A stretch of DNA of 64,000 bases from Planctomycetota bacterium. GTDB taxonomy: Bacteria; Planctomycetota; MHYJ01; WSZJ01. Under the pieces are notes generated by a model, which saw nothing but the letters and a program-made list of their open reading frames with translations, was not told the origin of the DNA and ran no database searches. Within the stretch, counting starts at the first letter, position 1; every line of letters begins with the position of its first letter. Shown here in pieces: positions 1 through 64,000 of the stretch. The stretch spans positions 48,506-112,505 of the forward strand of contig JBBTCT010000020.1 of NCBI GenBank assembly GCA_038060895.1, in the 5' to 3' direction. A program made the position numbers and the translations under genes.

Positions 1-403
1 CAATTTCCGCGTCCGTCGCCTCGATGACGCGCGCGATCCCGCCGCGGCCGATTTCAGGGCCGAGCTGGAAGCGTTCGCCGGGGCCGAGCGGTTCTGGTGA
101 GAGGTGCGGGTTGGAGCCGCCGGCCTTCGGCATGACGATCGTGTCCATCGACTCGTTGGCCGACGGCTGGTAACCAGCCGGGAGCCCGCGCCCCGTCGTG
201 CGCGCCATGTGCGCCGAGACGAGCCCCGCAAGGGCTTCGCGCTGTACTTCCGTGATGAAGCGCTTCTCGATCAGCACGTCGCCGAGGTCGCGCTGGGGTT
301 TTTCGGCCCAGGTCGCGAGGGCCGCGACCAGCTGCTCCTTGGAGATATAGTTGAGCTGGAGGGCGAGGACACCCGGGAGCAGGCGGGCTTCGCGGTCGTT
401 CAT
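1..403 (-). CDS. Hanks-type Ser/Thr protein kinase, N-terminal part (runs off window start)
   Basis: Minus-strand frame from ATG 403 reads MNDREARLLPGVLALQLNYISKEQL...GERFQLGPEIGRGGIARVIEATDAEI: glycine-rich kinase subdomain I after an N-terminal helical region like that of the kinase at 56637. Absent from the ORF track because it is truncated. Confidence 0.8.
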   Translation of the reverse strand, partial: MNDREARLLPGVLALQLNYISKEQLVAALATWAEKPQRDLGDVLIEKRFITEVQREALAGLVSAHMARTTGRGLPAGYQPSANESMDTIVMPKAGGSNPHLSPEPLGPGERFQLGPEIGRGGIARVIEATDAEI

Positions 404-430
404 GGGAGAGAGATTACTTCAATGGTGACG

Positions 431-513
431 GCGGGGTTGGGAGTTTTGAGTTCCGGAGGTTGTGTTCCGGGATCCGGGTTCCGGGTGGGGTCTGGAGTTT
501 CGAGTTGGGAGTT
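431..513. repeat. Degenerate heptamer-like (GGGTTCC/GAGTTCC) intergenic repeat, single arm
   Basis: Shares ccgggttccgggtgg and gggtctggagtttcg with the left arm of the 60030-60247 element. Confidence 0.7.
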
Positions 514-548
514 ATAGTAGGGAGCGGGGGGATTGCTGCGGAGCTGGC

Positions 549-1865
549 ATGTCGCGAATCGTCGCCTTAGTTCTGCTGCTCGCCTGCCGGCTCGCGGCAG
601 CGACTCCCGAGGCTGTCCTCGCGGAAGACCACGCGAAACTCGCGACCGAGGCGGAAAAACTCGGGCTGCGCGAGGAAGCTGCTCAGGAAGCGCGCACCGT
701 GCTGCGGCTGGCGCCGGAACACGCGGCGGCGAAGGCGCTGCTGGAGAAGCTCGGGCCGGTCCGGATCGTCGAGTGGCCCGATCCGCTGCACGCCAGGTTT
801 GTCGCCTGGTCGAAGAAACGAGCGGGGGTCCGCATGGCGGGGGCGAAGAAACTCGCGACCTCGGCGACTGCGGCCGAGAAGGCGGGGAATGCGGACGAAG
901 CGAAGCGCCTGCGCGAGCTCGCCATCGCGGAGGATCCCGACTGCGCGGACGCGCGCAAGGCGATGGGGATGGAGAAGGTGGATGTGGCCGGGTGGGTGAC
1001 GAAAGAGGAGGCCGCCCAGCGGAGAAAGGGATTGTTGCCGGTTGGCGCGGAATGGCTGCCGGCGAAGGATGCGGCGGCGCGCCACTCGAAATGGGCCGAG
1101 GCTTGGGAAGTCCGCTCGGCGCACTTTCTCGTCCGCACGAACGCTTCGGAAAAGGAAGGACTCGCGATGGCGGCACGCGCGGAGGAGCTGCTCGTCGCGC
1201 TCCGCCGTGAGCTGGAAGGCGCGACCGACCCCATGCCTCCGCCCGCCGCGCCGTACGAAATCCACTTCTACGCCGCTCGCGCCGACCTCGACGCCCACAT
1301 CGACTCCGTGCACGCCGGAAAGGCCTTCCTCAAGTCCATGGGTGGCTTCTACTCGCCCCAGGACAAGACGTCGCACTTCTGCCCGCCCGCCGAGAGAGCC
1401 ATCTCGACGCTCGACGACATCGTGCGCCACGAAGCGACGCACCACCTCCTGAGCGAGCTCTGGCCGAACGCGGCCATGCACTTCAAGCCGGGCTTCTGGG
1501 CGTGGGAAGGGATCGCGTGCTACTTCGAAACGATCGAGGTCCGCGACGGCAAGATCCTCACGGGGCGCGCTTCACATGCGCGCCTCGTCACCGCGAAGGA
1601 CGACATGCAGAAGGGAAAATTCAAGACGCTGGAGGAGCTGGCGGCGGCGGACCAGAACGGGCTCGGGAGCGCCTACGAGCAGGCGGCGGCGCTGACGCAT
1701 TTCTTCATGCACTCGGAGGGCGGCAAGAAGCGGGAGAAGTTCGTGGAGTACCTGAAAATCGTGTCGAAGGGCGCGGGCGACGCGACGGCATGGGAGACTT
1801 GTTTCGGGAAGAAGCCGGCTGACATGCAGGCGGAGTGGCTGGCGTACCTGAAGGGGCTGAAGTGA
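549..1865 (+). CDS. Exported DUF1570-like zinc metallopeptidase
   Basis: Signal peptide MSRIVALVLLLACRLAAA; HExxH motif (RHEATHH) followed by WAWEGIACYFE; start placed at ATG 549. Confidence 0.75.
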   Translation: MSRIVALVLLLACRLAAATPEAVLAEDHAKLATEAEKLGLREEAAQEARTVLRLAPEHAAAKALLEKLGPVRIVEWPDPLHARFVAWSKKRAGVRMAGAKKLATSATAAEKAGNADEAKRLRELAIAEDPDCADARKAMGMEKVDVAGWVTKEEAAQRRKGLLPVGAEWLPAKDAAARHSKWAEAWEVRSAHFLVRTNASEKEGLAMAARAEELLVALRRELEGATDPMPPPAAPYEIHFYAARADLDAHIDSVHAGKAFLKSMGGFYSPQDKTSHFCPPAERAISTLDDIVRHEATHHLLSELWPNAAMHFKPGFWAWEGIACYFETIEVRDGKILTGRASHARLVTAKDDMQKGKFKTLEELAAADQNGLGSAYEQAAALTHFFMHSEGGKKREKFVEYLKIVSKGAGDATAWETCFGKKPADMQAEWLAYLKGLK

Positions 1866-1869
1866 CGGC

Positions 1870-1888
1870 ATTGACGCACTGCGTCAAT
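1870..1888. promoter_or_regulatory. Palindrome copy 1, ATTGACGCA-C-TGCGTCAAT
   Basis: Perfect 9-bp arms, intergenic; core recurs at 21199, 30314, 39336 and 57869. Confidence 0.8.
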
Positions 1889-1912
1889 CAAAGTTCCGGT
1901 TAAGATCCTGCC

Positions 1913-3463
1913 ATGTCCGCCCCGATCCCGCTCGTCCTGGCCCTCGTCGCCGAGGCGGACCACCCTGCCGGCGGCGCACTCCGCGAAAGGCTCGCCTCAC
2001 TGGGCGGCGAGGTCCGCACAGGGCCGTCCGCCGTGGTGATCACCTGGGAGGACAGTCGCGGCCGCGAGGAGTTCGCGATCCGTGCGGCGCGCGACGCCGT
2101 GAAGTTCGCCCGGGACGCCGGGCTGGCCGCGCGCGCCGCGGTGCACCTCGGCCTGCCCGACCCGTCGCCCGGCGCGTTCGCCATGGCCCGGGCGGCGCCC
2201 GACGGTGCCGTTTGGGTGTCCAAGGCAGTCGAACGCCTCGTCCCGCGGAGATTCCGCTTCACGGAACTGCCCGTCCTGCAGGTCGGCGCCGAAGCCGTGC
2301 CTCCTTACGAGGCCGGAGAAGAACTCGGTTCCCCCGGCGAGTTCGGCTCGGGCGAGGAGCTCGGCCCCTTCATCGAACGCCAGAGCGCGATCACCACGCT
2401 TCACGCAACCCAGACATCGCTGCTCCTCATCGGCCCCCCCGGCTCGGGACGCGCCCGCCTCCTGCGCGTGTGCCGCGAAACCCGCCGGGCCACGGGCTCG
2501 TGGGTCGCCGTCGGCCGATGCGGCGAGCGCCCGGCGTCGCCCGGCGGCGCGTTCGGGCAGATGCTCTGCGCCGAGGCCGCCGCTTCGGGATTCGACCGCT
2601 GGGACGGCGAACGGGTTGTCGCGGCTGTAAAACGGCTCGGCGGAAGCGCGGAGGACGCCGACACGCTCGCCTTGTCGCTGGGGCTTCGCCTGAACGAAGA
2701 GGGCGCTTCGCCGGCGCCCGCTCCCGACGCGATGCGCGCCGCCTGGGGGCGGCTCCTCGAGGGAATGAAGCCGCGCCCGCTGCTCTGCCTCGAGAATCTC
2801 GGACGCGCGACGGCCGAGGAAGTGGCGATTCTCGAGTCGCTCCCTCCCGCGGCGGCAACGGTGCTGGCGACGGGCGAGTCTCTCGTCAAATCGAAGCGCG
2901 GCTTTCTGCCCGTCCCGCTCCGGGAAATGTCACCCGATGCGAGCCGGAAACTTGCCGCGCGCGTCCAGCTGGCGCCCGGCATCATGGCCGCCGGGAATCC
3001 GCTCCTCATCGAGCAACTCGGAGCGCTCTGCGCCGAAGCGGGCAACGATGCGGCGGTCGACGCCTTCGCGGCCCCCGACCCGCTGCACGACGCCATCGAT
3101 GCGCGGTTCGAAGCTCTCCCCCTCGAGGCTCGCGAGACGCTGGCCGCCGCTTCGATCCTCGGGCGCTCGTTCTGGAGATTTGCGCTGGAACGGGTGCTGG
3201 GACACGACGCGGAAGAGGGGCTGCAGAAGGCCCGGCACGGCGGCTGGATCCTCGAACGCGAAGGTTCGCTCATGCGGGCCGACGGCGAGCTGCTCTTCCG
3301 CCACGACCTCCTGCGCGAGGCCGCGGAATCTTCGCTCGCGCCGGGCGCGCCGCAGCAGCTGCACGCGGTGGCGGCGGCGTTCTACGAACAGCGCGCGCCG
3401 CTCGCCGGACCGGCGACGGCGGCGCGGGCGGCGTGGCACCGGGCTGAAGCGGCGCGAGCCTGA
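1913..3463 (+). CDS. Degenerate nucleotide-cyclase-like plus STAND/AAA ATPase protein
   Basis: ARAAVHLG and AAPDGAVWVS resemble a class III cyclase C-terminus; Walker A-like GPPGSGRA; GNPLLIEQL; L..AASILGRSFW; FRHDLLREAA. Confidence 0.65.
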   Translation: MSAPIPLVLALVAEADHPAGGALRERLASLGGEVRTGPSAVVITWEDSRGREEFAIRAARDAVKFARDAGLAARAAVHLGLPDPSPGAFAMARAAPDGAVWVSKAVERLVPRRFRFTELPVLQVGAEAVPPYEAGEELGSPGEFGSGEELGPFIERQSAITTLHATQTSLLLIGPPGSGRARLLRVCRETRRATGSWVAVGRCGERPASPGGAFGQMLCAEAAASGFDRWDGERVVAAVKRLGGSAEDADTLALSLGLRLNEEGASPAPAPDAMRAAWGRLLEGMKPRPLLCLENLGRATAEEVAILESLPPAAATVLATGESLVKSKRGFLPVPLREMSPDASRKLAARVQLAPGIMAAGNPLLIEQLGALCAEAGNDAAVDAFAAPDPLHDAIDARFEALPLEARETLAAASILGRSFWRFALERVLGHDAEEGLQKARHGGWILEREGSLMRADGELLFRHDLLREAAESSLAPGAPQQLHAVAAAFYEQRAPLAGPATAARAAWHRAEAARA

Positions 3464-3507
3464 TTGAAGTTGCGGGGTCGTGAAGGGCCTGCCATTCTCT
3501 CGCGCCG

Positions 3508-4512
3508 ATGACGACGAGTCCGGGGAAGTTGCTGGGCTGGAGCGCGGCCGCGGGGTTCGCGGTGTGGTGCCTCCTGAGCGCGGCGGTGCACGCCCGGTGG
3601 ACGACGCTGGGTCTCGAATGGGGCGTGCAGCTCAACATCACGGGAATTTTCATGCTGGGGCTGCTCGTGACGACGCCCCTGGCGCTGCTGCTCAGCGCCC
3701 CGGCGGGTTCCGCGGGCAGCGCCGCATGGCGTGCGGCGGCGTGGCTTCAGCCCCCGGCCGCCGCGGCGGCGTTCGGGTCCTTCTTCGTCGCGCCGGGCGC
3801 TATCGCCGCGGCGCTGGTCGTGCCCTGGGCTGCGATGAGCGTGTGCGCGGCGGCGACCGGCCTCGGACGATTCCTCGAGCACCGATTCAGGCAGCCTGAA
3901 GAACTCGCCATTGACGCCGGACTTGCCATGCTGCCGGTCGGGGCGGCTTGGCTGGCAGCCTCGCGGGCCGGGGTGGAGCCCATGGGATTCCGCGAGCCTT
4001 TCGTCCTGCTCACGGCCGTGCATTTCCATTTCGCCGGGCTCGCCGCGACCGTGATCGTCGGCCTCGCGGGACGCCGGCTGCGGGCGTGGAACTCGAAGAT
4101 CCTCCCCCTCTATCTGGTCCTGGCCGCGGGCGTGGTCCTCGGCGTCCCTCTCCTCGCAGCCGGCATCGCTTCGCACACGAAGTTCGAAGTCGTCGCCGCC
4201 CTCATCCTGGCCTTCTCGCTCGGTGGGTTCTGCCTCTTCGCCCTCTTCGCCGTCGTCCCGCGCCTCGACGGATGGCCGGCCAGGATCCTGCTGGGCCTCG
4301 CGCTTCTGGCGGCCGTCTGGTCGATGCACTACGCCGGGCACTACGCAGCCGGCGTTGCTCGCGGCGTGATCCCGCCGAAATACTCCCTTCCGAAAATGGC
4401 CTCCGTTCACGGACTGCTCAACGCCCTCGGCTTCTCTCTCTGCGGTCTGCTAGGCTGGCTCGCAGCGGAACGGGCGGAACGGAAGAACCGCAAATCGGGG
4501 AAAACGACGTGA
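3508..4512 (+). CDS. YndJ-like integral membrane protein
   Basis: Many transmembrane segments; LLTAVHFHFAG and MASVHGLLNALGF motifs. Confidence 0.75.
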   Translation: MTTSPGKLLGWSAAAGFAVWCLLSAAVHARWTTLGLEWGVQLNITGIFMLGLLVTTPLALLLSAPAGSAGSAAWRAAAWLQPPAAAAAFGSFFVAPGAIAAALVVPWAAMSVCAAATGLGRFLEHRFRQPEELAIDAGLAMLPVGAAWLAASRAGVEPMGFREPFVLLTAVHFHFAGLAATVIVGLAGRRLRAWNSKILPLYLVLAAGVVLGVPLLAAGIASHTKFEVVAALILAFSLGGFCLFALFAVVPRLDGWPARILLGLALLAAVWSMHYAGHYAAGVARGVIPPKYSLPKMASVHGLLNALGFSLCGLLGWLAAERAERKNRKSGKTT

Positions 4513-5522
4513 AGAAAATGCTGATCGCCGGAACCGTTCTCCTGGCCTCTTCCGCCGTCGCCGAACGCGAAGCGCGGACCTTTGAAATGAAGAGTCTCGA
4601 CGTCGCCGCTCCCGACGGGAGGATCGTCGCGACCACGAAAGGGTTCGTGGCTCTCGAGCGCGGCAAGGACGGCGACCGGATCGTGCACCGCAACCGGGAC
4701 GGGAAGGAAATCGATGAGCTCCTGAACCTGGAAGCGCGGGTCGGCCGCTGGTGGGCGGCGCCCGACGGCAGCTCGGCGGTGGTGCTGGAGGGCGTCAACG
4801 TGCTGTCGCTGTGGCTTCCCGCCGTCGTGGGCGGCTTCGCCAGACCGGAGCATCTCCTCGCGGGGGACGTCGCCTACTCGCCCGACGGCAAACGCATCGC
4901 GTTCCGGTCGGGCGACCAGGTCGTCGCCCGCGACGCAATGCCGAAAGGCTGGCGCGTTGAAATCCCGGCGTCGCCCGTGCTCGAAGGGCCGCTGTGGTCC
5001 GGCGACGGCGCTTCCCTGGTCGCCGTCACCGGCAAGTCGAGCGTCGTCAATGGCGTGCTGAAATCGTCCCCGGACTCCGTCGAGTGGTGCGACCCCAGGG
5101 CCGAAAAGCCGGAATGGAAAAAGCTCTTCCACTCCGAAGGCGGCACCATCGCCCATCTCGCGGCCGACCTTTCCGGACGCCGCGTGGCCTTCGTCGAGAT
5201 CAAGGACGGCTGGAAGCTGCGCCTCCTCGACCTCGACAAGGGTGAACTCGATGTCCTCGACGAAAGCGGCGGGACGAGGAGCGTCGTGTTCACGCCTGCG
5301 GGCGACCTGCTTTTGACGGCCGACACCCGGTCCGGGCGGGTCGAGGCCTGGCTCATCGGGACGGTCCGCGGCGGCACAAAGCGCGGCGTCTCTCGAGATC
5401 GCGTTGCCGAACTTCCCGACGCCGACGTGGTCGCGGCGTCCGCAGCCGCGGGCGACTTGTGGTTCGTCACGCACACGGCGGGGAGCAAGGACTTCAAAGT
5501 CGTGCGCGTCACGCCCAAATAG
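4509..5522 (+). CDS. Exported TolB/WD40-like beta-propeller protein
   Basis: GTG start overlapping the upstream TGA; signal peptide; APDGS, YSPDGKRIAF and WSGDG repeats. Confidence 0.65.
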   Translation: MKKMLIAGTVLLASSAVAEREARTFEMKSLDVAAPDGRIVATTKGFVALERGKDGDRIVHRNRDGKEIDELLNLEARVGRWWAAPDGSSAVVLEGVNVLSLWLPAVVGGFARPEHLLAGDVAYSPDGKRIAFRSGDQVVARDAMPKGWRVEIPASPVLEGPLWSGDGASLVAVTGKSSVVNGVLKSSPDSVEWCDPRAEKPEWKKLFHSEGGTIAHLAADLSGRRVAFVEIKDGWKLRLLDLDKGELDVLDESGGTRSVVFTPAGDLLLTADTRSGRVEAWLIGTVRGGTKRGVSRDRVAELPDADVVAASAAAGDLWFVTHTAGSKDFKVVRVTPK

Positions 5523-5576
5523 GAACTTCGTCCCTTCCGCAGCGTCCAAGGAAGACCCTTCCATCCCGGAGGCACG

Positions 5577-6590
5577 ATGCGCCGAACCGTTGCCCTGTTC
5601 GCCCTGACCCCGCTGGTCGCCCTGCTCCTGGTAACCGCCGCGGAAGCGAAGCGCGCCCGGCGCACGCCGGTCAACACGCCGACGGGCGTTGTCGTGGATG
5701 GACCGCAGCTGGCGGCGTACGGGAAAGGATTCGCGGTCTGCCGCAACGCGGATTTGAAGGGCGAAATCGTGGCCTGCGACGCAGATGGCAAGAACCCCAG
5801 GACGCTCGTGTCGGCGAAAGCGCCGATCTCAGCCTGGAGCCCTTCCCCGAAGGAAGGCGTGATCGCCTGGATATCGGGCGGGAAGCTCTTCCTGCGAAGC
5901 ACCCCGGACGGAGAAGAACTCGACCTGGGGCTTGCAGAGCCCGTCCGGCCCGCTTTTTCGCGTGACGGGAAGATCGTGGCTTTTGTGTCGAAGGGAAACC
6001 TGGTGCTGCGCGACACGGAAGGAGAACGCCGGCGCGAAATAGCTCCCAGGGAGGGCCGCGTCATCGAGGGAATCGACTTCGCGGGCGACGGCAAGTGGAT
6101 GATGGCGCTGACCGCTCCGGTCACCAAGGACGCCCGGGCGCCGGTAGACACAATCGAGCGGCTCGACTCGTCCGAGGAGTCTCCCGATTTCGAGCCCCTT
6201 CAATCTTTGGAGGACGGCCGCTTCCGTTCGGTGTGCGTCTCCCCCGTCGACGACCAGGTCGCCTTCGTCGAAGGGTCGGAGAAGGATTCTGAGTCCGTCC
6301 TTCACGTCCTCGCCCTCAGTACAGGCATCCGGAACGAATTCGGGGCCACCGGTGACTTCCGCGAGATCGCGTTCTCCGCGGACGGCCGCTGGCTTCTGCA
6401 GAATCTCGGAGGCGTGATTCACATGCAGCAGCTCTTCCGCTCCGGCACGGCACGGTCGTTTTACCGCGAAATCCTGACGGTCGGCGACGGCAAGGCGGAT
6501 TCCCGCCCCGTCGCGGGCAAGGGCGGCATGTGGTTCCTGCGCGGAAAGCCCGGCGGCACGTTAGAGGTCGTCAAGGCCGAGCTGGATTAA
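5577..6590 (+). CDS. Exported TolB/PD40-like beta-propeller protein
   Basis: GGAGG SD; signal peptide; PAFSRDGKIVAF, FAGDGK and FSADGRWL repeats. Confidence 0.7.
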   Translation: MRRTVALFALTPLVALLLVTAAEAKRARRTPVNTPTGVVVDGPQLAAYGKGFAVCRNADLKGEIVACDADGKNPRTLVSAKAPISAWSPSPKEGVIAWISGGKLFLRSTPDGEELDLGLAEPVRPAFSRDGKIVAFVSKGNLVLRDTEGERRREIAPREGRVIEGIDFAGDGKWMMALTAPVTKDARAPVDTIERLDSSEESPDFEPLQSLEDGRFRSVCVSPVDDQVAFVEGSEKDSESVLHVLALSTGIRNEFGATGDFREIAFSADGRWLLQNLGGVIHMQQLFRSGTARSFYREILTVGDGKADSRPVAGKGGMWFLRGKPGGTLEVVKAELD

Positions 6591-7755
6591 CGGCGCGCAC
6601 CGGTTTCCGCACCGCCAGAAGCATCGCGCACGCGACGAGCGCGATGGCCGCTTCCGTGAGAAACGCGGTTTTCGGGCTGAAACTCTCGGAGAGGGCGCCA
6701 AACAGGAAGGATGCCGGCAGCGCTGTGATTCCGACGGCGAAGTAGAAGAGGCCGAAGGCGGTTCCCTTGAGCTCGGGAGGGACGAGGTCCGCGACCACCG
6801 CCCGCTGCACTGAAGTGGCGAGCGCATTGAAGAGCGTATAGGCCGCCAGACAGAGGAGGAAGGGCGCGGGTTTCGAGGCAAAAGCAAAGCCGCAGTAGAC
6901 CGCGGCGTAGATCAGCCAGCCGGCCAGAACGACCCGGCGCCGATCGAATCGGTCCGCGATCGCGCCCCCGGCGAGGGCCACCATGCCTTTCAGCACGCTG
7001 AAGCCCGACCATGCCACTGTCGCCCAACCCAGCGGAATTCCTACTTCGGGCATCCGCTGGACGAGAAAGGCATCCGAGGAGTTGGCGAGCGTGAACACCG
7101 CGACCGTCGCCAGGAACCACCGGAAGTTCCCGCTGAATGGTCGCAACGAAAGACTCAATGGCTTGGCCTCCGCCCGGGAGGGAACTTCGCGCACCAGGAA
7201 CCCAATGAACATCATCACGAACGCGGCGGGCACCGCCGTCCAGAGGAACACGCTTCGAAAACTCATCCCCGACGCCAGCATCGCGCCCGCGACCAGCGGG
7301 CCGACCGCAGCCCCGAATTGGTCCATCGCGTTCTGGAGCCCGTAGGCCCTGCCCCGCGCCTCTGAGTCGCACGAATCGGCGATCAACGCATCGCGCGCGG
7401 CAAGCCTCGTTCCCTTGCCCAGCCGGTCCGCCATCCGGATCACGAAGACATGCCAGGGCGCGGTGACAATCGCGTAGAGGGGCCGCATGGCAGAAGACAG
7501 AAAGTAGCCCCAGAAAATGAAGGGCTTCCGCTTCCCCGCGCGATCGGACGCCCATCCGGAGAAGATCCTCAGAAGTGCGGCGAGGGAGTCGGCGGCCCCT
7601 TCGATCAGGCCGAGCGTCGCCTTCGAGGCGCCCAGGACCGTGGTGAGAAAGTGCGGCATGAGCGGAAAGACCATTTCCGAGGCGAAGTCGGTGAAGAAAG
7701 AGGCGAAGCCGAGCCAGAGGACGTTCGGGCGGAGGCCGTGGAAGAGGCGTTTCAC
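6571..7755 (-). CDS. MFS transporter
   Basis: About 12 transmembrane segments; motif A (GWASDRAGKRK, GAIADRFDRR); DRLGKGTRLAARDALI. Confidence 0.9.
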   Translation of the reverse strand: MKRLFHGLRPNVLWLGFASFFTDFASEMVFPLMPHFLTTVLGASKATLGLIEGAADSLAALLRIFSGWASDRAGKRKPFIFWGYFLSSAMRPLYAIVTAPWHVFVIRMADRLGKGTRLAARDALIADSCDSEARGRAYGLQNAMDQFGAAVGPLVAGAMLASGMSFRSVFLWTAVPAAFVMMFIGFLVREVPSRAEAKPLSLSLRPFSGNFRWFLATVAVFTLANSSDAFLVQRMPEVGIPLGWATVAWSGFSVLKGMVALAGGAIADRFDRRRVVLAGWLIYAAVYCGFAFASKPAPFLLCLAAYTLFNALATSVQRAVVADLVPPELKGTAFGLFYFAVGITALPASFLFGALSESFSPKTAFLTEAAIALVACAMLLAVRKPVRAVNPARP

Positions 7756-7777
7756 CGGGGCGAGAGGCTACGGGAGG

Positions 7778-7916
7778 GGAAAAACGGCCACAACGAAACA
7801 AAAAGGGAAAAACGAAAAACAAAAAACGAAAAGTTCACGACCACCTCGCGGCGGCCGTTCCCTTTTCGTTTTTCCTTTTTGCTTTTTCGTTTTTCTTTTC
7901 GTTGTTGCCGTTTTCC
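7778..7916. repeat. AT-rich long inverted repeat built from AAAAACG-like heptamers
   Basis: Left arm ggaaaaacggccacaacgaaacaaaaagggaaaaacgaaaaac; right arm tttcgtttttcctttttgctttttcg...gttgttgccgttttcc. Confidence 0.75.
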
Positions 7917-7920
7917 AGTC

Positions 7921-10900
7921 CTATTTCTTCATCCTCTCGACTTCGACGCCCTGCTGCCTGTTCCGCAGGTTCTTGTTGTAGTTGTCTTCCATCTCGTCGT
8001 TGGCCGACTTCAGCTCCTGGTCAAGCAGTTCCTTCTGCTGCTCGGACAGTTTCTTTGCAGCGGCCGGCATGTCGGCCTTGCGCCGCGCATCCTCGATCTG
8101 CCCGATCACGCTCGCGCCGCGATGCATGGCGACATGGCCGTCCTTCTCGGCGACGACGATCGCGAGGCCGCGCACGCCGGCGGTCTCCCAGATTCCGCGC
8201 AGGTCCGTCTTGTCGCTGGCGATCCTCTGGTCATCGGTTCCGAAGATCGTGACCTTGACGCTTTCCGCGAAGCCGCCGCTGGCCACGTCGGAGATGTTCA
8301 CGCGGACGTTGCCGTCGGATTCCTCCTGCACGGCCATGGAAAGGTTTGAGCGGAGGATGATGCCGGAAGCGAAGAAGTCGCCGGCCTTGACGCCGACGAG
8401 GTAGGCGCCGGGGTCCTTGAGGTCGAGCGTGAAGGTCTGCTTCTCACGGCGGCGGGCGTTGGGGTGGTCGAGCTTGAAGGTCTTTTCGAAGACGGGCTTG
8501 ATTCCGGCGACTTCGACCGTCGATGCGTCCACCAGGTTCTTGCGGCGAAGGGCGAGCATCGTGAGGTCCACCTTGTAGGCCCGGACGTGCGCTTCCGCCA
8601 CTCCCGCGTATTCGAGCTCGAGCTCGGCGGCCTTTGCCAGCGGGGCCAGGGTCACGTCCTTCACGGAGATCGCTTCACGCTCAAGGAATGCGATCGACCG
8701 CGCCGCGTCGGCGGACTTCGCCTTCACCTTCTTGTAGTTCTCCACCGCCTTGTCCATCTCGCCCTTCGCGTGGAAGATCTGCGCCTTCATCAGCACCGCC
8801 TGGGTCCGGATCACTCCGGGGCCCGGGTTCGCTTTCGCTCCGTAGTCGAACGTCTCCAGCTTGTCGCAGAGCGTGAGGGCCTCGGGGAACTTCTTCTGCG
8901 CGAACAGCGCGAACGCCTGCGTGTAGTCGAACGTGTCGATGAAGCGCGACTTGATGAAGCGCGCGGCGGCCAGCCGTGCGGCACCGTCGGCGAGGTCGAA
9001 CTTGCCGGCCTCGAGGTACGCGCTGCAGAGCGAGAGCATCGCCCGGTCGTTCTCCTCGTGCGCGGGGAACCAGGCGAGGACGTGCTCGAAGGCGGCCGCC
9101 GATTCGACCAGCAGCTCTTCGCGCGTCAGCGCCTTGTCGTTCTTCTCGGCGGTCGTCTTGTGCGACTTCGCCTTCGAATACAGCCGCTGGCCGAAGCCGA
9201 AGAGCATTTCGCGGTTGAGCGAGCTGTCGGGGTAATCGGAGAGGAGGGTCTTCATCCACGCGACCGAGTCTTTCATCCGTCCGAGGTCCTCGAGCGCGCC
9301 CGCGAGATTCGCCTCCTGCAGGAAGTACGCGTCGCACGCGCCGCTCGAGACCTGCATCGAGCGTTCGTGCTCGTTCACGGCGGCGTACGCCTTCGCGATC
9401 GCGCGGATCTTGTCGAACGGCACGACTTCGCCGGGGGCCTTTTCCTTCAGGACCTCGAAGTACTTCACGACGGTCTCGTTCTCGCCCAGCTCCACCGCGC
9501 TGTAACCCAGCATGCGGGCCGCGCTGGCGGCGACGGCGTCCAGGAGCGTGCCCTTTTCAAAAAGCGGAAGGAGCATGTCGCGGCATTCCTTCCACTTCTT
9601 CTTCTCGAACAGGATCGCGCCGGCTGTAGTTCTCTCGCCGTGTGTCCAGCTCCAACCGTCGCGGAAGGCCGCTCCGGGCGCAAGCACCTCGATCTCGGGA
9701 TAGGCGGCGGGCGCATCGGAGTAGGCCAGGAACGTCACTTCGACCTTCCGTTCCGCCTCGGCCTGCGGCGCCAGCAGGACGCGCAGGTCGGCCCTGCCGA
9801 ACTGGAGGCCGGTGTTGCGCGGCAGCTCCACGATGGAGTATTGGGTCGTCGGGCCGGTCACGGTGAGCTCGTACTTCACGCGGAACCAGCTCCCGGCGGC
9901 GACTTTCGACATCGACGGGTTTTCGACGGGCTCCTTGACCGTCGCGGCCACGGGCGTCGCTACCTTCCCCTCCACGATCGAGTGCGGCCATTCGGCGGTC
10001 CGCTTGACGGCGACCTTGACCGCAGGTTCGGGCACGACGCCGGTCTCCCTTGAGGCCATCGCATAGAAAGTCCCGGTTCCGGTCGGATCGACGACTCCGT
10101 CCGTCGCCGTCAATTCTCCAAATCCCTTCACGGACTGCCCGTCCACCTTGACTTCCGTTACGCCACCCTTGTCGGGAGTCGTCTGCATCGCGAGCGCGAG
10201 AGCCGCCCGCTCGAAGGCCGTCTTCGGCCGGCGCGCCAGAAGCCAGGCGCGGGACTTCGGCAGAAGTGCGTGCGCCGGATCGATCTCCGCCATCGCGAGG
10301 GCCGCAAGGGCGGTCGTGGCGTACGTCGTGTTCGCCGAATCCGCCTGCGCCACTGACGTCGCTTCCCAGTGGTCTTCCTTCGCTGCCTTCGCCAGCTTCT
10401 CCAGCGCCGACTTTGCTTCGTCCGTCTTCTCTGCCGCCTTCATCGCGAGCGCGACGCAGGCGAGCGCGCGGGGAGAGAGAGTGTCCACGCCGCGCCACAG
10501 CCGGAAGAGGAACCCGTACTCCGCGTGCTTGCCGCGGGAGAGCGCGAACAGGATGAGGGCCTTCGTGTCATCGGACGTCGCCTGCGCGAAGCGCTGCTTG
10601 AGCAGCGCCGGGTCGGGCTCGATGTCGAATTCCGCCGCCTTGGCCTCGGCCGCGGCGAGGTAGAGCAGGACCGGCCACGCCGCGTCGTTCACGGCGGCGT
10701 CGCCGAGCCCCTGCGCGCGAAGAGCTGCGAACTCCATCACCGCCAGTTTCGTCACGTCCGTCTTCTCGAAGCGGTGCCGCGCCAGCCTTGCGATGAGCCG
10801 GGTGGCGACGTCGGAAGCGCGGGTCAGGTCGTCTCTGCCTTCCGCGAGCGCCTCGAGGAGGGCCGCCGGAGACGTCGCGACGAAGATCCGCGTTTTCCCC

Positions 10901-13900
10901 TGGCCGTCGAGCTTGAGCTCCGTCTTCGCCGTGAAGGCGCCTCCTTTTTCGGCCACGACCGAGGGGCCCTTGGCACGCATGGCCACCGTCACATCCCGTT
11001 TCGCGCCGTCCACGCTGACGGAAGCGACAGGCGCCGCCGTCCAGTCGAGGTCCTTTTCGGCGGTGGAGCGCGCGGCAACCTTGACCTTCGTCTCGGTGCC
11101 ATTCAGGACGATCGACGCTTCGGCTTCGGCCGCGGACCAGTTGGTGAGGAGGACGACGGCGGACGTCTTCTCGCCTTCGACCGCGCTGTCCGGGAATCGA
11201 ACTTCAGCGAAGACGGAGGCGCGCACTTTCACCGTGGCCTCGGCGGTTGCGATCGCGTTCCCGCCATCGATCGACCACGCCTGGAGCTCGATGTCTTCGC
11301 GCCTGCCGGGAGCCTTGAACCGGAACGTCGCGATCCCGTCGGCTCCCGCTTCCGCAGAAACCCAGACGTACGGCACGGGTTGAGCAGAGGGAGAGTGGCC
11401 TGCGCCCGACGACCCTCCGCCGCGGGCGACGAGGTTCCTCTTGCCGCCCAGGCGGCCGCCGTAGCGCCCGCCGCCGCCACCGCCGCCGGCCACCTCCTCG
11501 GCATCCTCGTTGTGGTCCTTCTCGGACTGCTTCATCTTGTCGAGGTTGTTCTCGAGCATGACGCGCCGGCTCTGGCCGCGATCCAGCTGTTCCAGCCTCG
11601 CGAGCGCGTCAAGCAGTTGCGGGTCCACCTGCTGCGTCTGCCACGTGAACGCCGTCGCCACGGAGGAGTCCGCCGCGAAATACGCCCCGGGACGCATCGG
11701 GTTGAAAGCGCCAGTGTCGATTCCCGTCGTGATTTCCGCCGACGACAGCAGCCAGACCTCGCTGCCCGGCTTCGCCGTCACCTTCACCACGATCTCCTCG
11801 CCCGGCTTCACTTCCTTCTTCTCGGGCTCGATCTTCACTTCAGGCGCCTTCAGGGCAAAATCTCGCACGTCCGCGTGGAACTTCCCGCCCTGCATCATCA
11901 TCACCGTCACGCTGAAGTCGCGCGTCGTGGACGGCGGCGCGTTCAGCGTCACGGCGTTTTTTCCCTTCTCGAGCGTCACCGCCAGCACCTGCTCGACCTT
12001 CTCCCCTTCGATCGTCACGAACGCCAGTCCCTTTTCGAGGCGGGACAGCACCGTCAGTTCCACCGGCTTCCCGGGCTCAAACGTGTCCGCGCCGGAAAGA
12101 AGCCGCAGCTTGCGCTCTTCCTTGTCGTCCATCACCGCCACCGCCGTCTGGAGCCTCGTCGGCATCCCGTCGGCGTCCTTCGTCGTCACCGTGATCGTGT
12201 GCACGCCCGCGTCGTTGGCGCTCCACGCGAACTTCGCCTTGCCCTCCTTGTCGGTCGTGGCGTCGCCCTGGGCGACGGGGAAGCGCTGTCCGGCTTCGTT
12301 CGTGCGGACGACGGTCCAGCGGAACGCCGCGCTGAACGGCGTGTCGTCGGCTCTCTTCGCCGTGAAGGCGATCGTCTTGGGCTCGCCGGCGACGACCGGC
12401 TCGGTCACGCGCGACTCGTCGTCGAACGTGATCGCCGGCGTGCGGGGAAGCACCGGCACACGCAGGACGTCCGCGGCCCCTTCCGTGCTCAGCTGTACGA
12501 CCGCGAGGCCGTCGCGGAAAAAGCGGTCCGTGTCGCGGATCTGAATCGCGAGCGTCCCGTCGGCGGCCGTCATGGCGTCGCGCCACTCCAGATCCCCCGG
12601 CGCGAGAATCCGCACCCAGCGTCCGCCCAGCGGGCGGTTCCACTCGTCCCGCAGGATCGCCGTGATGTCCACGTTGTCTCCTACGAACTTCGGCGCATCG
12701 TCCGAGATGTATTCGAAATGCGGGAAGCGCCGCGCCGCGGCCGCGATCGAGACTTCCACCGCGCCGAGAAGCTTTTCCAGCGGCAGCGCCTTTTCAACGA
12801 CCGACACCGTCACATTTGAGTGCAGCCCTTTCGGCATCGTGAACGCCATCGCCGCCGTCCCGAACTTCGAGAGCGCGACGGTCGCTTCGTGGAACACGAT
12901 CCCCTGCCCGCTCACCGCGCGCAGGATGTAGTTCTTGTCCTTCGGCAGCAGGTACGCGCCGCCGTCGGCGTCGCGGACGACCAGCCGCACCTTCACCTCG
13001 TCCCCGTCGCCGTACAACGACCGGTCCGTCAGGATCAGCACCCGCGGCTCGCGCTTCGGCGCGATCGGAAGCGCGCCCATTGCCATGTCCCGGAACGCAA
13101 GGTGCCCGTTCGACTCGGCCAGAATCGAGAGGCTTGACGGCCGCATGTCGTCCTTCCACGTCTTCACGTGCTTCCCGTCCGCCGCCATCCGGACGTTGGC
13201 GTTCTCGACGCGTTCGCCCGTCCGCTGGTTCTGCACGACCACCGTCGCGCCGCTCCTGCCCGCGCGTGCGATCATCGCCAGGTCCGACACGATCACGATC
13301 GTCTTCGCTTCCTGCGTGCCGATCGAGGCGGACACGACGTACGCGCCCGGGTCCTTCTTCGGGAGTTCGACGTCGAGTTTCATCTCCTTGAAGCGCCTGT
13401 AGTCCTTCACCGGCACTTCCCATTCCTTGTCCGGGGCGATCACGGCAACTTCGAGCGAATCGAGCCCGGTCGTCGCGGCGCGCTTCTCGAAGTAGTCCTT
13501 GAGATCGAGTGTCCAGAAGCGGAATTTCACGGTCTCGACGTTGCGGACCGTGAGCTTCACCGCCGGCGTCTCGGCGCCCGTGAAGACTTTCTCGCTCGAG
13601 AGCGCGAGCGACTTGTTCTGCAGCGTCTGCAGGAACTGCTGCGCCTGCCCCTGGAAGTTTCCGCCGACCTTCGGCAGTTCCTTCATCGCCGTCTCGAAGT
13701 CGTCGAGCTCGCCCGCGTACGCCTTCGCGGCCTCAAACCGCGCCTGGTGCCCTTCGTTGTATCCCTGGAACTTCGTCGCGACCCGCATCCACGTCTCGAC
13801 CGCTTCCTTCCATTTCTTTTCTTCCGCAAACGTCTGCCCCACGCGGAACGCCATCGCCGCCGCGCGGCCGTCCGTCGGGTGAAGCGCCGCGAATTCTTCC

Positions 13901-15120
13901 GCCGCCGCGCGCGCCGCCGCCCAGTCCTTGCGCACGAACGCCCTGCCCGCCGCCTCGAACCTCACGTCCGCAATCGCCTGCCGCACCTCGGGCCAGCGCG
14001 GAGAATCGGGGAAGCGCTTCAGGAAGTCCTCGAACGTCGCGATCGCCTTCGCGTCGTCCATGTCCGCGCGCCAGAGCCACGCCACGCGCAGCAGCGCCTC
14101 GGGAGCGCGTTCGTCCTTTGCGTTGGCGTCTGCGAATGCCGTCAACTCCTTGCGCGCGTCGTCGCGAAGTTCTTCATATTGCGCCAGGGCGATCCCGGCC
14201 AGGTACCCCGCCTTCGGGCCCCAATCGCTCTTCGCGTAGTCCTTTGCGCAGCGCCGCAGAAGCGGCAGCGCCCGGCGCAGTTCCTCGATCGATCCCGTCT
14301 GCCCGGCCTCGTTCACATGCAGCAGCGCCGCCAGCCAGAGAGCTTCCGATGCCCGCGCCGACGCCGCGAACTCCGTCGGGATCCTCAACCACGCCGCCTT
14401 CGCGTCGAACGGCCGGCCGGTGTCGCGGAGGGCCGTGGCCTGCGCGAAGAGCGCCTCGTCGAGCTTTGCGGCCTTCGGGAACTTCTCGAAGAACTCCTTG
14501 CACGCCTTGAGAAGCTGCGCCCGGTCCATGTTCCCTTTCAGCTGGCACGTGATGACGTCGATCCGCACTCCCTCTTCGTCTGCGCCGAGCGCTTCCAGCT
14601 CCAGCGCCTTCGCCAGGAGATTCCGCGCCGCCTGGAAATTCGCGACGAACGTCGGGTCCTTCGCTTCCCTGGGATTCAGGAACTCGCGCCCGGCCTCGAC
14701 GTAGATCATCGCGATCTTCCTGCGCCGCTCCGGCGCCGTTACGGCCGCGACTTGCGCGTCGTAAATCTGTCCCGCCAGCGCGAATTCTTTCCTGGCCGCC
14801 AGCACGTCTCCCTTCTTGTACAGCGCCTTCATCCGGAACCCGCTAGCCGGGTAGTCCTTCACGAGGCGGTCGAGCGAAGCGATCGCTTCGTCGTTCTTCT
14901 TCGCGTTCTGCTGCGCCGTCGCGATGAGCAGCAGGATCTCGTCCTGACCGGACTTCGCTTCGCCGAGCGCCTGCGTCAGCAGCTGTTCCGCTTTCGCGTA
15001 ATCGCGATCCTTGAGCGCGGTTTCGCCCGCGGACCGCGCATCGGACGGCGGCGGGTCGGCGTTGACGAAGCAGATGGCGGCAAGCAGAACGGCGCAGAGA
15101 GCGAAGCGGCGCTGGCGCAT
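7921..15120 (-). CDS. Giant exported TPR plus alpha-2-macroglobulin (MG-domain)-like protein, about 2400 aa
   Basis: AGGAG SD and signal peptide from ATG 15120; BamD-like TPRs (DYPAS, FPDSPRW); MG motifs (IVSDLAMI, LTDRSLYGDGD, ALSKFG); C-terminal TPRs. Confidence 0.75.
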   Translation of the reverse strand: MRQRRFALCAVLLAAICFVNADPPPSDARSAGETALKDRDYAKAEQLLTQALGEAKSGQDEILLLIATAQQNAKKNDEAIASLDRLVKDYPASGFRMKALYKKGDVLAARKEFALAGQIYDAQVAAVTAPERRRKIAMIYVEAGREFLNPREAKDPTFVANFQAARNLLAKALELEALGADEEGVRIDVITCQLKGNMDRAQLLKACKEFFEKFPKAAKLDEALFAQATALRDTGRPFDAKAAWLRIPTEFAASARASEALWLAALLHVNEAGQTGSIEELRRALPLLRRCAKDYAKSDWGPKAGYLAGIALAQYEELRDDARKELTAFADANAKDERAPEALLRVAWLWRADMDDAKAIATFEDFLKRFPDSPRWPEVRQAIADVRFEAAGRAFVRKDWAAARAAAEEFAALHPTDGRAAAMAFRVGQTFAEEKKWKEAVETWMRVATKFQGYNEGHQARFEAAKAYAGELDDFETAMKELPKVGGNFQGQAQQFLQTLQNKSLALSSEKVFTGAETPAVKLTVRNVETVKFRFWTLDLKDYFEKRAATTGLDSLEVAVIAPDKEWEVPVKDYRRFKEMKLDVELPKKDPGAYVVSASIGTQEAKTIVIVSDLAMIARAGRSGATVVVQNQRTGERVENANVRMAADGKHVKTWKDDMRPSSLSILAESNGHLAFRDMAMGALPIAPKREPRVLILTDRSLYGDGDEVKVRLVVRDADGGAYLLPKDKNYILRAVSGQGIVFHEATVALSKFGTAAMAFTMPKGLHSNVTVSVVEKALPLEKLLGAVEVSIAAAARRFPHFEYISDDAPKFVGDNVDITAILRDEWNRPLGGRWVRILAPGDLEWRDAMTAADGTLAIQIRDTDRFFRDGLAVVQLSTEGAADVLRVPVLPRTPAITFDDESRVTEPVVAGEPKTIAFTAKRADDTPFSAAFRWTVVRTNEAGQRFPVAQGDATTDKEGKAKFAWSANDAGVHTITVTTKDADGMPTRLQTAVAVMDDKEERKLRLLSGADTFEPGKPVELTVLSRLEKGLAFVTIEGEKVEQVLAVTLEKGKNAVTLNAPPSTTRDFSVTVMMMQGGKFHADVRDFALKAPEVKIEPEKKEVKPGEEIVVKVTAKPGSEVWLLSSAEITTGIDTGAFNPMRPGAYFAADSSVATAFTWQTQQVDPQLLDALARLEQLDRGQSRRVMLENNLDKMKQSEKDHNEDAEEVAGGGGGGGRYGGRLGGKRNLVARGGGSSGAGHSPSAQPVPYVWVSAEAGADGIATFRFKAPGRREDIELQAWSIDGGNAIATAEATVKVRASVFAEVRFPDSAVEGEKTSAVVLLTNWSAAEAEASIVLNGTETKVKVAARSTAEKDLDWTAAPVASVSVDGAKRDVTVAMRAKGPSVVAEKGGAFTAKTELKLDGQGKTRIFVATSPAALLEALAEGRDDLTRASDVATRLIARLARHRFEKTDVTKLAVMEFAALRAQGLGDAAVNDAAWPVLLYLAAAEAKAAEFDIEPDPALLKQRFAQATSDDTKALILFALSRGKHAEYGFLFRLWRGVDTLSPRALACVALAMKAAEKTDEAKSALEKLAKAAKEDHWEATSVAQADSANTTYATTALAALAMAEIDPAHALLPKSRAWLLARRPKTAFERAALALAMQTTPDKGGVTEVKVDGQSVKGFGELTATDGVVDPTGTGTFYAMASRETGVVPEPAVKVAVKRTAEWPHSIVEGKVATPVAATVKEPVENPSMSKVAAGSWFRVKYELTVTGPTTQYSIVELPRNTGLQFGRADLRVLLAPQAEAERKVEVTFLAYSDAPAAYPEIEVLAPGAAFRDGWSWTHGERTTAGAILFEKKKWKECRDMLLPLFEKGTLLDAVAASAARMLGYSAVELGENETVVKYFEVLKEKAPGEVVPFDKIRAIAKAYAAVNEHERSMQVSSGACDAYFLQEANLAGALEDLGRMKDSVAWMKTLLSDYPDSSLNREMLFGFGQRLYSKAKSHKTTAEKNDKALTREELLVESAAAFEHVLAWFPAHEENDRAMLSLCSAYLEAGKFDLADGAARLAAARFIKSRFIDTFDYTQAFALFAQKKFPEALTLCDKLETFDYGAKANPGPGVIRTQAVLMKAQIFHAKGEMDKAVENYKKVKAKSADAARSIAFLEREAISVKDVTLAPLAKAAELELEYAGVAEAHVRAYKVDLTMLALRRKNLVDASTVEVAGIKPVFEKTFKLDHPNARRREKQTFTLDLKDPGAYLVGVKAGDFFASGIILRSNLSMAVQEESDGNVRVNISDVASGGFAESVKVTIFGTDDQRIASDKTDLRGIWETAGVRGLAIVVAEKDGHVAMHRGASVIGQIEDARRKADMPAAAKKLSEQQKELLDQELKSANDEMEDNYNKNLRNRQQGVEVERMKK

Positions 15121-15326
15121 GGCGAGGTCTCCTGTGTACACCGCCCCCGGAGTGCCCGGGGGCTGTGAATAAGACGTCTTTGGCGGGCGATTGGTTCGGA
15201 AGAGTTTCAGAACCCTGAACAAGGGCCGAACAGGATACACACCCGCACGAACGGATACACCGTCGGCACGAGATCCCCGGGCAAGAGATGCTGGATCAAG
15301 GAGGAAAAGCAATTCTCAAGCCGCGG

Positions 15327-17939
15327 TCAGACCCCGGTCGGGAGGCACAGCCGGAATCCGTAATTGCGGTAACAGGTCGTCGGGACGGTCCCCTGTCGCT
15401 CCTCGCATTTCGCCCACGTCGGCGAGTGATACCACGCACCGCCACGGATGCACCGGTAGTGACGGTAGGGCTTTTCGGGGGCGTTCCAGCACCAGGCCGA
15501 CATGTTGCCACTGAGATCACGCACCCCGTACGGCGAGACGTCGGATTCGAAGGCGCCGCAGCGGGCCAGGCGGCCGCCTTCGGCGTGGGAAACATTGGTG
15601 TTGGCGAATGTCCCGTCGTACTCGTGGCCCCAGGGGTACGTCCTCCCGTCGGTCCCACGGGCGGCCTTCTCGAATTCTTCTTCATGCAGCAGCCGGTAAA
15701 GCCGCCCGTCCCTCTTCGACTTCCAGGTCGCATACGCGACCGCGTCGAACCAGGAGACGCCCGCGACCGGAAACTCCGCGTCGCAGAGCAGACTCTCCCC
15801 CGAAACCCCCGCCGCGTAGCCGTCCCCCGACCTCTTCAGGTGGCGCGTTTCCTCCTCCCTCGGTTGCCGCCTCGCGGCCTCCTCTCCCTTGCCCTTCGCG
15901 CACAGGTCGTTCAGGAAATCGAGGTATTCGCGCACCGTGACGGGAAGCGCAGCGACGAAGAAGTCCCGGGTCCGCGCCGGGCGTTCCTTGGCGCCGCCGG
16001 AGTAAAGGAAGTCCCCGCCGGGAACGTACTGGAATCCGCCGGGAATCTCGTCCGCCCGGTAGAGCGTCACGACACACCCGGTCTCGCGACCCCGCTCGAT
16101 CAGAACCGGGACCGTCGCATCCGCGAAGCCGGGCGCGCGCACCACGCACCGCCAGGAACCGGGATGAAGTTCGAGGCCGCGGACAGGACACCCTTCGAGC
16201 CGCTCCGCGCCGTCCGTGACAAGACGCTTCTGCACTTCACGGTAAGGCGCGATGCCGACCTGGGCCCCTTCCACGTCCACGAATTCGCACGCCGGTCCAT
16301 GCCCGAATGACCCTCCACGCTGCGAAATCCGGGGCACCGTCACGTCGTCGTCCCGCGCCTCGCCCTCGACGGGACCGCCCTCCCGCCAGGGCACCGGCGT
16401 CTCGTCGGAAAACTCCACGTTCCACTCCCCGCCACGCACCGGCTCGAGACACCGGCACTTCAGCGCCCTCACCCGTACCGAAAGCCTCCCCGGCGCCTCC
16501 AGCTTCGCCCGGTACACCCCGTCCCGGTCGTGCCGCAGAACCGAGTCCCGCTGAAGCCGCGCTTCCGTCGCGTCCCGCCGCCGCTGCGCCGCCTCCAGCC
16601 GCTCCATGTGAAGCCCGGCCAGCGCGTTCGAAGCCGCGGCGCAGTCCGGGTCTTCGGCCAGCGCATGCTGGAACTGGCCAAGCGCCGCCGAAAACGCGTC
16701 CAGCCGTTCCTGCTGAAGCGCCTTCACTTTTTCCTGCGCTTCCCAGAGCGGAAGCTTGCGTTCGACGGCCTCGAACGGTTTGACCGTCTCGAAGAGCGCC
16801 TCGGCGCGTCCTTCCGCTCGCGCAAGGTCGGCGTCCAGCCGCTGGAGGCGCTCCGTTTGCTGCAGGCCGCGCTCTGCGAACTGAAGCGCTGCGTTCCTGC
16901 GGCGCGCCTTTTCGGCGGCGCCTTCGAGCCAGCGGTCGATGTCGCGGCCGAGCTCGGTGGCGCTCGCGTACCGCGCTGCCGGGTCCAGGGCCAGCGCCCT
17001 CATGCAGACGGCCTCCAGGTCCGCCGGCACGGGAGGCGGCTGCGCTCCCGGCCGCCGCCCCGTGGAGCGCGGCAATCCCGGCAATCCGACGAAGGTCGAG
17101 GGGGCGCGCACCGGCTCCGACGCCGCCCGGGACAGGATCTCGGAAGTCGATTCCCCGACGCGCGGCGGTCGCCAGGCGAGGATCTCGTAGAGAATCGCGC
17201 CGAGCGAGTACACGTCGCTGCGCTCGTCAATGTCATCGACCCGGCCGGCCGCCTGCTCGGGCGGCATGTACTCCGGCGTCCCGAACACGTCGCCGTCGAG
17301 AGTCAGGAGCGGGCCGGCCGACTCTCCACACCCGCTGCCCGCGGCCGTCTCCTTTTCATGCAGGTCTTTCGCAAGTCCCCAGTCCACGACGAGAACCTCT
17401 CCGAACTCGCCGAGCATCACGTTCGAAGGCTTGAGGTCGCGGTGAATCACGCCCTTCGAATGCGCATACGCGACCGCCCGGCAAGCGTCACGCAACGCCT
17501 CGACAAGCCTCCGCTGCGTCCACTCACCCGGCTTGCCGCGCCTCAGGTCTGCGATCACGTCCGCCATGTCGCGGCCCGTGATTCGTTTCATGGCGATGAA
17601 GACTTCCCCGGTTGCCGGAAGCGCCCCGACCTCGTGCACGGGGACGATGTTCGGGTGCTCGAGGCGCCCGGTGATGCGCCCCTCGCGGTGGAACCGTTCC
17701 ACGAAGTCCAGCGGTGCGCCCTCGAGCAGCAGCTTGAGCGCCACGGTGCGGCCGATCGGCGCATCCGCGGCCTCGACGACCCGGCCCAGCCCGCCGCGGC
17801 CGATTTCCTTCCCGAGGCGGTAGCGGTCCCGCTTCGACGCGCCCGTCTCCTTCCCCGCCGCGTCGCGGGTGGGCGGGTTCCGGACAGTTTTCGGAAGCGC
17901 GGTGCGCCGGGACTTTCCCTTGGATCGCTTCGAACTCAT
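15327..17939 (-). CDS. Ser/Thr kinase fused to coiled coil and FGE/SUMF1-like domain
   Basis: [34 protein letters not shown]; C-terminal [36 protein letters not shown]. Confidence 0.9.
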
Positions 17940-18006
17940 TCGTCCCTGAGCATACCGCCGCCGGGCCGCCTTGCTCCACCGCGCACGCTCTGCCAGAATC
18001 CGCGGC

Positions 18007-18681
18007 GTGAGCAAGCCCCGTCTGCTGCTGTCGTGGAGTTCCGGCAAGGACAGCGCGTGGAGCCTGCACGTCCTGAGGAGCGCCGGCGAATTCGAAGTGG
18101 TCGGCCTCGTCACGACGATTAATGCGGCCTTCGACCGGGTGGCGATGCACGCGGTGCGGCGCGAGCTGCTGGAAGCGCAGGCGGCCGCAGCGGGTCTGCC
18201 GCTCTGGCCCGTCCCGCTGCCATGGCCGTGTTCGAACGAGCAGTACGGGAAGCAGATGGGCGCCCTGGTCGCGAAGGCGCGGGACGCCGGGATCACCCAC
18301 ATGGCGTTCGGGGACCTTTTCCTCGAAGACATCCGCCGCTACCGCGAAGAGCAGCTCGCCGGAAGCGGCGTGACCCCCGTGTTCCCTCTCTGGGGCCGCC
18401 CGACGCGGCCGCTGGCCGCGGACATGATCGCGGGTGGCCTCAAGGCGGTGCTGACCTGCGTCGATCCGCGACGGCTCGACCGCCGCTTCGCAGGCAGGAC
18501 ATTCGACGCGGACCTTCTCGGCGAACTCCCCGCGACCGTCGACCCCTGCGGCGAGAACGGCGAGTTCCACACGTTCTGCTTCGCGGGACCGATGTTCCGC
18601 GCCCCGATCGCCGTGCGCGCAGGCGACGTCGTCGAGCGGGACGGCTTCTGCTTCGCCGATCTCCTCAAGCTGACCGATTGA
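18007..18681 (+). CDS. PP-loop adenine nucleotide alpha-hydrolase (diphthamide synthase/DUF71 family)
   Basis: [10 protein letters not shown]-loop, [19 protein letters not shown]; GTG start 18007. Confidence 0.85.
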
Positions 18682-18713
18682 CTTCAAGCATGGCAATGGC
18701 AAGTCGTTCTCCC

Positions 18714-18826
18714 AGAGCGCGAAGACAATCCCGCGGGTCGGGCGGAGTCGGCCCGCAATCGAAGTGCCTCCTGAGAACTGCCCCTGGGCCGACGCAGCCT
18801 GACCCGCGGGATTGTTTTCGCGCTCT
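18714..18826. repeat. Long inverted repeat, 41-bp arms with 4 mismatches (REP/MITE-like)
   Basis: agagcgcgaagacaatcccgcgggtcgggcggagtcggccc (18714-18754) pairs with gggccgacgcagcctgacccgcgggattgttttcgcgctct (18786-18826). Confidence 0.8.
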
Positions 18827-18877
18827 CAGCACTCCGCAATGGCCCCGCCCGGGGCTCTTCCCTAAGATGTCCGCCCC

Positions 18878-19741
18878 ATGTCCCTTCGCGTCCTCGTCGC
18901 CGTCCTTCTCGCCGCCGCGATCGCCGCCGCCATCGTGTGGCCGCGCGCCCGCGCGCGGCGCGAGCCGGTCATCCCTGCGCAGCGCGTCGTTTCGCTCGTC
19001 CCCAGCGCCACCGACATCCTCTACGACATCGGCGCCGGTGACCGAGTCATCGCCGTCACCCGCTTCTGCCGCTGGCCCCCGGAAGCGCCCACGAAGGAGA
19101 TCGTCGGCGGCTTCGCGGATCTCAACATCGAGCGCATCGTGGCTCTTCGCCCCGACGCCGTCGTCGAGGTCTCCAGTTTTCCCAAGGCGCTGGACCAGCT
19201 GCGCGGCGCGGGACTTCCCGTCCAGGAAATCCGCGTGCTGCGCCTCGCCGACGCGCTCGACCAGTACGAGATTCTCGGGCGGCTGGTCGGCCGGGAATTG
19301 GAAGCGGCCGTGGCGCGAGCGCGGCTCGAGGCAGGAATGGCGCGCGAGGCCTCGCGCTGGAAGGACGCCCCGCGCGTCCGGGTCGCTCTCGTCACCGAAC
19401 GGCTCGCGGCCAACCCGCAGGACGTCTACGTCGCGGGCGAGACGTCCTTCATCAGCGAACTCGCGGCCCGCGTCGGCGGCGACAACGTCTTCAATGACCT
19501 CGGCAAGGACTTCGCCAAGGTCTCTCCCGAGGATTTCGTCACTCGCGCTCCCGACGTCATTCTCGAACTCAACAGCGTCGATCCTCCCTCCGACGCGGAA
19601 GCGCTCGCGGCGTGGTCGAAGCTGCCGGCGATCCCGGCGGTCAAGGCGAAGCGCGTCCGGGTGCTCTCGCAGGATTTCCTTCTGGCGCCGGGGTCGCGCA
19701 TGGACCAGTCGCTGCGTGTTCTCGGGGAGGCGCTGCGATGA
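18878..19741 (+). CDS. btuF: ABC substrate-binding protein, BtuF/Fe-siderophore helical-backbone family
   Basis: RVVSLVPSATDILYDIG, LNIERIVALRPD, PGSRM. Confidence 0.75.
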   Translation: MSLRVLVAVLLAAAIAAAIVWPRARARREPVIPAQRVVSLVPSATDILYDIGAGDRVIAVTRFCRWPPEAPTKEIVGGFADLNIERIVALRPDAVVEVSSFPKALDQLRGAGLPVQEIRVLRLADALDQYEILGRLVGRELEAAVARARLEAGMAREASRWKDAPRVRVALVTERLAANPQDVYVAGETSFISELAARVGGDNVFNDLGKDFAKVSPEDFVTRAPDVILELNSVDPPSDAEALAAWSKLPAIPAVKAKRVRVLSQDFLLAPGSRMDQSLRVLGEALR

Positions 19742-19746
19742 AAGGG

Positions 19747-19829
19747 ACGGCGGGCGGGCGGGCAAGCGGGCGAGCGGGCGAGCCGGCGTTGTTGCTAGCC
19801 TGCCCGCTGGCCCGCTGGCCCGCTGGCCA
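19747..19829. repeat. Inverted array of GCGGGC(G/A)A-type octamers inside the ABC operon
   Basis: gcgggcaagcgggcgagcgggcgag faces tgcccgctggcccgctggcccgctgg; related sequence at 56577-56620. Confidence 0.65.
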
Positions 19830-19847
19830 CCCAGCATCGGGTGATCT

Positions 19848-20633
19848 GTGATCCTGGAAGCGCACAACATCACGGCGGGCTATGGCTCCGATCCCGTCCT
19901 CCGCGACGTCTCGATCGGCATCGAGCCCGGGACGTTCACCGCCGTCATCGGTCCGAACGGTTCCGGCAAGACGACTCTCCTGCGCGTGCTTCTGGGTCTT
20001 CTCGTCCCGTCGTCCGGGGAAGTCTGCCTCGAGGGAAAACCCCTGGCGGGCGCTTCACGCCTGGAAGTCGCCCGGGCGGCGGCGCTCGTGGCCCAGGACG
20101 CCCCGCCCCTCTGGGATTTCACTTCGCTCGAAGCGGTGCTCCTCGGCCGCCACCCGCGCCGCGCTTCGGCCTGGTTTGACGGCGAAGAGGACATCGCCGC
20201 GGCGCGCAAGGCGCTCGCTTCTGTCGGCGCGACCGACCTCGAATCCCGCCGTGTTGCCACTCTCTCGGGCGGCCAGCAGCAGCGGGTTGCGATTGCCGCC
20301 GCTCTCGCTCAGGAGCCGCGGGCCCTCCTTCTCGACGAGCCCACCGCGAACCTCGACCTCGCGGCCCAGGTCTCGATGTACTCGCTCGTCCGCGAGCTCT
20401 GCCGCTCAAGGGGCATCGCGGCGCTCGCCGTCACGCACGACGTCACGCTCGCCGCGATGTTCAGCGACCGCGTGGCGGTGCTGGTGAAAGGCCGGATCGT
20501 CAGGATCGGGACGCCGGCAGAAGCGCTGACGGCGGAGGCCATGACGGAAGCGTTCGGGACGCCGATCGTGGTGACGACACACCCGGTCGGCGGGTCGCCG
20601 GTCGTGCTTCCCTCTCCCGGGGTGGGCCGATGA
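19848..20633 (+). CDS. ABC ATP-binding protein, BtuD/FecE family
   Basis: GPNGSGKT, LSGGQQQR, LLLDEPT, THD. Confidence 0.9.
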   Translation: MILEAHNITAGYGSDPVLRDVSIGIEPGTFTAVIGPNGSGKTTLLRVLLGLLVPSSGEVCLEGKPLAGASRLEVARAAALVAQDAPPLWDFTSLEAVLLGRHPRRASAWFDGEEDIAAARKALASVGATDLESRRVATLSGGQQQRVAIAAALAQEPRALLLDEPTANLDLAAQVSMYSLVRELCRSRGIAALAVTHDVTLAAMFSDRVAVLVKGRIVRIGTPAEALTAEAMTEAFGTPIVVTTHPVGGSPVVLPSPGVGR

Positions 20634-21619
20634 CGGCGCTCACTCGCAACAGGTTCGCCTGGGCCATCGTCGCGGGCCTCGCGTTCGCGGCGGCCGCGGC
20701 GTTGCTCGCGCCGATGATCGGCTCTCGCTTCATTGGATGGCAGTCCTGGCCGGGCGATTCCGGCGGCACGGTCGAGCAGCAGATCTTTCACACGCTCCGC
20801 CTCCCGCGCGTCCTCCTTGGCCTCGTCGTCGGCGCGACGCTCGCGATGTCGGGCGCGGCCATGCAGGGATGGCTCCGCAACCCGCTCGCTTCCGAGTACA
20901 CGCTGGGCATCTCGAGCGGCGCGGCGTTCGTTGCGCTCCTCGCCGGCGAAACCGCGCTCGCCAGCGTCCCGGGCGGCGTCCCTGTCGCCGGCATGATCGG
21001 CGGCCTCACCGCGATCGGGCTCGTCTGGGCTCTCGCGCGCCGCCGCGGCGGCCTGGCGCCTGGGGACACGGTGCTGACAGGAATCACGGTCTCGCTCCTC
21101 TTCTCGGCCCTCACCATCATCGCGCTCAACAAAGTCGCCAGCACCCGCGCCGTCCACGTCGTCCGCTGGCTCACCGGCGGCCTCGACACAGCCGGCTATG
21201 ACGCACTGCGTCAATGCGCCCCCTGGTGCGCCGTCTCCATGGTCATCCTCATGGCCGCTTCACGCGACCTCCACCAGCTCGCCGCCGGCGAAGACCTCGC
21301 CGCCACCCGCGGCGTCCGCGTCGGCCGCGCCCAGCTCCTCACCCTCCTCGGCGCCTCCCTCGGCACGGCCGCTGCCGTCTCCGTCTGCGGCCCCATCGGG
21401 TTCGTGGGGCTCATCGTCCCGCATTGCGTCCGCCTCCTCACCGGCCCCGACGCCCGCCTCGCCCTCCCCATCTCCGCCCTCGCCGGCGCCGGGTTCCTTG
21501 CGCTCTGCGACGGCGCGGCGCGGTACTTTTCCAGGCCCGAAGAGCTTCCCGTCGGCGTCATCACCGCCACGATCGGGGGGCCGTTCTTTCTTTGGCTTCT
21601 GAGAGCTCGAAGAAACTGA
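20630..21619 (+). CDS. ABC permease, BtuC/FecCD family
   Basis: LRLPRVLLG, RNPLA, GPIGFVGLIVPH, ELPVGVITATIGGPFF. Confidence 0.9.
   Translation: MTALTRNRFAWAIVAGLAFAAAAALLAPMIGSRFIGWQSWPGDSGGTVEQQIFHTLRLPRVLLGLVVGATLAMSGAAMQGWLRNPLASEYTLGISSGAAFVALLAGETALASVPGGVPVAGMIGGLTAIGLVWALARRRGGLAPGDTVLTGITVSLLFSALTIIALNKVASTRAVHVVRWLTGGLDTAGYDALRQCAPWCAVSMVILMAASRDLHQLAAGEDLAATRGVRVGRAQLLTLLGASLGTAAAVSVCGPIGFVGLIVPHCVRLLTGPDARLALPISALAGAGFLALCDGAARYFSRPEELPVGVITATIGGPFFLWLLRARRN
21199..21213. promoter_or_regulatory. Palindrome copy 2, TGACGCA-C-TGCGTCA (inside the permease gene)
   Basis: Perfect core, encoded as TAT GAC GCA CTG CGT CAA (YDALRQ). Confidence 0.75.
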
Positions 21620-21739
21620 TGAGCGTCAGCCTGAGGCAAACTGAACCGCGCCGGATTATCTCGTAGCCGGCCCCTTGCCCTTCCCGATCCCGGTGGTAGC
21701 CTCGTCATCCCTCTAAAACTTCCACCAAAGGAGACCGCC

Positions 21740-22312
21740 ATGCCCAAGCTCGCAACCCGCCGTGCCCCGAAGACCGCTCCCCGCGCCGCCAAGGCGAAGG
21801 CCAAAGCCGTGAAACCGATCCCGGACGGCTACCACACGATTACGCCGTCGCTCACAGTCCGCAACGCCGCGGGCGCCATCGAGTTCTTCAAGAAGGCCCT
21901 CGGCGCCGAGTTGCACGGCGAAGTCTGCGCCTGCGAGGACACCGGCAAGATCATGCACGCCGAGATGAAAGTCGGAACCTCGATCTTCTTCCTCGGGGAC
22001 GAAGCGCCGCAGATGGGCTGCGCGGCGACGCAGAGCTCGCTCTTCCTCTATGTGAAGGACGCCGACGCGTCGATCGAGCGCGCGGTGAAGGCGGGGGCGA
22101 CGCTGAAGTACCCCGCGAGCGACATGTTCTGGGGCGACCGGGTGGGCGGGGTGGCTGACCCGTTCGGGAACACGTGGACGTTCGCGACGCACAAGAAGGA
22201 CCTGACGGGGAAGCAAATCGAAGCGGCGAAGCAGGAGTTCGTGGCGGCGATGAAGGCGAAGGCGCAGGGCGGCTGCTGTGGCGGGTCGTCGGACTGCGGC
22301 TCGAAGCAGTAA
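21740..22312 (+). CDS. VOC/glyoxalase (PhnB-like) protein
   Basis: IPDGYHTITPSL, IMHAEMKVG, DMFWGDRVGGVADPFG; AAGGAG SD. Confidence 0.88.
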   Translation: MPKLATRRAPKTAPRAAKAKAKAVKPIPDGYHTITPSLTVRNAAGAIEFFKKALGAELHGEVCACEDTGKIMHAEMKVGTSIFFLGDEAPQMGCAATQSSLFLYVKDADASIERAVKAGATLKYPASDMFWGDRVGGVADPFGNTWTFATHKKDLTGKQIEAAKQEFVAAMKAKAQGGCCGGSSDCGSKQ

Positions 22313-22325
22313 GGAAGCCGAATCG

Positions 22326-22359
22326 CGGCGCGGCGGGGGTGACCCTGCCGCGCCGTTTT
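22326..22359 (+). terminator. Intrinsic terminator between convergent genes
   Basis: cggcgcggcggg stem pairing with cctgccgcgccg, followed by tttt. Confidence 0.65.
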
Positions 22360-23497
22360 ATCTCGCCGCCGGAACCACTCGCTCGAACACTCCCGTGATG
22401 TCGAACTCGCGGCCCCCCTGCGGGCTGGTGCGCGGGTACCGCCCCTCAAACGTTCCCTTGAGCCCCGCCACCTTGCCGCCGCGATACTCGACCACGACGC
22501 TCAGCTCGCCCGAGTAGGAAAACTCGCCGCCGCCGGAGTCTGTGAGCGTGACGTTGCCGTGCAGAAGCGCGAACTTCAACTCGCCTTTGACACCCGCGGG
22601 CTCCAGCAGGAGCTCGCCCTTCGCACCCGTGACGTCGTACACCTTCTTCGTGACCTGGTCCGTCCGCTCCATCACGCCGCCGGGGAACATCTTCGAGAGC
22701 CAGGGGAGAAACGCGGAAGCCTCCAGCTTCGCGGGCTTCGCCGGCACGGCCAGAAGCGCCCAGTCCTCCGTTTCCATCGGGACCACCTCGACGACGGGCG
22801 CGTAATACGCCGGCATTCCCTTGTCGTTGAGCCGCGTGAAGACGCGGATCGCGGAGTCGGTGCCCTCGGGGAGGCCGGGCAATTTCACCGGTCGCGGCTC
22901 CCCGGGCTCGCCCAGTCCCAGAGTCTTGCGCGCTTCGGCAAGGTTGTCGCGCCAGTGCCCCGCCAGCGCACCGCCCGTCAGCGGCTCCGGCCGGCCGCCG
23001 CTCTTTCGCGGCGTCATCGCGTCCCATTTCCGCACCAGCTTTCCCTGAGCGTCCAGCACGCACGCATCGACGTTCGACTGCTGCCCGCCGCCGGGGCCCG
23101 GCTTGAACTTCGCCGCCCACACCTCCTGCACCACCTCCGGGATGTCCTTGTCGTCCCGGTGCCCGTGCCACGACACCACCACGAACTCCTTCAGCATCGC
23201 GGCGACCGCCGCGTCGGCGAGGGCGAGCCCCCGCGCCTGCGTCGCCGTCGCTCAGCAGTGCCCTGTGATCATGTCGCCGTACTTCGCGTGGATCACGACG
23301 AGCAGGACGGGGCGCTTCTCCTTTGAAGCGCGCTTCTGCGCTTCCGCAAGATCGTCCGCCCAGTCGAGCCGGTACATCGCGAGGTCGTCGTCGCCGGGGC
23401 GGAGTTCGGTGAAGCGGGTGAGCGCCTTCTGGGCTTCGGCGTTCTGGGCCGCGGCGGGAAGGGAAATGAGCAGCGCGAGCGCGAGGGTGCGTTTCAT
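22358..23497 (-). CDS. Exported thioredoxin-like protein with in-frame UGA (candidate selenoprotein, 379 aa on readthrough)
   Basis: ORF 23497-23252 ends ...GDMITGHC-TGA; the same frame continues ATATQARGLALADAAVAAMLKEFVVVSW to 22358; hairpin after the UGA. Confidence 0.65.
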
Positions 23498-23689
23498 GAA
23501 GCAGGAACGCGGCTGCAGGCCGGAAATTGTGCGGTTTGCGGATCTCGCTGTTTTGCACGAACCCGTCTTCCCTCGGGAATTCAGAAAATCTGCCGTGGGT
23601 GGATTGACCCCGCGAGCCTTGTTTCGCTCGATTCCCGGCACTGGCCCGGAACCTCTCCGGGCTTCCTCTTCATCAGCAAGGAGACCGCC

Positions 23690-24502
23690 ATGGGACTGAC
23701 GATTCACTACACGCTCACACTTCCCGCCGAACTGTCGCGGGTCGATGCCGTGCGCCGCGTCGAACAGCTCAGGCGGCGCGCCGCGGCCATCGAGGGCATC
23801 CGCGTCGATACGGCCGTCCGGGAATGTCACGGCCCTTCGCTGAAGAAGGAGCAGGCGAAGGGATTCTTCCTGGGGTGCATCTACGTCCCCGTGACCTTTG
23901 ACGGGAGCGGGCGCCCGCAGGTCGCAGCCGACTGGAGGGACTCCGAAGTTTCGGTCGCCGTGGATCCGGACGAGCTCGCCTTTTTCGGTGTGCGCGTCCC
24001 GGGCTCGGAGACCGCATTCTTCGGCGTGGGTCGCCTGCCCGGCACGTTCGAGCAGGTGGGGGAAGATGGCGCTCCCTCCGCTCGCCTGGACGTTCCGCGT
24101 CACGGGGGGCGGTGGTTCGCGGAATGGGGATGCAAAACCCAGTACGCTTCGGACCCGGCGCTCGGCGGAGACGAGAACTTCCTTCGCGCCCACCTCTCGG
24201 TCGTGGCCGTGCTCGATGCGGCACTCGAGCTCGGTTTCGGCGTCGAGGTCATGGACGAGGGTAACTACCGGGAAACCCGGGACGTCTCCGCTCTTCTCAA
24301 AGAGCTCGGCCGCAACAATCGCCTCGTCGCCGGCTTCGCGGGAATGCTGAAGGATCGCCTGGGCCCCGGCAACCTCGCAGCGCCCATCCTCGCCCGCGCG
24401 GATTTCGAGCGGCTGGAAGCGAGCGCCCCTGCAGATGGAATCGCAGCGAATTTCGAGGGGGCCTTTGGCGACTTGCTTCGGATGACGAAGCGGCGAGCTT
24501 GA
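23690..24502 (+). CDS. Conserved hypothetical protein
   Basis: AAGGAG SD; protein-like sequence MGLTIHYTL...CKTQYAS...NFLRAHL...DEGNY...FERLEA. Confidence 0.75.
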   Translation: MGLTIHYTLTLPAELSRVDAVRRVEQLRRRAAAIEGIRVDTAVRECHGPSLKKEQAKGFFLGCIYVPVTFDGSGRPQVAADWRDSEVSVAVDPDELAFFGVRVPGSETAFFGVGRLPGTFEQVGEDGAPSARLDVPRHGGRWFAEWGCKTQYASDPALGGDENFLRAHLSVVAVLDAALELGFGVEVMDEGNYRETRDVSALLKELGRNNRLVAGFAGMLKDRLGPGNLAAPILARADFERLEASAPADGIAANFEGAFGDLLRMTKRRA

Positions 24503-24528
24503 CCTCCCCGCCGAGCCAGGCGATTGGA

Positions 24529-25029
24529 TCAGGATCGCCTGATGAGCGTCGCGTCGCTGCTCGTGGCGACTATGAGACTCTTTCCGCTGAGCGAAAACCC
24601 GAGCGCCTTGATTTCTGTCACGGGTCGGTCCAGAAACCACTCGCCGAGCTCTCCCGTTCGGCCGAACCAGATTTCGTCATCCCTTCCGGACTGCTTTCGG
24701 ACAACAAACCAGCCATCCTGAGTCGAAAGGGGCATCGTTCCTCCCCACAGGCCGGCAACGCTGAAATCGATTTCGGAAGCCGGTCCAATCCCTCTTACCT
24801 TTCGTGCGGCTTCGTCTCGCCAGCTCGATTCCCTTTGTGGCACCTCGTAGTCTCGTGCGAGACGCAATCCGGATTCGACGTCAAAGAGTCCCCGACCTGA
24901 GGAAGAGACAACGAGAAGGTAACGCTCATCGAGAGAGAATCCGACTTCCGACAGTCCGCCGACGAAAAGAGTCGGAAACCGCTTCCACGGAGTCGGAAGC
25001 TCATCCTTACCCGGCGTTGCTGGGCTCAT
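24529..25029 (-). CDS. Hypothetical protein, atypical codon usage
   Basis: VGGLSEVGFS...LLVVSSSGRGLFD...GLWGG...GFSLSGKSLIVATSSD; visibly more AT-rich than neighbours. Confidence 0.65.
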   Translation of the reverse strand: MSPATPGKDELPTPWKRFPTLFVGGLSEVGFSLDERYLLVVSSSGRGLFDVESGLRLARDYEVPQRESSWRDEAARKVRGIGPASEIDFSVAGLWGGTMPLSTQDGWFVVRKQSGRDDEIWFGRTGELGEWFLDRPVTEIKALGFSLSGKSLIVATSSDATLIRRS

Positions 25030-25082
25030 GCCGCGAGGATATTCGCTGCCGCGCCCAACTCGAGCCGCTATCGTGCTGCTCG

Positions 25083-26153
25083 ATGTACCGCTCCCTCGTC
25101 TACCCGATCCTCTCCACGCTCGAGCCGGAGCGCGCCCACGGCCTCGCGTTGAAGTCGCTTCGGGCCGCGCAGGCGACGCCCGGCGGCCTCTCGATCCTGC
25201 GCTGTTTCGCCGGGCCGCGTGACCCGCGGCTCGAAGTCCGGGCGTTTGGGATGACGTTCCCGAACCCTCTGGGCGCGGCGGCGGGGCTCGACAAGAACGC
25301 CGACGCCGCTGCGGCGCTCATGGCGCTCGGGTTCGGGTGCGTCGAGGTCGGCACCGTCACGCCGCGCCCGCAGCCGGGGAACGGCAAGCCGCGCGTCTGG
25401 CGGCTCCCCGAGGCCGCTGCCCTCATCAATTCGCTCGGGTTTCCCTCGAACGGCGCGGCCGCCGTGAAGAAACGTCTCGCGGGCAAGCGCTTCAATGGAA
25501 TCCTCGGCGTAAACCTCGGCAAGAACAAGGACACGCCCGCGGAGAAGGCGCCTGAAGATTACGCGGCGGTATTCGACGCGTTGAAGGACGAGATGCGCTA
25601 CGCGGTCGTGAACGTCTCGTCGCCGAACACGCCGGGACTGCGCAGTCTCCAGAGCCGCCGCGCGCTGCTCGACATCCTCGCCGCGGTTGACGAGGTGAAC
25701 TCGAAGCTCGCGAAACCGCGCCCGGTGCTCGTGAAGCTCTCTCCCGACCTCGACGACGCTCAGCTCGACGAAGCGTTGGCCGGAGCGCTCGAGGGCGGCG
25801 CTTCCGGCCTCGTCATCTCCAACACCACTCTCGACCGCAGCCTGTTGAAAGACCAGTTCCCCGACCGACCGGGCGGCCTGTCCGGCGCGCCACTTCGGGA
25901 CAAGTCGCTGGCGATGCTCCGAAAAGTGCGCGGCAAAGTAGGCAAGCGCCTCCCGCTCATCGGAGCCGGCGGGATCGCGACCGCCGAAGACGCGATCGCA
26001 CGCATGAAGGCCGGCGCTTCGCTCGTCCAGCTCTACACGTCGTTCGTGTACGGCGGGCCTGGGCTGCCGGGGCAGGTCGTGCGCGGGATCGACGAGTTCG
26101 TGAAGAAGGAAAAGCTGCGATCGGTCGAGGAGCTCATCGGCGCGGATGCCTGA
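25083..26153 (+). CDS. pyrD: Quinone-dependent dihydroorotate dehydrogenase (class 2)
   Basis: NPLGAAAGLDKNA, EVGTVTPRPQPGN, NVSSPNTPGLR, KLSPD, GGLSGAPL; start ATG 25083. Confidence 0.95.
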   Translation: MYRSLVYPILSTLEPERAHGLALKSLRAAQATPGGLSILRCFAGPRDPRLEVRAFGMTFPNPLGAAAGLDKNADAAAALMALGFGCVEVGTVTPRPQPGNGKPRVWRLPEAAALINSLGFPSNGAAAVKKRLAGKRFNGILGVNLGKNKDTPAEKAPEDYAAVFDALKDEMRYAVVNVSSPNTPGLRSLQSRRALLDILAAVDEVNSKLAKPRPVLVKLSPDLDDAQLDEALAGALEGGASGLVISNTTLDRSLLKDQFPDRPGGLSGAPLRDKSLAMLRKVRGKVGKRLPLIGAGGIATAEDAIARMKAGASLVQLYTSFVYGGPGLPGQVVRGIDEFVKKEKLRSVEELIGADA

Positions 26154-26161
26154 ACGCGCCT

Positions 26162-27502
26162 TTACTTCGCCTCGACCACGACGATCGACGGAATGGTCGA
26201 GAACGAAAGCCCCGGAAGCGCCGCGCTCAATTTCCCGGTCGCGAGGTCGAGCGTTTTCAGCCCGTACACCCGTTCGGTCGCTTCGACCCACTCGCCCGGC
26301 GGAACTCTTTCGGAAGCGATGGTGAAGACCAGGAGGGATTTTCCGTCCGGCGTCGCGATGGGAGCTGCATAGGCGAGTTTCTCGGTCGCTGCCAGCTCCA
26401 CCGGCGCGTCGCCGGCCTTGCCCCCGGAGTCGAGAAGAAGGAGGCGCGTGCGGCACTCCGCAAACCGGTGCTGGTGCGTCGTCTTGTGCGGACACGCTCC
26501 GAAATCGACGACGGCAATGCGCCTCGAGTCGGACAGCCAGGCCGGTGCGGTCGGTTCCGGGCCGACCGCAAACGTCGAGGCCGCCCTTCCCGCTGCAACG
26601 TCGATGACCTGGACGAGCGGCTTCCTCGCCTCGTCTCTCGGGAGAAGGGTCAGCCGCGAGCCGTCGGGCGACCAGCCCAGCACCATCGACCCCGTACCCC
26701 CGAGCCCCAGCGAGCAATTCCCCTCCGCTATCTTCCGGGCTTTGACCCCGTCCCAGACGCGCAGCTCATACTTGCGGTAGGTGATGCTCGCGATCAGGTA
26801 CGCGTACTGGTCGCCTTTGGGCGACCACGCGCCGTTCAGGTAGAAGAGGCTCTTCAGGTCAAACCGGTCGATCTCGCGGCCGTCCCCGCCTCCCAGCGCG
26901 TCGTGCTCCCGCAGTTCGATCGCTACCGCGCCCTCAGGGCCGGGCCCGCGCGTTCCCCTGCTGAGGATGCTCCGCTTGCCGTCCGGGGAAAAATCTCCCG
27001 GCCCCACGTTTCCGCTGTCTGAGTGAAGGCAAGGCTGCTGCGCAAGCTCGACACGCTCCGTCCCGTCCGTGCGCACGATTGCCGAACGCATCTGCGCGTC
27101 CGAGTCCTCGTGAGGATCGACCCCCTCCGGCACCACGCGATACCGGAACAGCACGCTCTTTCCCCCGTCGCAGAAAACAACGCCGTGGATGGAGCTCTCA
27201 ATGTGGCCGCATCCCGGGTGCACGATCTTCGGCATCGTGAAGACACGGGTTTTCGCGCCACCGAGGTCGGAGACGAAGACGGACTCGAGTTCCGTGAAGA
27301 GCACCCTGCGGGTCTGCGGGTGGAACTGGAGACTCGAAGCCTCGTTGGCGAGGACCGCTCCCTTTCCCGTGTCCGCGTCCCACGTCTTGATCTGGCTGCC
27401 TTCGAGATACACGAGCCGCAGGTCCCGGGCTCGCGGCTCCTCGGCGTTCACGTGGCCGGCGACGGCCAGCGCAAGCACGGCTACGGCGCAGGTTCGCCTC
27501 AT
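26162..27502 (-). CDS. Exported TolB-like beta-propeller protein
   Basis: Signal peptide; FSPDGK, WSPKGD, WSPDGS and TPDGK repeats. Confidence 0.7.
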   Translation of the reverse strand: MRRTCAVAVLALAVAGHVNAEEPRARDLRLVYLEGSQIKTWDADTGKGAVLANEASSLQFHPQTRRVLFTELESVFVSDLGGAKTRVFTMPKIVHPGCGHIESSIHGVVFCDGGKSVLFRYRVVPEGVDPHEDSDAQMRSAIVRTDGTERVELAQQPCLHSDSGNVGPGDFSPDGKRSILSRGTRGPGPEGAVAIELREHDALGGGDGREIDRFDLKSLFYLNGAWSPKGDQYAYLIASITYRKYELRVWDGVKARKIAEGNCSLGLGGTGSMVLGWSPDGSRLTLLPRDEARKPLVQVIDVAAGRAASTFAVGPEPTAPAWLSDSRRIAVVDFGACPHKTTHQHRFAECRTRLLLLDSGGKAGDAPVELAATEKLAYAAPIATPDGKSLLVFTIASERVPPGEWVEATERVYGLKTLDLATGKLSAALPGLSFSTIPSIVVVEAK

Positions 27503-27526
27503 GGGTGTCTCCGTCCCACCCGTCCG

Positions 27527-27853
27527 CTACTTCTCGTCCCCGCAGCCGCCATGGTTGTGCCCGCAGCCACACCCGCCCTCGCCGTGCTCGTGCCCCTTCT
27601 CGCCCGGCGCCAGCAGCTCCTTCGCCATGTGCACGCTGCCTTCCGTCGCCGCCTGGCGCAGTTTCAGCCCGACATTCGCGGCCGCGACGAGGTCCTCGTC
27701 CGCAATGCCCAGCTTCCGGCCGGCGTTCACGTGGTACTCGACGCCCGCTTCGAACCCTGCTGCCATCGAAGCGGCGACCGAGAGGAGTTCCGCAATAGAG
27801 GCGTTGATCGCGCTGGGGTTCTTGGCCGTCGCCGCTGCCGTCTTGTTTTCCAT
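27527..27853 (-). CDS. Carboxymuconolactone decarboxylase/AhpD-like protein with His/Cys-rich tail
   Basis: AAGGAG SD; ELLSVAASMAAG..GVEYH...GRKLGI..EDL pattern; tail GHEHGEGGCGCGHNHGGCG. Confidence 0.7.
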   Translation of the reverse strand: MENKTAAATAKNPSAINASIAELLSVAASMAAGFEAGVEYHVNAGRKLGIADEDLVAAANVGLKLRQAATEGSVHMAKELLAPGEKGHEHGEGGCGCGHNHGGCGDEK

Positions 27854-28030
27854 CGGGGTGTCTCCTTGAGAGGCGCGGTCGCCGCGCGATGGCCGGATCT
27901 TGGCATGGCGGACCACGAACGGCCAACCAGATTCTCGCGAACCTCCGCGGCCATTTCGGCGTTGAATCCGGGTCGGTCGATCCGCTACATTCCGCCCGTC
28001 GACGTTTCCATTCACGAGAGGAGGCTTCCC

Positions 28031-28084
28031 ATGCAGACGCACGCTCTTGCCGGTGTCGCTGGCGCCTCCGCTTCCGTGATCTAG
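28031..28084 (+). CDS. Putative 17-aa leader peptide MQTHALAGVAGASASVI upstream of rsgA
   Basis: Strong SD (gagaggagg) just before the ATG; ends about 130 nt before rsgA. Confidence 0.4.
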   Translation: MQTHALAGVAGASASVI

Positions 28085-28159
28085 CCGGTCGTTTTTCCGG
28101 TTGGTCCGGGCGGACGGCGCACGTTCGCCCCGTACTTCGGCTCCCACGCCAGGGCTCCG

Positions 28160-28187
28160 CCCTGAGCGAGCGAAGCGAGTCGAAGGG
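28160..28187. repeat. REP-like CCCTGAGCGAGCGAAGCGAGTCGAAGGG element
   Basis: 16-mer gagcgagcgaagcgag is identical to 39279-39294. Confidence 0.55.
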
Positions 28188-28216
28188 ACCTCAACCAACC
28201 GGAGATCTCTCCCATC

Positions 28217-29398
28217 ATGGGAAACGACCATCGCAGGAAGATGCTGGACGGACTTGAAGGGCTGGACAGGAACCAGAAGCGGATGTTGTTCAAGCGCGCG
28301 GCGAAGGTGCGTCGCGCCGCGGCGTATTTCAAGACCTCGCGCAAGGACGAGGAGTGGGACGGGAGCGAGGACGCTCCGTCGGTCGAGCGCAACATCCGTC
28401 GGCGGAAGGACTCGATCGGCGACTGGGCCGCGAGGCTTTTGCAGCAGGAAGGAGCGCGCGCGGAGACGGCCGGGGACGAAGCGGCGGTCCCGGGAAGGCC
28501 GGCGCTCGTCATCGGCGTGGGGCCGGGAACCTGCCGGGCGGTCGCGGACGGCGAAGAAGTCGACGCGCGCGTTTCCGTCGAAGAAGGGCTCGCGCCCGGG
28601 GACGACGTCCGGCTCGCGGACCGCGGCGGCGGCTGGGAGGTCGTCGAGGTCATGCAGCGCCGGACACGGCTCTCGCGCCCGGACCCGTTCCTGGGCCACG
28701 TGGAAAAGGTCATCGCCGCCAACATCGACGTCGTCGCGATCGTCGCTTCGGCCGCGCAGCCATACTTCCGCCCGCGCCTCGTCGACCGCTTCCTGATCGC
28801 CGCTGCGTACGGCGGCGCGACGGGCCTTGTCTGCGTCAACAAGTCCGACCTGATGACGCCGGTCGACCGCACCGTCCTCGACGCGCAGCTCCAGGTCTTC
28901 CGCGACGCCGGCTCGCCGGTGGCCGTCGTGTCGGCCGAGTCCGGCGAAGGCCTGCCTGAACTTCGCGAGTTCCTCTCAGGAAAGCTGGCGGCGTTCGTGG
29001 GACAAAGCGGCGTCGGCAAGTCCTCGCTCGTCAACGCCCTCGATCCCTCCTGCGAAATCCGCGTCGGCGAAGTCCAGGAGCGAAGCGGCAAGGGCAGGCA
29101 CACGACGACCGGGTCCGCGCTCCTGCAGCTCCAGGGCGGACTGCGCGTCATCGACACCCCCGGAATCCGGTCGTTCGGGTTGTGGGAGATCTCCGCGCGC
29201 GAGCTCTCTTCCTACTTCCCCGAATTCACGCCCCACGTCCCGCAGTGCCGCTTCCGCGACTGCACCCATGACCACGAGCCCGTCTGCGGCGTCAAGGCCG
29301 CCGCGGCGCGCGGCGAGATATCGCAGCCGCGGATGTTCAGCTACTTGCGGATCCTGGAGTCGCTTCAGGGGAAGCGTGAAGGGAAGGTGGAGAGATGA
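28217..29398 (+). CDS. rsgA: Ribosome small subunit-dependent GTPase A
   Basis: Circularly permuted GTPase: NKSD, GQSGVGKSS, GRHTTT, DTPG; Zn finger CRFRDCTHDHEPVC. Confidence 0.95.
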   Translation: MGNDHRRKMLDGLEGLDRNQKRMLFKRAAKVRRAAAYFKTSRKDEEWDGSEDAPSVERNIRRRKDSIGDWAARLLQQEGARAETAGDEAAVPGRPALVIGVGPGTCRAVADGEEVDARVSVEEGLAPGDDVRLADRGGGWEVVEVMQRRTRLSRPDPFLGHVEKVIAANIDVVAIVASAAQPYFRPRLVDRFLIAAAYGGATGLVCVNKSDLMTPVDRTVLDAQLQVFRDAGSPVAVVSAESGEGLPELREFLSGKLAAFVGQSGVGKSSLVNALDPSCEIRVGEVQERSGKGRHTTTGSALLQLQGGLRVIDTPGIRSFGLWEISARELSSYFPEFTPHVPQCRFRDCTHDHEPVCGVKAAAARGEISQPRMFSYLRILESLQGKREGKVER

Positions 29399-29483
29399 TG
29401 CGAGTCCATCGGGAATTTCGCGCGTTCACGGTTGCTGACCTCAGGACCGGTTCGTCACCAGGACCGAAGGCTCGCGCGCTAGA

Positions 29484-29903
29484 ATGTTCCGAATGCGACG
29501 AGTTCGGGTCTCAACCCGCTTCCTTCTGGCCGCATCCTCGGTCTTGCTCCCCTACACCGGAGTCGGATGCTCTCAACCCACGCTCGCTGAACACTACGAA
29601 GCCTTCCGTCGCGATCCGAGCGATGAGAACTTGCAGCCGCTCGACAAGGGAGGGCGAGAAGGCGCCGCATTCCTGATTGGGTGGCTCGAACTCCACGCGT
29701 CCTGGGAGCTCACCGAGTATCCGGATCACTCCGGAAGACTGATTGGGGTCACGAACATCTACGAATTCGGGGACGCAGCTAATTCGTCGCGCCAGGAAGT
29801 CAAGTCAATGCGGGGCGCAAATCTATGGATAACCAACCGAGACGTCCTGAACTGGGCTGATTGTACTCACGGGCTTCACATGCCGAACGGTCCTTTGAAG
29901 TGA
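29484..29903 (+). CDS. Hypothetical protein, possible lipoprotein, lower GC
   Basis: Basic N-terminus, hydrophobic stretch, then GVGC; atypical codons. Confidence 0.5.
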   Translation: MFRMRRVRVSTRFLLAASSVLLPYTGVGCSQPTLAEHYEAFRRDPSDENLQPLDKGGREGAAFLIGWLELHASWELTEYPDHSGRLIGVTNIYEFGDAANSSRQEVKSMRGANLWITNRDVLNWADCTHGLHMPNGPLK

Positions 29904-29931
29904 TGGAGGACCTAAGTCCGGAGCCTCGGAG

Positions 29932-31194
29932 TTAGACAACGACGTTGCCGCGTTTCGTTACAAGAACTGCCTGATTGATCCCGAAGTGGTAGGGCAGCTC
30001 CCTCGCGTCTTCCGCGTCCCAGAGAACGAGATCCGCGAGAAGTCCTTCCGTGATTCGCCCTCGATCGGGGAGCCGGAGAGCATGCGCGGCGTTCACCGTG
30101 CACGCGCAGAGAATCTCTGCCGCGGTCATCTTGAGCTGCGTGGCGGCGATGGTGCCAATCACCTGGAGGGACTCGGTGTAGCACGACCCGGGGTTGTAGT
30201 CGGTGGCGAGGGCGACGGGAACGCCGGCGTCTATGAGGCGGCGGGCGGGGGCGTATTTCGGAAGGCCGAGAAAGAAGGTCGTGCCAGGGAGAAGGATGGC
30301 GACCGTCCCCGATTGACGCATCGCGTCAATGCCCGCTTCGTCGATCGCCATCAGGTGGTCGGCGGAAGCGGCGCCTAGCTCCGCGGCGAGCTTCGCGCCG
30401 CCGAGGGTCGCGAACTCCTCCGCGTGAAGGCGCACGCCCAGGCCAGCGCGTTTCGCCGCTTCCAGGATCCGCCGCGAGTCCTCAACCTCGAAGACGCCCT
30501 TCTCGCAGAACACGTCGCACCACTGGGCGAGTTTCTTGCTCGCGACTTCCGGAATCATGACGTCGCACAGGAGCCGGACGTACGCCGCGCGATCGCGCTT
30601 GTACTCGGGCGGAACTTCATGCGCGCCGAGGAAAGTGGACACGACGTCGATCGGGCCTTCCTCGTCGAGTTCCTTCGCCGCACGGAGCAGCTTCAGTTCG
30701 TCTTTCAGCGACAGCCCGTAACCGCTCTTCACTTCCACCGTCGTCGTCCCGTGCTCGAGCATGCGGCGCAGGGCCGGGCGCGTGCGGTCCTTGATCTCCT
30801 TGAGCGAGGCGGCGCGGACCTGGGCGACCGACTTCGCGATGCCGCCGCCCTTCGCGGCTATTTCGGCGTAGGTGACGCCGGAGTTGCGCAGCTCGAACTC
30901 GTCTTCCCTCGTCCCGGCAAAGACAGCGTGCGTGTGCGGGTCGATGAGCCCCGGGGTGACGAGCCGGCCGGCCGCGTCGATCGTCCGCTTCACGCGGAAT
31001 CCCCTGGCGGCGCCCTTTCCCACCGCGACGATCCGTCCTTCCTTCGCGACGAGGTCGCCGTGAATGAGCCCGAGCTCCCGCATCGCCGCGCCGGTGCGCG
31101 GGCCTCGAGCGTCTCCCATCGTTGCGATGAGCGCGCCCGTGACGGCGAGATCCGCGGCGGGCGGTCGCTTCTGACTCGCAACTCGCCGCTTCAT
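29932..31194 (-). CDS. hutI: Imidazolonepropionase
   Basis: PGLIDPHTH, GGGI, EVKSGYGL, TFLGAH, DVFCE, HAEE, SADHL, ALATDYNPG. Confidence 0.95.
   Translation of the reverse strand: MKRRVASQKRPPAADLAVTGALIATMGDARGPRTGAAMRELGLIHGDLVAKEGRIVAVGKGAARGFRVKRTIDAAGRLVTPGLIDPHTHAVFAGTREDEFELRNSGVTYAEIAAKGGGIAKSVAQVRAASLKEIKDRTRPALRRMLEHGTTTVEVKSGYGLSLKDELKLLRAAKELDEEGPIDVVSTFLGAHEVPPEYKRDRAAYVRLLCDVMIPEVASKKLAQWCDVFCEKGVFEVEDSRRILEAAKRAGLGVRLHAEEFATLGGAKLAAELGAASADHLMAIDEAGIDAMRQSGTVAILLPGTTFFLGLPKYAPARRLIDAGVPVALATDYNPGSCYTESLQVIGTIAATQLKMTAAEILCACTVNAAHALRLPDRGRITEGLLADLVLWDAEDARELPYHFGINQAVLVTKRGNVVV
30312..30330. promoter_or_regulatory. Palindrome copy 3, ATTGACGCA-T-CGCGTCAAT (inside hutI)
   Basis: One mismatch; minus-strand codons ATT GAC GCG ATG CGT CAA (IDAMRQ). 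Confidence 0.7.
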
Positions 31195-32405
31195 TACCCG
31201 ATCACGCGCTCAATCTCTTCGAGCGACGTTAGCCCCGCGGCGACTTTCTCCATCGCGGCGCGGTGGATCGGGAGCATCCCTTCGGCGATCGCCGCTTTAC
31301 GCAGCTCGTCCTCAGGGGCCTTGTGGGTGATGAGGTCCCGGAGTCTTTCGGTGACGGTCACCACCTCGAAGACTCCGGTGCGGCCGCGGTAGCCGGTGCG
31401 TTCGCAGCTGGGGCACCCCGCGGGACCGAAGACGGGTCCGTCGAATCCCGGCGCGAGCTTCCTGATCTTCGCCTTGTCGGCAGGAACCCGGCGGCGGCAT
31501 TCGCGGCAGAGGAGACGCACCAGCCGCTGCGCGATCGCGATGTTGAGCACGTTGGCGACGAGGAAGGGCTCGACACCGAGATCGACGAGGCGGGTGATCG
31601 TGGAGATGGCGTCGCGCGCGTGGACGGTCGAGAAAACCAGGTGGCCCGTCAGGCCGGCCTGGATCGCGATGCCGGCCGTGTCCGAGTCGCGGATTTCACC
31701 GACCATCAGGATGTTGGGGTCCTGCCGAAGCGTGTTCCTGAGCGCGTTCGCGAAGGTGATGCCGTGCTTCGCGTCCACCGAGATCTGCGTCACGTACTCC
31801 AGGTGGTATTCGATCGGGTCCTCGATCGCGACGACGTTGCGCTGCTTCCTGTCCACCTCGCGCAGCATCGAATACAGCGTCGTGGACTTGCCGCTTCCCG
31901 TCGGCCCCGAGACCAGCAGCAGCCCCTGGGGTTTCACCAGGAACTCGCGCAACTGCCGCTCCGTCGCCGACGGCACGCCCAGGCGCGCCAGGTCGATGAT
32001 TTCAGGCTCCGTCTCGAGGATGCGGATCACGACCTTGTCGCCGTGCACTTCCTCGACGCTCGACACGCGGAACTCCACGGCCTTGCTCTTCACCTTCGCC
32101 GAAAACGACCCGTCCTGCATCCGCACCTTCTTCGTGATGTCGAGGTCGCAGATCACCTTGATCGCCGAGACCAGCTTCAGACCCTGCTCGATGTCCAGCT
32201 CCATCAGGTCTCGCAGGAACCCGTCCACCCGGGCGCGGACCCGGACGCCCTTTTCCTCCGGCTCGATGTGGATGTCCGTCGCACGCAGCTCGATCCCCTC
32301 GCCGATCAGGCGGCGCAGGAGCAGCGCCGTGCGGCTTCTCCTCGAAGTGTCGAACGCCTGCTCGCCGGACTTCTTGAAAACGATGACGTCTTCGACGGGA
32401 ATCAT
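31194..32405 (-). CDS. GspE/PulE-family secretion/pilus ATPase lacking the N-terminal MshEN/N1 domain
   Basis: ATDIHIEP, GPTGSGKSTTLY, EDPIE, LRQDPNILMVGEIRD, TGHLVFSTVH, two CxxC, GYRGRTG. Confidence 0.92.
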   Translation of the reverse strand: MIPVEDVIVFKKSGEQAFDTSRRSRTALLLRRLIGEGIELRATDIHIEPEEKGVRVRARVDGFLRDLMELDIEQGLKLVSAIKVICDLDITKKVRMQDGSFSAKVKSKAVEFRVSSVEEVHGDKVVIRILETEPEIIDLARLGVPSATERQLREFLVKPQGLLLVSGPTGSGKSTTLYSMLREVDRKQRNVVAIEDPIEYHLEYVTQISVDAKHGITFANALRNTLRQDPNILMVGEIRDSDTAGIAIQAGLTGHLVFSTVHARDAISTITRLVDLGVEPFLVANVLNIAIAQRLVRLLCRECRRRVPADKAKIRKLAPGFDGPVFGPAGCPSCERTGYRGRTGVFEVVTVTERLRDLITHKAPEDELRKAAIAEGMLPIHRAAMEKVAAGLTSLEEIERVIG

Positions 32406-32575
32406 GGGGAGAGTCTTGCAAAATGAAGCGGCTGCAGGCAAGTGAAGTCGGCCCGCGCGCTTCCGGCCGGGCCGTTTCCCTCGAACTCGCGCGGCCGATT
32501 TGCGTCTAACTCATTGCGCCTTGTGGCTCTGCTTCATCCGTTGCTAGAATCGCCCCCCCGTCAAGAGGGAGAACC

Positions 32576-35500
32576 ATGTCTGACGAAAATCTGCTGAACG
32601 CCGGGGAAACTGTCGGCTCCTACCGCATCGCGGAACGCATTGGCCGTGGCGGCATGGGCGAGGTTTACAAGGCGGAAGAAACGGCGCTTGAGCGCACCGT
32701 GGCCCTCAAGGTCATGTCCGCAGCTCTCGCGCAGGACAAGACCTACGTCGATCGCTTCCGCACCGAGGCCCGCTCTGCGGCTTCCCTCGTGCACGCGAAC
32801 GTCGTTCATGTCTTCGGCGTCGGCGAAATCCGCGGGCTTCCTTACATCGCCATGGAGTACATCGACGGCGAGTCGATCCAGCAGAAGCTTGTCCGGGAGA
32901 AGCGGCTTCCGCTGAGGCAGGCGGTGGAGTGGATGGTGCAGGCGACGCGGGGGCTGGAAGCGGCGGCGAAGCGCGGAGTGGTGCACCGGGACATCAAGCC
33001 GCACAACCTGCTGATCGACACGGATGGGCAGCTGAAGATCGCGGACTTCGGGCTGGCGAAGAAGGTGGACCGCGAAGTGGCGCTGACGCAGGCGGGAATT
33101 GCGCTCGGCACGCCCCTGTACATGTCGCCGGAACAGGGCCGCGGCGACGCGGTGGACTGGCGGAGCGACGTGTACTCGCTCGGCGCAACCTTTTACCACG
33201 CCCTCGCGGGGCGCGCGCCGTTCGAGGCGGACTCGGCGCTTGCGGTGCTGACGAAACACGCGACGTCAACCCTGACGCCGCTCAACACCGTGCGCAAGGA
33301 CGTGCCCCAGGCACTGTCGGCGGTCATCAGCAGAATGATGGCCAAGTCCGCCGGCGAACGCTTCGTCTCTCACGGCGCCCTCGTCGCCGAGCTTGAGCGC
33401 ATCCTGCCCACTCTTCCCCACACCGCCCTCCCGGCGCCGGCAGCCATCTCGGGCGGCCTCGACGCGGACGACGCGCTGTTCGGGCGGCTGGCGCTGAAGA
33501 CCGGCCTGATCAACGACCAGCAATTCAAGGGGGCGGTCGCGCTTCAGGAGAAGTTCAAGGCCGCCGGCAAGCCTCCGCGCCGGCTGGAAGAAATCCTGGT
33601 CGCGGCGAAGATCCTGACGACCGACCAGGCCACGATCCTCAAGGACCAGGGGCTTCAGCACCGGATCAACGCGCAGGAAGATGAAGAACCTGAGAGCCGG
33701 ACGAACCTCGAAGTGACTGAAGTGACGAAAGCGGAGAAGGCCGCGGCGGCTGTGGCCGCCAGGGGCCCCGTCTGCCCGCTCTGCCGCCTCGCGGTCCGGC
33801 CGGAACAGGTGCAGATGAACTGCCCCGAGTGCGGGATGCTTCAGCACCGGGAGTGCATGGCGAGCTTCGGCGGATGCGGGAATGAACGCTGCTCGAAGTC
33901 GCCGAAGTCGATGGCGATGGCGGCCATGCAGGGCAGTTCGGGCGAGGGTCCCCGCGGAGCGGCCACAGGCGGCGGAGGCGGCGGGCTCGGACGAATGGTC
34001 TTCCCGGTCCTCGGGATCGCCGCAGTCGGCGTGGTCGCTTTCCTGATCTGGCGATCGATGTCCAAGTCCGCGCAGGATCTGTACGACGAAGCCAAGAACA
34101 TGGACGCCGGCGGCAAGGGCCGCATGTCGATCTTCAGCCTCGACGAGGCGAACAAGGATGTCTCGGCGGGAGCCGGGATCTCAGGCGAAGTCCGGCGCCG
34201 CCTGGAGAACCAGGTGTCGCTCTACCGCCGCGCGCTCGAGCAGGACCCGGCGATGCTGCCCGCGCGCCTCGAACTTGCTTCGTGCCTCGTGCAGCTCAGC
34301 CGCAAGCCCGAAGCGCTCAAGGAATTCGAAGCCATTCTCCTGACCGACCCGAACAACAAGGACGCGCTTCTCGGGGCCGGCTCGATCCTGTACCAGGGCG
34401 GCGATTACGGCAAAGCCCTTGACGCGCTCCAGAAAGCCGCCGAAGCCGGCGCCGGTGAGGCCTGGATGACGATTGCCATCATCTACCAGGACAAGAAGAA
34501 CGAAGGCGGCAAGGCGGTCGAATCCCTGAAGAAGTATCTCGCGACCAAGGGCGACGACGGGAACGGCTGGTCCCGGCTGGCGCTCGCCCAGTTCGAGGCC
34601 GGTGACGATATCGGCGCCATCGCTGCATCGGAAAAGGCGATCCAGAAGGGCACTTCCAATCCGGGCGCCTACCTCGTCCGCGCCAAGATCGCTTTCAAGA
34701 ACGGGAAGTTCGAGGAAGCGGCGCACGCGGCGATGGAAGCGGCGGAGAAGGTGCCGCAGGGAAATATTGTGCAGTCGTTCGACGCGCGGAAACTCGCGGG
34801 CCGCGCGTTCGCGAAGGCCGGCAAGCCGCAGCCTGCGCGCGAGCAGCTGATGACGGCCAAGTCCGTGAAGAACGATGACGTCGAAGTGCTGGAGTCGCTG
34901 GGCGACCTGGCGAAGGCCGCGGGCGACTGGAACGACGCCGCCAACAACTACAAAGAGGCCTACGAGCACGGAAGCGGGAAACTCGAGCAGCTCTTCCAGG
35001 CCGGATGGCTCTATTACCAGGCGCGCAACAGCCAGCCGTCCGCCAAGGCGTTCGAAGCGCTGTACCGGAAACAGGCGGACTTCAAGGACGTGCGGCTGTG
35101 GCTCGCCCGGGCGTACCTGATGGCCGGGCAGATCGACAGCGCGAGCCCCGCCGTTGCCAGGGCGCTGGAGGAGAAACCCAACGACCCTGACCGGCAGGCT
35201 CTTCGCGTCTGGGAACTCGGCCTGAAGGTGAACATCGACGAGGCGATCCGGTACGCGACCGAATGCCTGGCGAAGTCGCCCGGGAACGGCGAGCTGAATT
35301 ACCGGCTGGCCTACGTGTACGACCGCGCGAAGAACCACGACCGGCGTCGCGAGTGCCTCATGGCCGCCGCCGACTCGGGCCTGGCGGACGCGATGTACGA
35401 CTTCGCGGACCTCTGCCAGATTTACGGCGACCGCGTCAGCGCCATGAAGTACCTGAAGCTCTACCTGGAAAAAATGCCGATCGGCTACACCGCCGAGCAG

Positions 35501-36301
35501 GCCCGCCAGATGATCATGTCCCTGGGCGGCACGGACCCCGGGACCGGCACAACTCCCGACATCACCCCGGGATGGGTTCCGCCGCCGTCCGCAGGGTGGG
35601 AAGCGGAAGTCAAGTACGTGACGGACGTGATCGCCCAGGTCCCGAAGGTCGTCGAGGAGCCGGTGGATCGCGTCTATTTCAACCTGATGGCGTGCGTCGT
35701 GTGCTCCAACGCCCTCGGCGAGCGGTACACGGACATCACGGACGCCCACACGCTCACCAGCTACGCCGAGCTTTACCTTCGGCAGAACATCCGCAGCTAC
35801 CTTCGCAACCCGGAAGACCCTTCCGAGCTCGCCACGTTCCGCACGTCGCGGGTGAAACAGCGCTTCTACGAAATCTCCGCCGCCTGCGACCGCCTCGTTC
35901 ACGGGTTCGCGGCGGCCGGGAAGAAGCTCAACCCCGCTGCCGCCTCCGAAATCGATTCCTGGGACGCGCGCTGGTCCCCCCTCGACGGCAAGGACGACTT
36001 CGACCGCCTCGCTTTCTCGCTCAACCTCTGCGTCCGCATGATCGCGGCGGCGCGGGGCGGCGCAGGGGCGGAAGCCATGGAAAAGTACGAGGCGCGCCTG
36101 ACCATCGCAGAAAACCCCGTCCAGAGGTCGGTCGCTGCCGCCTACGCGCTCTGCGACCTCATGGCGAAGATCAAGCCGGATGCCGAGAAAATCGCCGCGG
36201 GCATCGACGCGGCGGACGAGGCGGCCGAAAGCGGCCTCGCACAGCTTGCCATGGGCCTTGCCAAAGCCGCGCAGATCCTGAATGTCATCAAAGCAAAGTA
36301 G
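32576..36301 (+). CDS. Membrane-anchored Ser/Thr kinase with MshEN-like, Zn-finger, TM and TPR regions
   Basis: IGRGGMG, HRDIKPHN, DFGLAK, GTPLYMSPE; LFGRLALKTGLI..QQF..RLEEILV; CPLC..CPEC..HREC..GGC..C; TM near aa 475-495; TPR array. Confidence 0.9.
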   Translation: MSDENLLNAGETVGSYRIAERIGRGGMGEVYKAEETALERTVALKVMSAALAQDKTYVDRFRTEARSAASLVHANVVHVFGVGEIRGLPYIAMEYIDGESIQQKLVREKRLPLRQAVEWMVQATRGLEAAAKRGVVHRDIKPHNLLIDTDGQLKIADFGLAKKVDREVALTQAGIALGTPLYMSPEQGRGDAVDWRSDVYSLGATFYHALAGRAPFEADSALAVLTKHATSTLTPLNTVRKDVPQALSAVISRMMAKSAGERFVSHGALVAELERILPTLPHTALPAPAAISGGLDADDALFGRLALKTGLINDQQFKGAVALQEKFKAAGKPPRRLEEILVAAKILTTDQATILKDQGLQHRINAQEDEEPESRTNLEVTEVTKAEKAAAAVAARGPVCPLCRLAVRPEQVQMNCPECGMLQHRECMASFGGCGNERCSKSPKSMAMAAMQGSSGEGPRGAATGGGGGGLGRMVFPVLGIAAVGVVAFLIWRSMSKSAQDLYDEAKNMDAGGKGRMSIFSLDEANKDVSAGAGISGEVRRRLENQVSLYRRALEQDPAMLPARLELASCLVQLSRKPEALKEFEAILLTDPNNKDALLGAGSILYQGGDYGKALDALQKAAEAGAGEAWMTIAIIYQDKKNEGGKAVESLKKYLATKGDDGNGWSRLALAQFEAGDDIGAIAASEKAIQKGTSNPGAYLVRAKIAFKNGKFEEAAHAAMEAAEKVPQGNIVQSFDARKLAGRAFAKAGKPQPAREQLMTAKSVKNDDVEVLESLGDLAKAAGDWNDAANNYKEAYEHGSGKLEQLFQAGWLYYQARNSQPSAKAFEALYRKQADFKDVRLWLARAYLMAGQIDSASPAVARALEEKPNDPDRQALRVWELGLKVNIDEAIRYATECLAKSPGNGELNYRLAYVYDRAKNHDRRRECLMAAADSGLADAMYDFADLCQIYGDRVSAMKYLKLYLEKMPIGYTAEQARQMIMSLGGTDPGTGTTPDITPGWVPPPSAGWEAEVKYVTDVIAQVPKVVEEPVDRVYFNLMACVVCSNALGERYTDITDAHTLTSYAELYLRQNIRSYLRNPEDPSELATFRTSRVKQRFYEISAACDRLVHGFAAAGKKLNPAAASEIDSWDARWSPLDGKDDFDRLAFSLNLCVRMIAAARGGAGAEAMEKYEARLTIAENPVQRSVAAAYALCDLMAKIKPDAEKIAAGIDAADEAAESGLAQLAMGLAKAAQILNVIKAK

Positions 36302-36310
36302 GAGGGACTC

Positions 36311-37444
36311 ATGAAGCGCTTCATGTTCGCCGTCGCTCTAGTTCTAACGGCCTCTCTCTTTGCCCGCGCCGACGTGGTCATCATGAAGAGCGGGCAGAAG
36401 TGGGAAGGCAAGGTCGTCGACGAGAACGACGAGGTGATCAAACTGAAAGTGAGCAAGGGGACGCTCACGCTCAAGAAGGCCGACATCGACCGGATCGAAA
36501 AAGGGACGAGCGCGGTCGAGGAGTTCGAAACGATGCTGGATGCGCTGGCGCCCTCAAATCCGGCCGGCTACGTCGATGCGGCGAGGCTCTGCGTCGACAA
36601 GGGCGCCGGCGACGGCCCGACGGTCGAGCGCCTCGCGAACATTGCCATTTCGCTCGACTCCGCCCAGTGCGGGCGGGCCCAGGAAGTGATCGGGGACTGG
36701 TATTCCGCGAAGGGCAACCGGGCGCGGGCCGCGGAGGCCTACCTCGCAGCTTTCACGGCGGACTGGAAGAGCCCTTCGATCAAGGAGAAGTTCCTGAAGC
36801 ACCGCGACAGCATCGCGGACCAGCAGAAGACCCAGACGCGCCGCCTGGCGGACTCAGTTCAGCTCGCGATTGAAGGCCGTCTCGCCGAGGCCATGGCGGG
36901 CATCCAGGCGTCGTCGAACGTGCCCGGTGCGAGCCTGATTTCGACCTACGTCCCGACCTACCCGAACTTCCAGGCATTCGTGGCCGACATCCGGGCTCGT
37001 GTGCCCTGCAAGAACTGCGACGGAAAGCTGTGGACGAAGTGCATCACGTGCAACGGCGAGGGCGGTTTCAAGTGCTCGACCTGCAGCGGCACCGGCGTGA
37101 AGATAACTACCGTGAACGGCACGGTGACGAAGCGCGCGGACTGCAATTCCTGCGACGGCAAGGGGACGATCCGCTGCACGCGGTGCAAGGAGCGGATGGG
37201 CCAGGCGAAGTGTTCGTCATGCAAGGGGATCGCGCCGAAGCGCCCGGGGGTGTGGGACCAGCGCGGGCTGGCCAACTTCAAGGCGGCAATCGAACAGCGC
37301 CTCGAGGGCTCGGTCCCCGCCGAGGAGCAGGTGGGGCCGAAGCTGATGAGGCTTGGCACGACGACGTATGACGAGGCGTTCACGGAGGACGGCAGGATCG
37401 TGTTCTCCGGTGGAAAATGGGTGAAGCCGGACGAAAAGAAGTAG
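36311..37444 (+). CDS. Exported protein with DnaJ-type CxxCxGxG zinc-finger repeats
   Basis: Signal peptide; ADVVIMKSGQKWEGKV; CKNCDG, CITCNGEG, CSTCSGTG, CNSCDGKG, CTRC, CSSCKG. Confidence 0.75.
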   Translation: MKRFMFAVALVLTASLFARADVVIMKSGQKWEGKVVDENDEVIKLKVSKGTLTLKKADIDRIEKGTSAVEEFETMLDALAPSNPAGYVDAARLCVDKGAGDGPTVERLANIAISLDSAQCGRAQEVIGDWYSAKGNRARAAEAYLAAFTADWKSPSIKEKFLKHRDSIADQQKTQTRRLADSVQLAIEGRLAEAMAGIQASSNVPGASLISTYVPTYPNFQAFVADIRARVPCKNCDGKLWTKCITCNGEGGFKCSTCSGTGVKITTVNGTVTKRADCNSCDGKGTIRCTRCKERMGQAKCSSCKGIAPKRPGVWDQRGLANFKAAIEQRLEGSVPAEEQVGPKLMRLGTTTYDEAFTEDGRIVFSGGKWVKPDEKK

Positions 37445-37447
37445 CGC

Positions 37448-38089
37448 GTGGCATTCCTGATCATCGAATCGGGCCCGGACCAGGGCAGGAAGGTCGACCT
37501 CGGCGGGCCGCTCATCATCGGGCGGCAGGCGCGGATCGGGCTCTCGATCAAGGACACGAAGGCATCGCGCGAACACGCCCGCATTGAGCCGGCCGCCGGG
37601 AGCTACGTCGTCGTCGATCTCCAGAGCTCCAACGGCACGCTCCTGAACGGTCGCAAGGTGGAGCGCGAATTCCTCCAGGCCGGCGACCGCGTCACCATCG
37701 GCGCCACGGTGTTCCGCTTCGAGGACGCCGACGCCAACCCCGCTTCCTCAACTCGCCCGATGAAGGAGCCGATCGGTTCGACTCCGGTTTCGAATCCGCG
37801 CGCCCCGGGCGGGTCGTTCCACCAGGACCCGGTCACCCCCGCCACCTCGCGCCCGGCGCCCGCCCAGATCCCGGCCGCCCTTCCCGTCGCAGCCGCCGCC
37901 GAGCCCGCCATCGTCGACCGCAATGCGCCGCGCCTCCGCTACCAGGACCAGGCCCGCGGCCCTGGATTCCTCGCCATCGTCGTCTGCACCGCTATTCTCG
38001 TCGGCCTCGTTTTCGCCTCCCGCTGGATCGGCCAGCGCGCGATCGCAAAAGCCATCCTCGAACGCAAGCAGGGACAGCAATCACCTTGA
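37448..38089 (+). CDS. FHA-domain protein with C-terminal TM helix
   Basis: IIGR, ASREHA, DLQSSNGT, GDRVTIG; Pro-rich linker; hydrophobic C-terminus. Confidence 0.88.
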   Translation: MAFLIIESGPDQGRKVDLGGPLIIGRQARIGLSIKDTKASREHARIEPAAGSYVVVDLQSSNGTLLNGRKVEREFLQAGDRVTIGATVFRFEDADANPASSTRPMKEPIGSTPVSNPRAPGGSFHQDPVTPATSRPAPAQIPAALPVAAAAEPAIVDRNAPRLRYQDQARGPGFLAIVVCTAILVGLVFASRWIGQRAIAKAILERKQGQQSP

Positions 38090-39228
38090 TCTACTTCGAC
38101 AACAACGCGACCACTCCGCTCTGTCCCGAAGCCCTCGAAGCAGCCACAGCCGCGCTGCGCGATTGCTTCGGCAATCCCTCCTCGGCCCACGCCGCCGGCC
38201 GCAAGGCCAAAAAACTCCTCGCCGAAAGCCGCGAGAAAACCGCTTCCCTCATCGGCGCGAAACCGGACGAGATCGTGTTCACCGGAAGCGGTTCGGAGGC
38301 GGACCACCTGGCGATCCTGGGGACGTGGGAGACGGCGGCGCGGTGGAACAGCAAGAAGAAGCGGATCGTGGTGACGGGGATCGAGCACCCGGCGGTGAGG
38401 AAGACGGTGAAGAAGCTGGAAGAGGGGGGCGCGGACGTCGCGTGGGTGCCCCCGGGCCCGGGCGGGCGCGTCACGCCGGAGGCGATCGGGGACGCGCTGA
38501 CGCTCGATACGCTGCTGGTGACGATCATTCTCGCGCAGAACGAGACCGGCGTGATCCAGCCGGTCAAGGAGATCGCGGCGAGGGCGCACGCGTGCGGCGC
38601 GTACGTCCATACCGACGCCGTGCAGGCGATCGGCAAGATTCCGGTGAACGTGAACGACCTCGGAGTGGACATGCTCTCGATGGCGGCGCACAAGTTCCAC
38701 GGTCCCAAGGGCGTCGGCGCCCTCTACGTCCGCACCGGAACCCGCATCGGCGCGATCGCCCTCGGCGGCGGCCAGGAGCACGGCCTCCGCCCCGGCACCG
38801 AAAATCTCGCCGGCATCGCAGCGCTGGCCGCGGCGCTTGAAGCCGCGACGAAGACCCTCGACAAGGACGCCCCGCGCATCCGCGCCCTCCGCGACCGCGT
38901 CGCGGACGGCACGCTCAAGGCCTTCCCGTCCGCCCGCTGGAACGGAGACCGCGAGCACCTCCTCCCCAACACCGCCAGCCTCTCCTTCCCGAAGCTCAAG
39001 GCCGACATGCTCCTCCTCGCCCTCGACGTCGACGGAATCTGCGTCGCGACGGGAAGCGCCTGCCACTCCGGCGCGCTCGAGCCTTCCGAGATTCTCAAAG
39101 CCATGGGCCTCGACGACGAGGCCGCAAGAAGCTCGCTCCGCGTGTCGTTGTCCAGGTTCTCGGCGGAAGCGGACGTAAGCAAGTTCCTTGAAGTCCTCCC
39201 CGAAGTCCTGAAACGTATCCAGAAGTAA
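38086..39228 (+). CDS. iscS: Cysteine desulfurase (IscS/NifS group I)
   Basis: IYFDNNATT, GNPSS, HTDAVQ, AHKFHGPKG, TGSACHS; TTG start overlapping the upstream TGA. Confidence 0.9.
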   Translation: MIYFDNNATTPLCPEALEAATAALRDCFGNPSSAHAAGRKAKKLLAESREKTASLIGAKPDEIVFTGSGSEADHLAILGTWETAARWNSKKKRIVVTGIEHPAVRKTVKKLEEGGADVAWVPPGPGGRVTPEAIGDALTLDTLLVTIILAQNETGVIQPVKEIAARAHACGAYVHTDAVQAIGKIPVNVNDLGVDMLSMAAHKFHGPKGVGALYVRTGTRIGAIALGGGQEHGLRPGTENLAGIAALAAALEAATKTLDKDAPRIRALRDRVADGTLKAFPSARWNGDREHLLPNTASLSFPKLKADMLLLALDVDGICVATGSACHSGALEPSEILKAMGLDDEAARSSLRVSLSRFSAEADVSKFLEVLPEVLKRIQK

Positions 39229-39241
39229 TTTTCATTCGAAG

Positions 39242-39333
39242 CGCGCGAGTCGCGGACGCAGTCAGAAGCGGCCGGGGGGAGCGAGCGAAGCGAGCGATGT
39301 CCGGCCGCGAGGCCCGCGTCCGCGACTCGCGCG
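39242..39333. repeat. Hairpin element with 18-bp perfect outer arms and a GCGAAGC-containing centre
   Basis: cgcgcgagtcgcggacgc (39242-39259) pairs with gcgtccgcgactcgcgcg (39316-39333); inner gcggccgg/ccggccgc. Confidence 0.75.
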
Positions 39334-39335
39334 GT

Positions 39336-39350
39336 TCACGCACTGCGTCA
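39336..39350. promoter_or_regulatory. Palindrome copy 4, TCACGCA-C-TGCGTCA, next to the dnaA promoter
   Basis: One mismatch to the core; ends 3 bp before the -35 box. Confidence 0.7.
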
Positions 39351-39353
39351 AAT

Positions 39354-39382
39354 TTGACCTGCCCCAAATCCACTGCTAGATT
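39354..39382 (+). promoter_or_regulatory. Sigma70-type dnaA promoter
   Basis: TTGACC, 17-bp spacer, TAGATT with extended -10 TGn. Confidence 0.7.
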
Positions 39383-39466
39383 TCCCGCGCCAACACTGCC
39401 TGACACCTCGACTGACCGACGACGTCGAACCGCTTACCCACCTCACGACGCCCCCCAAAGGACGAT

Positions 39467-40837
39467 ATGCTCCCTTCTGATGGTGCCGTTTTGCGCGACC
39501 GCGTTTTCGCGGAACTGGCGCAGCGGCTTCCGGCAGACGAGTTCAAGGCTTGGTTCGATTCTTCAAAGGTCAGCCTCTCGGCCAACGGCGCTTCCTGCGA
39601 GCTCCAGGTCCGCAACGTCTTCATCGCGGAGCATTACGAGCGCAATTACCGCCGCGCGCTGGAAGAAGTTCTGTCCGCGGTGGCGGAGGGGCCGGTGAAA
39701 CTGGCGATCCGCGTGAACACGGACGGCGCGGCCGCCGCACGCGAGACGACCGGGACGCCGACGCCGCCGATCCTGCTCCCCGCGGTGCCGGTGCCCGCGG
39801 CCAACGGCCTCGTGCTCAACCCGAGCTACACGTTCGAAAACTTCGTGATCGGCCTGTCGAACCGGCTCGCGCACGCGGCCGCGACGTCCGTCGCCTCCGC
39901 GCCCGGCGCCGCGTACAACCCGCTCTTCCTCTACGGGTCGGTCGGGCTCGGCAAGACTCACCTCCTCCAGGCAATCTGCCACTCGCTTCTCGCGAAACAG
40001 CCCGGCCTGAACATCAGCTACCTGTCGTGCGAGGAGTTTGTGAACGACTACATCGCCTCCGTTCAGAACATGAAAGAACTCGAAGGGTTTCGCGCAAGGA
40101 TGCGCGGCGTCGACGTCCTGCTGATCGACGACATCCATTTCCTCGCGGGCAAGGAAGGCTCGCAGGAAGAGTTCTTCCACACGTTCAACACGCTTCACAA
40201 TGCGTCGAAGCAGATCATCCTGTGCTCGGACGCGCCTCCGAAGGACATCCCGACGCTCGAGGACCGGCTGATGACGCGGTTCTCGATGGGCCTGGTCGCG
40301 CGGATCGACACGCCGACGTTCGAGACTCGCGTCGCGATTCTGAAGAAGAAAGCGGAAGCACGCGGCACTCCGTTCCCGGAGGACGTGTACTTCTTCGTCG
40401 CGCAGAACATCGAGTCGAACATCCGCGAGCTCGAAGGCGCGGTGACGAAAGTCGCGGCCTACGCTTCGCTGCTGAACCGCCCGATCGACCTCGAGGTGGC
40501 CCGTGAAGCGCTCCGGGATGCCCTGGAAGTCGCCTCGGCTCCGGTGTCGATCGTCGAGATCCAGGCGATCGTCTGCCGCAAGCTGGGCGTGAAGACGGCG
40601 GACCTGCAGTCGAAGAGCCGGACGAAGTCGCTTTCCCGGGCGAGGCAGGTCGGCATTTATCTCGCCCGCACGATGACGACCGCTTCGCAAACGGACATCG
40701 GAAATGCCTTCGGCGGGCGCGACCATTCGACCGTTTCGTACGCGTTCGACACGATGAAGGAACTGCTCGAGAACGACCCGACTTTCCGCAATTTCATGGA
40801 GCAATTGGCCGACGAAATCCGCAAAAGCAAGCTGTAG
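39467..40837 (+). CDS. dnaA: Chromosomal replication initiator DnaA
   Basis: YTFENFV, YNPLFLYGSVGLGKTHL, LLIDDI, QEEFFHTFN, NIRELEGA, FGGRDHSTV. Confidence 0.98.
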   Translation: MLPSDGAVLRDRVFAELAQRLPADEFKAWFDSSKVSLSANGASCELQVRNVFIAEHYERNYRRALEEVLSAVAEGPVKLAIRVNTDGAAAARETTGTPTPPILLPAVPVPAANGLVLNPSYTFENFVIGLSNRLAHAAATSVASAPGAAYNPLFLYGSVGLGKTHLLQAICHSLLAKQPGLNISYLSCEEFVNDYIASVQNMKELEGFRARMRGVDVLLIDDIHFLAGKEGSQEEFFHTFNTLHNASKQIILCSDAPPKDIPTLEDRLMTRFSMGLVARIDTPTFETRVAILKKKAEARGTPFPEDVYFFVAQNIESNIRELEGAVTKVAAYASLLNRPIDLEVAREALRDALEVASAPVSIVEIQAIVCRKLGVKTADLQSKSRTKSLSRARQVGIYLARTMTTASQTDIGNAFGGRDHSTVSYAFDTMKELLENDPTFRNFMEQLADEIRKSKL

Positions 40838-41116
40838 AGAAGTCCCCGGAAGACCGTTGGACGGTGCCGGACAGTTGTTGAAAGAATGTGGAAGAGCGGA
40901 ACGCAGATCGCCGGCTTCCACGGCATTCAGTGAGGTCTCCCGGGAGCTTTGAGGGGGTTCAGGGGAGCTTGGACGTCGAAGCGCCGGGACGCAGGGCGTT
41001 GGCGCTTCGGGAGTTCAGGCAGGTTCGGGAGATGTTTTCAACGCTTCCCGGCCGCCTATGACGAAGGTGAAGAGTTTTCTAATAAGAAAGACACATAAAG
41101 AGAACGGAGCCCGGCC
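40838..41116. other. Probable oriC (dnaA-dnaN spacer)
   Basis: Degenerate DnaA boxes TGTTGAAAG (40876), TGTGGAAGA (40887) and TTTTCAACG (41035); GC-rich run, trio-like tat-gac-gaa-ggt-gaa-gag, then AT-rich ttttctaataagaaagacacataaag. Confidence 0.65.
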
Positions 41117-42364
41117 ATGCGTTTCCGATGCAAGCGCGCTGATCTCGCCCAGGCGGTCGCGGTCGTAGCCTCTGCAGTTCCGGCAAGGACCAGCGTGCCG
41201 ATCCTCCAGAACATCAAAGTCACCGCGGCGGACGGCGAGCTGATGCTCACCGCGACGGACCTCGAAATGGGATTGCGCTATTCGGTCCGCGACGTGGGAA
41301 TCCAGAAATCCGGCGCGGCGGTGCTTCCGGCGCAGAAGCTGAACCAGATCGTGCGCGACATCCGCGACGACGAAGTGAAATTCGACGTCGACGGGAAGCT
41401 CTGCTCGATCGAGATCGAGGGCGGGCAGTTCAAGCTGACGGGCGCGGACCCGCAGGACTTCCCGCAATTCCCGGAGTTCGACGACAAGAAAGCCGTGCGC
41501 ATCAACGTCGACGATTTCCGCGACATGGTTCGCAAGACGGCGTTCGCGGTGTCGAGCGAGCCGAGCCGGTACGCGCTGACGGGCGTACTTTTCGTGATCC
41601 GCGAAAACGAAGCGCGGATGGTCGGCACCGACGGCAAGCGTCTCGCCTACGCAAAGAAAAAGATCAAGGGCGGCCCGAAAGACGAAGTGAAGGTCATCGT
41701 TCCCCCGAAGGCGCTTCACCTGGTCGAGAGAATCATCGCCGAGGGCGACGAGGAGATCGCGTTCGAGTTCGAAGAAACGCAGATGAAGGCGAAGACGAGC
41801 GCAGGGACGCTTTTCGCACGTCTCGTCGAGGGTTCCTTCCCGAATTACGAGGACGTCATCCCCGGCGACCCCGACAAGAAAGTCCAGGTCAACCCCAGCG
41901 AGCTCGAGTACCGCCTGCGTCTCGCGACGAGCATGACCGACGACAAGAGCCGCGCGGTGAAGTTCCAGTTGTCCAAGGACAAGCTGAAACTGTTCGCGCG
42001 GCGGATCACAGGCGAAGCCGGCGAGGCGAGCCACGAAGTCGCCGTGAAGTACGCAGGCCCCGACTTCGAGATCTCCTTCAACCCGGACTTCTTCATCGAT
42101 TTCCTGAAGGTCGTCGCGGGAGGCAGGCCGGACGTGGAGAACTCCGAGGCGGACACGAAGGTCGAAGCGCGCGCGGAGGCGAAGGCCGAAAAGGCGAAGG
42201 GCAAGAAGGCCGCGAAGGACGAGAAGCCCAAGGCGCCACCGCCAGAGGCCGCAGAAACGCCGAGCATGATCACGCTGGACCTCCGCGACAAGTTGACCGC
42301 GGGAGTCATCAGGGCGGGGCGGGACTACATCTACCTGGTTATGCCGTTGACGATTGACGTCTAG
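41117..42364 (+). CDS. dnaN: DNA polymerase III beta clamp
   Basis: PILQNI, ATDLEM, DFPQFP, RYALTGV, GTDGKRLA, EGSFPNY, YLVMP. Confidence 0.97.
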   Translation: MRFRCKRADLAQAVAVVASAVPARTSVPILQNIKVTAADGELMLTATDLEMGLRYSVRDVGIQKSGAAVLPAQKLNQIVRDIRDDEVKFDVDGKLCSIEIEGGQFKLTGADPQDFPQFPEFDDKKAVRINVDDFRDMVRKTAFAVSSEPSRYALTGVLFVIRENEARMVGTDGKRLAYAKKKIKGGPKDEVKVIVPPKALHLVERIIAEGDEEIAFEFEETQMKAKTSAGTLFARLVEGSFPNYEDVIPGDPDKKVQVNPSELEYRLRLATSMTDDKSRAVKFQLSKDKLKLFARRITGEAGEASHEVAVKYAGPDFEISFNPDFFIDFLKVVAGGRPDVENSEADTKVEARAEAKAEKAKGKKAAKDEKPKAPPPEAAETPSMITLDLRDKLTAGVIRAGRDYIYLVMPLTIDV

Positions 42365-42379
42365 TGGCTGGAGGTTCCT

Positions 42380-42544
42380 GTGACCGGCTCTCCCGATGCT
42401 CCTGCTGAGAATGGCGATCCCTTCAGCAACGCCGCGCGAGCATTAGAGAGCCTTTTGAAGGCCGAAGAGCTTCTCCGTCTACCAGACGTCGATCGCGTCA
42501 GCCTGTTCAAGAAGGCCTTTCGCAGTTCGGGGAGGACTTCATGA
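42380..42544 (+). CDS. Small hypothetical protein (54 aa)
   Basis: GGAGG SD, GTG start, VTGSPDAPAENGDPFSNAARALESLLKAEELLRLPDVDRVSLFKKAFRSSGRTS. Confidence 0.4.
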   Translation: MTGSPDAPAENGDPFSNAARALESLLKAEELLRLPDVDRVSLFKKAFRSSGRTS

Positions 42545-42565
42545 GGCGGCCGAACGGATCCTGAA

Positions 42566-43117
42566 TCAGCACTTCAGCGCCCGCGACACGAATCCCCAGA
42601 TGCCAAGTTTGCGCGCCCATCTTTCGATGTATCTCTTGTTGAGCTTCTGGGACGCCGCAATAGATGCGATGGCCAGGTGGTCCTTTTCGCGTCGCCCCAG
42701 GCCTTTGAAGAGCACCAAGTCAGTTGGCGAAAGAATGGGATGCCTCTCGCCGCCCAGTTCAACTTCTCCCGTTCGTGCGAGCGCGGAAGCCGTGAAATTG
42801 CGATCCGCAATGAGGAGGTCCATCACCGTGCCCTGGGGCGAAGTGACGAGTCGAATCATCCGCACCTTCGGAAATTCCAGGTCGCTTCCATGGAAACAGC
42901 GGATTCCACTTTGGGACGATATCGACTCAGCCACCCTTTCCGCTGAGAAGTCCATGTCTAGCGGGATCAGGACGGCGACATACACGTCGTAGGTAACCCG
43001 AAGCTGGTCCTTTGAAACCCACGCGTTTGTCGCAAGCCCTCCCGCAAGTGCGGCAGGAATGCCGGCATCGCGCAGGGCGCGGAGAAGCGCCGCGGCGATG
43101 GGTTCAAGCTCTGCCAC
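42566..43117 (-). CDS. Pol-beta-superfamily nucleotidyltransferase-like protein (DUF6036/AbiEii-like)
   Basis: GIPAALAGGLA...R.TYDVY, DLVLFKGLGRREKD, YIERWARKLG; AGGAG SD before GTG 43117. Confidence 0.7.
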   Translation of the reverse strand: MAELEPIAAALLRALRDAGIPAALAGGLATNAWVSKDQLRVTYDVYVAVLIPLDMDFSAERVAESISSQSGIRCFHGSDLEFPKVRMIRLVTSPQGTVMDLLIADRNFTASALARTGEVELGGERHPILSPTDLVLFKGLGRREKDHLAIASIAASQKLNKRYIERWARKLGIWGFVSRALKC

Positions 43118-43265
43118 CCGGTCTCCTGAGGGTTGCCGTGGCGCGGATTTTCCGCGAAATCGACTCCAGCTCACTCATCAGGGCATCAATCTCCCGCACG
43201 CTGCGGACAGCGCACAACTTTGCTTTGCCCGATGTTCGACACGTTGCCCGGGGCCTCTTCTTCAT
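43104..43265 (-). CDS. Small basic protein (53 aa) overlapping the nucleotidyltransferase start
   Basis: MKKRPRATCRTSGKAKLCAVRSVREIDALMSELESISRKIRATATLRRPGGRA; overlap suggests translational coupling. Confidence 0.45.
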   Translation of the reverse strand: MKKRPRATCRTSGKAKLCAVRSVREIDALMSELESISRKIRATATLRRPGGRA

Positions 43266-43350
43266 GCGACCACTGTAGCCCGGCTGGTTTACCGATTCAA
43301 TCTCAACGCTGGACCAACCCCACGGGTCGTGTGATACGGTAGCCCCCCCC

Positions 43351-47471
<4,121 letters not shown>

Positions 47472-47476
47472 GAAAA

Positions 47477-47597
47477 GTGACGAGACGCTGAAACGCGCCG
47501 AAACAGCGCACTGAAAGGCGCTGCAAGGCCGTTCTTACAGCGCTTTTCCGCGGCCGCTTCAGCGCTTTTCAGCGTTCCCGCACTTTCCCTTCCTGGA
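47477..47597. repeat. Imperfect inverted repeat of CGCTGAAA-like units after gyrB
   Basis: acgctgaaacgcgccgaaacagcgcactgaaaggcgctg faces cagcgcttttccgcggccgcttcagcgcttttcagcgt. Confidence 0.6.
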
Positions 47598-47608
47598 AGA
47601 ACTTCCCC

Positions 47609-48127
47609 ATGGGCGTTCGTGACCACAAGAAGCACGCCGGCGACTTCCGGGCCACCTGCGCGGTCATCACGACCAGCGACACCCGCACCGAGCGCACCGA
47701 CGAGTCCGGCCGCGTTGCCACCGAACTCCTCGAACGCGCCGGCCACCGCGTGACCTCCCGCGACCTCATCCCCAACAACCTCGCGAAAATCCGAGGGGCC
47801 ATCCGGCGCCGCCTGAAGTCCGCCGACCTCGTCCTCGTCACCGGCGGCACCGGCGCCGGCCCGAAGGACGTTTCGATCCAGGCCGCGACTTCCCTGTTCG
47901 ACCGGGAACTTCCCGGATTCGGCGAGCTGTTCCGGATGCTGAGCTACGGGGAAATCGGAAGCGCGGCCATGCTGTCGCGCGCTTCACTGGGCCTCGTGAA
48001 GGGACGCGCGATCTGCGTCACGCCCGGGTCGCCGAAGGCCGTGCGGCTCGCGCTTCAGAAGCTGTTGATCCCGGAGCTTGCGCACCTGTTGTCGCAGGCG
48101 CGGGCGCCGCGCGGAGTTGCAAGATAG
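47609..48127 (+). CDS. moaB: Molybdopterin adenylyltransferase, MoaB/Mog family
   Basis: ITTSD..D.SG, TGGTGAGPKD, LPGFGELFR, AMLSRA, PGSP. Confidence 0.88.
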   Translation: MGVRDHKKHAGDFRATCAVITTSDTRTERTDESGRVATELLERAGHRVTSRDLIPNNLAKIRGAIRRRLKSADLVLVTGGTGAGPKDVSIQAATSLFDRELPGFGELFRMLSYGEIGSAAMLSRASLGLVKGRAICVTPGSPKAVRLALQKLLIPELAHLLSQARAPRGVAR

Positions 48128-48162
48128 AAATCGATTTCTAATCTGCAAGGACGGCGCGCGGC

Positions 48163-49344
48163 CTACCACTTCTCCAGGTAGTTCCTCCCCGACCCGCGAT
48201 TCAACCGCCAGAGCTGCGTGAGCCACCTCGGATGCCGCGCCGTGATTTCGAGGAGCGGCGGCGCGTCGTGAGATCTTCGGATGGCGACGATTCCAGGCGT
48301 CGGCGCCGGAGTGAAAAACGCTGACAGGATCCCGCCGAGCCGCGAGCGGTTGCAGCCGCCGCAGGCGGGGACGAAGAGGCTGCCGAAGGCGTGAGGGACT
48401 TCGAGAGCGGAAGCGGCGGCTTCGCCGCAGCCGGGGCAGAAATCGGGGAGAGCCGGCTGGAGCGTTTTCAGCCGCACCCACGCTTCCGTCTCCCCCGCCG
48501 TCACGAAGAGCGAAGGCCCCGCTTCGGATGATCCGCCGGGCAGCGACACGAACCCGAGCCTCGTGCGGAACTCATCGACGGGAACGCGGACGCGCACGCC
48601 GACGGGATCGACGCAGTGCATGGAGGAGGCGTCGGAGCGCTCGACGAGGAGGCGGTGCATCATCTTCTCTTTGCGGAGGGAGACCGGGACGTGGTCGCCC
48701 TTCGACGTGGCGCGCGCGATCAGGGCGACCGCGTCGGCACAGTTGCCGCTTCCGACCTCAAGAGTGTCCCAGAGGCGGCCGGTGACCGCTTCGATGAGGA
48801 CGTCGAACTGGTCGGGATAGAGGCCGGCGTAGGCGGGGCCATCGTCGCGGGTGCTCTGGTCGGAGGCGTTGGAGTAGCGGTCGTCGCCGTTGGCGAAGTC
48901 CATGAAGGCGGACTGGAGGAGGCGGGAGCTGGGGGAGCGGCCGGACTGGTCGGGGCGGACGGATTCGCCGTGGCGCTGGAGGAAGGGGCCGCCGGCGAGG
49001 GGGACGCGGCCGCTGTACGAGGCGAGGCCGGCGACGAGGCGGGCGTACTCGGCGGGTTCGCGGAGGGCGAGCCAGAGCTGGACGGTGGCGGCGGCACAGG
49101 TGGACCAGGACTTCTGGTCGACGGAGCCGGGGTCGAGGAGTTCGCGGAGGACGCCGCCGACGAGTTCGAGGCGGTTGAGGCCGGGGACGATGACCTGCGA
49201 AGCCAGCGCACCGAGGTGGTCGCGCACGGTCCCGTGTCCCGCGGCGTCGCGCCGGCCGGCGGCGGCGTAGCGGCGCTCGAGGTCCTGCAGGTCCTCGGCG
49301 AGGCCGGGGCCGAGGGCGCGAAGAGATTCCAGCGGCGAAGGCAT
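48163..49344 (-). CDS. Hypothetical protein with papain-like (C39-type) motifs and C-terminal Zn ribbon
   Basis: DQKSWSTCAAATVQ...PAEYARLVAGLA...MHRLLV...CVDPVG; CPGC...CGGC. Confidence 0.6.
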   Translation of the reverse strand: MPSPLESLRALGPGLAEDLQDLERRYAAAGRRDAAGHGTVRDHLGALASQVIVPGLNRLELVGGVLRELLDPGSVDQKSWSTCAAATVQLWLALREPAEYARLVAGLASYSGRVPLAGGPFLQRHGESVRPDQSGRSPSSRLLQSAFMDFANGDDRYSNASDQSTRDDGPAYAGLYPDQFDVLIEAVTGRLWDTLEVGSGNCADAVALIARATSKGDHVPVSLRKEKMMHRLLVERSDASSMHCVDPVGVRVRVPVDEFRTRLGFVSLPGGSSEAGPSLFVTAGETEAWVRLKTLQPALPDFCPGCGEAAASALEVPHAFGSLFVPACGGCNRSRLGGILSAFFTPAPTPGIVAIRRSHDAPPLLEITARHPRWLTQLWRLNRGSGRNYLEKW

Positions 49345-49346
49345 GG

Positions 49347-50558
49347 TTACCCGATGACCCGCTCGACTTCATCGAGCGAAGTGATGCCCTCGTTCACGCG
49401 TTCGAGGGCGGCGAAGAGGATGGGGACGGAGCCGTCGGCCTGGGCGGCCTTGCGGAGTTCGGCTTCCGGGGCTCGACCGGCGACGAGGGGGCGGAGGCGG
49501 TCGGTCATGCGGACGAGCTCGAAGACGCCGATGCGGCCCTTGTAGCCGGAGCCGCCGCAGTCCTGGCAGCGGCCGGCGGTGTAGATCTGGGCCTTGATGA
49601 ACGATCTCAGCGGGTGGTCCTTGTATTCATGCTCGTGGACGGGCTTGCGGCAACGCTTGCAGAGGACGCGGACGAGGCGCTGGGCGAGGGCGAAGTTGAG
49701 GACGTCGGCGATGAGGTGCGGCTCGACGCCGAGGTCGGAGAGGCGGGTCACCGTGCCGAGCGCGTCGCGCGAGTGGACCGTCGAGAGGACGAGGTGGCCG
49801 GTGAGGCCGGACTGGAGGGCGATGGAAGCGGTCTCGGAGTCGCGGATTTCGCCGATCATGAGGACGTTGGGGTCCTGGCGCAAGGCGTTGCGAAGCGCCC
49901 CCGCGAACGTCAGCCCGGCGGCGGCGTTGACCGCGACGTGCGTGACGTACTCCAGCCGCGTTTCGACGGGGTCCTCGATCGCGATCACGTTCCGGCGCTT
50001 GCGGTCGACGGCGCGGAGCATGCAATGAAGCGTCGTGGACTTGCCGCTCCCGGTCGGGCCGCTGACGACGAGCATCCCCTGCGAGCGGGCGAGGAAGGCG
50101 CGCAGATCGTTCTCGCCGCGCGGGGTGAGGCCGAGTTTCGTCAGGTCCGTCGTGGCGGACTCCGCTTCGAGGATCCGGATCGCGAGTTTTTCGCCGCCGA
50201 TCTCCTCGAGGGTCGAGACGCGCATCTCGACGGCGCGGCCCTTGACGGAGGCGGTGAAGGAACCGTCCTGAAGCGGGTTCTTGCCGGCGATATCGAGGTC
50301 GCAGAGGACTTTGATGGCCGAAACGAGCCGGGTTCCGGTCTCCTTGTCGAGATGCGCGACGTCCCGCAGGAACCCGTCCACCCGGGCGCGGACCCGGACG
50401 CGATTCCCGTCCGGCTCGAGGTGCAGGTCCGAAGCGCGGATTTCGAGCGCGTCGCCGATCATCCGCCGGAGCTGCAGTCCGATCGGGCTGGTGTCCGCGC
50501 CCGAGAATGCCTGCTCGCCGGACTTTTTCAGGATCACGATGTCTTCGGGCTGGATCAT
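49347..50558 (-). CDS. GspE/PulE-family ATPase, paralogue of 31194-32405
   Basis: ASDLHLEP, GPTGSGKSTTL, EDPVE, LRQDPNVLMIGEIRD, TGHLVLSTVH, two CxxC; ATG overlaps the upstream TGA. Confidence 0.92.
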   Translation of the reverse strand: MIQPEDIVILKKSGEQAFSGADTSPIGLQLRRMIGDALEIRASDLHLEPDGNRVRVRARVDGFLRDVAHLDKETGTRLVSAIKVLCDLDIAGKNPLQDGSFTASVKGRAVEMRVSTLEEIGGEKLAIRILEAESATTDLTKLGLTPRGENDLRAFLARSQGMLVVSGPTGSGKSTTLHCMLRAVDRKRRNVIAIEDPVETRLEYVTHVAVNAAAGLTFAGALRNALRQDPNVLMIGEIRDSETASIALQSGLTGHLVLSTVHSRDALGTVTRLSDLGVEPHLIADVLNFALAQRLVRVLCKRCRKPVHEHEYKDHPLRSFIKAQIYTAGRCQDCGGSGYKGRIGVFELVRMTDRLRPLVAGRAPEAELRKAAQADGSVPILFAALERVNEGITSLDEVERVIG

Positions 50559-52273
50559 GGTTTCCTTTCGCTTTCCTCGCGCGCCTTCGCGCGCTGCTTC
50601 ATCTTCGCGATCAGGTCGTCCGCCTCGTCGTACGAAAGCGCTTCCTTCGTCGCCGCCGCCGACTCCTCGCGCGGCTTCTCCAGGCGCTTCAGGTCCTCCA
50701 CGGCACCCTCGTCCACGTCGTACTGGATTGACTCTTCCCCGCCCGACGACGTCCACGGGGTCAGGATCAGCGTGAGCCGCGCCAGCTCGCGCGGCGCGGC
50801 GTTGAATGCGTCGAGCATGGCGGCGAGACCCTTGCGGTCGACGAGGCGGACGCGCTGGTCGGAAGCGGCCTTCGTCGCCTCGGCCGTGAACTCGGCATTC
50901 GTGACCAGGACGGCCTGGCGGCAGAGGAAGTAGTCGCGGGCCTGGGCGAGTTCGCGGACCGGGGCGACGCTGACGGGTTCCCGGGAGAGCAGGCCCAGCG
51001 CCGCGGTTTTCTCGTCCCCCTGTTCCGCGATCGTCACCGCGGGGCGGTCCTCCGACGCCGGCATTCCGTGGACGACGCAGCCCTGGGTCTGGTGCATGAG
51101 CGCGACGAGGAGCTGGAAGTTCGCGGGAGCGATCCTGTCGACTTCCTCGAGCTTCACTTTCCTCTCCGCCCTCACGGGCGCGTGCTTGTCGAGCTCCGCC
51201 TCGAAACTCGCCAGCTTCGCTTCCCGCCGGATCGTCGTGATTCTCGCGAGAAGCTCGCCGATCTCAGGCGGGCGCGAACCCTCCTGCAGGTACTGGAGGA
51301 GGTAGGGCAGGCGGGAAAAATCGGCGCCGGGGTCGGGGTAGAGGGAAGCGTAGACGGCGTAAGTGTCGGGATTGGAGAGCTCGAAGCGAAGGAACTCGGC
51401 CTTGAACTCCTGGTAATCGGAGCGCAGGGAGCAGCCGGCAAGGAACTCGTAGATGTGGTCGCGGCGCAGGGCGAGGCCGTTGCGGCCGAGGAGTGTGACG
51501 AGCATGTCGAGTTCTTCGGGCGGGATGAGGTCGGCGGTCTCACGGTACGACGAGTGTCGCTGCATGAAGGGAATGAGGAAGCGTTCTTCGAGGCGGGCGG
51601 TGAGTCTTTCGTCGGGGGGCCCGGAGGCGCCGGGGTCGCGGAGGACGGGGTGAAGGACTTCGAGCGCGCGGCGGGTGAGGACGCCGGCCATGAAGGAGGT
51701 GATTGCCGCGGTCGCGAGGGCGCCGGCCGCGAGCCCGACGCCGCGCCAGCCCGTCAAGTCGCCGCGCGTTCCCAGGGCGATCCCGCCGCCGATCGCCGCC
51801 AGCGCGAAGACCAGGAACGCGATGCGCCGGAACAGCGAGAGCCTCCGCCGCGCCGCGCGGATGGCCGCCAGCGCCACCAGCCACTCGCGGTCCCGCCCCG
51901 AGTTCACGTCCATCAGCCGCACGCCCACCGTCGCGGACCCGCACTTCCCGCACGCCTCCGGCACGCCGAAAAACGTCAGTCCGCAGCGCATGCAGCGCCG
52001 AAGGTGGTCCTGCGGCGGAAGAAAATCCAGGTGAAGCGCGCTCTTCCGAAGCGCCGCCCACAGTTCCCTGAACGATCCGCGCAGTTTCGCCTGGGCGCCG
52101 AGGCCGACCGCCATCTGCTGCACCGCGCTGATGGAGGTTTCCCTGCCTTCTGCAGCGGGTGCGTCCGCGGGGACGTCCATTTTCTTGCCGCAGGAAGTGC
52201 AGCGGATCGTGCGCCCACGGGCCGAGTCGGGGCCGCGGAACTTCTTGCCGCAGGTGCAGACGATGCGGATCAC
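50555..52273 (-). CDS. Membrane protein with Zn ribbons and degenerate Mrr-like restriction endonuclease domain
   Basis: IVCTCGK..IRCTSCG, CMRCG..CGKCG, two TM helices; C-terminal VSVAPVREL..AVLVTNAEFT.EA..AA...VRLVDR; GTG 52273. Confidence 0.7.
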   Translation of the reverse strand: MIRIVCTCGKKFRGPDSARGRTIRCTSCGKKMDVPADAPAAEGRETSISAVQQMAVGLGAQAKLRGSFRELWAALRKSALHLDFLPPQDHLRRCMRCGLTFFGVPEACGKCGSATVGVRLMDVNSGRDREWLVALAAIRAARRRLSLFRRIAFLVFALAAIGGGIALGTRGDLTGWRGVGLAAGALATAAITSFMAGVLTRRALEVLHPVLRDPGASGPPDERLTARLEERFLIPFMQRHSSYRETADLIPPEELDMLVTLLGRNGLALRRDHIYEFLAGCSLRSDYQEFKAEFLRFELSNPDTYAVYASLYPDPGADFSRLPYLLQYLQEGSRPPEIGELLARITTIRREAKLASFEAELDKHAPVRAERKVKLEEVDRIAPANFQLLVALMHQTQGCVVHGMPASEDRPAVTIAEQGDEKTAALGLLSREPVSVAPVRELAQARDYFLCRQAVLVTNAEFTAEATKAASDQRVRLVDRKGLAAMLDAFNAAPRELARLTLILTPWTSSGGEESIQYDVDEGAVEDLKRLEKPREESAAATKEALSYDEADDLIAKMKQRAKAREESERKP

Positions 52274-52296
52274 GGCGCGCAGTGTACGCGCTCCCA

Positions 52297-52601
52297 GGGT
52301 GCATGGCCGGTATTGCAAGGACTGACGGTCGCCTTGGTCGGAGAGATTCCTTGTTCCTCCGTTCCTCCGTGATTTCCGTGTTCATGCCGTTTTTTCGCCC
52401 CCCGAGTCACCTCCCCGTCGTCACTAAAAAAACGACGTACACGGAAAACACGGAGGAACTGAGGCACGCCGAAGGACATGAGCGATGAGCACCGACGGGG
52501 TACTCGTGAGGTGTCGCAGGGGATTCCCTTGAGGCCTGGATGCTTGCCACGGGGGACGTGGGCGGTCGTCCGGGCGACCTTGCAATACCGGCCATGCACC
52601 C
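52297..52601. mobile_element. MITE-like element with 24-bp perfect terminal inverted repeats and a nested hairpin
   Basis: gggtgcatggccggtattgcaagg (52297-52320) and ccttgcaataccggccatgcaccc (52578-52601); inner IR 52361-52395/52426-52459. Confidence 0.6.
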
Positions 52602-52616
52602 GCCCGCCCAGCGCCG

Positions 52617-54791
52617 CTACTTCAGCCCGAACAGAACGACTCTGCCTCCGGTGTAGTCCACCAGGGCGCCCTTTCCGGTTTTCGGGTCGAGCGTGAAGCG
52701 CGACATCGAAACCCAGGTATTGGTGCACTTCAGGTACCACGTTTTCCCCGCGTCCGCGCCGTAGGGATGAGCGCTCTCGAGTACCTTCTCAACAGCGAGG
52801 TCCTTCAGGTTGATGCGGAAGAGCGCGAGTCGATCCGGCGTGCGCGCTGCGACCCAGGCGGCGCCGTGCGCTGAATCAACGGCGATGGCGTCGGGGGCGA
52901 AGTCGCCGGGAAGCGCCACGCGCTCGGACTTCTCGCCCAGGACGCGGTAAACAGCGCGGTCAGCGAGGTCCGCGAAGACGGCGGCGCCGGTGGCTGGGTC
53001 GAACGCGACGTCGCACGGGTTTTTCCCGAACGGGATCTTCGTCGCCGCGAAGGTCGTGAGATCGACCGAGCAGGCGCCCGCGTCGGGGCCGCTTCCGATC
53101 GCGACCCAGGCGCGGTTGCCGGCGGCGTCGATGGCGAGGGCGGTGGGGTCGTCGGGGAGCTTGTCGCCGAGCGGCTCTGCGCCCGGGGCGACGGAGACGA
53201 TCATTCCAGGGCCGGAGCGGAGGATGACGGCACCTTTGTCCCAGGTCGCGAAGTGTCGGTGCGACCAGCAGCGCGTGCCGGGTGCGCCGACCTTTCTCAA
53301 TGTTTTGTTTTCGAGTCCCGTTTCCGAAAGCTGCTCGTCGGCCCAGCCGAGCACCCACGCGCTGCCGCTTCCGGCGCCGACGGCGATCGGGCCGCGCGGG
53401 AGCGAGGGGCCGGCCGTGAATTTCCTGGAAGCGGGGTCAAGCCAGTAGAGCGTGTTGGGGAAAACCCACTCTCCGATCGCGACGAGGAGCTGCCCGGACT
53501 TGGGCTCGAGCGCGATCGCGCGCGGCATCATGATCGGCGTGGCAAGGTGAGTGACGGCCTTCGTCGCCGGGTCGAGCACCGCAAGGCGGTCGTCGTCCAT
53601 GGCGAGCCAGAGCTTGCCGTCGGCCCACGCCGCATCCATCGGCGCTGCGCCGGTGCGCAGGAACTTCGTCTTCGCATCCGCAACGGTGTGCACCGTGACG
53701 CCGCTTCCGCCCTGGTAGCCGGTGATTGCGATGACCCGGCCCAGCTCCTCGTCCACCGCGACGCCCTTGTAGAGGTGTCCCCCCGCGAATCCCTCGAAGC
53801 TCCCGGTCGCCACCCGCTTGCCGACGTGGACAGAGACGATCTTCGTGCTCCACGTCTGCACCCACAGGGTGTCGCGCTTCCGGTCGTAGCAGAGGCCGTT
53901 CGGCTTGCCGTCGGTCTTCACGTTCACGAACGCCGGCGGAGATTTCGAGAGGTCGATGATCGAGACGTCGCCGGTGTTGTCGTTGGCGGTGAACAGAACA
54001 TCGCCGCCCGGATGCAGGATCATGTGCTGGGCATCCATCGCACCCTTCACGGTGAACGGCTTGAAGTCGCCCTTCTCCGCCGGCGCGATCTGAAGGACGT
54101 TGTCGTGGCCCTTGAAGCCGTCGCCGAAGAGCGCGATGAGGCGGCCCGAGTTGATGTGGACGAGCAGCCCATTGAGGGCGTGACCGTCTTCCGGAATCGG
54201 GATCTCGCGGGTCGCCACGACGGCGCCGTCGGCGAGCTTGCGCGTATGCACCCGCGGCGGCTTCGTCTGTGCTTCCTCGACGTGGACCAGCCCGCGTTTC
54301 TTGTCGATCGCGATGCGCCGCAGGCCCTTGGCGCCTTCCACCGTGAAGAGCGACTTCACCGTCGCGTCGGGGCCGCCCCGGGCCCGCGCGGCGCCGGCGG
54401 CGGCCCCCACCCCCTCGGCCGACGGGTCGGCAACCATGTTCCACGAGTCGCCGACGGCGACAGACTTCCACGCCTCGGCCTTCGGCGGCGAAACAGAGAC
54501 GCTGCCCGCGTGCAGCACGTACACGGTCCCCGTTTCCGGATACACGACGATCGTGCGCCCCTGCGCGGGGATCGGGACGGTGCGAAGCTCGAGCGTCTTC
54601 GTGTCGAGCACGCCGAGCGCGGCGGTCTCTTTTCCGAGCAGGTACGCCAGGTGGCGCTTGCCGTCGGCCGCGGCCTCCGAAGGGTTGATTGCGTTTGCGT
54701 CGAGGCCCTTCGGGCGGAGAACGACTTCCGTGGCTTCCTCGGCGGAGGCGAGGAGAGCGGCGAGGACGAGGGCGAGGAAGGCGCGCGGCAT
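52617..54791 (-). CDS. Exported YncE/YVTN-like multi-blade beta-propeller protein
   Basis: Signal peptide; VSIIDL, KPNGL, PMDAA, PRAIAL, PTALAID and PCDVAFD blade repeats. Confidence 0.75.
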   Translation of the reverse strand: MPRAFLALVLAALLASAEEATEVVLRPKGLDANAINPSEAAADGKRHLAYLLGKETAALGVLDTKTLELRTVPIPAQGRTIVVYPETGTVYVLHAGSVSVSPPKAEAWKSVAVGDSWNMVADPSAEGVGAAAGAARARGGPDATVKSLFTVEGAKGLRRIAIDKKRGLVHVEEAQTKPPRVHTRKLADGAVVATREIPIPEDGHALNGLLVHINSGRLIALFGDGFKGHDNVLQIAPAEKGDFKPFTVKGAMDAQHMILHPGGDVLFTANDNTGDVSIIDLSKSPPAFVNVKTDGKPNGLCYDRKRDTLWVQTWSTKIVSVHVGKRVATGSFEGFAGGHLYKGVAVDEELGRVIAITGYQGGSGVTVHTVADAKTKFLRTGAAPMDAAWADGKLWLAMDDDRLAVLDPATKAVTHLATPIMMPRAIALEPKSGQLLVAIGEWVFPNTLYWLDPASRKFTAGPSLPRGPIAVGAGSGSAWVLGWADEQLSETGLENKTLRKVGAPGTRCWSHRHFATWDKGAVILRSGPGMIVSVAPGAEPLGDKLPDDPTALAIDAAGNRAWVAIGSGPDAGACSVDLTTFAATKIPFGKNPCDVAFDPATGAAVFADLADRAVYRVLGEKSERVALPGDFAPDAIAVDSAHGAAWVAARTPDRLALFRINLKDLAVEKVLESAHPYGADAGKTWYLKCTNTWVSMSRFTLDPKTGKGALVDYTGGRVVLFGLK

Positions 54792-54800
54792 CCCCGAAGT

Positions 54801-55760
54801 CTAACGGCGGAACACTTCCGTCAGCGCTTCAACCACGACTTCCCAGTCGAACTTCCGGATCCGCTCGAGGGCGGCGGCGGCGCGGGCGCGGGCTGCGGCG
54901 GGATCTTCGCGCGTTTTTCGAAGCGCGGCGACGAGCGCGGCGACGTCATCGACGGGTACAACAAGCGCGGTGGTCTCGTCGGCGAAATCGGTCGTGCCGA
55001 AGCGCGTGCAGATGACCGGGATGCCGCAGGCCATGGCCTCGGCGGTCGGGTTCGACCAGCCGGCGGTGCGCTCCATCGTGACGCTGACGTCGGACGCCTG
55101 GTAATAGCCGACGAGCTTCACCTGGTCGGTGCCGGAGACCTGCTCGATCCGCTTGCGCAGAAGGAAGTACCGGATCGGGAGCCGCGACGGGCGGTCGGCG
55201 ACGATCCGGACCCGCGCGTCTTTCCAGTTCAGCTTCTTGAACGCGGCGAGGACGAGGTCCACGGCCTCGAGCTTCTTGTCGAGCCGTCCGACGACGTTGA
55301 TCGTGAAGGGGCCCTCTCCGCGCGGTCCGGGCCGGAATTGCGCCGTATTCACGCCGCCGGGAATCGCAATCGCCTTGACTCCCGGGAGATACTCGTTCCA
55401 GCGGCCCGAATTCGCGACCGCGAGCGCGTCCGGGTGGCGCTCGAGGAACGCGCGATACTTCGAGGCGTACCGCTCGCCGATGATCATCACGATCCGCTTC
55501 TTGGCCGGCGCGGCCGCCATCGTCTCGAGCAGCCCGCAGTCGCCGCACATCACGACGTCGTGCGTGCGCTCCGATAGTTTTTCGAGCGGCAGCACCGGCA
55601 CGTCGCACTCGAGCCAGTCCGGCTTCTTCGTCTCCCGCATGTAGATCCGGAAGTCGTGCCCGCGTTTCTGAAAACGGTTCCCCAGCTCCACGAACCTCCG
55701 CACGCCGCCAGCGAGGCCCGCGTGGGGCAGGAGAGCGGCGATCGCCAGCTTCTCTTTCAC
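54801..55760 (-). CDS. Glycosyltransferase family 4
   Basis: GGV, IPGGVN..QF, YQASDV, EAMACGIPVI, FDW; GTG 55760. Confidence 0.88.
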   Translation of the reverse strand: MKEKLAIAALLPHAGLAGGVRRFVELGNRFQKRGHDFRIYMRETKKPDWLECDVPVLPLEKLSERTHDVVMCGDCGLLETMAAAPAKKRIVMIIGERYASKYRAFLERHPDALAVANSGRWNEYLPGVKAIAIPGGVNTAQFRPGPRGEGPFTINVVGRLDKKLEAVDLVLAAFKKLNWKDARVRIVADRPSRLPIRYFLLRKRIEQVSGTDQVKLVGYYQASDVSVTMERTAGWSNPTAEAMACGIPVICTRFGTTDFADETTALVVPVDDVAALVAALRKTREDPAAARARAAAALERIRKFDWEVVVEALTEVFRR

Positions 55761-55761
55761 T

Positions 55762-56520
55762 TCAGTAAGACGCCGCTTTGCGCGTCTTGCCCTCGAGGAG
55801 GCTCGCCCGGAAGCTCTCGACCGTCGTCTTCGCATTGACGTCGATGCGCGGAAGCGCGAACGGATCCGTCTTCGGTCCCACGCGCCCGGGGTCGATCGTG
55901 AGCGCGCCGGCATACCCCTCCTCGCGCGCGATGCGCGTCGTCGCCTTCACGAACGCCCCGTGCGGGTAGCACAGGTAAAGCGGCCCCGAGCCCCCCAGCT
56001 CGCGCTTCATCGTCTCACTCGACTCCGCCAGCTCCCGCCGCGCGTCCTTCTTCTCCAGCCGCGACAGCTTCGGGTGCGTCGCCGTGTGCGACCCGAACGC
56101 AAACCCCTCCTTCTGCAGCCGCCGCACGTCGTCCCAGCTCATCAGTGGAAACTCGAGCCCCTTCGACGTCCGGAACGTCCCCCCGACCAGCGTCGTGACG
56201 AGGAACACGGTCGCCGTGAACCCGTGCTCGCGAAGCGCCGGGCAGGCGTTCTCCTCGAAGTCGCGGTACCCGTCGTCGAACGTAATCGCTACCGCGGGCG
56301 ACGCGTCACCCGCCTTCCCGCGCCGAACGCACTCGTCCAGGGACACCACCGGGATCCCCGCTTCCCGCAGCGCCGCCATCTGCTTGCGAAACTCCGCCGG
56401 CGTGACCGTGAACCCCGCCGTGTTGTTCCCGATCGAGTGGTACATCAGGATCGCGGGGCCACAGGCCCGGGAGGGATCGGTGCGGAAGCGGGCGAGGGCA
56501 GCCTTGATCAGTCGGCGCAT
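55762..56520 (-). CDS. Polysaccharide deacetylase (NodB domain)
   Basis: ILMYHSI, ITFDDGY, GSHTATH, YPHG, LPRI. Confidence 0.9.
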   Translation of the reverse strand: MRRLIKAALARFRTDPSRACGPAILMYHSIGNNTAGFTVTPAEFRKQMAALREAGIPVVSLDECVRRGKAGDASPAVAITFDDGYRDFEENACPALREHGFTATVFLVTTLVGGTFRTSKGLEFPLMSWDDVRRLQKEGFAFGSHTATHPKLSRLEKKDARRELAESSETMKRELGGSGPLYLCYPHGAFVKATTRIAREEGYAGALTIDPGRVGPKTDPFALPRIDVNAKTTVESFRASLLEGKTRKAASY

Positions 56521-56576
56521 TGCCGAAAGTATCCGCGCGCGCACTTTCGAGCCGCAAGCCCTAAGTTACCCTCTTG

Positions 56577-56620
56577 CGGCCCGCCCGCCCGCCTGCCGGC
56601 TCGCCCGCGTGCCCTCCGTC
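56577..56620. repeat. Single-arm GCCCGC repeat related to 19747-19829
   Basis: Reverse complement reads gacggagggcacgcgggcgagccggcaggcgggcgggcgggccg. Confidence 0.5.
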
Positions 56621-56636
56621 TGTTACCTTTCCCGCG

Positions 56637-59531
56637 ATGGCCCAGGACACCGACCTTCGCTTCGCCCTCGCCGCCACGCAGCTCGGGATCATCTCCCGCA
56701 AGCAGCTGCTGTCGTGCGTGGGGACGTGGCTGGAGGAACTCAGGCGGGTGGACGGCGCGAAGGGGAAGAAGGCAAAGCGGCCGGAGACGCTGCTTTATGA
56801 AGCGGGGTTGATCGACGAGACCGGGCTGACGACCGTTCTCAAGGCGATGAAGCGTGGCGCGGCCGGGATCGACGAAGGGCTGCGGAACTCGCTCCTGAAC
56901 CTGAGCCCGCCGAAGCCGATTTCCGACTGGCTGAAGTCGCTTCCGGTCAGCGCACGTGGCCAGACGATGATCAAGCGCGCGCCGAAGGACATCCGGTACG
57001 ACCTCGGGAAGGAGATCGCGCGGGGCGGCGTGGGGCGCGTGGTCGAGGGGATCGACCGGAAGCTGAGGCGCGAGGTGGCGCTCAAGCTGCTGCCGGAGAC
57101 GGCGGACCCGGAGTCGGTGGAGAGGTTCGTGCGGGAAGCGCGGATCAGCGCGAAGCTCGACCACCCGAACGTTGTCCCGGTGTACGACTTCGGGGACATG
57201 CCCGGGGTGCAGGGCGGGCGGCAGCTGTACCTGGCGATGAAGAGGGTGAAGGGGAAGGACCTGGGCGAGATCCTGATGGACCTGGCGACGGGGCAGCCGG
57301 GGGCGGAGGACGAGTGGACGCAGGCGCGGCTGCTCGGGATTTTCCAGGACGTCTGCCAGGGGATCGCCTACGCGCACTCGCGCGGGGTGCTGCACCGCGA
57401 CCTCAAGCCCGCGAACGTCATGCTCGGGGACTACGGCGAAGTTCTGATCGTGGATTGGGGACTCGCGAAGTTCATCGGCGAAGCGGAGCCGGAGCGTTCG
57501 GAGCCGTCGTCCGCGATCCCGATGCCGCTCGCGGACCTCACGATGGTGGGGCAGATCGTGGGCACGCCGTCGTACATGTCGCCGGAGGCCGCGGCGGGCC
57601 ACGCGGACTCGATGGACGAGCGCAGCGACGTGTACGCGCTCGGCACGATCCTCTACGCGATCCTGACCTGGCGGGTGCCGTTCGAGGGGGTGTCGCGCGA
57701 CGACGTGATCAACAAGGTGAAGGAGTTCAGGTTCGTGCCGCCCGGGAAGCGCGTGGCGGAGACAAAGGGGCCGCGGCCGGGGAGCGTGGCGCCGGAGCTC
57801 GAGGCCGTGTGCGTGAAGGCGATGGCGCGGTACGCCGCGGAGCGCCACGCGTCGGCGCGCGAGCTTTATGACGCAGTGCGTCAATTCCTGGAGGGCGCTT
57901 CTGAACACGAGCGCCACGTCCACGAAGCCGCCGGGCACGTGGACCGCGGCCGGGGGCTCCTCACGCGCTGCGACGAGCTGGAAGCGCAGATCCGGGAGCT
58001 CGAGATGCGGTCCGCCGAATTCTCGGGGCACATCAAGCCGCACCAGCCGCCGGTGGAGAAGCGGCCGCTGTGGGACGCGGAAGCGAAGCTGCGGGAGCTC
58101 AGGGACGAGAAGGTGGAGAAGCGTGCGCAGGCGGCGGCGGAATTCCGGGAGGCGCTCCGGCTCGACCCGGGGAACACGGAGGCGCAGTCGGGCATCTGCA
58201 GCCAGCTCGTCGAGCGGTACCTAGAGGCGGAGCGGCGCGGCGACAGGGCCGGGATGCTGCACGTCTGGAACTCGTTCCAGGGTTACGACAAGGGCGGCGA
58301 GTGGCGGTACCTGCTCGACGCTCCCGGAAGGCTCGAACTGCGCACCTGGGTTTACGCCTGCCAGTGTCTCCGCCCGGCCACGGGCGCGTTCGGGATCGAA
58401 TTCGTGGAGACGGCGTCGGTTCCGTGGCGGGAAGGCAAGCCTCGGCCGGACCTCGCCGTCACGCCGGAGGACCTGCCCGTTCCCGCGATCTGGTCCGTCG
58501 GCGCCGCGGCAAAGCACGGGCACACGGCGGCCTGTCACAAGGTCGAGCGCAAGGGGGTCGAGGTCTGGGTCGCGAAGATCAAGGAAGCGGACCGGAGGCT
58601 CACCCCGCGGGAAGAACGCTTCCTCGGTAAGACTCCCCTCGGCCCGATCGAGCTTCCGCAGGGCGACTACCAGTGCTTTCTTCGTGCGCAGGGAACCCCC
58701 GAGGTCCGGCTGCCGGTGCGCATCACGCGCGACGGGCTGTGGAAGCAGGACGTCACGCTCTACGCCCCGAGCGAAGTCCCGGACGGATTCGTGCTCATGC
58801 CCGGGGGACCGTTCGTGAAGGGACGCGGGGTGGAAGAAGGCGGAGAGCTGCCGACGGCCGACACCGCGGACGCGTTCGTGGCGCAATTCCCGGTGACGTG
58901 CGCGGACTACCTCGAGTACCTGAACGACCTCTGCGCGAAAGGCCTCGCCGCCGACGCGGAACGCAGGCGTCCGAAGGAAGCCGAGCGGCGTTTCTGGGTC
59001 CTCGAAGGCGAAGGCGCCAATGCGCGCTTCCGCCTCCCTACCGCCGAGGAAGATCCCGAGCTCGCGTGGGAACCCGGATGGCCCGTTCTCGGCGTGACCT
59101 GGCGCGACGCGATCGGGTATTGCGAGTGGCGCTCGGCGCGCGAGGGACGCACGTACCGGTTGCTGCACGAAGACGAATACGAGAAAGCAGCGCGCGGCGT
59201 CGACCAGCGCGCGTATTCCTTCGGCCGCTCCTACGACGGCACCTACTCCCACACGAACGTCTCGCTCACCGGCCCGGCGCGCCCGATGCCCGCCGGCTCC
59301 TTCGCCGCCGACGAGTCCGTCTACGGCGTCCGCGACCTCTCGGGCGGCGCCTCGACCTGGTGCCTCAACCTGTTCGACCCCGCCCTCCCCCGCGTCCGCG
59401 CCGTCCGCGGGGGCTCCTGGGGCGCTTCGCCCGCGCAGGCCCATGCCGCCGTGCGTCAATCGCTCCACCCGGCCAGCGCTTCCCTGCTCGTTGGATTCCG
59501 CCTGGCCTGCTCCGCCGAGGCTTGGCCGTGA
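56637..59531 (+). CDS. Ser/Thr kinase fused to coiled coil and FGE/SUMF1-like domain (paralogue of 15327-17939)
   Basis: IARGGVG, HRDLKPAN, DWGLAK, GTPSYMSPE; [26 protein letters not shown]; start ATG 56637. Confidence 0.9.
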   Translation: MAQDTDLRFALAATQLGIISRKQLLSCVGTWLEELRRVDGAKGKKAKRPETLLYEAGLIDETGLTTVLKAMKRGAAGIDEGLRNSLLNLSPPKPISDWLKSLPVSARGQTMIKRAPKDIRYDLGKEIARGGVGRVVEGIDRKLRREVALKLLPETADPESVERFVREARISAKLDHPNVVPVYDFGDMPGVQGGRQLYLAMKRVKGKDLGEILMDLATGQPGAEDEWTQARLLGIFQDVCQGIAYAHSRGVLHRDLKPANVMLGDYGEVLIVDWGLAKFIGEAEPERSEPSSAIPMPLADLTMVGQIVGTPSYMSPEAAAGHADSMDERSDVYALGTILYAILTWRVPFEGVSRDDVINKVKEFRFVPPGKRVAETKGPRPGSVAPELEAVCVKAMARYAAERHASARELYDAVRQFLEGASEHERHVHEAAGHVDRGRGLLTRCDELEAQIRELEMRSAEFSGHIKPHQPPVEKRPLWDAEAKLRELRDEKVEKRAQAAAEFREALRLDPGNTEAQSGICSQLVERYLEAERRGDRAGMLHVWNSFQGYDKGGEWRYLLDAPGRLELRTWVYACQCLRPATGAFGIEFVETASVPWREGKPRPDLAVTPEDLPVPAIWSVGAAAKHGHTAACHKVERKGVEVWVAKIKEADRRLTPREERFLGKTPLGPIELPQGDYQCFLRAQGTPEVRLPVRITRDGLWKQDVTLYAPSEVPDGFVLMPGGPFVKGRGVEEGGELPTADTADAFVAQFPVTCADYLEYLNDLCAKGLAADAERRRPKEAERRFWVLEGEGANARFRLPTAEEDPELAWEPGWPVLGVTWRDAIGYCEWRSAREGRTYRLLHEDEYEKAARGVDQRAYSFGRSYDGTYSHTNVSLTGPARPMPAGSFAADESVYGVRDLSGGASTWCLNLFDPALPRVRAVRGGSWGASPAQAHAAVRQSLHPASASLLVGFRLACSAEAWP
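57869..57883. promoter_or_regulatory. Palindrome copy 5, TGACGCA-G-TGCGTCA (inside the kinase gene)
   Basis: Perfect core, codons TAT GAC GCA GTG CGT CAA (YDAVRQ). Confidence 0.75.
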
Positions 59532-59977
59532 ACTTCTGGGTCGTCATCGCCATCGTCGCGGGAGCCGTCGTCGTCGCCGGCCTGCTGGCGCTGGCTGCGT
59601 TCATCGTTCACTGCGCCCGCGGAGCCGAAAAACGCTTCCAGGCCCTCCTCAAAGGCGAGTCGCTCCTCTTCCGCGCCAACGGCGCCAACTTCTCCGGCCG
59701 CACCTCGCAGAAGGCCCGCATGCGCGGAAACGGAATCCTCGCCCTGACGCCCACCCGCCTCTTTTTCGTCATGTGGGCTCCCCGCGTCACGCTCGAGCTG
59801 CCTCTCTCGAACGTCTCGGGCGCCCGCGTCGAGTCGTCGTTCCTCGGCCGGACGGGACCGGCCCTCGTCGTGGACTTCGAGGACCGCGCCGGGACACGCG
59901 ATTCGTGCGGATGGGTGACGGCGCAGGCCGAAGCGCTGGCCCCGCGCATTGTGGGGATGGCGGGGAAGCGAAGGTGA
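59528..59977 (+). CDS. Membrane-anchored hypothetical protein (PH/GRAM-like)
   Basis: GTG overlapping the kinase TGA; N-terminal TM; GANFSG..RGNGILALT..RLFF..LPLSNV. Confidence 0.7.
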   Translation: MNFWVVIAIVAGAVVVAGLLALAAFIVHCARGAEKRFQALLKGESLLFRANGANFSGRTSQKARMRGNGILALTPTRLFFVMWAPRVTLELPLSNVSGARVESSFLGRTGPALVVDFEDRAGTRDSCGWVTAQAEALAPRIVGMAGKRR

Positions 59978-60029
59978 CGGCCTCGGGAGCGAAATTGCCT
60001 GGGTGGCGGTGAGGCGGGCGTTGTCAGGC

Positions 60030-60247
60030 GGTTTGGGGTTGGGAGTTCCGGAAGTTGAGTTCCGAGTTCCGCGTTCCGGGTTCCGGGTGGAGTTCCGGGT
60101 CTGGAGTTTCGTGTCGGCCCCGCAGCCCAAGGATGCCCGCCCGCACTTGCGCAAAACCCGCAACTCCCAACCGGCCACTCCCAACCCCACACGGAACTCG
60201 GAACCCGGAACCCTGAACTCAACTTCCGGAACTCGAAACCCCAAACC
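60030..60247. repeat. Long inverted repeat of GAGTTCC/GGGTTCC heptamers
   Basis: ggtttggggttgggagttccggaagttgagttcc... pairs with ...gaactcaacttccggaactcgaaaccccaaacc. Confidence 0.8.
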
Positions 60248-60338
60248 CGACGTAAATCCCCCTTGGGGTCCCCCCTCCCCTCTCCCCTATACTCACCTTT
60301 GTGTTCCCATGTCCCGGGGGGGACAGAGGAGAGGTCCT

Positions 60339-62876
60339 ATGTCGGAACAGGCACTGCGCCCCGGCCTCCGGCTCTCGGAGTACGTGCTGGTCGAGCGCAT
60401 CGGAAGCGGCGGATTCGGGGAAGTCTGGGCCGCGCGGCACGCGGAGATCGCGAACCGGATGGTCGCAATCAAGATCCCCAGCGACCGGACGTTTACGCGG
60501 GAATTGCGCGCGGAGGCGTTCCTCCAAAGCTCGCTCGTGCACCCCAACATCGTGCGCACGATCGGGCTGAACACGAAGCATGACCCCCCCTTCTTCGTCA
60601 TGGAATTCGTCGAGGGCATCAGCCTCCGCGACCTGATCCGGCGCAAGAAGCGCATCTCGCCGGCGCAGTCGGCGCGGGTGTGCGCGCAGGTGCTGGAAGC
60701 GCTGGAATTCGCGCATGCGCGCGGCGTGGTGCACCGCGACGTCAAGCCGGGGAACATCATCTGCGGCTCGGACGGAAAGATCCGGGTCACGGATTTCGGC
60801 CTCTCGCAGGTCCAGAACGTGGACGCTTCCGGGATGAAACACTCGGGCGGCTTCAAGGGCGCGGCGCCCCGGCTCGTGCCGGGCACGGCGCTCTACATGG
60901 CGCCGGAGCAGCGTCGCGGGCAGGCGGTGGACGGCAAGGCCGACGTGTACGCGATGGGCGTGGTGCTCTTCGAGATGCTGACGGGCGAGCTGCCCTCGGG
61001 CTGCGACCTTCCGTCCGAGATGAACCCGCGCGTCCCGGCGGAGCTCGACGCGATCGTGAAGCGGGCGATGAAGTCGGACCCGGCGCAGCGGTACGGGAAT
61101 GCGGCGGCGATGAGGGCGGATCTGGAAGCGTGGCTGCGGGGCGATGCGCCCTCGGCGCAACCGGCGGGCTGGGCGGCGCGCGGCGGGTCGCGGTGGATCG
61201 CGGCGAGCGCGATTGCGACGGTGGCGATCGCGGTGGCGGGAATCGTGTCGCCGATCCTCCACAAGCGCGCTTCGAAGGGAACGGAGCCGAAGCGGGTGAG
61301 CATCATTGGCCTGCCGGAGATCGACGATTCTTCAGTCCCGGTTTCGGCGAAAGCCGGCCGGGTCACCATCAAGACGGTGCCGGACGGCGCCGACGTATTT
61401 GTGGACGGCCGCAATTACGGTCCGTCGCCCGCGGCGATCGACGGCCTTGCGCACGGGAAGCACATCGTCTCGTTCCGGCGCCGCGACTTCGCGGAGCTGA
61501 CGAGCGAATTCGAAGTCGGCCCGGGCGAAGCGCTCGCGCCGACATACCGGCTGGAGCAGCTGATGGGCGGGCTTTCGCTCAAGACCTCGCCGGAAGGCGC
61601 GATCATCTTCATCGACGGGAAGGAGTACGGCCCCGCTTCTCCCGCGCTCGACCTGCGCAACATTGCGGCCGGCCGCCACGCGGTCCGTGCGGAGCTGGCC
61701 GGTTGCCACGCGTACGAGGCCGACATCGAAGTCGAAGGCGGCCGCGTCACGGCGCGGACGCTCGAGCTGAACGAAATCGGTTTCGGCACGCTGTACCTGG
61801 AAAGCGATCCGGCGGGCGCCCTGGTCTTTGTCGACGGCAAGGCCGCGGGGTCCACGAAGGCGGCCCTCTCGGTCGAGCACCAGAGCGAGGGGAATCACAA
61901 GGTGACGTTTGTGATGGAAGGGTACGAGGCGTACGAGGCCGAGCTCCCGGTGCTCACGAAGGACGTCACAACGCACAACGCCGTCCTCAAGCCCATGCCC
62001 GGCCAGATCGACCTCGTCGCGCCGAAGAACGCCGCCGTCTGGATCGACGGCGAGCGCCGCGGCGCCGGGCCGCAGGCCTTCGCCAATCTCCCGCCCGGCG
62101 AACACCGCGTGCGCGTCTTCGACGTGGAGAAGACCGTCAAGGTCGTTCCCGGGAAGCCTGCGGCCGTGGAATTCACGCTCGATGAGCTCGGCCTGGTGAA
62201 GATCGCCGCAGGCGAGTTCACGATGGGAAGCGACACCGGCTTCCCCGATTCCAAACCGGCCCGCCGCGTCACCCTCCCGACGTATGCCATCGACCGCTTC
62301 GAGGTCACCAACCGCCAGTACCGCGTCTTCCTCGAAAAGGTGAAAGCCCACGGCGACGAAGCCTGGCGCCATCCCGACCAGTCCGCCGACAAGGACCACA
62401 CGCCGGGGACGTGGGGCGCGAAGGGAACGACGACGGAGGACTGGCCGGTGCTGGGCGTGGACTGGTTCGACGCGTACGCCTACGCGAAGTGGGCGGGCAA
62501 GCGGCTCCCGACCGAATCAGAGTGGGAGCGCGCCGCCCGCGGCGCCAACGGCCTCACGTTCCCCTGGGGCAACGAGAGTCCTTCAGTCGGTGAGCCCCGC
62601 GCGAACGCCGGCGGCACGGACGGCCCTCGCACGGTCGGCAGCTACCCGTCGGGCGCGAGCCCGGAGGGCGTCTTCGACCTGATCGGCAACGCCTGGGAAT
62701 GGTGCGCCGACTGGTACGCGCCCGAAGCCAACACCCGCAGCCGTTCGGTGCGCGGCGGATCGTTCTGGACGTACCCGTACGAGGTGAAAGCGTTCGACCG
62801 CGCGAGCGGCGCCGCTGTGAAAGAACCGCAGCGCACGATTGGATTCCGGTGCGTGGCGGAGGTTGACGGCAAGTAG
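60339..62876 (+). CDS. Ser/Thr kinase with TM, PEGA repeats and FGE/SUMF1 domain
   Basis: IGSGGFGEV, HRDVKPGN, DFG, GTALYMAPE; TVPDGADVFVDG-type PEGA repeats; GEFTMGS, EVTN, RLPTESEWERAARG; SD gaggagagg. Confidence 0.92.
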   Translation: MSEQALRPGLRLSEYVLVERIGSGGFGEVWAARHAEIANRMVAIKIPSDRTFTRELRAEAFLQSSLVHPNIVRTIGLNTKHDPPFFVMEFVEGISLRDLIRRKKRISPAQSARVCAQVLEALEFAHARGVVHRDVKPGNIICGSDGKIRVTDFGLSQVQNVDASGMKHSGGFKGAAPRLVPGTALYMAPEQRRGQAVDGKADVYAMGVVLFEMLTGELPSGCDLPSEMNPRVPAELDAIVKRAMKSDPAQRYGNAAAMRADLEAWLRGDAPSAQPAGWAARGGSRWIAASAIATVAIAVAGIVSPILHKRASKGTEPKRVSIIGLPEIDDSSVPVSAKAGRVTIKTVPDGADVFVDGRNYGPSPAAIDGLAHGKHIVSFRRRDFAELTSEFEVGPGEALAPTYRLEQLMGGLSLKTSPEGAIIFIDGKEYGPASPALDLRNIAAGRHAVRAELAGCHAYEADIEVEGGRVTARTLELNEIGFGTLYLESDPAGALVFVDGKAAGSTKAALSVEHQSEGNHKVTFVMEGYEAYEAELPVLTKDVTTHNAVLKPMPGQIDLVAPKNAAVWIDGERRGAGPQAFANLPPGEHRVRVFDVEKTVKVVPGKPAAVEFTLDELGLVKIAAGEFTMGSDTGFPDSKPARRVTLPTYAIDRFEVTNRQYRVFLEKVKAHGDEAWRHPDQSADKDHTPGTWGAKGTTTEDWPVLGVDWFDAYAYAKWAGKRLPTESEWERAARGANGLTFPWGNESPSVGEPRANAGGTDGPRTVGSYPSGASPEGVFDLIGNAWEWCADWYAPEANTRSRSVRGGSFWTYPYEVKAFDRASGAAVKEPQRTIGFRCVAEVDGK

Positions 62877-62910
62877 GGAGTCGGGAGTTCGGAGAAACGA
62901 CACTCTCAAC

Positions 62911-62944
62911 AAGGGCCGCCGCGAAACCGGCGGCCCTTTCTTTT
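62911..62944 (+). terminator. Intrinsic terminator
   Basis: aagggccgccg-cgaaac-cggcggccctt followed by tctttt, between convergent genes. Confidence 0.8.
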
Positions 62945-62952
62945 GAGATTCA

Positions 62953-63516
62953 TTACTTCAGACTCTCCCAGTCGATCGACATGTGGTCGTAGTCGATGAT
63001 TTCCCAGCCGTCCCTCCCGATGTGCTCGCTGGCGAGCAGGTCGAGAATCCCGGGATGCTCCAGGCGAAGCAACGGCCTGTCCTCGAGGCAAAGATCTCCG
63101 TCGTGGATCCGCACTTCGCGCTCTCTCAGGAACGAGTACCCATCAGCCGCGTAGAGAACAACCCCGGTGCCATCCATCACAAGGAGCTCGGGATTTCCGT
63201 GCGTCGTCAGGCAGGCCGGAACAAGGCGGCTGGCCACAACGACATGGGCCGGCGTTCCTTCCGGTTTGCGCATGAAGCTGCCGATGTACCGGAAGTCGCC
63301 CAAGTATGCATCGTCAGGTCCGCACGAAGAGGAAATCCCGGAGTAGGCAAGGTAGGCATGGAGCAGCGTGACGTAGAGAGAGCTGGTATGCGTTGGCGGA
63401 TTGAGTCGCGCGGCATCGCGCCTCTCCGTAGAACTGCTCGAGCAGCCGGTGCAAACGAGCAGTCCCGTTGTTGCGAAGAGCGCGACGAATGTGTTTCCTT
63501 TCACGACGAACAACAT
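62953..63516 (-). CDS. Hypothetical protein, possible lipoprotein, lower GC
   Basis: MLFVVKGNTFVALFATTGLLVCTGCSSSS lipobox-like segment; atypical codon usage; start uncertain. Confidence 0.55.
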   Translation of the reverse strand: MLFVVKGNTFVALFATTGLLVCTGCSSSSTERRDAARLNPPTHTSSLYVTLLHAYLAYSGISSSCGPDDAYLGDFRYIGSFMRKPEGTPAHVVVASRLVPACLTTHGNPELLVMDGTGVVLYAADGYSFLREREVRIHDGDLCLEDRPLLRLEHPGILDLLASEHIGRDGWEIIDYDHMSIDWESLK

Positions 63517-63543
63517 CGACCGGTGAAGAGAGGAACTTGACGA

Positions 63544-63930
63544 ATGCCTTCGCGCCAGAACATCTCCAGCGGCTCGCCCTGGGAGCCCACGGTCGGCTAC
63601 TCGCGCGCCGTGCGCGTCGGGAACGTCATCCACGTTTCGGGCACGACCGGGACCGGGACGGACGGCAAGGTCGTCGCTCCGGACGCCTACGGCCAGGCGA
63701 AGGCGGCGCTCGCGAAGATCGCGACGGCGCTCGAGCAGGCGGGCGCTTCCGTGAAGGACGTCGTTCGGACGCGGATCTACATCACGGACGCCAAGCAGTG
63801 GGAAGAGGTCGGCCGCGCGCACGGCGAGGTATTCCGCGACATCCGGCCGGCGTCGGCGATGGTGGTGGTGAAGGCGCTGATCGACCCGGCGATGCTGGTG
63901 GAGATTGAGGCCGAGGCGATCGTGGGGTAA
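63544..63930 (+). CDS. RidA/YjgF family protein
   Basis: [41 protein letters not shown]. Confidence 0.92.
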
Positions 63931-63956
63931 AACGGCAGGGGATGGGGAACCGCGGG

Positions 63957-64000
<44 letters not shown>

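Follow-up and report, generated by a model that had tools for sequence, protein, structure and literature searches.

Two adjacent "hypothetical" open reading frames (ORFs) on the minus strand of a 64,000-nucleotide stretch of planctomycetotal DNA (the window) are almost certainly a single gene, which encodes an exported redox protein of thioredoxin-like type with selenocysteine (Sec) as its key residue. The whole candidate gene (positions 22358..23497, minus strand) comprises 379 codons, with the UGA at codon 82 counted as Sec, plus a TAA stop, and full-length homologues in the same frame support this extent. Specifically, it is highly probable that the product is one exported selenoprotein of 379 residues, that UGA82 is decoded as Sec through SelB and a downstream hairpin, and that the N-terminal half is a derived domain of the Thioredoxin_7 type.

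The gene starts with an ATG at 23497, and its first 81 residues, which end in ...GDMITGHC, run up to the codon pair TGC (Cys81, 23257-23255) and TGA (codon 82, 23254-23252). Beyond UGA82 the frame stays open for 297 further codons, to the TAA at 22360-22358. The preliminary description had reported an 81-residue signal-peptide ORF stopping at TGC-TGA, a stop-free continuation of about 297 codons and no obvious SD for the downstream part, and had predicted that pipelines would split the gene in two, all of which was borne out. A table-11 ORF listing cuts the gene as foreseen, into one ORF ending at 23252 and one of 279 residues from an ATG at 23197; the 15 nucleotides upstream of that ATG (GCGGCGGUCGCCGCG) are without an AGGAG-like site, and the databases hold halves only. 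A contig from an independent DNA run (X3) spans 23084-23412 with 0 differences, so UGA82 is not an assembly error. An open frame by itself is unremarkable in DNA of 66-69% GC; what lifts the locus above chance is the stability, within the gene, of the 36-nucleotide window after the UGA together with conservation among homologues. At its N terminus the protein carries a predicted Sec-type signal peptide (MKRTLALALLISLPAAA, 23447..23497, minus strand), read from the sequence as a basic n-region, a hydrophobic core and an A-x-A end, a layout that the homologues in the family alignment (A1) share. Cleavage is likely before Q18, the boundary being approximate, and the AF2 model has pLDDT below 50 over residues 1-13 of this region.

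The in-frame UGA is conserved wherever the family was found. TGA occupies the same column in all 16 extracted homologues, which range from 83% down to about 30% identity, in 22 of 22 matches from 18 of 401 Planctomycetota genomes, and in 56 of 56 loci with the N-terminal part present (Planctomycetota, Verrucomicrobiota, and Kiritimatiellia). The regular expression used for the 56 loci also permitted C, W, R, or G at this column, and one of the two search patterns was the Cys form. The preliminary description had held that Trp, Arg, or Gly codons here would speak against the candidate, and none was found in any of these sets; it had also looked for a conserved UGA or Cys, of which the UGA was present throughout and the Cys form nowhere, whether among the database matches, the 401 genomes of the phylum, the best 150 of 263 matches to representative proteins, or the 56 loci. 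Because no Cys-containing homologue was found, the Sec/Cys pairing test cannot be applied. The vicinal C-U motif that had been proposed is read as G-H-C-U in 15 of the 16 extracted homologues, the exception being a sixth-frame-shifted copy (G015) that reads H-A-U, and the H-C-U center itself (His80-Cys81-Sec82, CAC-TGC-TGA, 23252..23260, minus strand), placed by hhalign as described below, appears as H-C-TGA in all 56 loci. In A1, G79, H80, C81, U82, R89, and L93 are invariant and A83, A85, and G90 occur in at least 90% of rows. Thus, as in selenoproteins of the SelB/SECIS type, the UGA sits in one column with protein conservation on both of its sides. A scan of the genome for other H-C-U sites in a sensible protein context returned none besides this gene.

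These data bear directly on the simplest alternative, in which the UGA is a true stop between two genes, one for an exported 81-residue peptide and one for a 279-residue protein initiated at ATG 23197 or a nearby GTG. Standard ORF calling indeed gives exactly two ORFs, and the database entries are all halves: 15 of 15 database matches are C-terminal pieces of 262-284 residues, and among the best 150 of 263 matches in 1.84 billion representative proteins the listed best stretches end at profile positions 80-81 or begin at position 86 or later, with 0 crossing the UGA column. RNA-library contigs from a single aquifer sample cover portions of each half, DNA carry-over being possible, and none of them cleanly spans UGA82. 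However, the stretch of 18 codons that separates the UGA from ATG 23197 shows conservation at the protein level (A83, A85, R89, G90, and L93) and makes up helix 1 of the thioredoxin fold, the junction being modeled at pLDDT 88-94. In all 56 loci the halves are adjacent and in the same frame, with exactly one TGA between them, whereas the downstream "start" wanders among gene calls from profile position 86 to 108, and the 81-residue piece would stop one residue short of the active-site position of its own fold. We regard a two-gene arrangement as very improbable.

The machinery for reading UGA as Sec, which the preliminary description had proposed to look for as selA, selB, selD, and selC, is complete in this genome. 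Profile searches returned selA (541 bits), selB (310.7 bits plus 35.2 bits in the same frame), and selD (364 bits, itself with one in-frame TGA), all over their curated cut-offs, and a tRNA-Sec (71.7 bits) that ARAGORN also calls as tRNA-SeC with anticodon tca. In the phylum sample, selA is present in 18 of 18 genomes that bear the gene versus 288 of 401 overall. UGA also retains its meaning as a stop: TGA terminates 1250 of the 2308 open frames that span 500 codons or more, making it the commonest terminator in the genome, and a second TGA is the terminal stop in four homologues. Both points weigh against read-through without Sec, whether by a near-cognate tRNA inserting Trp, Cys, or Arg or through a lineage-wide change in the meaning of UGA. 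Sequence does not distinguish which residue is inserted, and hairpins after a stop can also stimulate plain read-through. It fits poorly, however, with the full Sec machinery here and selA in every carrier genome sampled, with a UGA that falls on the nucleophile of a CxxC-type site, as it also does in 18 paralogous Thioredoxin_7 domains, and with the finding that 0 of at least 56 orthologues use a direct Cys or Trp codon, which some of them would be expected to do; we therefore give it hardly any weight. Judged from these comparisons, UGA82 almost certainly encodes selenocysteine.

A SECIS-like hairpin (GGCGCGGGGGCUCGCCCUCGCC, 23216..23237, minus strand, corresponding to UGA+15..+36) follows the UGA within the coding sequence and was delineated from the minimum free energy (MFE), window percentile, and consensus pairs. 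It can be drawn in two near-equivalent registers, GCGGGGG-CUCG-CCCUCGC (UGA+18..+35, part of the 63-nucleotide MFE structure) and GGCG.GGG-GGCUCG-CCC.CGCC (26-nucleotide MFE). The letters (UGA+6..+36) and the place of the hairpin first described were correct; the pairing register drawn for it was not the one retained, the relatives conserving a slightly different one. Against dinucleotide shuffles the folding energy is not significant (z -0.13 for 71 nucleotides and z -1.27 for 26 nucleotides). Within its own gene, the 36-nucleotide window that follows the UGA exceeds 98.5% of the remaining in-frame windows in stability. The corresponding windows of 24 distinct sequences have a median percentile of 0.066, and 16 of them rank among the most stable 10% of their genes. 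A hairpin lies within 14-36 nucleotides downstream of the UGA in all lineages, with a register that depends on lineage (+14..+28 in a large marine group versus +18..+35 in the window gene) and an apical loop that is G-rich or contains GU in most of them (GUG, GGG, GGUC, AGUU, and GGCUCG); in some lineages the loop is without G (L031 and L058).

Synonymous codon use among 63 distinct sequences shows a trough over the stem. Codon Q+5 is CAG in 54 of 54 cases, and the entropies at V+6, G+8, and T+9 are 0.74, 0.61, and 0.21 bit, compared with 1.8 bits at the loop codon R+7 and 1.3-1.95 bits at ten flanking four-fold codons. Covariation is weak: 82.6% of cells are paired versus 79.4% in shuffles, a value that 18 of 500 shuffles reach, and a double change occurs in only one hairpin pair (AU:9, CG:7) and probably stems from a single event. 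Moreover, the G-run and C-run pair in several registers, slid registers still giving 58-75% paired cells, and RNAalifold on 23 sequences keeps only 4 hairpin pairs with an essentially nil covariation term. An Rfam scan of 23100-23320 matched no model, the only hit being a chance IRES match at E 2.8. The synonymous trough, the local stability, and the presence of the hairpin in all lineages together indicate that selection at the RNA level acts on a stem-loop shortly 3′ of the UGA. SECIS elements of the Escherichia coli fdhF type are hairpins within the coding sequence, about a dozen nucleotides past the UGA, that act in a SelB-dependent manner. The present hairpin resembles them in its place, inside the coding region and roughly a dozen nucleotides past the UGA, and in a loop that is G-rich or contains GU in most lineages, but its sequence and stem register differ from those of fdhF and vary among the lineages of its own family, and SelB binding is putative.

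Residues ~35-196 (22910..23395, minus strand) make up a thioredoxin-fold domain of a divergent Thioredoxin_7/DsbH type, as indicated by AF2, VIA-align, Foldseek, and hhalign. The AF2 model of the selenoprotein has a pLDDT of 87.2 and a pTM of 0.85, and VIA-align matches the domain to DsbH (2ju5, Z 11.3, rmsd 6.1, 136 aligned), to 3f9u (Z 11.3, rmsd 3.2, 125 aligned; Foldseek E 6.6e-4), and to DsbD-gamma (1vrs_D, Z 10.2). An hhalign comparison with 20 of the 23 Thioredoxin_7 matches of the same genome gives 97.7% and E 2.4e-12, placing U82 on the first Cys/Sec of CxxC, Ala85 on the second, and Val143 on the cis-Pro column; the Cys at -1 and the His at -2 relative to Sec82 are invariant, as is Asn142 before Val143. 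Assignment to Thioredoxin_7 is thus supported by fold and by profile-level homology, while the PF13899 score of 13.4 bits, to which only residues 45-73 of the lead-in contribute, stays below the gathering threshold of 27 (four relatives score 12-14 bits or nothing), and by the hhalign alignment the C-x-x-C/U-x-x-C site and the cis-Pro loop of that family are absent. On these alignments the N-terminal half adopts a divergent fold of the Thioredoxin_7 type, with Sec at the position of the nucleophilic Cys, the resolving Cys shifted to -1, and the cis-Pro lost. The remainder of the protein is a Pro-rich linker and C-terminal β-barrel (residues 197-379, 22361..22909, minus strand), modeled alone by AF2 at pLDDT 95.0. 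Its best VIA-align matches (Z 8.0), to a designed barrel, small OMPs, Rv2717c, avidin, and YceI, lie within the stated background of the tool, and therefore no fold family was assigned to it; Foldseek returned nothing at E<=0.001 for this domain and the Pfam scan no family.

Compared with Thioredoxin_7, DsbH, and DsbD-gamma proteins (PF13899 and PF03190), with which it shares its fold, export, and the lead-in W..A...A..E.RPV, the window protein has a 9-residue insertion ahead of the active site, C-U-x-x-A in place of C/U-x-x-C, Val in the cis-Pro column, and a fused β-barrel of 180 residues. Thioredoxin-fold selenoproteins and their SelB/SECIS decoding are well known. Those with UxxC or CxxU centers (for example the thiol:disulfide interchange protein PF13098 and NF041199) likewise have an active-site Sec, a UGA with a downstream hairpin and a split annotation; in the window protein, however, the partner Cys is vicinal (-1) rather than three residues off, and neither an NCBIfam match (E<=1) to the Trx7/PDZ selenoprotein NF041199 (CxxU) nor a PDZ domain (Pfam) was found. 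Adjacent Cys and Sec residues also occur in animal thioredoxin reductase, whose C-terminal Gly-Cys-Sec-Gly can close to an eight-membered selenenylsulfide ring and reopen as a selenolate nucleophile. There the pair is carried on the flexible C-tail of an animal flavoenzyme, whereas here it caps the N terminus of helix 1 inside a thioredoxin fold, directly after an invariant His, and the protein is bacterial and exported.

The family is absent from every library and list checked, and its members are mis-annotated as two hypothetical proteins. Neither Pfam nor NCBIfam yielded a family over threshold when the window protein, four relatives, and a C-T-U paralogue were scanned, in keeping with the earlier suggestion of an unannotated family, and in NCBIfam the window protein and three relatives had no match at E<=1. 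A search of PDB sequences with an HMM of the family found nothing below E 0.24, the 2026 catalogue has no entry that fits the family, and a literature search found no paper describing it. No conserved neighbor indicates a pathway, the 1.5-kb flanks of 21 loci having in common only the gene itself and antisense shadow frames. PVC genomes are rich in sulfatases, and the sulfatase found nearby in 15 of 56 loci (3-kb flanks) was for this reason not counted as a partner.

What the H-C-U center does is a separate question. One possibility is that the protein is a selenoprotein whose His-Cys-Sec is a ligand set for metals or metalloids (Cu, Hg, As, Se/Te), used in periplasmic binding or detoxification with the barrel as carrier. 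Three such consecutive residues would make a good soft-metal site, the cis-Pro loop for protein substrates is lost, and several families with a CU dipeptide are tied to metal or organometal chemistry. Table 1 of a 2026 review (PMC13188914) lists SaoL, HgcA, SaoC, SaoB, MbdU, KCU-star, and CopZ form 2 as CU-dipeptide selenoproteins, and there and in the Haft preprint SaoL, HgcA, SaoC, MbdU, and CopZ form 2 are linked to metals or organometals. These families have the same vicinal C-U and the same typical truncation of database entries at the C-U site, but they belong to unrelated folds and none is listed in that table as a thioredoxin fold. The window protein and three relatives match none of SaoL (NF040728), HgcA (NF040863), SaoC (NF040734), MbdU (NF045648), and KCU-star (NF033934) at E<=1, no metal-handling neighbor is conserved in the sets of 21 and 56 loci, and, just as redox enzymes do, the thioredoxin-fold scaffold has Sec in the position of the nucleophile. 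A metal-binding role is accordingly judged unlikely.

A second possibility is a peroxidase of the GPx type, in which a (lipid) hydroperoxide would oxidize Sec82, Asn142 and Trp110 would activate it, Cys81 would resolve it, and the barrel would bind lipid. W110, after strand 2, and N142, just before strand 3, are invariant and occupy what we take, from topology, to be the places of the Gln/Trp/Asn partners of GPx; cis-Pro is absent, and Foldseek finds GPx structures (3cmi, E 4.4e-3; 6vpd, E 5.3e-3). These structures nevertheless rank below the DsbH/DsbD-type matches in both Foldseek and VIA-align, and Pfam GSHPx (PF00255) is not matched. This assignment, too, has low probability in our estimation.

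In the reading that we favor for the gene as a whole, the signal peptide would export the selenoprotein, SelB with Sec-tRNA(UCA) would read UGA82 as selenocysteine, and the hairpin starting 15-18 nucleotides past the UGA would direct recoding like a bacterial SECIS. Sec82 lies at the N terminus of helix 1, where CxxC proteins have their attacking Cys, and would be the nucleophile; Cys81 would resolve it to a vicinal selenenylsulfide, comparable with the GCUG center of animal thioredoxin reductase, and the fused barrel would hold a substrate or partner. Because the cis-Pro loop, which binds protein substrates, is lost, the alignment suggests that the substrate is a small molecule rather than a protein disulfide. 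The data show a single gene, its conserved UGA, the Sec machinery, the fold, and where Sec is placed; the Se-S ring, the small-molecule substrate, and the barrel as a binding module are inferred from alignment and modeled topology. A fuller version of this picture, which we offer tentatively, is an obligate-Sec enzyme family of the PVC group with a reinvented thioredoxin active site, in which a vicinal Cys-Sec selenenylsulfide, aided by the invariant His, replaces CxxC, the cis-Pro loop is gone, and the new barrel delivers a substrate that is small and either hydrophobic or inorganic.

Two traits of the family are unusual: its thioredoxin fold carries a Cys-Sec dipeptide where the nucleophile belongs, and Cys-form relatives are wholly lacking among the homologues found. 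Many selenoprotein families are homologous to thiol-based oxidoreductases (section 7 of PMC13188914); relative to the families described there, the present one is distinguished by the lack of such relatives among the homologues found. Families in which Sec is never exchanged for Cys can tell most about what selenium does beyond sulfur, and this protein, predicted to be small, soluble, and easy to express, may serve as a test case. If the family were added to annotation libraries, hundreds of calls across Planctomycetota, Verrucomicrobiota, and Kiritimatiellia would be corrected. Furthermore, TGA stands at the first Cys of CxxC in 18 of the 23 Thioredoxin_7 matches of this genome, and these 18 further domains with an active-site UGA point to a large, mostly unannotated exported selenoproteome in the lineage. 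If the reinvented active site is real, the substrate would be periplasmic, for example a lipid hydroperoxide or a chalcogen or metal species, and the chemistry would be one beyond the reach of sulfur, given that a Cys version apparently exists nowhere. The family would then be one branch of a Thioredoxin_7-based selenoproteome of at least 20 genes per genome, and these groundwater Planctomycetota would be among the most selenoprotein-rich free-living bacteria.

The gene runs on the minus strand from an ATG at 23497 to a TAA at 22360-22358, and its first 81 codons read MKRTLALALLISLPAAAQ...DWADDLAEAQKRASKEKRPVLLVVIHAKYGDMITGHC. An in-frame TGA (23254-23252) directly follows codon 81, and 297 further codons lead to the TAA. 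The preliminary description had anticipated that annotation would split such a gene in two, and this is what translation table 11 yields: one ORF ending at 23252 and one of 279 aa from an ATG at 23197. The window DNA is 66-69% GC, and the table-11 listing holds many shadow ORFs. Because such a composition readily yields long open frames and stable hairpins, the window's sequence alone proves little, and it is comparison with relatives that decides the question. A contig from an independent DNA data set spans 23084-23412 with 0 differences, which rules out an assembly error as the source of the TGA. Judged by the comparisons that follow, the gene is almost certainly a real, mis-split selenoprotein gene.

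All full-length matches in 41 genomes read through one TGA. At the column where the preliminary description had placed selenocysteine, TGA was found throughout: in 16/16 extracted homologues, from 83% down to ~30% identity, in 22/22 matches from a phylum sample in which 18/401 genomes carry the family (E<=1e-10), and, as H-C-TGA, in the 56/56 loci having the N-terminal part in a search of 185,579 species, each represented by one genome. The last search gave 57 loci, the 57th consisting of the C-terminal part alone, from Planctomycetota, Verrucomicrobiota (including Roseibacillus, Akkermansiaceae, Limisphaerales, Pedosphaera and others) and Kiritimatiellia; its search expression also admitted C, W, R or G in place of the TGA. 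The species-wide search, in which one of two back-translated patterns was written for a Cys form, returned no Cys-form relative. The site reads G-H-C-U in 15/16 extracted homologues and H-A-U, with Ala before the TGA, in the 16th (locus L030, G015:C29), whose N-terminal part has been shifted out of the reading frame of the remainder by a break upstream of H-A-U; this copy is either an assembly error or decaying. In an alignment of 13 family sequences (A1), G79, H80, C81, U82, R89 and L93 are invariant, and A83, A85 and G90 occur in >=90% of rows, so the protein is conserved right across the apparent stop. Protein databases carry the mark of the split: 15/15 matches are C-terminal pieces of 262-284 aa, labeled "hypothetical protein" where named. 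The family profile matched 263 proteins among 1.84 billion cluster representatives, and in the best 150 of these 263 the best stretches end at profile position 80-81 or start at >=86, the one exception in kind being a 4728-aa repetitive protein matched at positions 291-325 only.

The decoding machinery that the preliminary description presupposed is present in the window's genome (47 contigs, 86.5% complete), with selA, selB, selD and tRNA-Sec all found. Profile searches gave selA at 541 bits, selB at 310.7 bits, plus a C-terminal piece (35.2 bits) in the same frame, selD at 364 bits, and tRNA-Sec at 71.7 bits; ARAGORN calls the last tRNA-SeC with anticodon tca. The tRNA gene (G000:C4:13533-13624, plus strand; G000 being the window's genome) lies ~300 bp from a TGA-bearing Thioredoxin_7 gene (G000:C4:12960-13217, minus), and selA (G000:C4:24942-26297, minus) is 11 kb beyond it on the same contig. 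Since selD (G000:C2:48628-49548, minus) has one in-frame TGA, the selenophosphate synthetase is probably a selenoprotein too. Elsewhere in the genome TGA is an ordinary stop: it terminates 1250/2308 open frames of >=500 codons, a rough proxy in which shadow frames are also counted, and a second TGA is the terminator in four homologues of the gene. All carrier genomes in the phylum sample have selA (18/18, vs 288/401 overall), an association that is only supportive because of the relatedness among these genomes.

The letters of the hairpin that had been proposed just 3' of the UGA are all present in the window, where both folding registers fall within 23237-23216 (minus). Folding of the 63 nt that follow the UGA gives GCGGGGG-CUCG-CCCUCGC at UGA+18..+35 (nt downstream of the UGA), and a 26-nt cut favors the adjacent register GGCG.GGG-GGCUCG-CCC.CGCC; in the window, the folding energy is unremarkable (z -0.13 over 71 nt and -1.27 over 26 nt). 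A hairpin occupies this place in every homologue, not always in the same columns: GAGGGGG-AGUU-CCCUCUC types lie at about +18..+35 in relatives, and a large, mostly marine group has AGGUCC-GNG-GGACCU at +14..+28. Three tests bear on selection. First, a 36-nt window starting 10 nt past the UGA, set against other windows of its own gene, is stabler than the gene's mean in 23/24 distinct sequences and among the top 10% in 16/24 (median percentile 0.066; 0.015 for the window's gene). Second, across 23 sequences 82.6% of cells are paired, vs 79.4% in shuffles (18/500 reach the observed value) and 58-75% in slid registers; G-runs pair with C-runs in several registers, so this evidence is weak, as is the covariation support, in which one stem pair alternates A-U (9) and C-G (7). 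Third, and most telling, is synonymous variation over 63 distinct sequences. It is low in the stem codons, numbered from the UGA (Gln+5, CAG in 54/54; Val+6, 0.74 bit; Gly+8, 0.61 bit, GGG in 55/62; Thr+9, 0.21 bit, ACC in 30/31), and stands at 1.8 bits in the loop codon Arg+7, 1.3-1.95 bits in ten flanking four-fold codons, and 0.84 and 0.89 bit at Gln+19 and Gln+21. Amino-acid changes in the 3' arm (ACC to GCC, AUC or ACU) retain pairing through wobble. The low variation and preserved pairing provide good evidence of selection on the stem at the RNA level, as a putative bacterial SECIS requires. Rfam holds no model matching the hairpin. A second small hairpin, GCGGC-GGUC-GCCGC (23199-23212, minus; UGA+40..+53), recurs as CGAC-GGUC-GUCG in several lineages and lies farther from the UGA than the usual bacterial SECIS apex.

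An AlphaFold model of the whole protein, built with A1 (pLDDT 87.2, pTM 0.85), is continuous in confidence over the UGA junction, the blocks of residues 71-100 scoring 81, 88 and 94. By inspection of A1, the N-terminus of all members resembles a Sec-type signal peptide. Residues ~35-196 adopt a predicted thioredoxin fold, for which VIA-align returned DsbH (2ju5, Z 11.3), a Bacteroides protein (3f9u, Z 11.3), Thermus thioredoxin (2lst, Z 10.8), AGR3 (3ph9, Z 10.7) and DsbD-gamma (1vrs, Z 10.2), and Foldseek gave 3f9u at E 6.6e-4. Pfam Thioredoxin_7 matches the lead-in alone, below cut-off (13.4 bits vs 27). A profile-profile comparison of the family N-domain with 20 Thioredoxin_7 domains of the same genome scored 97.7% (E 2.4e-12): U82 falls on the first Cys/Sec of CxxC, Ala85 on the resolving Cys, Cys81 on the residue preceding the motif, and Val143, just after the invariant Asn142, on the cis-Pro column, and the family carries nine extra residues ahead of the site. 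The genome has 23 Thioredoxin_7 matches (for example G000:C39:13203-13448, C1:199050-199295 and C9:127495-127674); in 18, the first Cys of CxxC is replaced by an in-frame TGA, with motifs such as W-U-G-G-C and, in two, U-V-P-U-x-S-C. Together with selD and two other genes, the TGA-bearing matches suggest a total of >20 selenoproteins in the genome, most of them exported and thioredoxin-like. A second unannotated candidate selenoprotein, of 410 residues (G000:C2, minus, about 55702..54473; L060:474-1703), has a signal peptide, the same lead-in and a TGA again at codon 82, in the motif A-C-T-U-N-N-G, with a different C-terminal part; it matched no Pfam or NCBIfam family.

The C-terminal half (residues 197-379), modeled alone with 56 sequences (pLDDT 95.0), is predicted to be an up-and-down β-barrel with two short helices. 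Its best VIA-align matches include a designed barrel (Z 8.0), small outer-membrane barrels, Rv2717c, avidins and YceI, and Foldseek found no match at E<=0.001, so the domain is placed in no family. By inspection only, charged strands and a non-aromatic C-terminus argue for a soluble rather than a membrane barrel. In the window, the convergent neighbor (21740-22312, plus) encodes a glyoxalase/VOC-family protein whose tail, GGCCGGSSDCGSKQ, is unusual and Cys-rich; the neighbor on the other side is divergent and has no assigned family. Comparison of flanks revealed no neighbor conserved across the family loci. A sulfatase gene (PF00884) lies <=3 kb away on the same strand in 15/56 loci from three phyla (L088, L091, L092, L095, L099-L101, L103, L105, L113-L116, L123, L125), which may be chance, sulfatases being common in these phyla.

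Collectively, these analyses show a single gene with a conserved UGA, accompanied by a complete Sec system, and a hairpin under selection, and the models place Sec in the nucleophile position of the exported protein's thioredoxin fold. The predicted helix begins at residue 83, so Sec82 would cap it like the attacking Cys of thioredoxins. Cys81 would resolve Sec82, giving a vicinal selenenylsulfide like that of the GCUG center of animal thioredoxin reductase, and His80 may assist. In Trx/Dsb proteins the cis-Pro loop holds the substrate polypeptide; its loss here, with the addition of a barrel, makes a small molecule a more likely substrate than a protein disulfide. A peroxidase-like enzyme and a metal-binding version of the protein stand as rival readings, both of low probability. 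In broad terms, the function would lie in exported redox or chalcogen chemistry.

Among the 119 selenoprotein families and subfamilies in Table 1 of a 2026 review (PMC13188914), no thioredoxin-fold family has a CU or GHCU motif. A CU motif is given there for CopZ form 2, SaoL, HgcA, SaoC, SaoB, MbdU and KCU-star, and the entry closest by domain is "Trx7/PDZ" (NF041199), whose motif is CxxU. The window protein and three relatives had no match at E<=1 in NCBIfam release 20.0. We did not find the family described in the literature, although it may stand under another name in supplementary family sequence lists. Thioredoxin-fold selenoproteins are a known kind, and what is new is this uncatalogued, PVC-wide family, whose vicinal Cys-Sec pair lies within a thioredoxin fold, for which the searches returned no Cys form, and whose C-terminal barrel is new.
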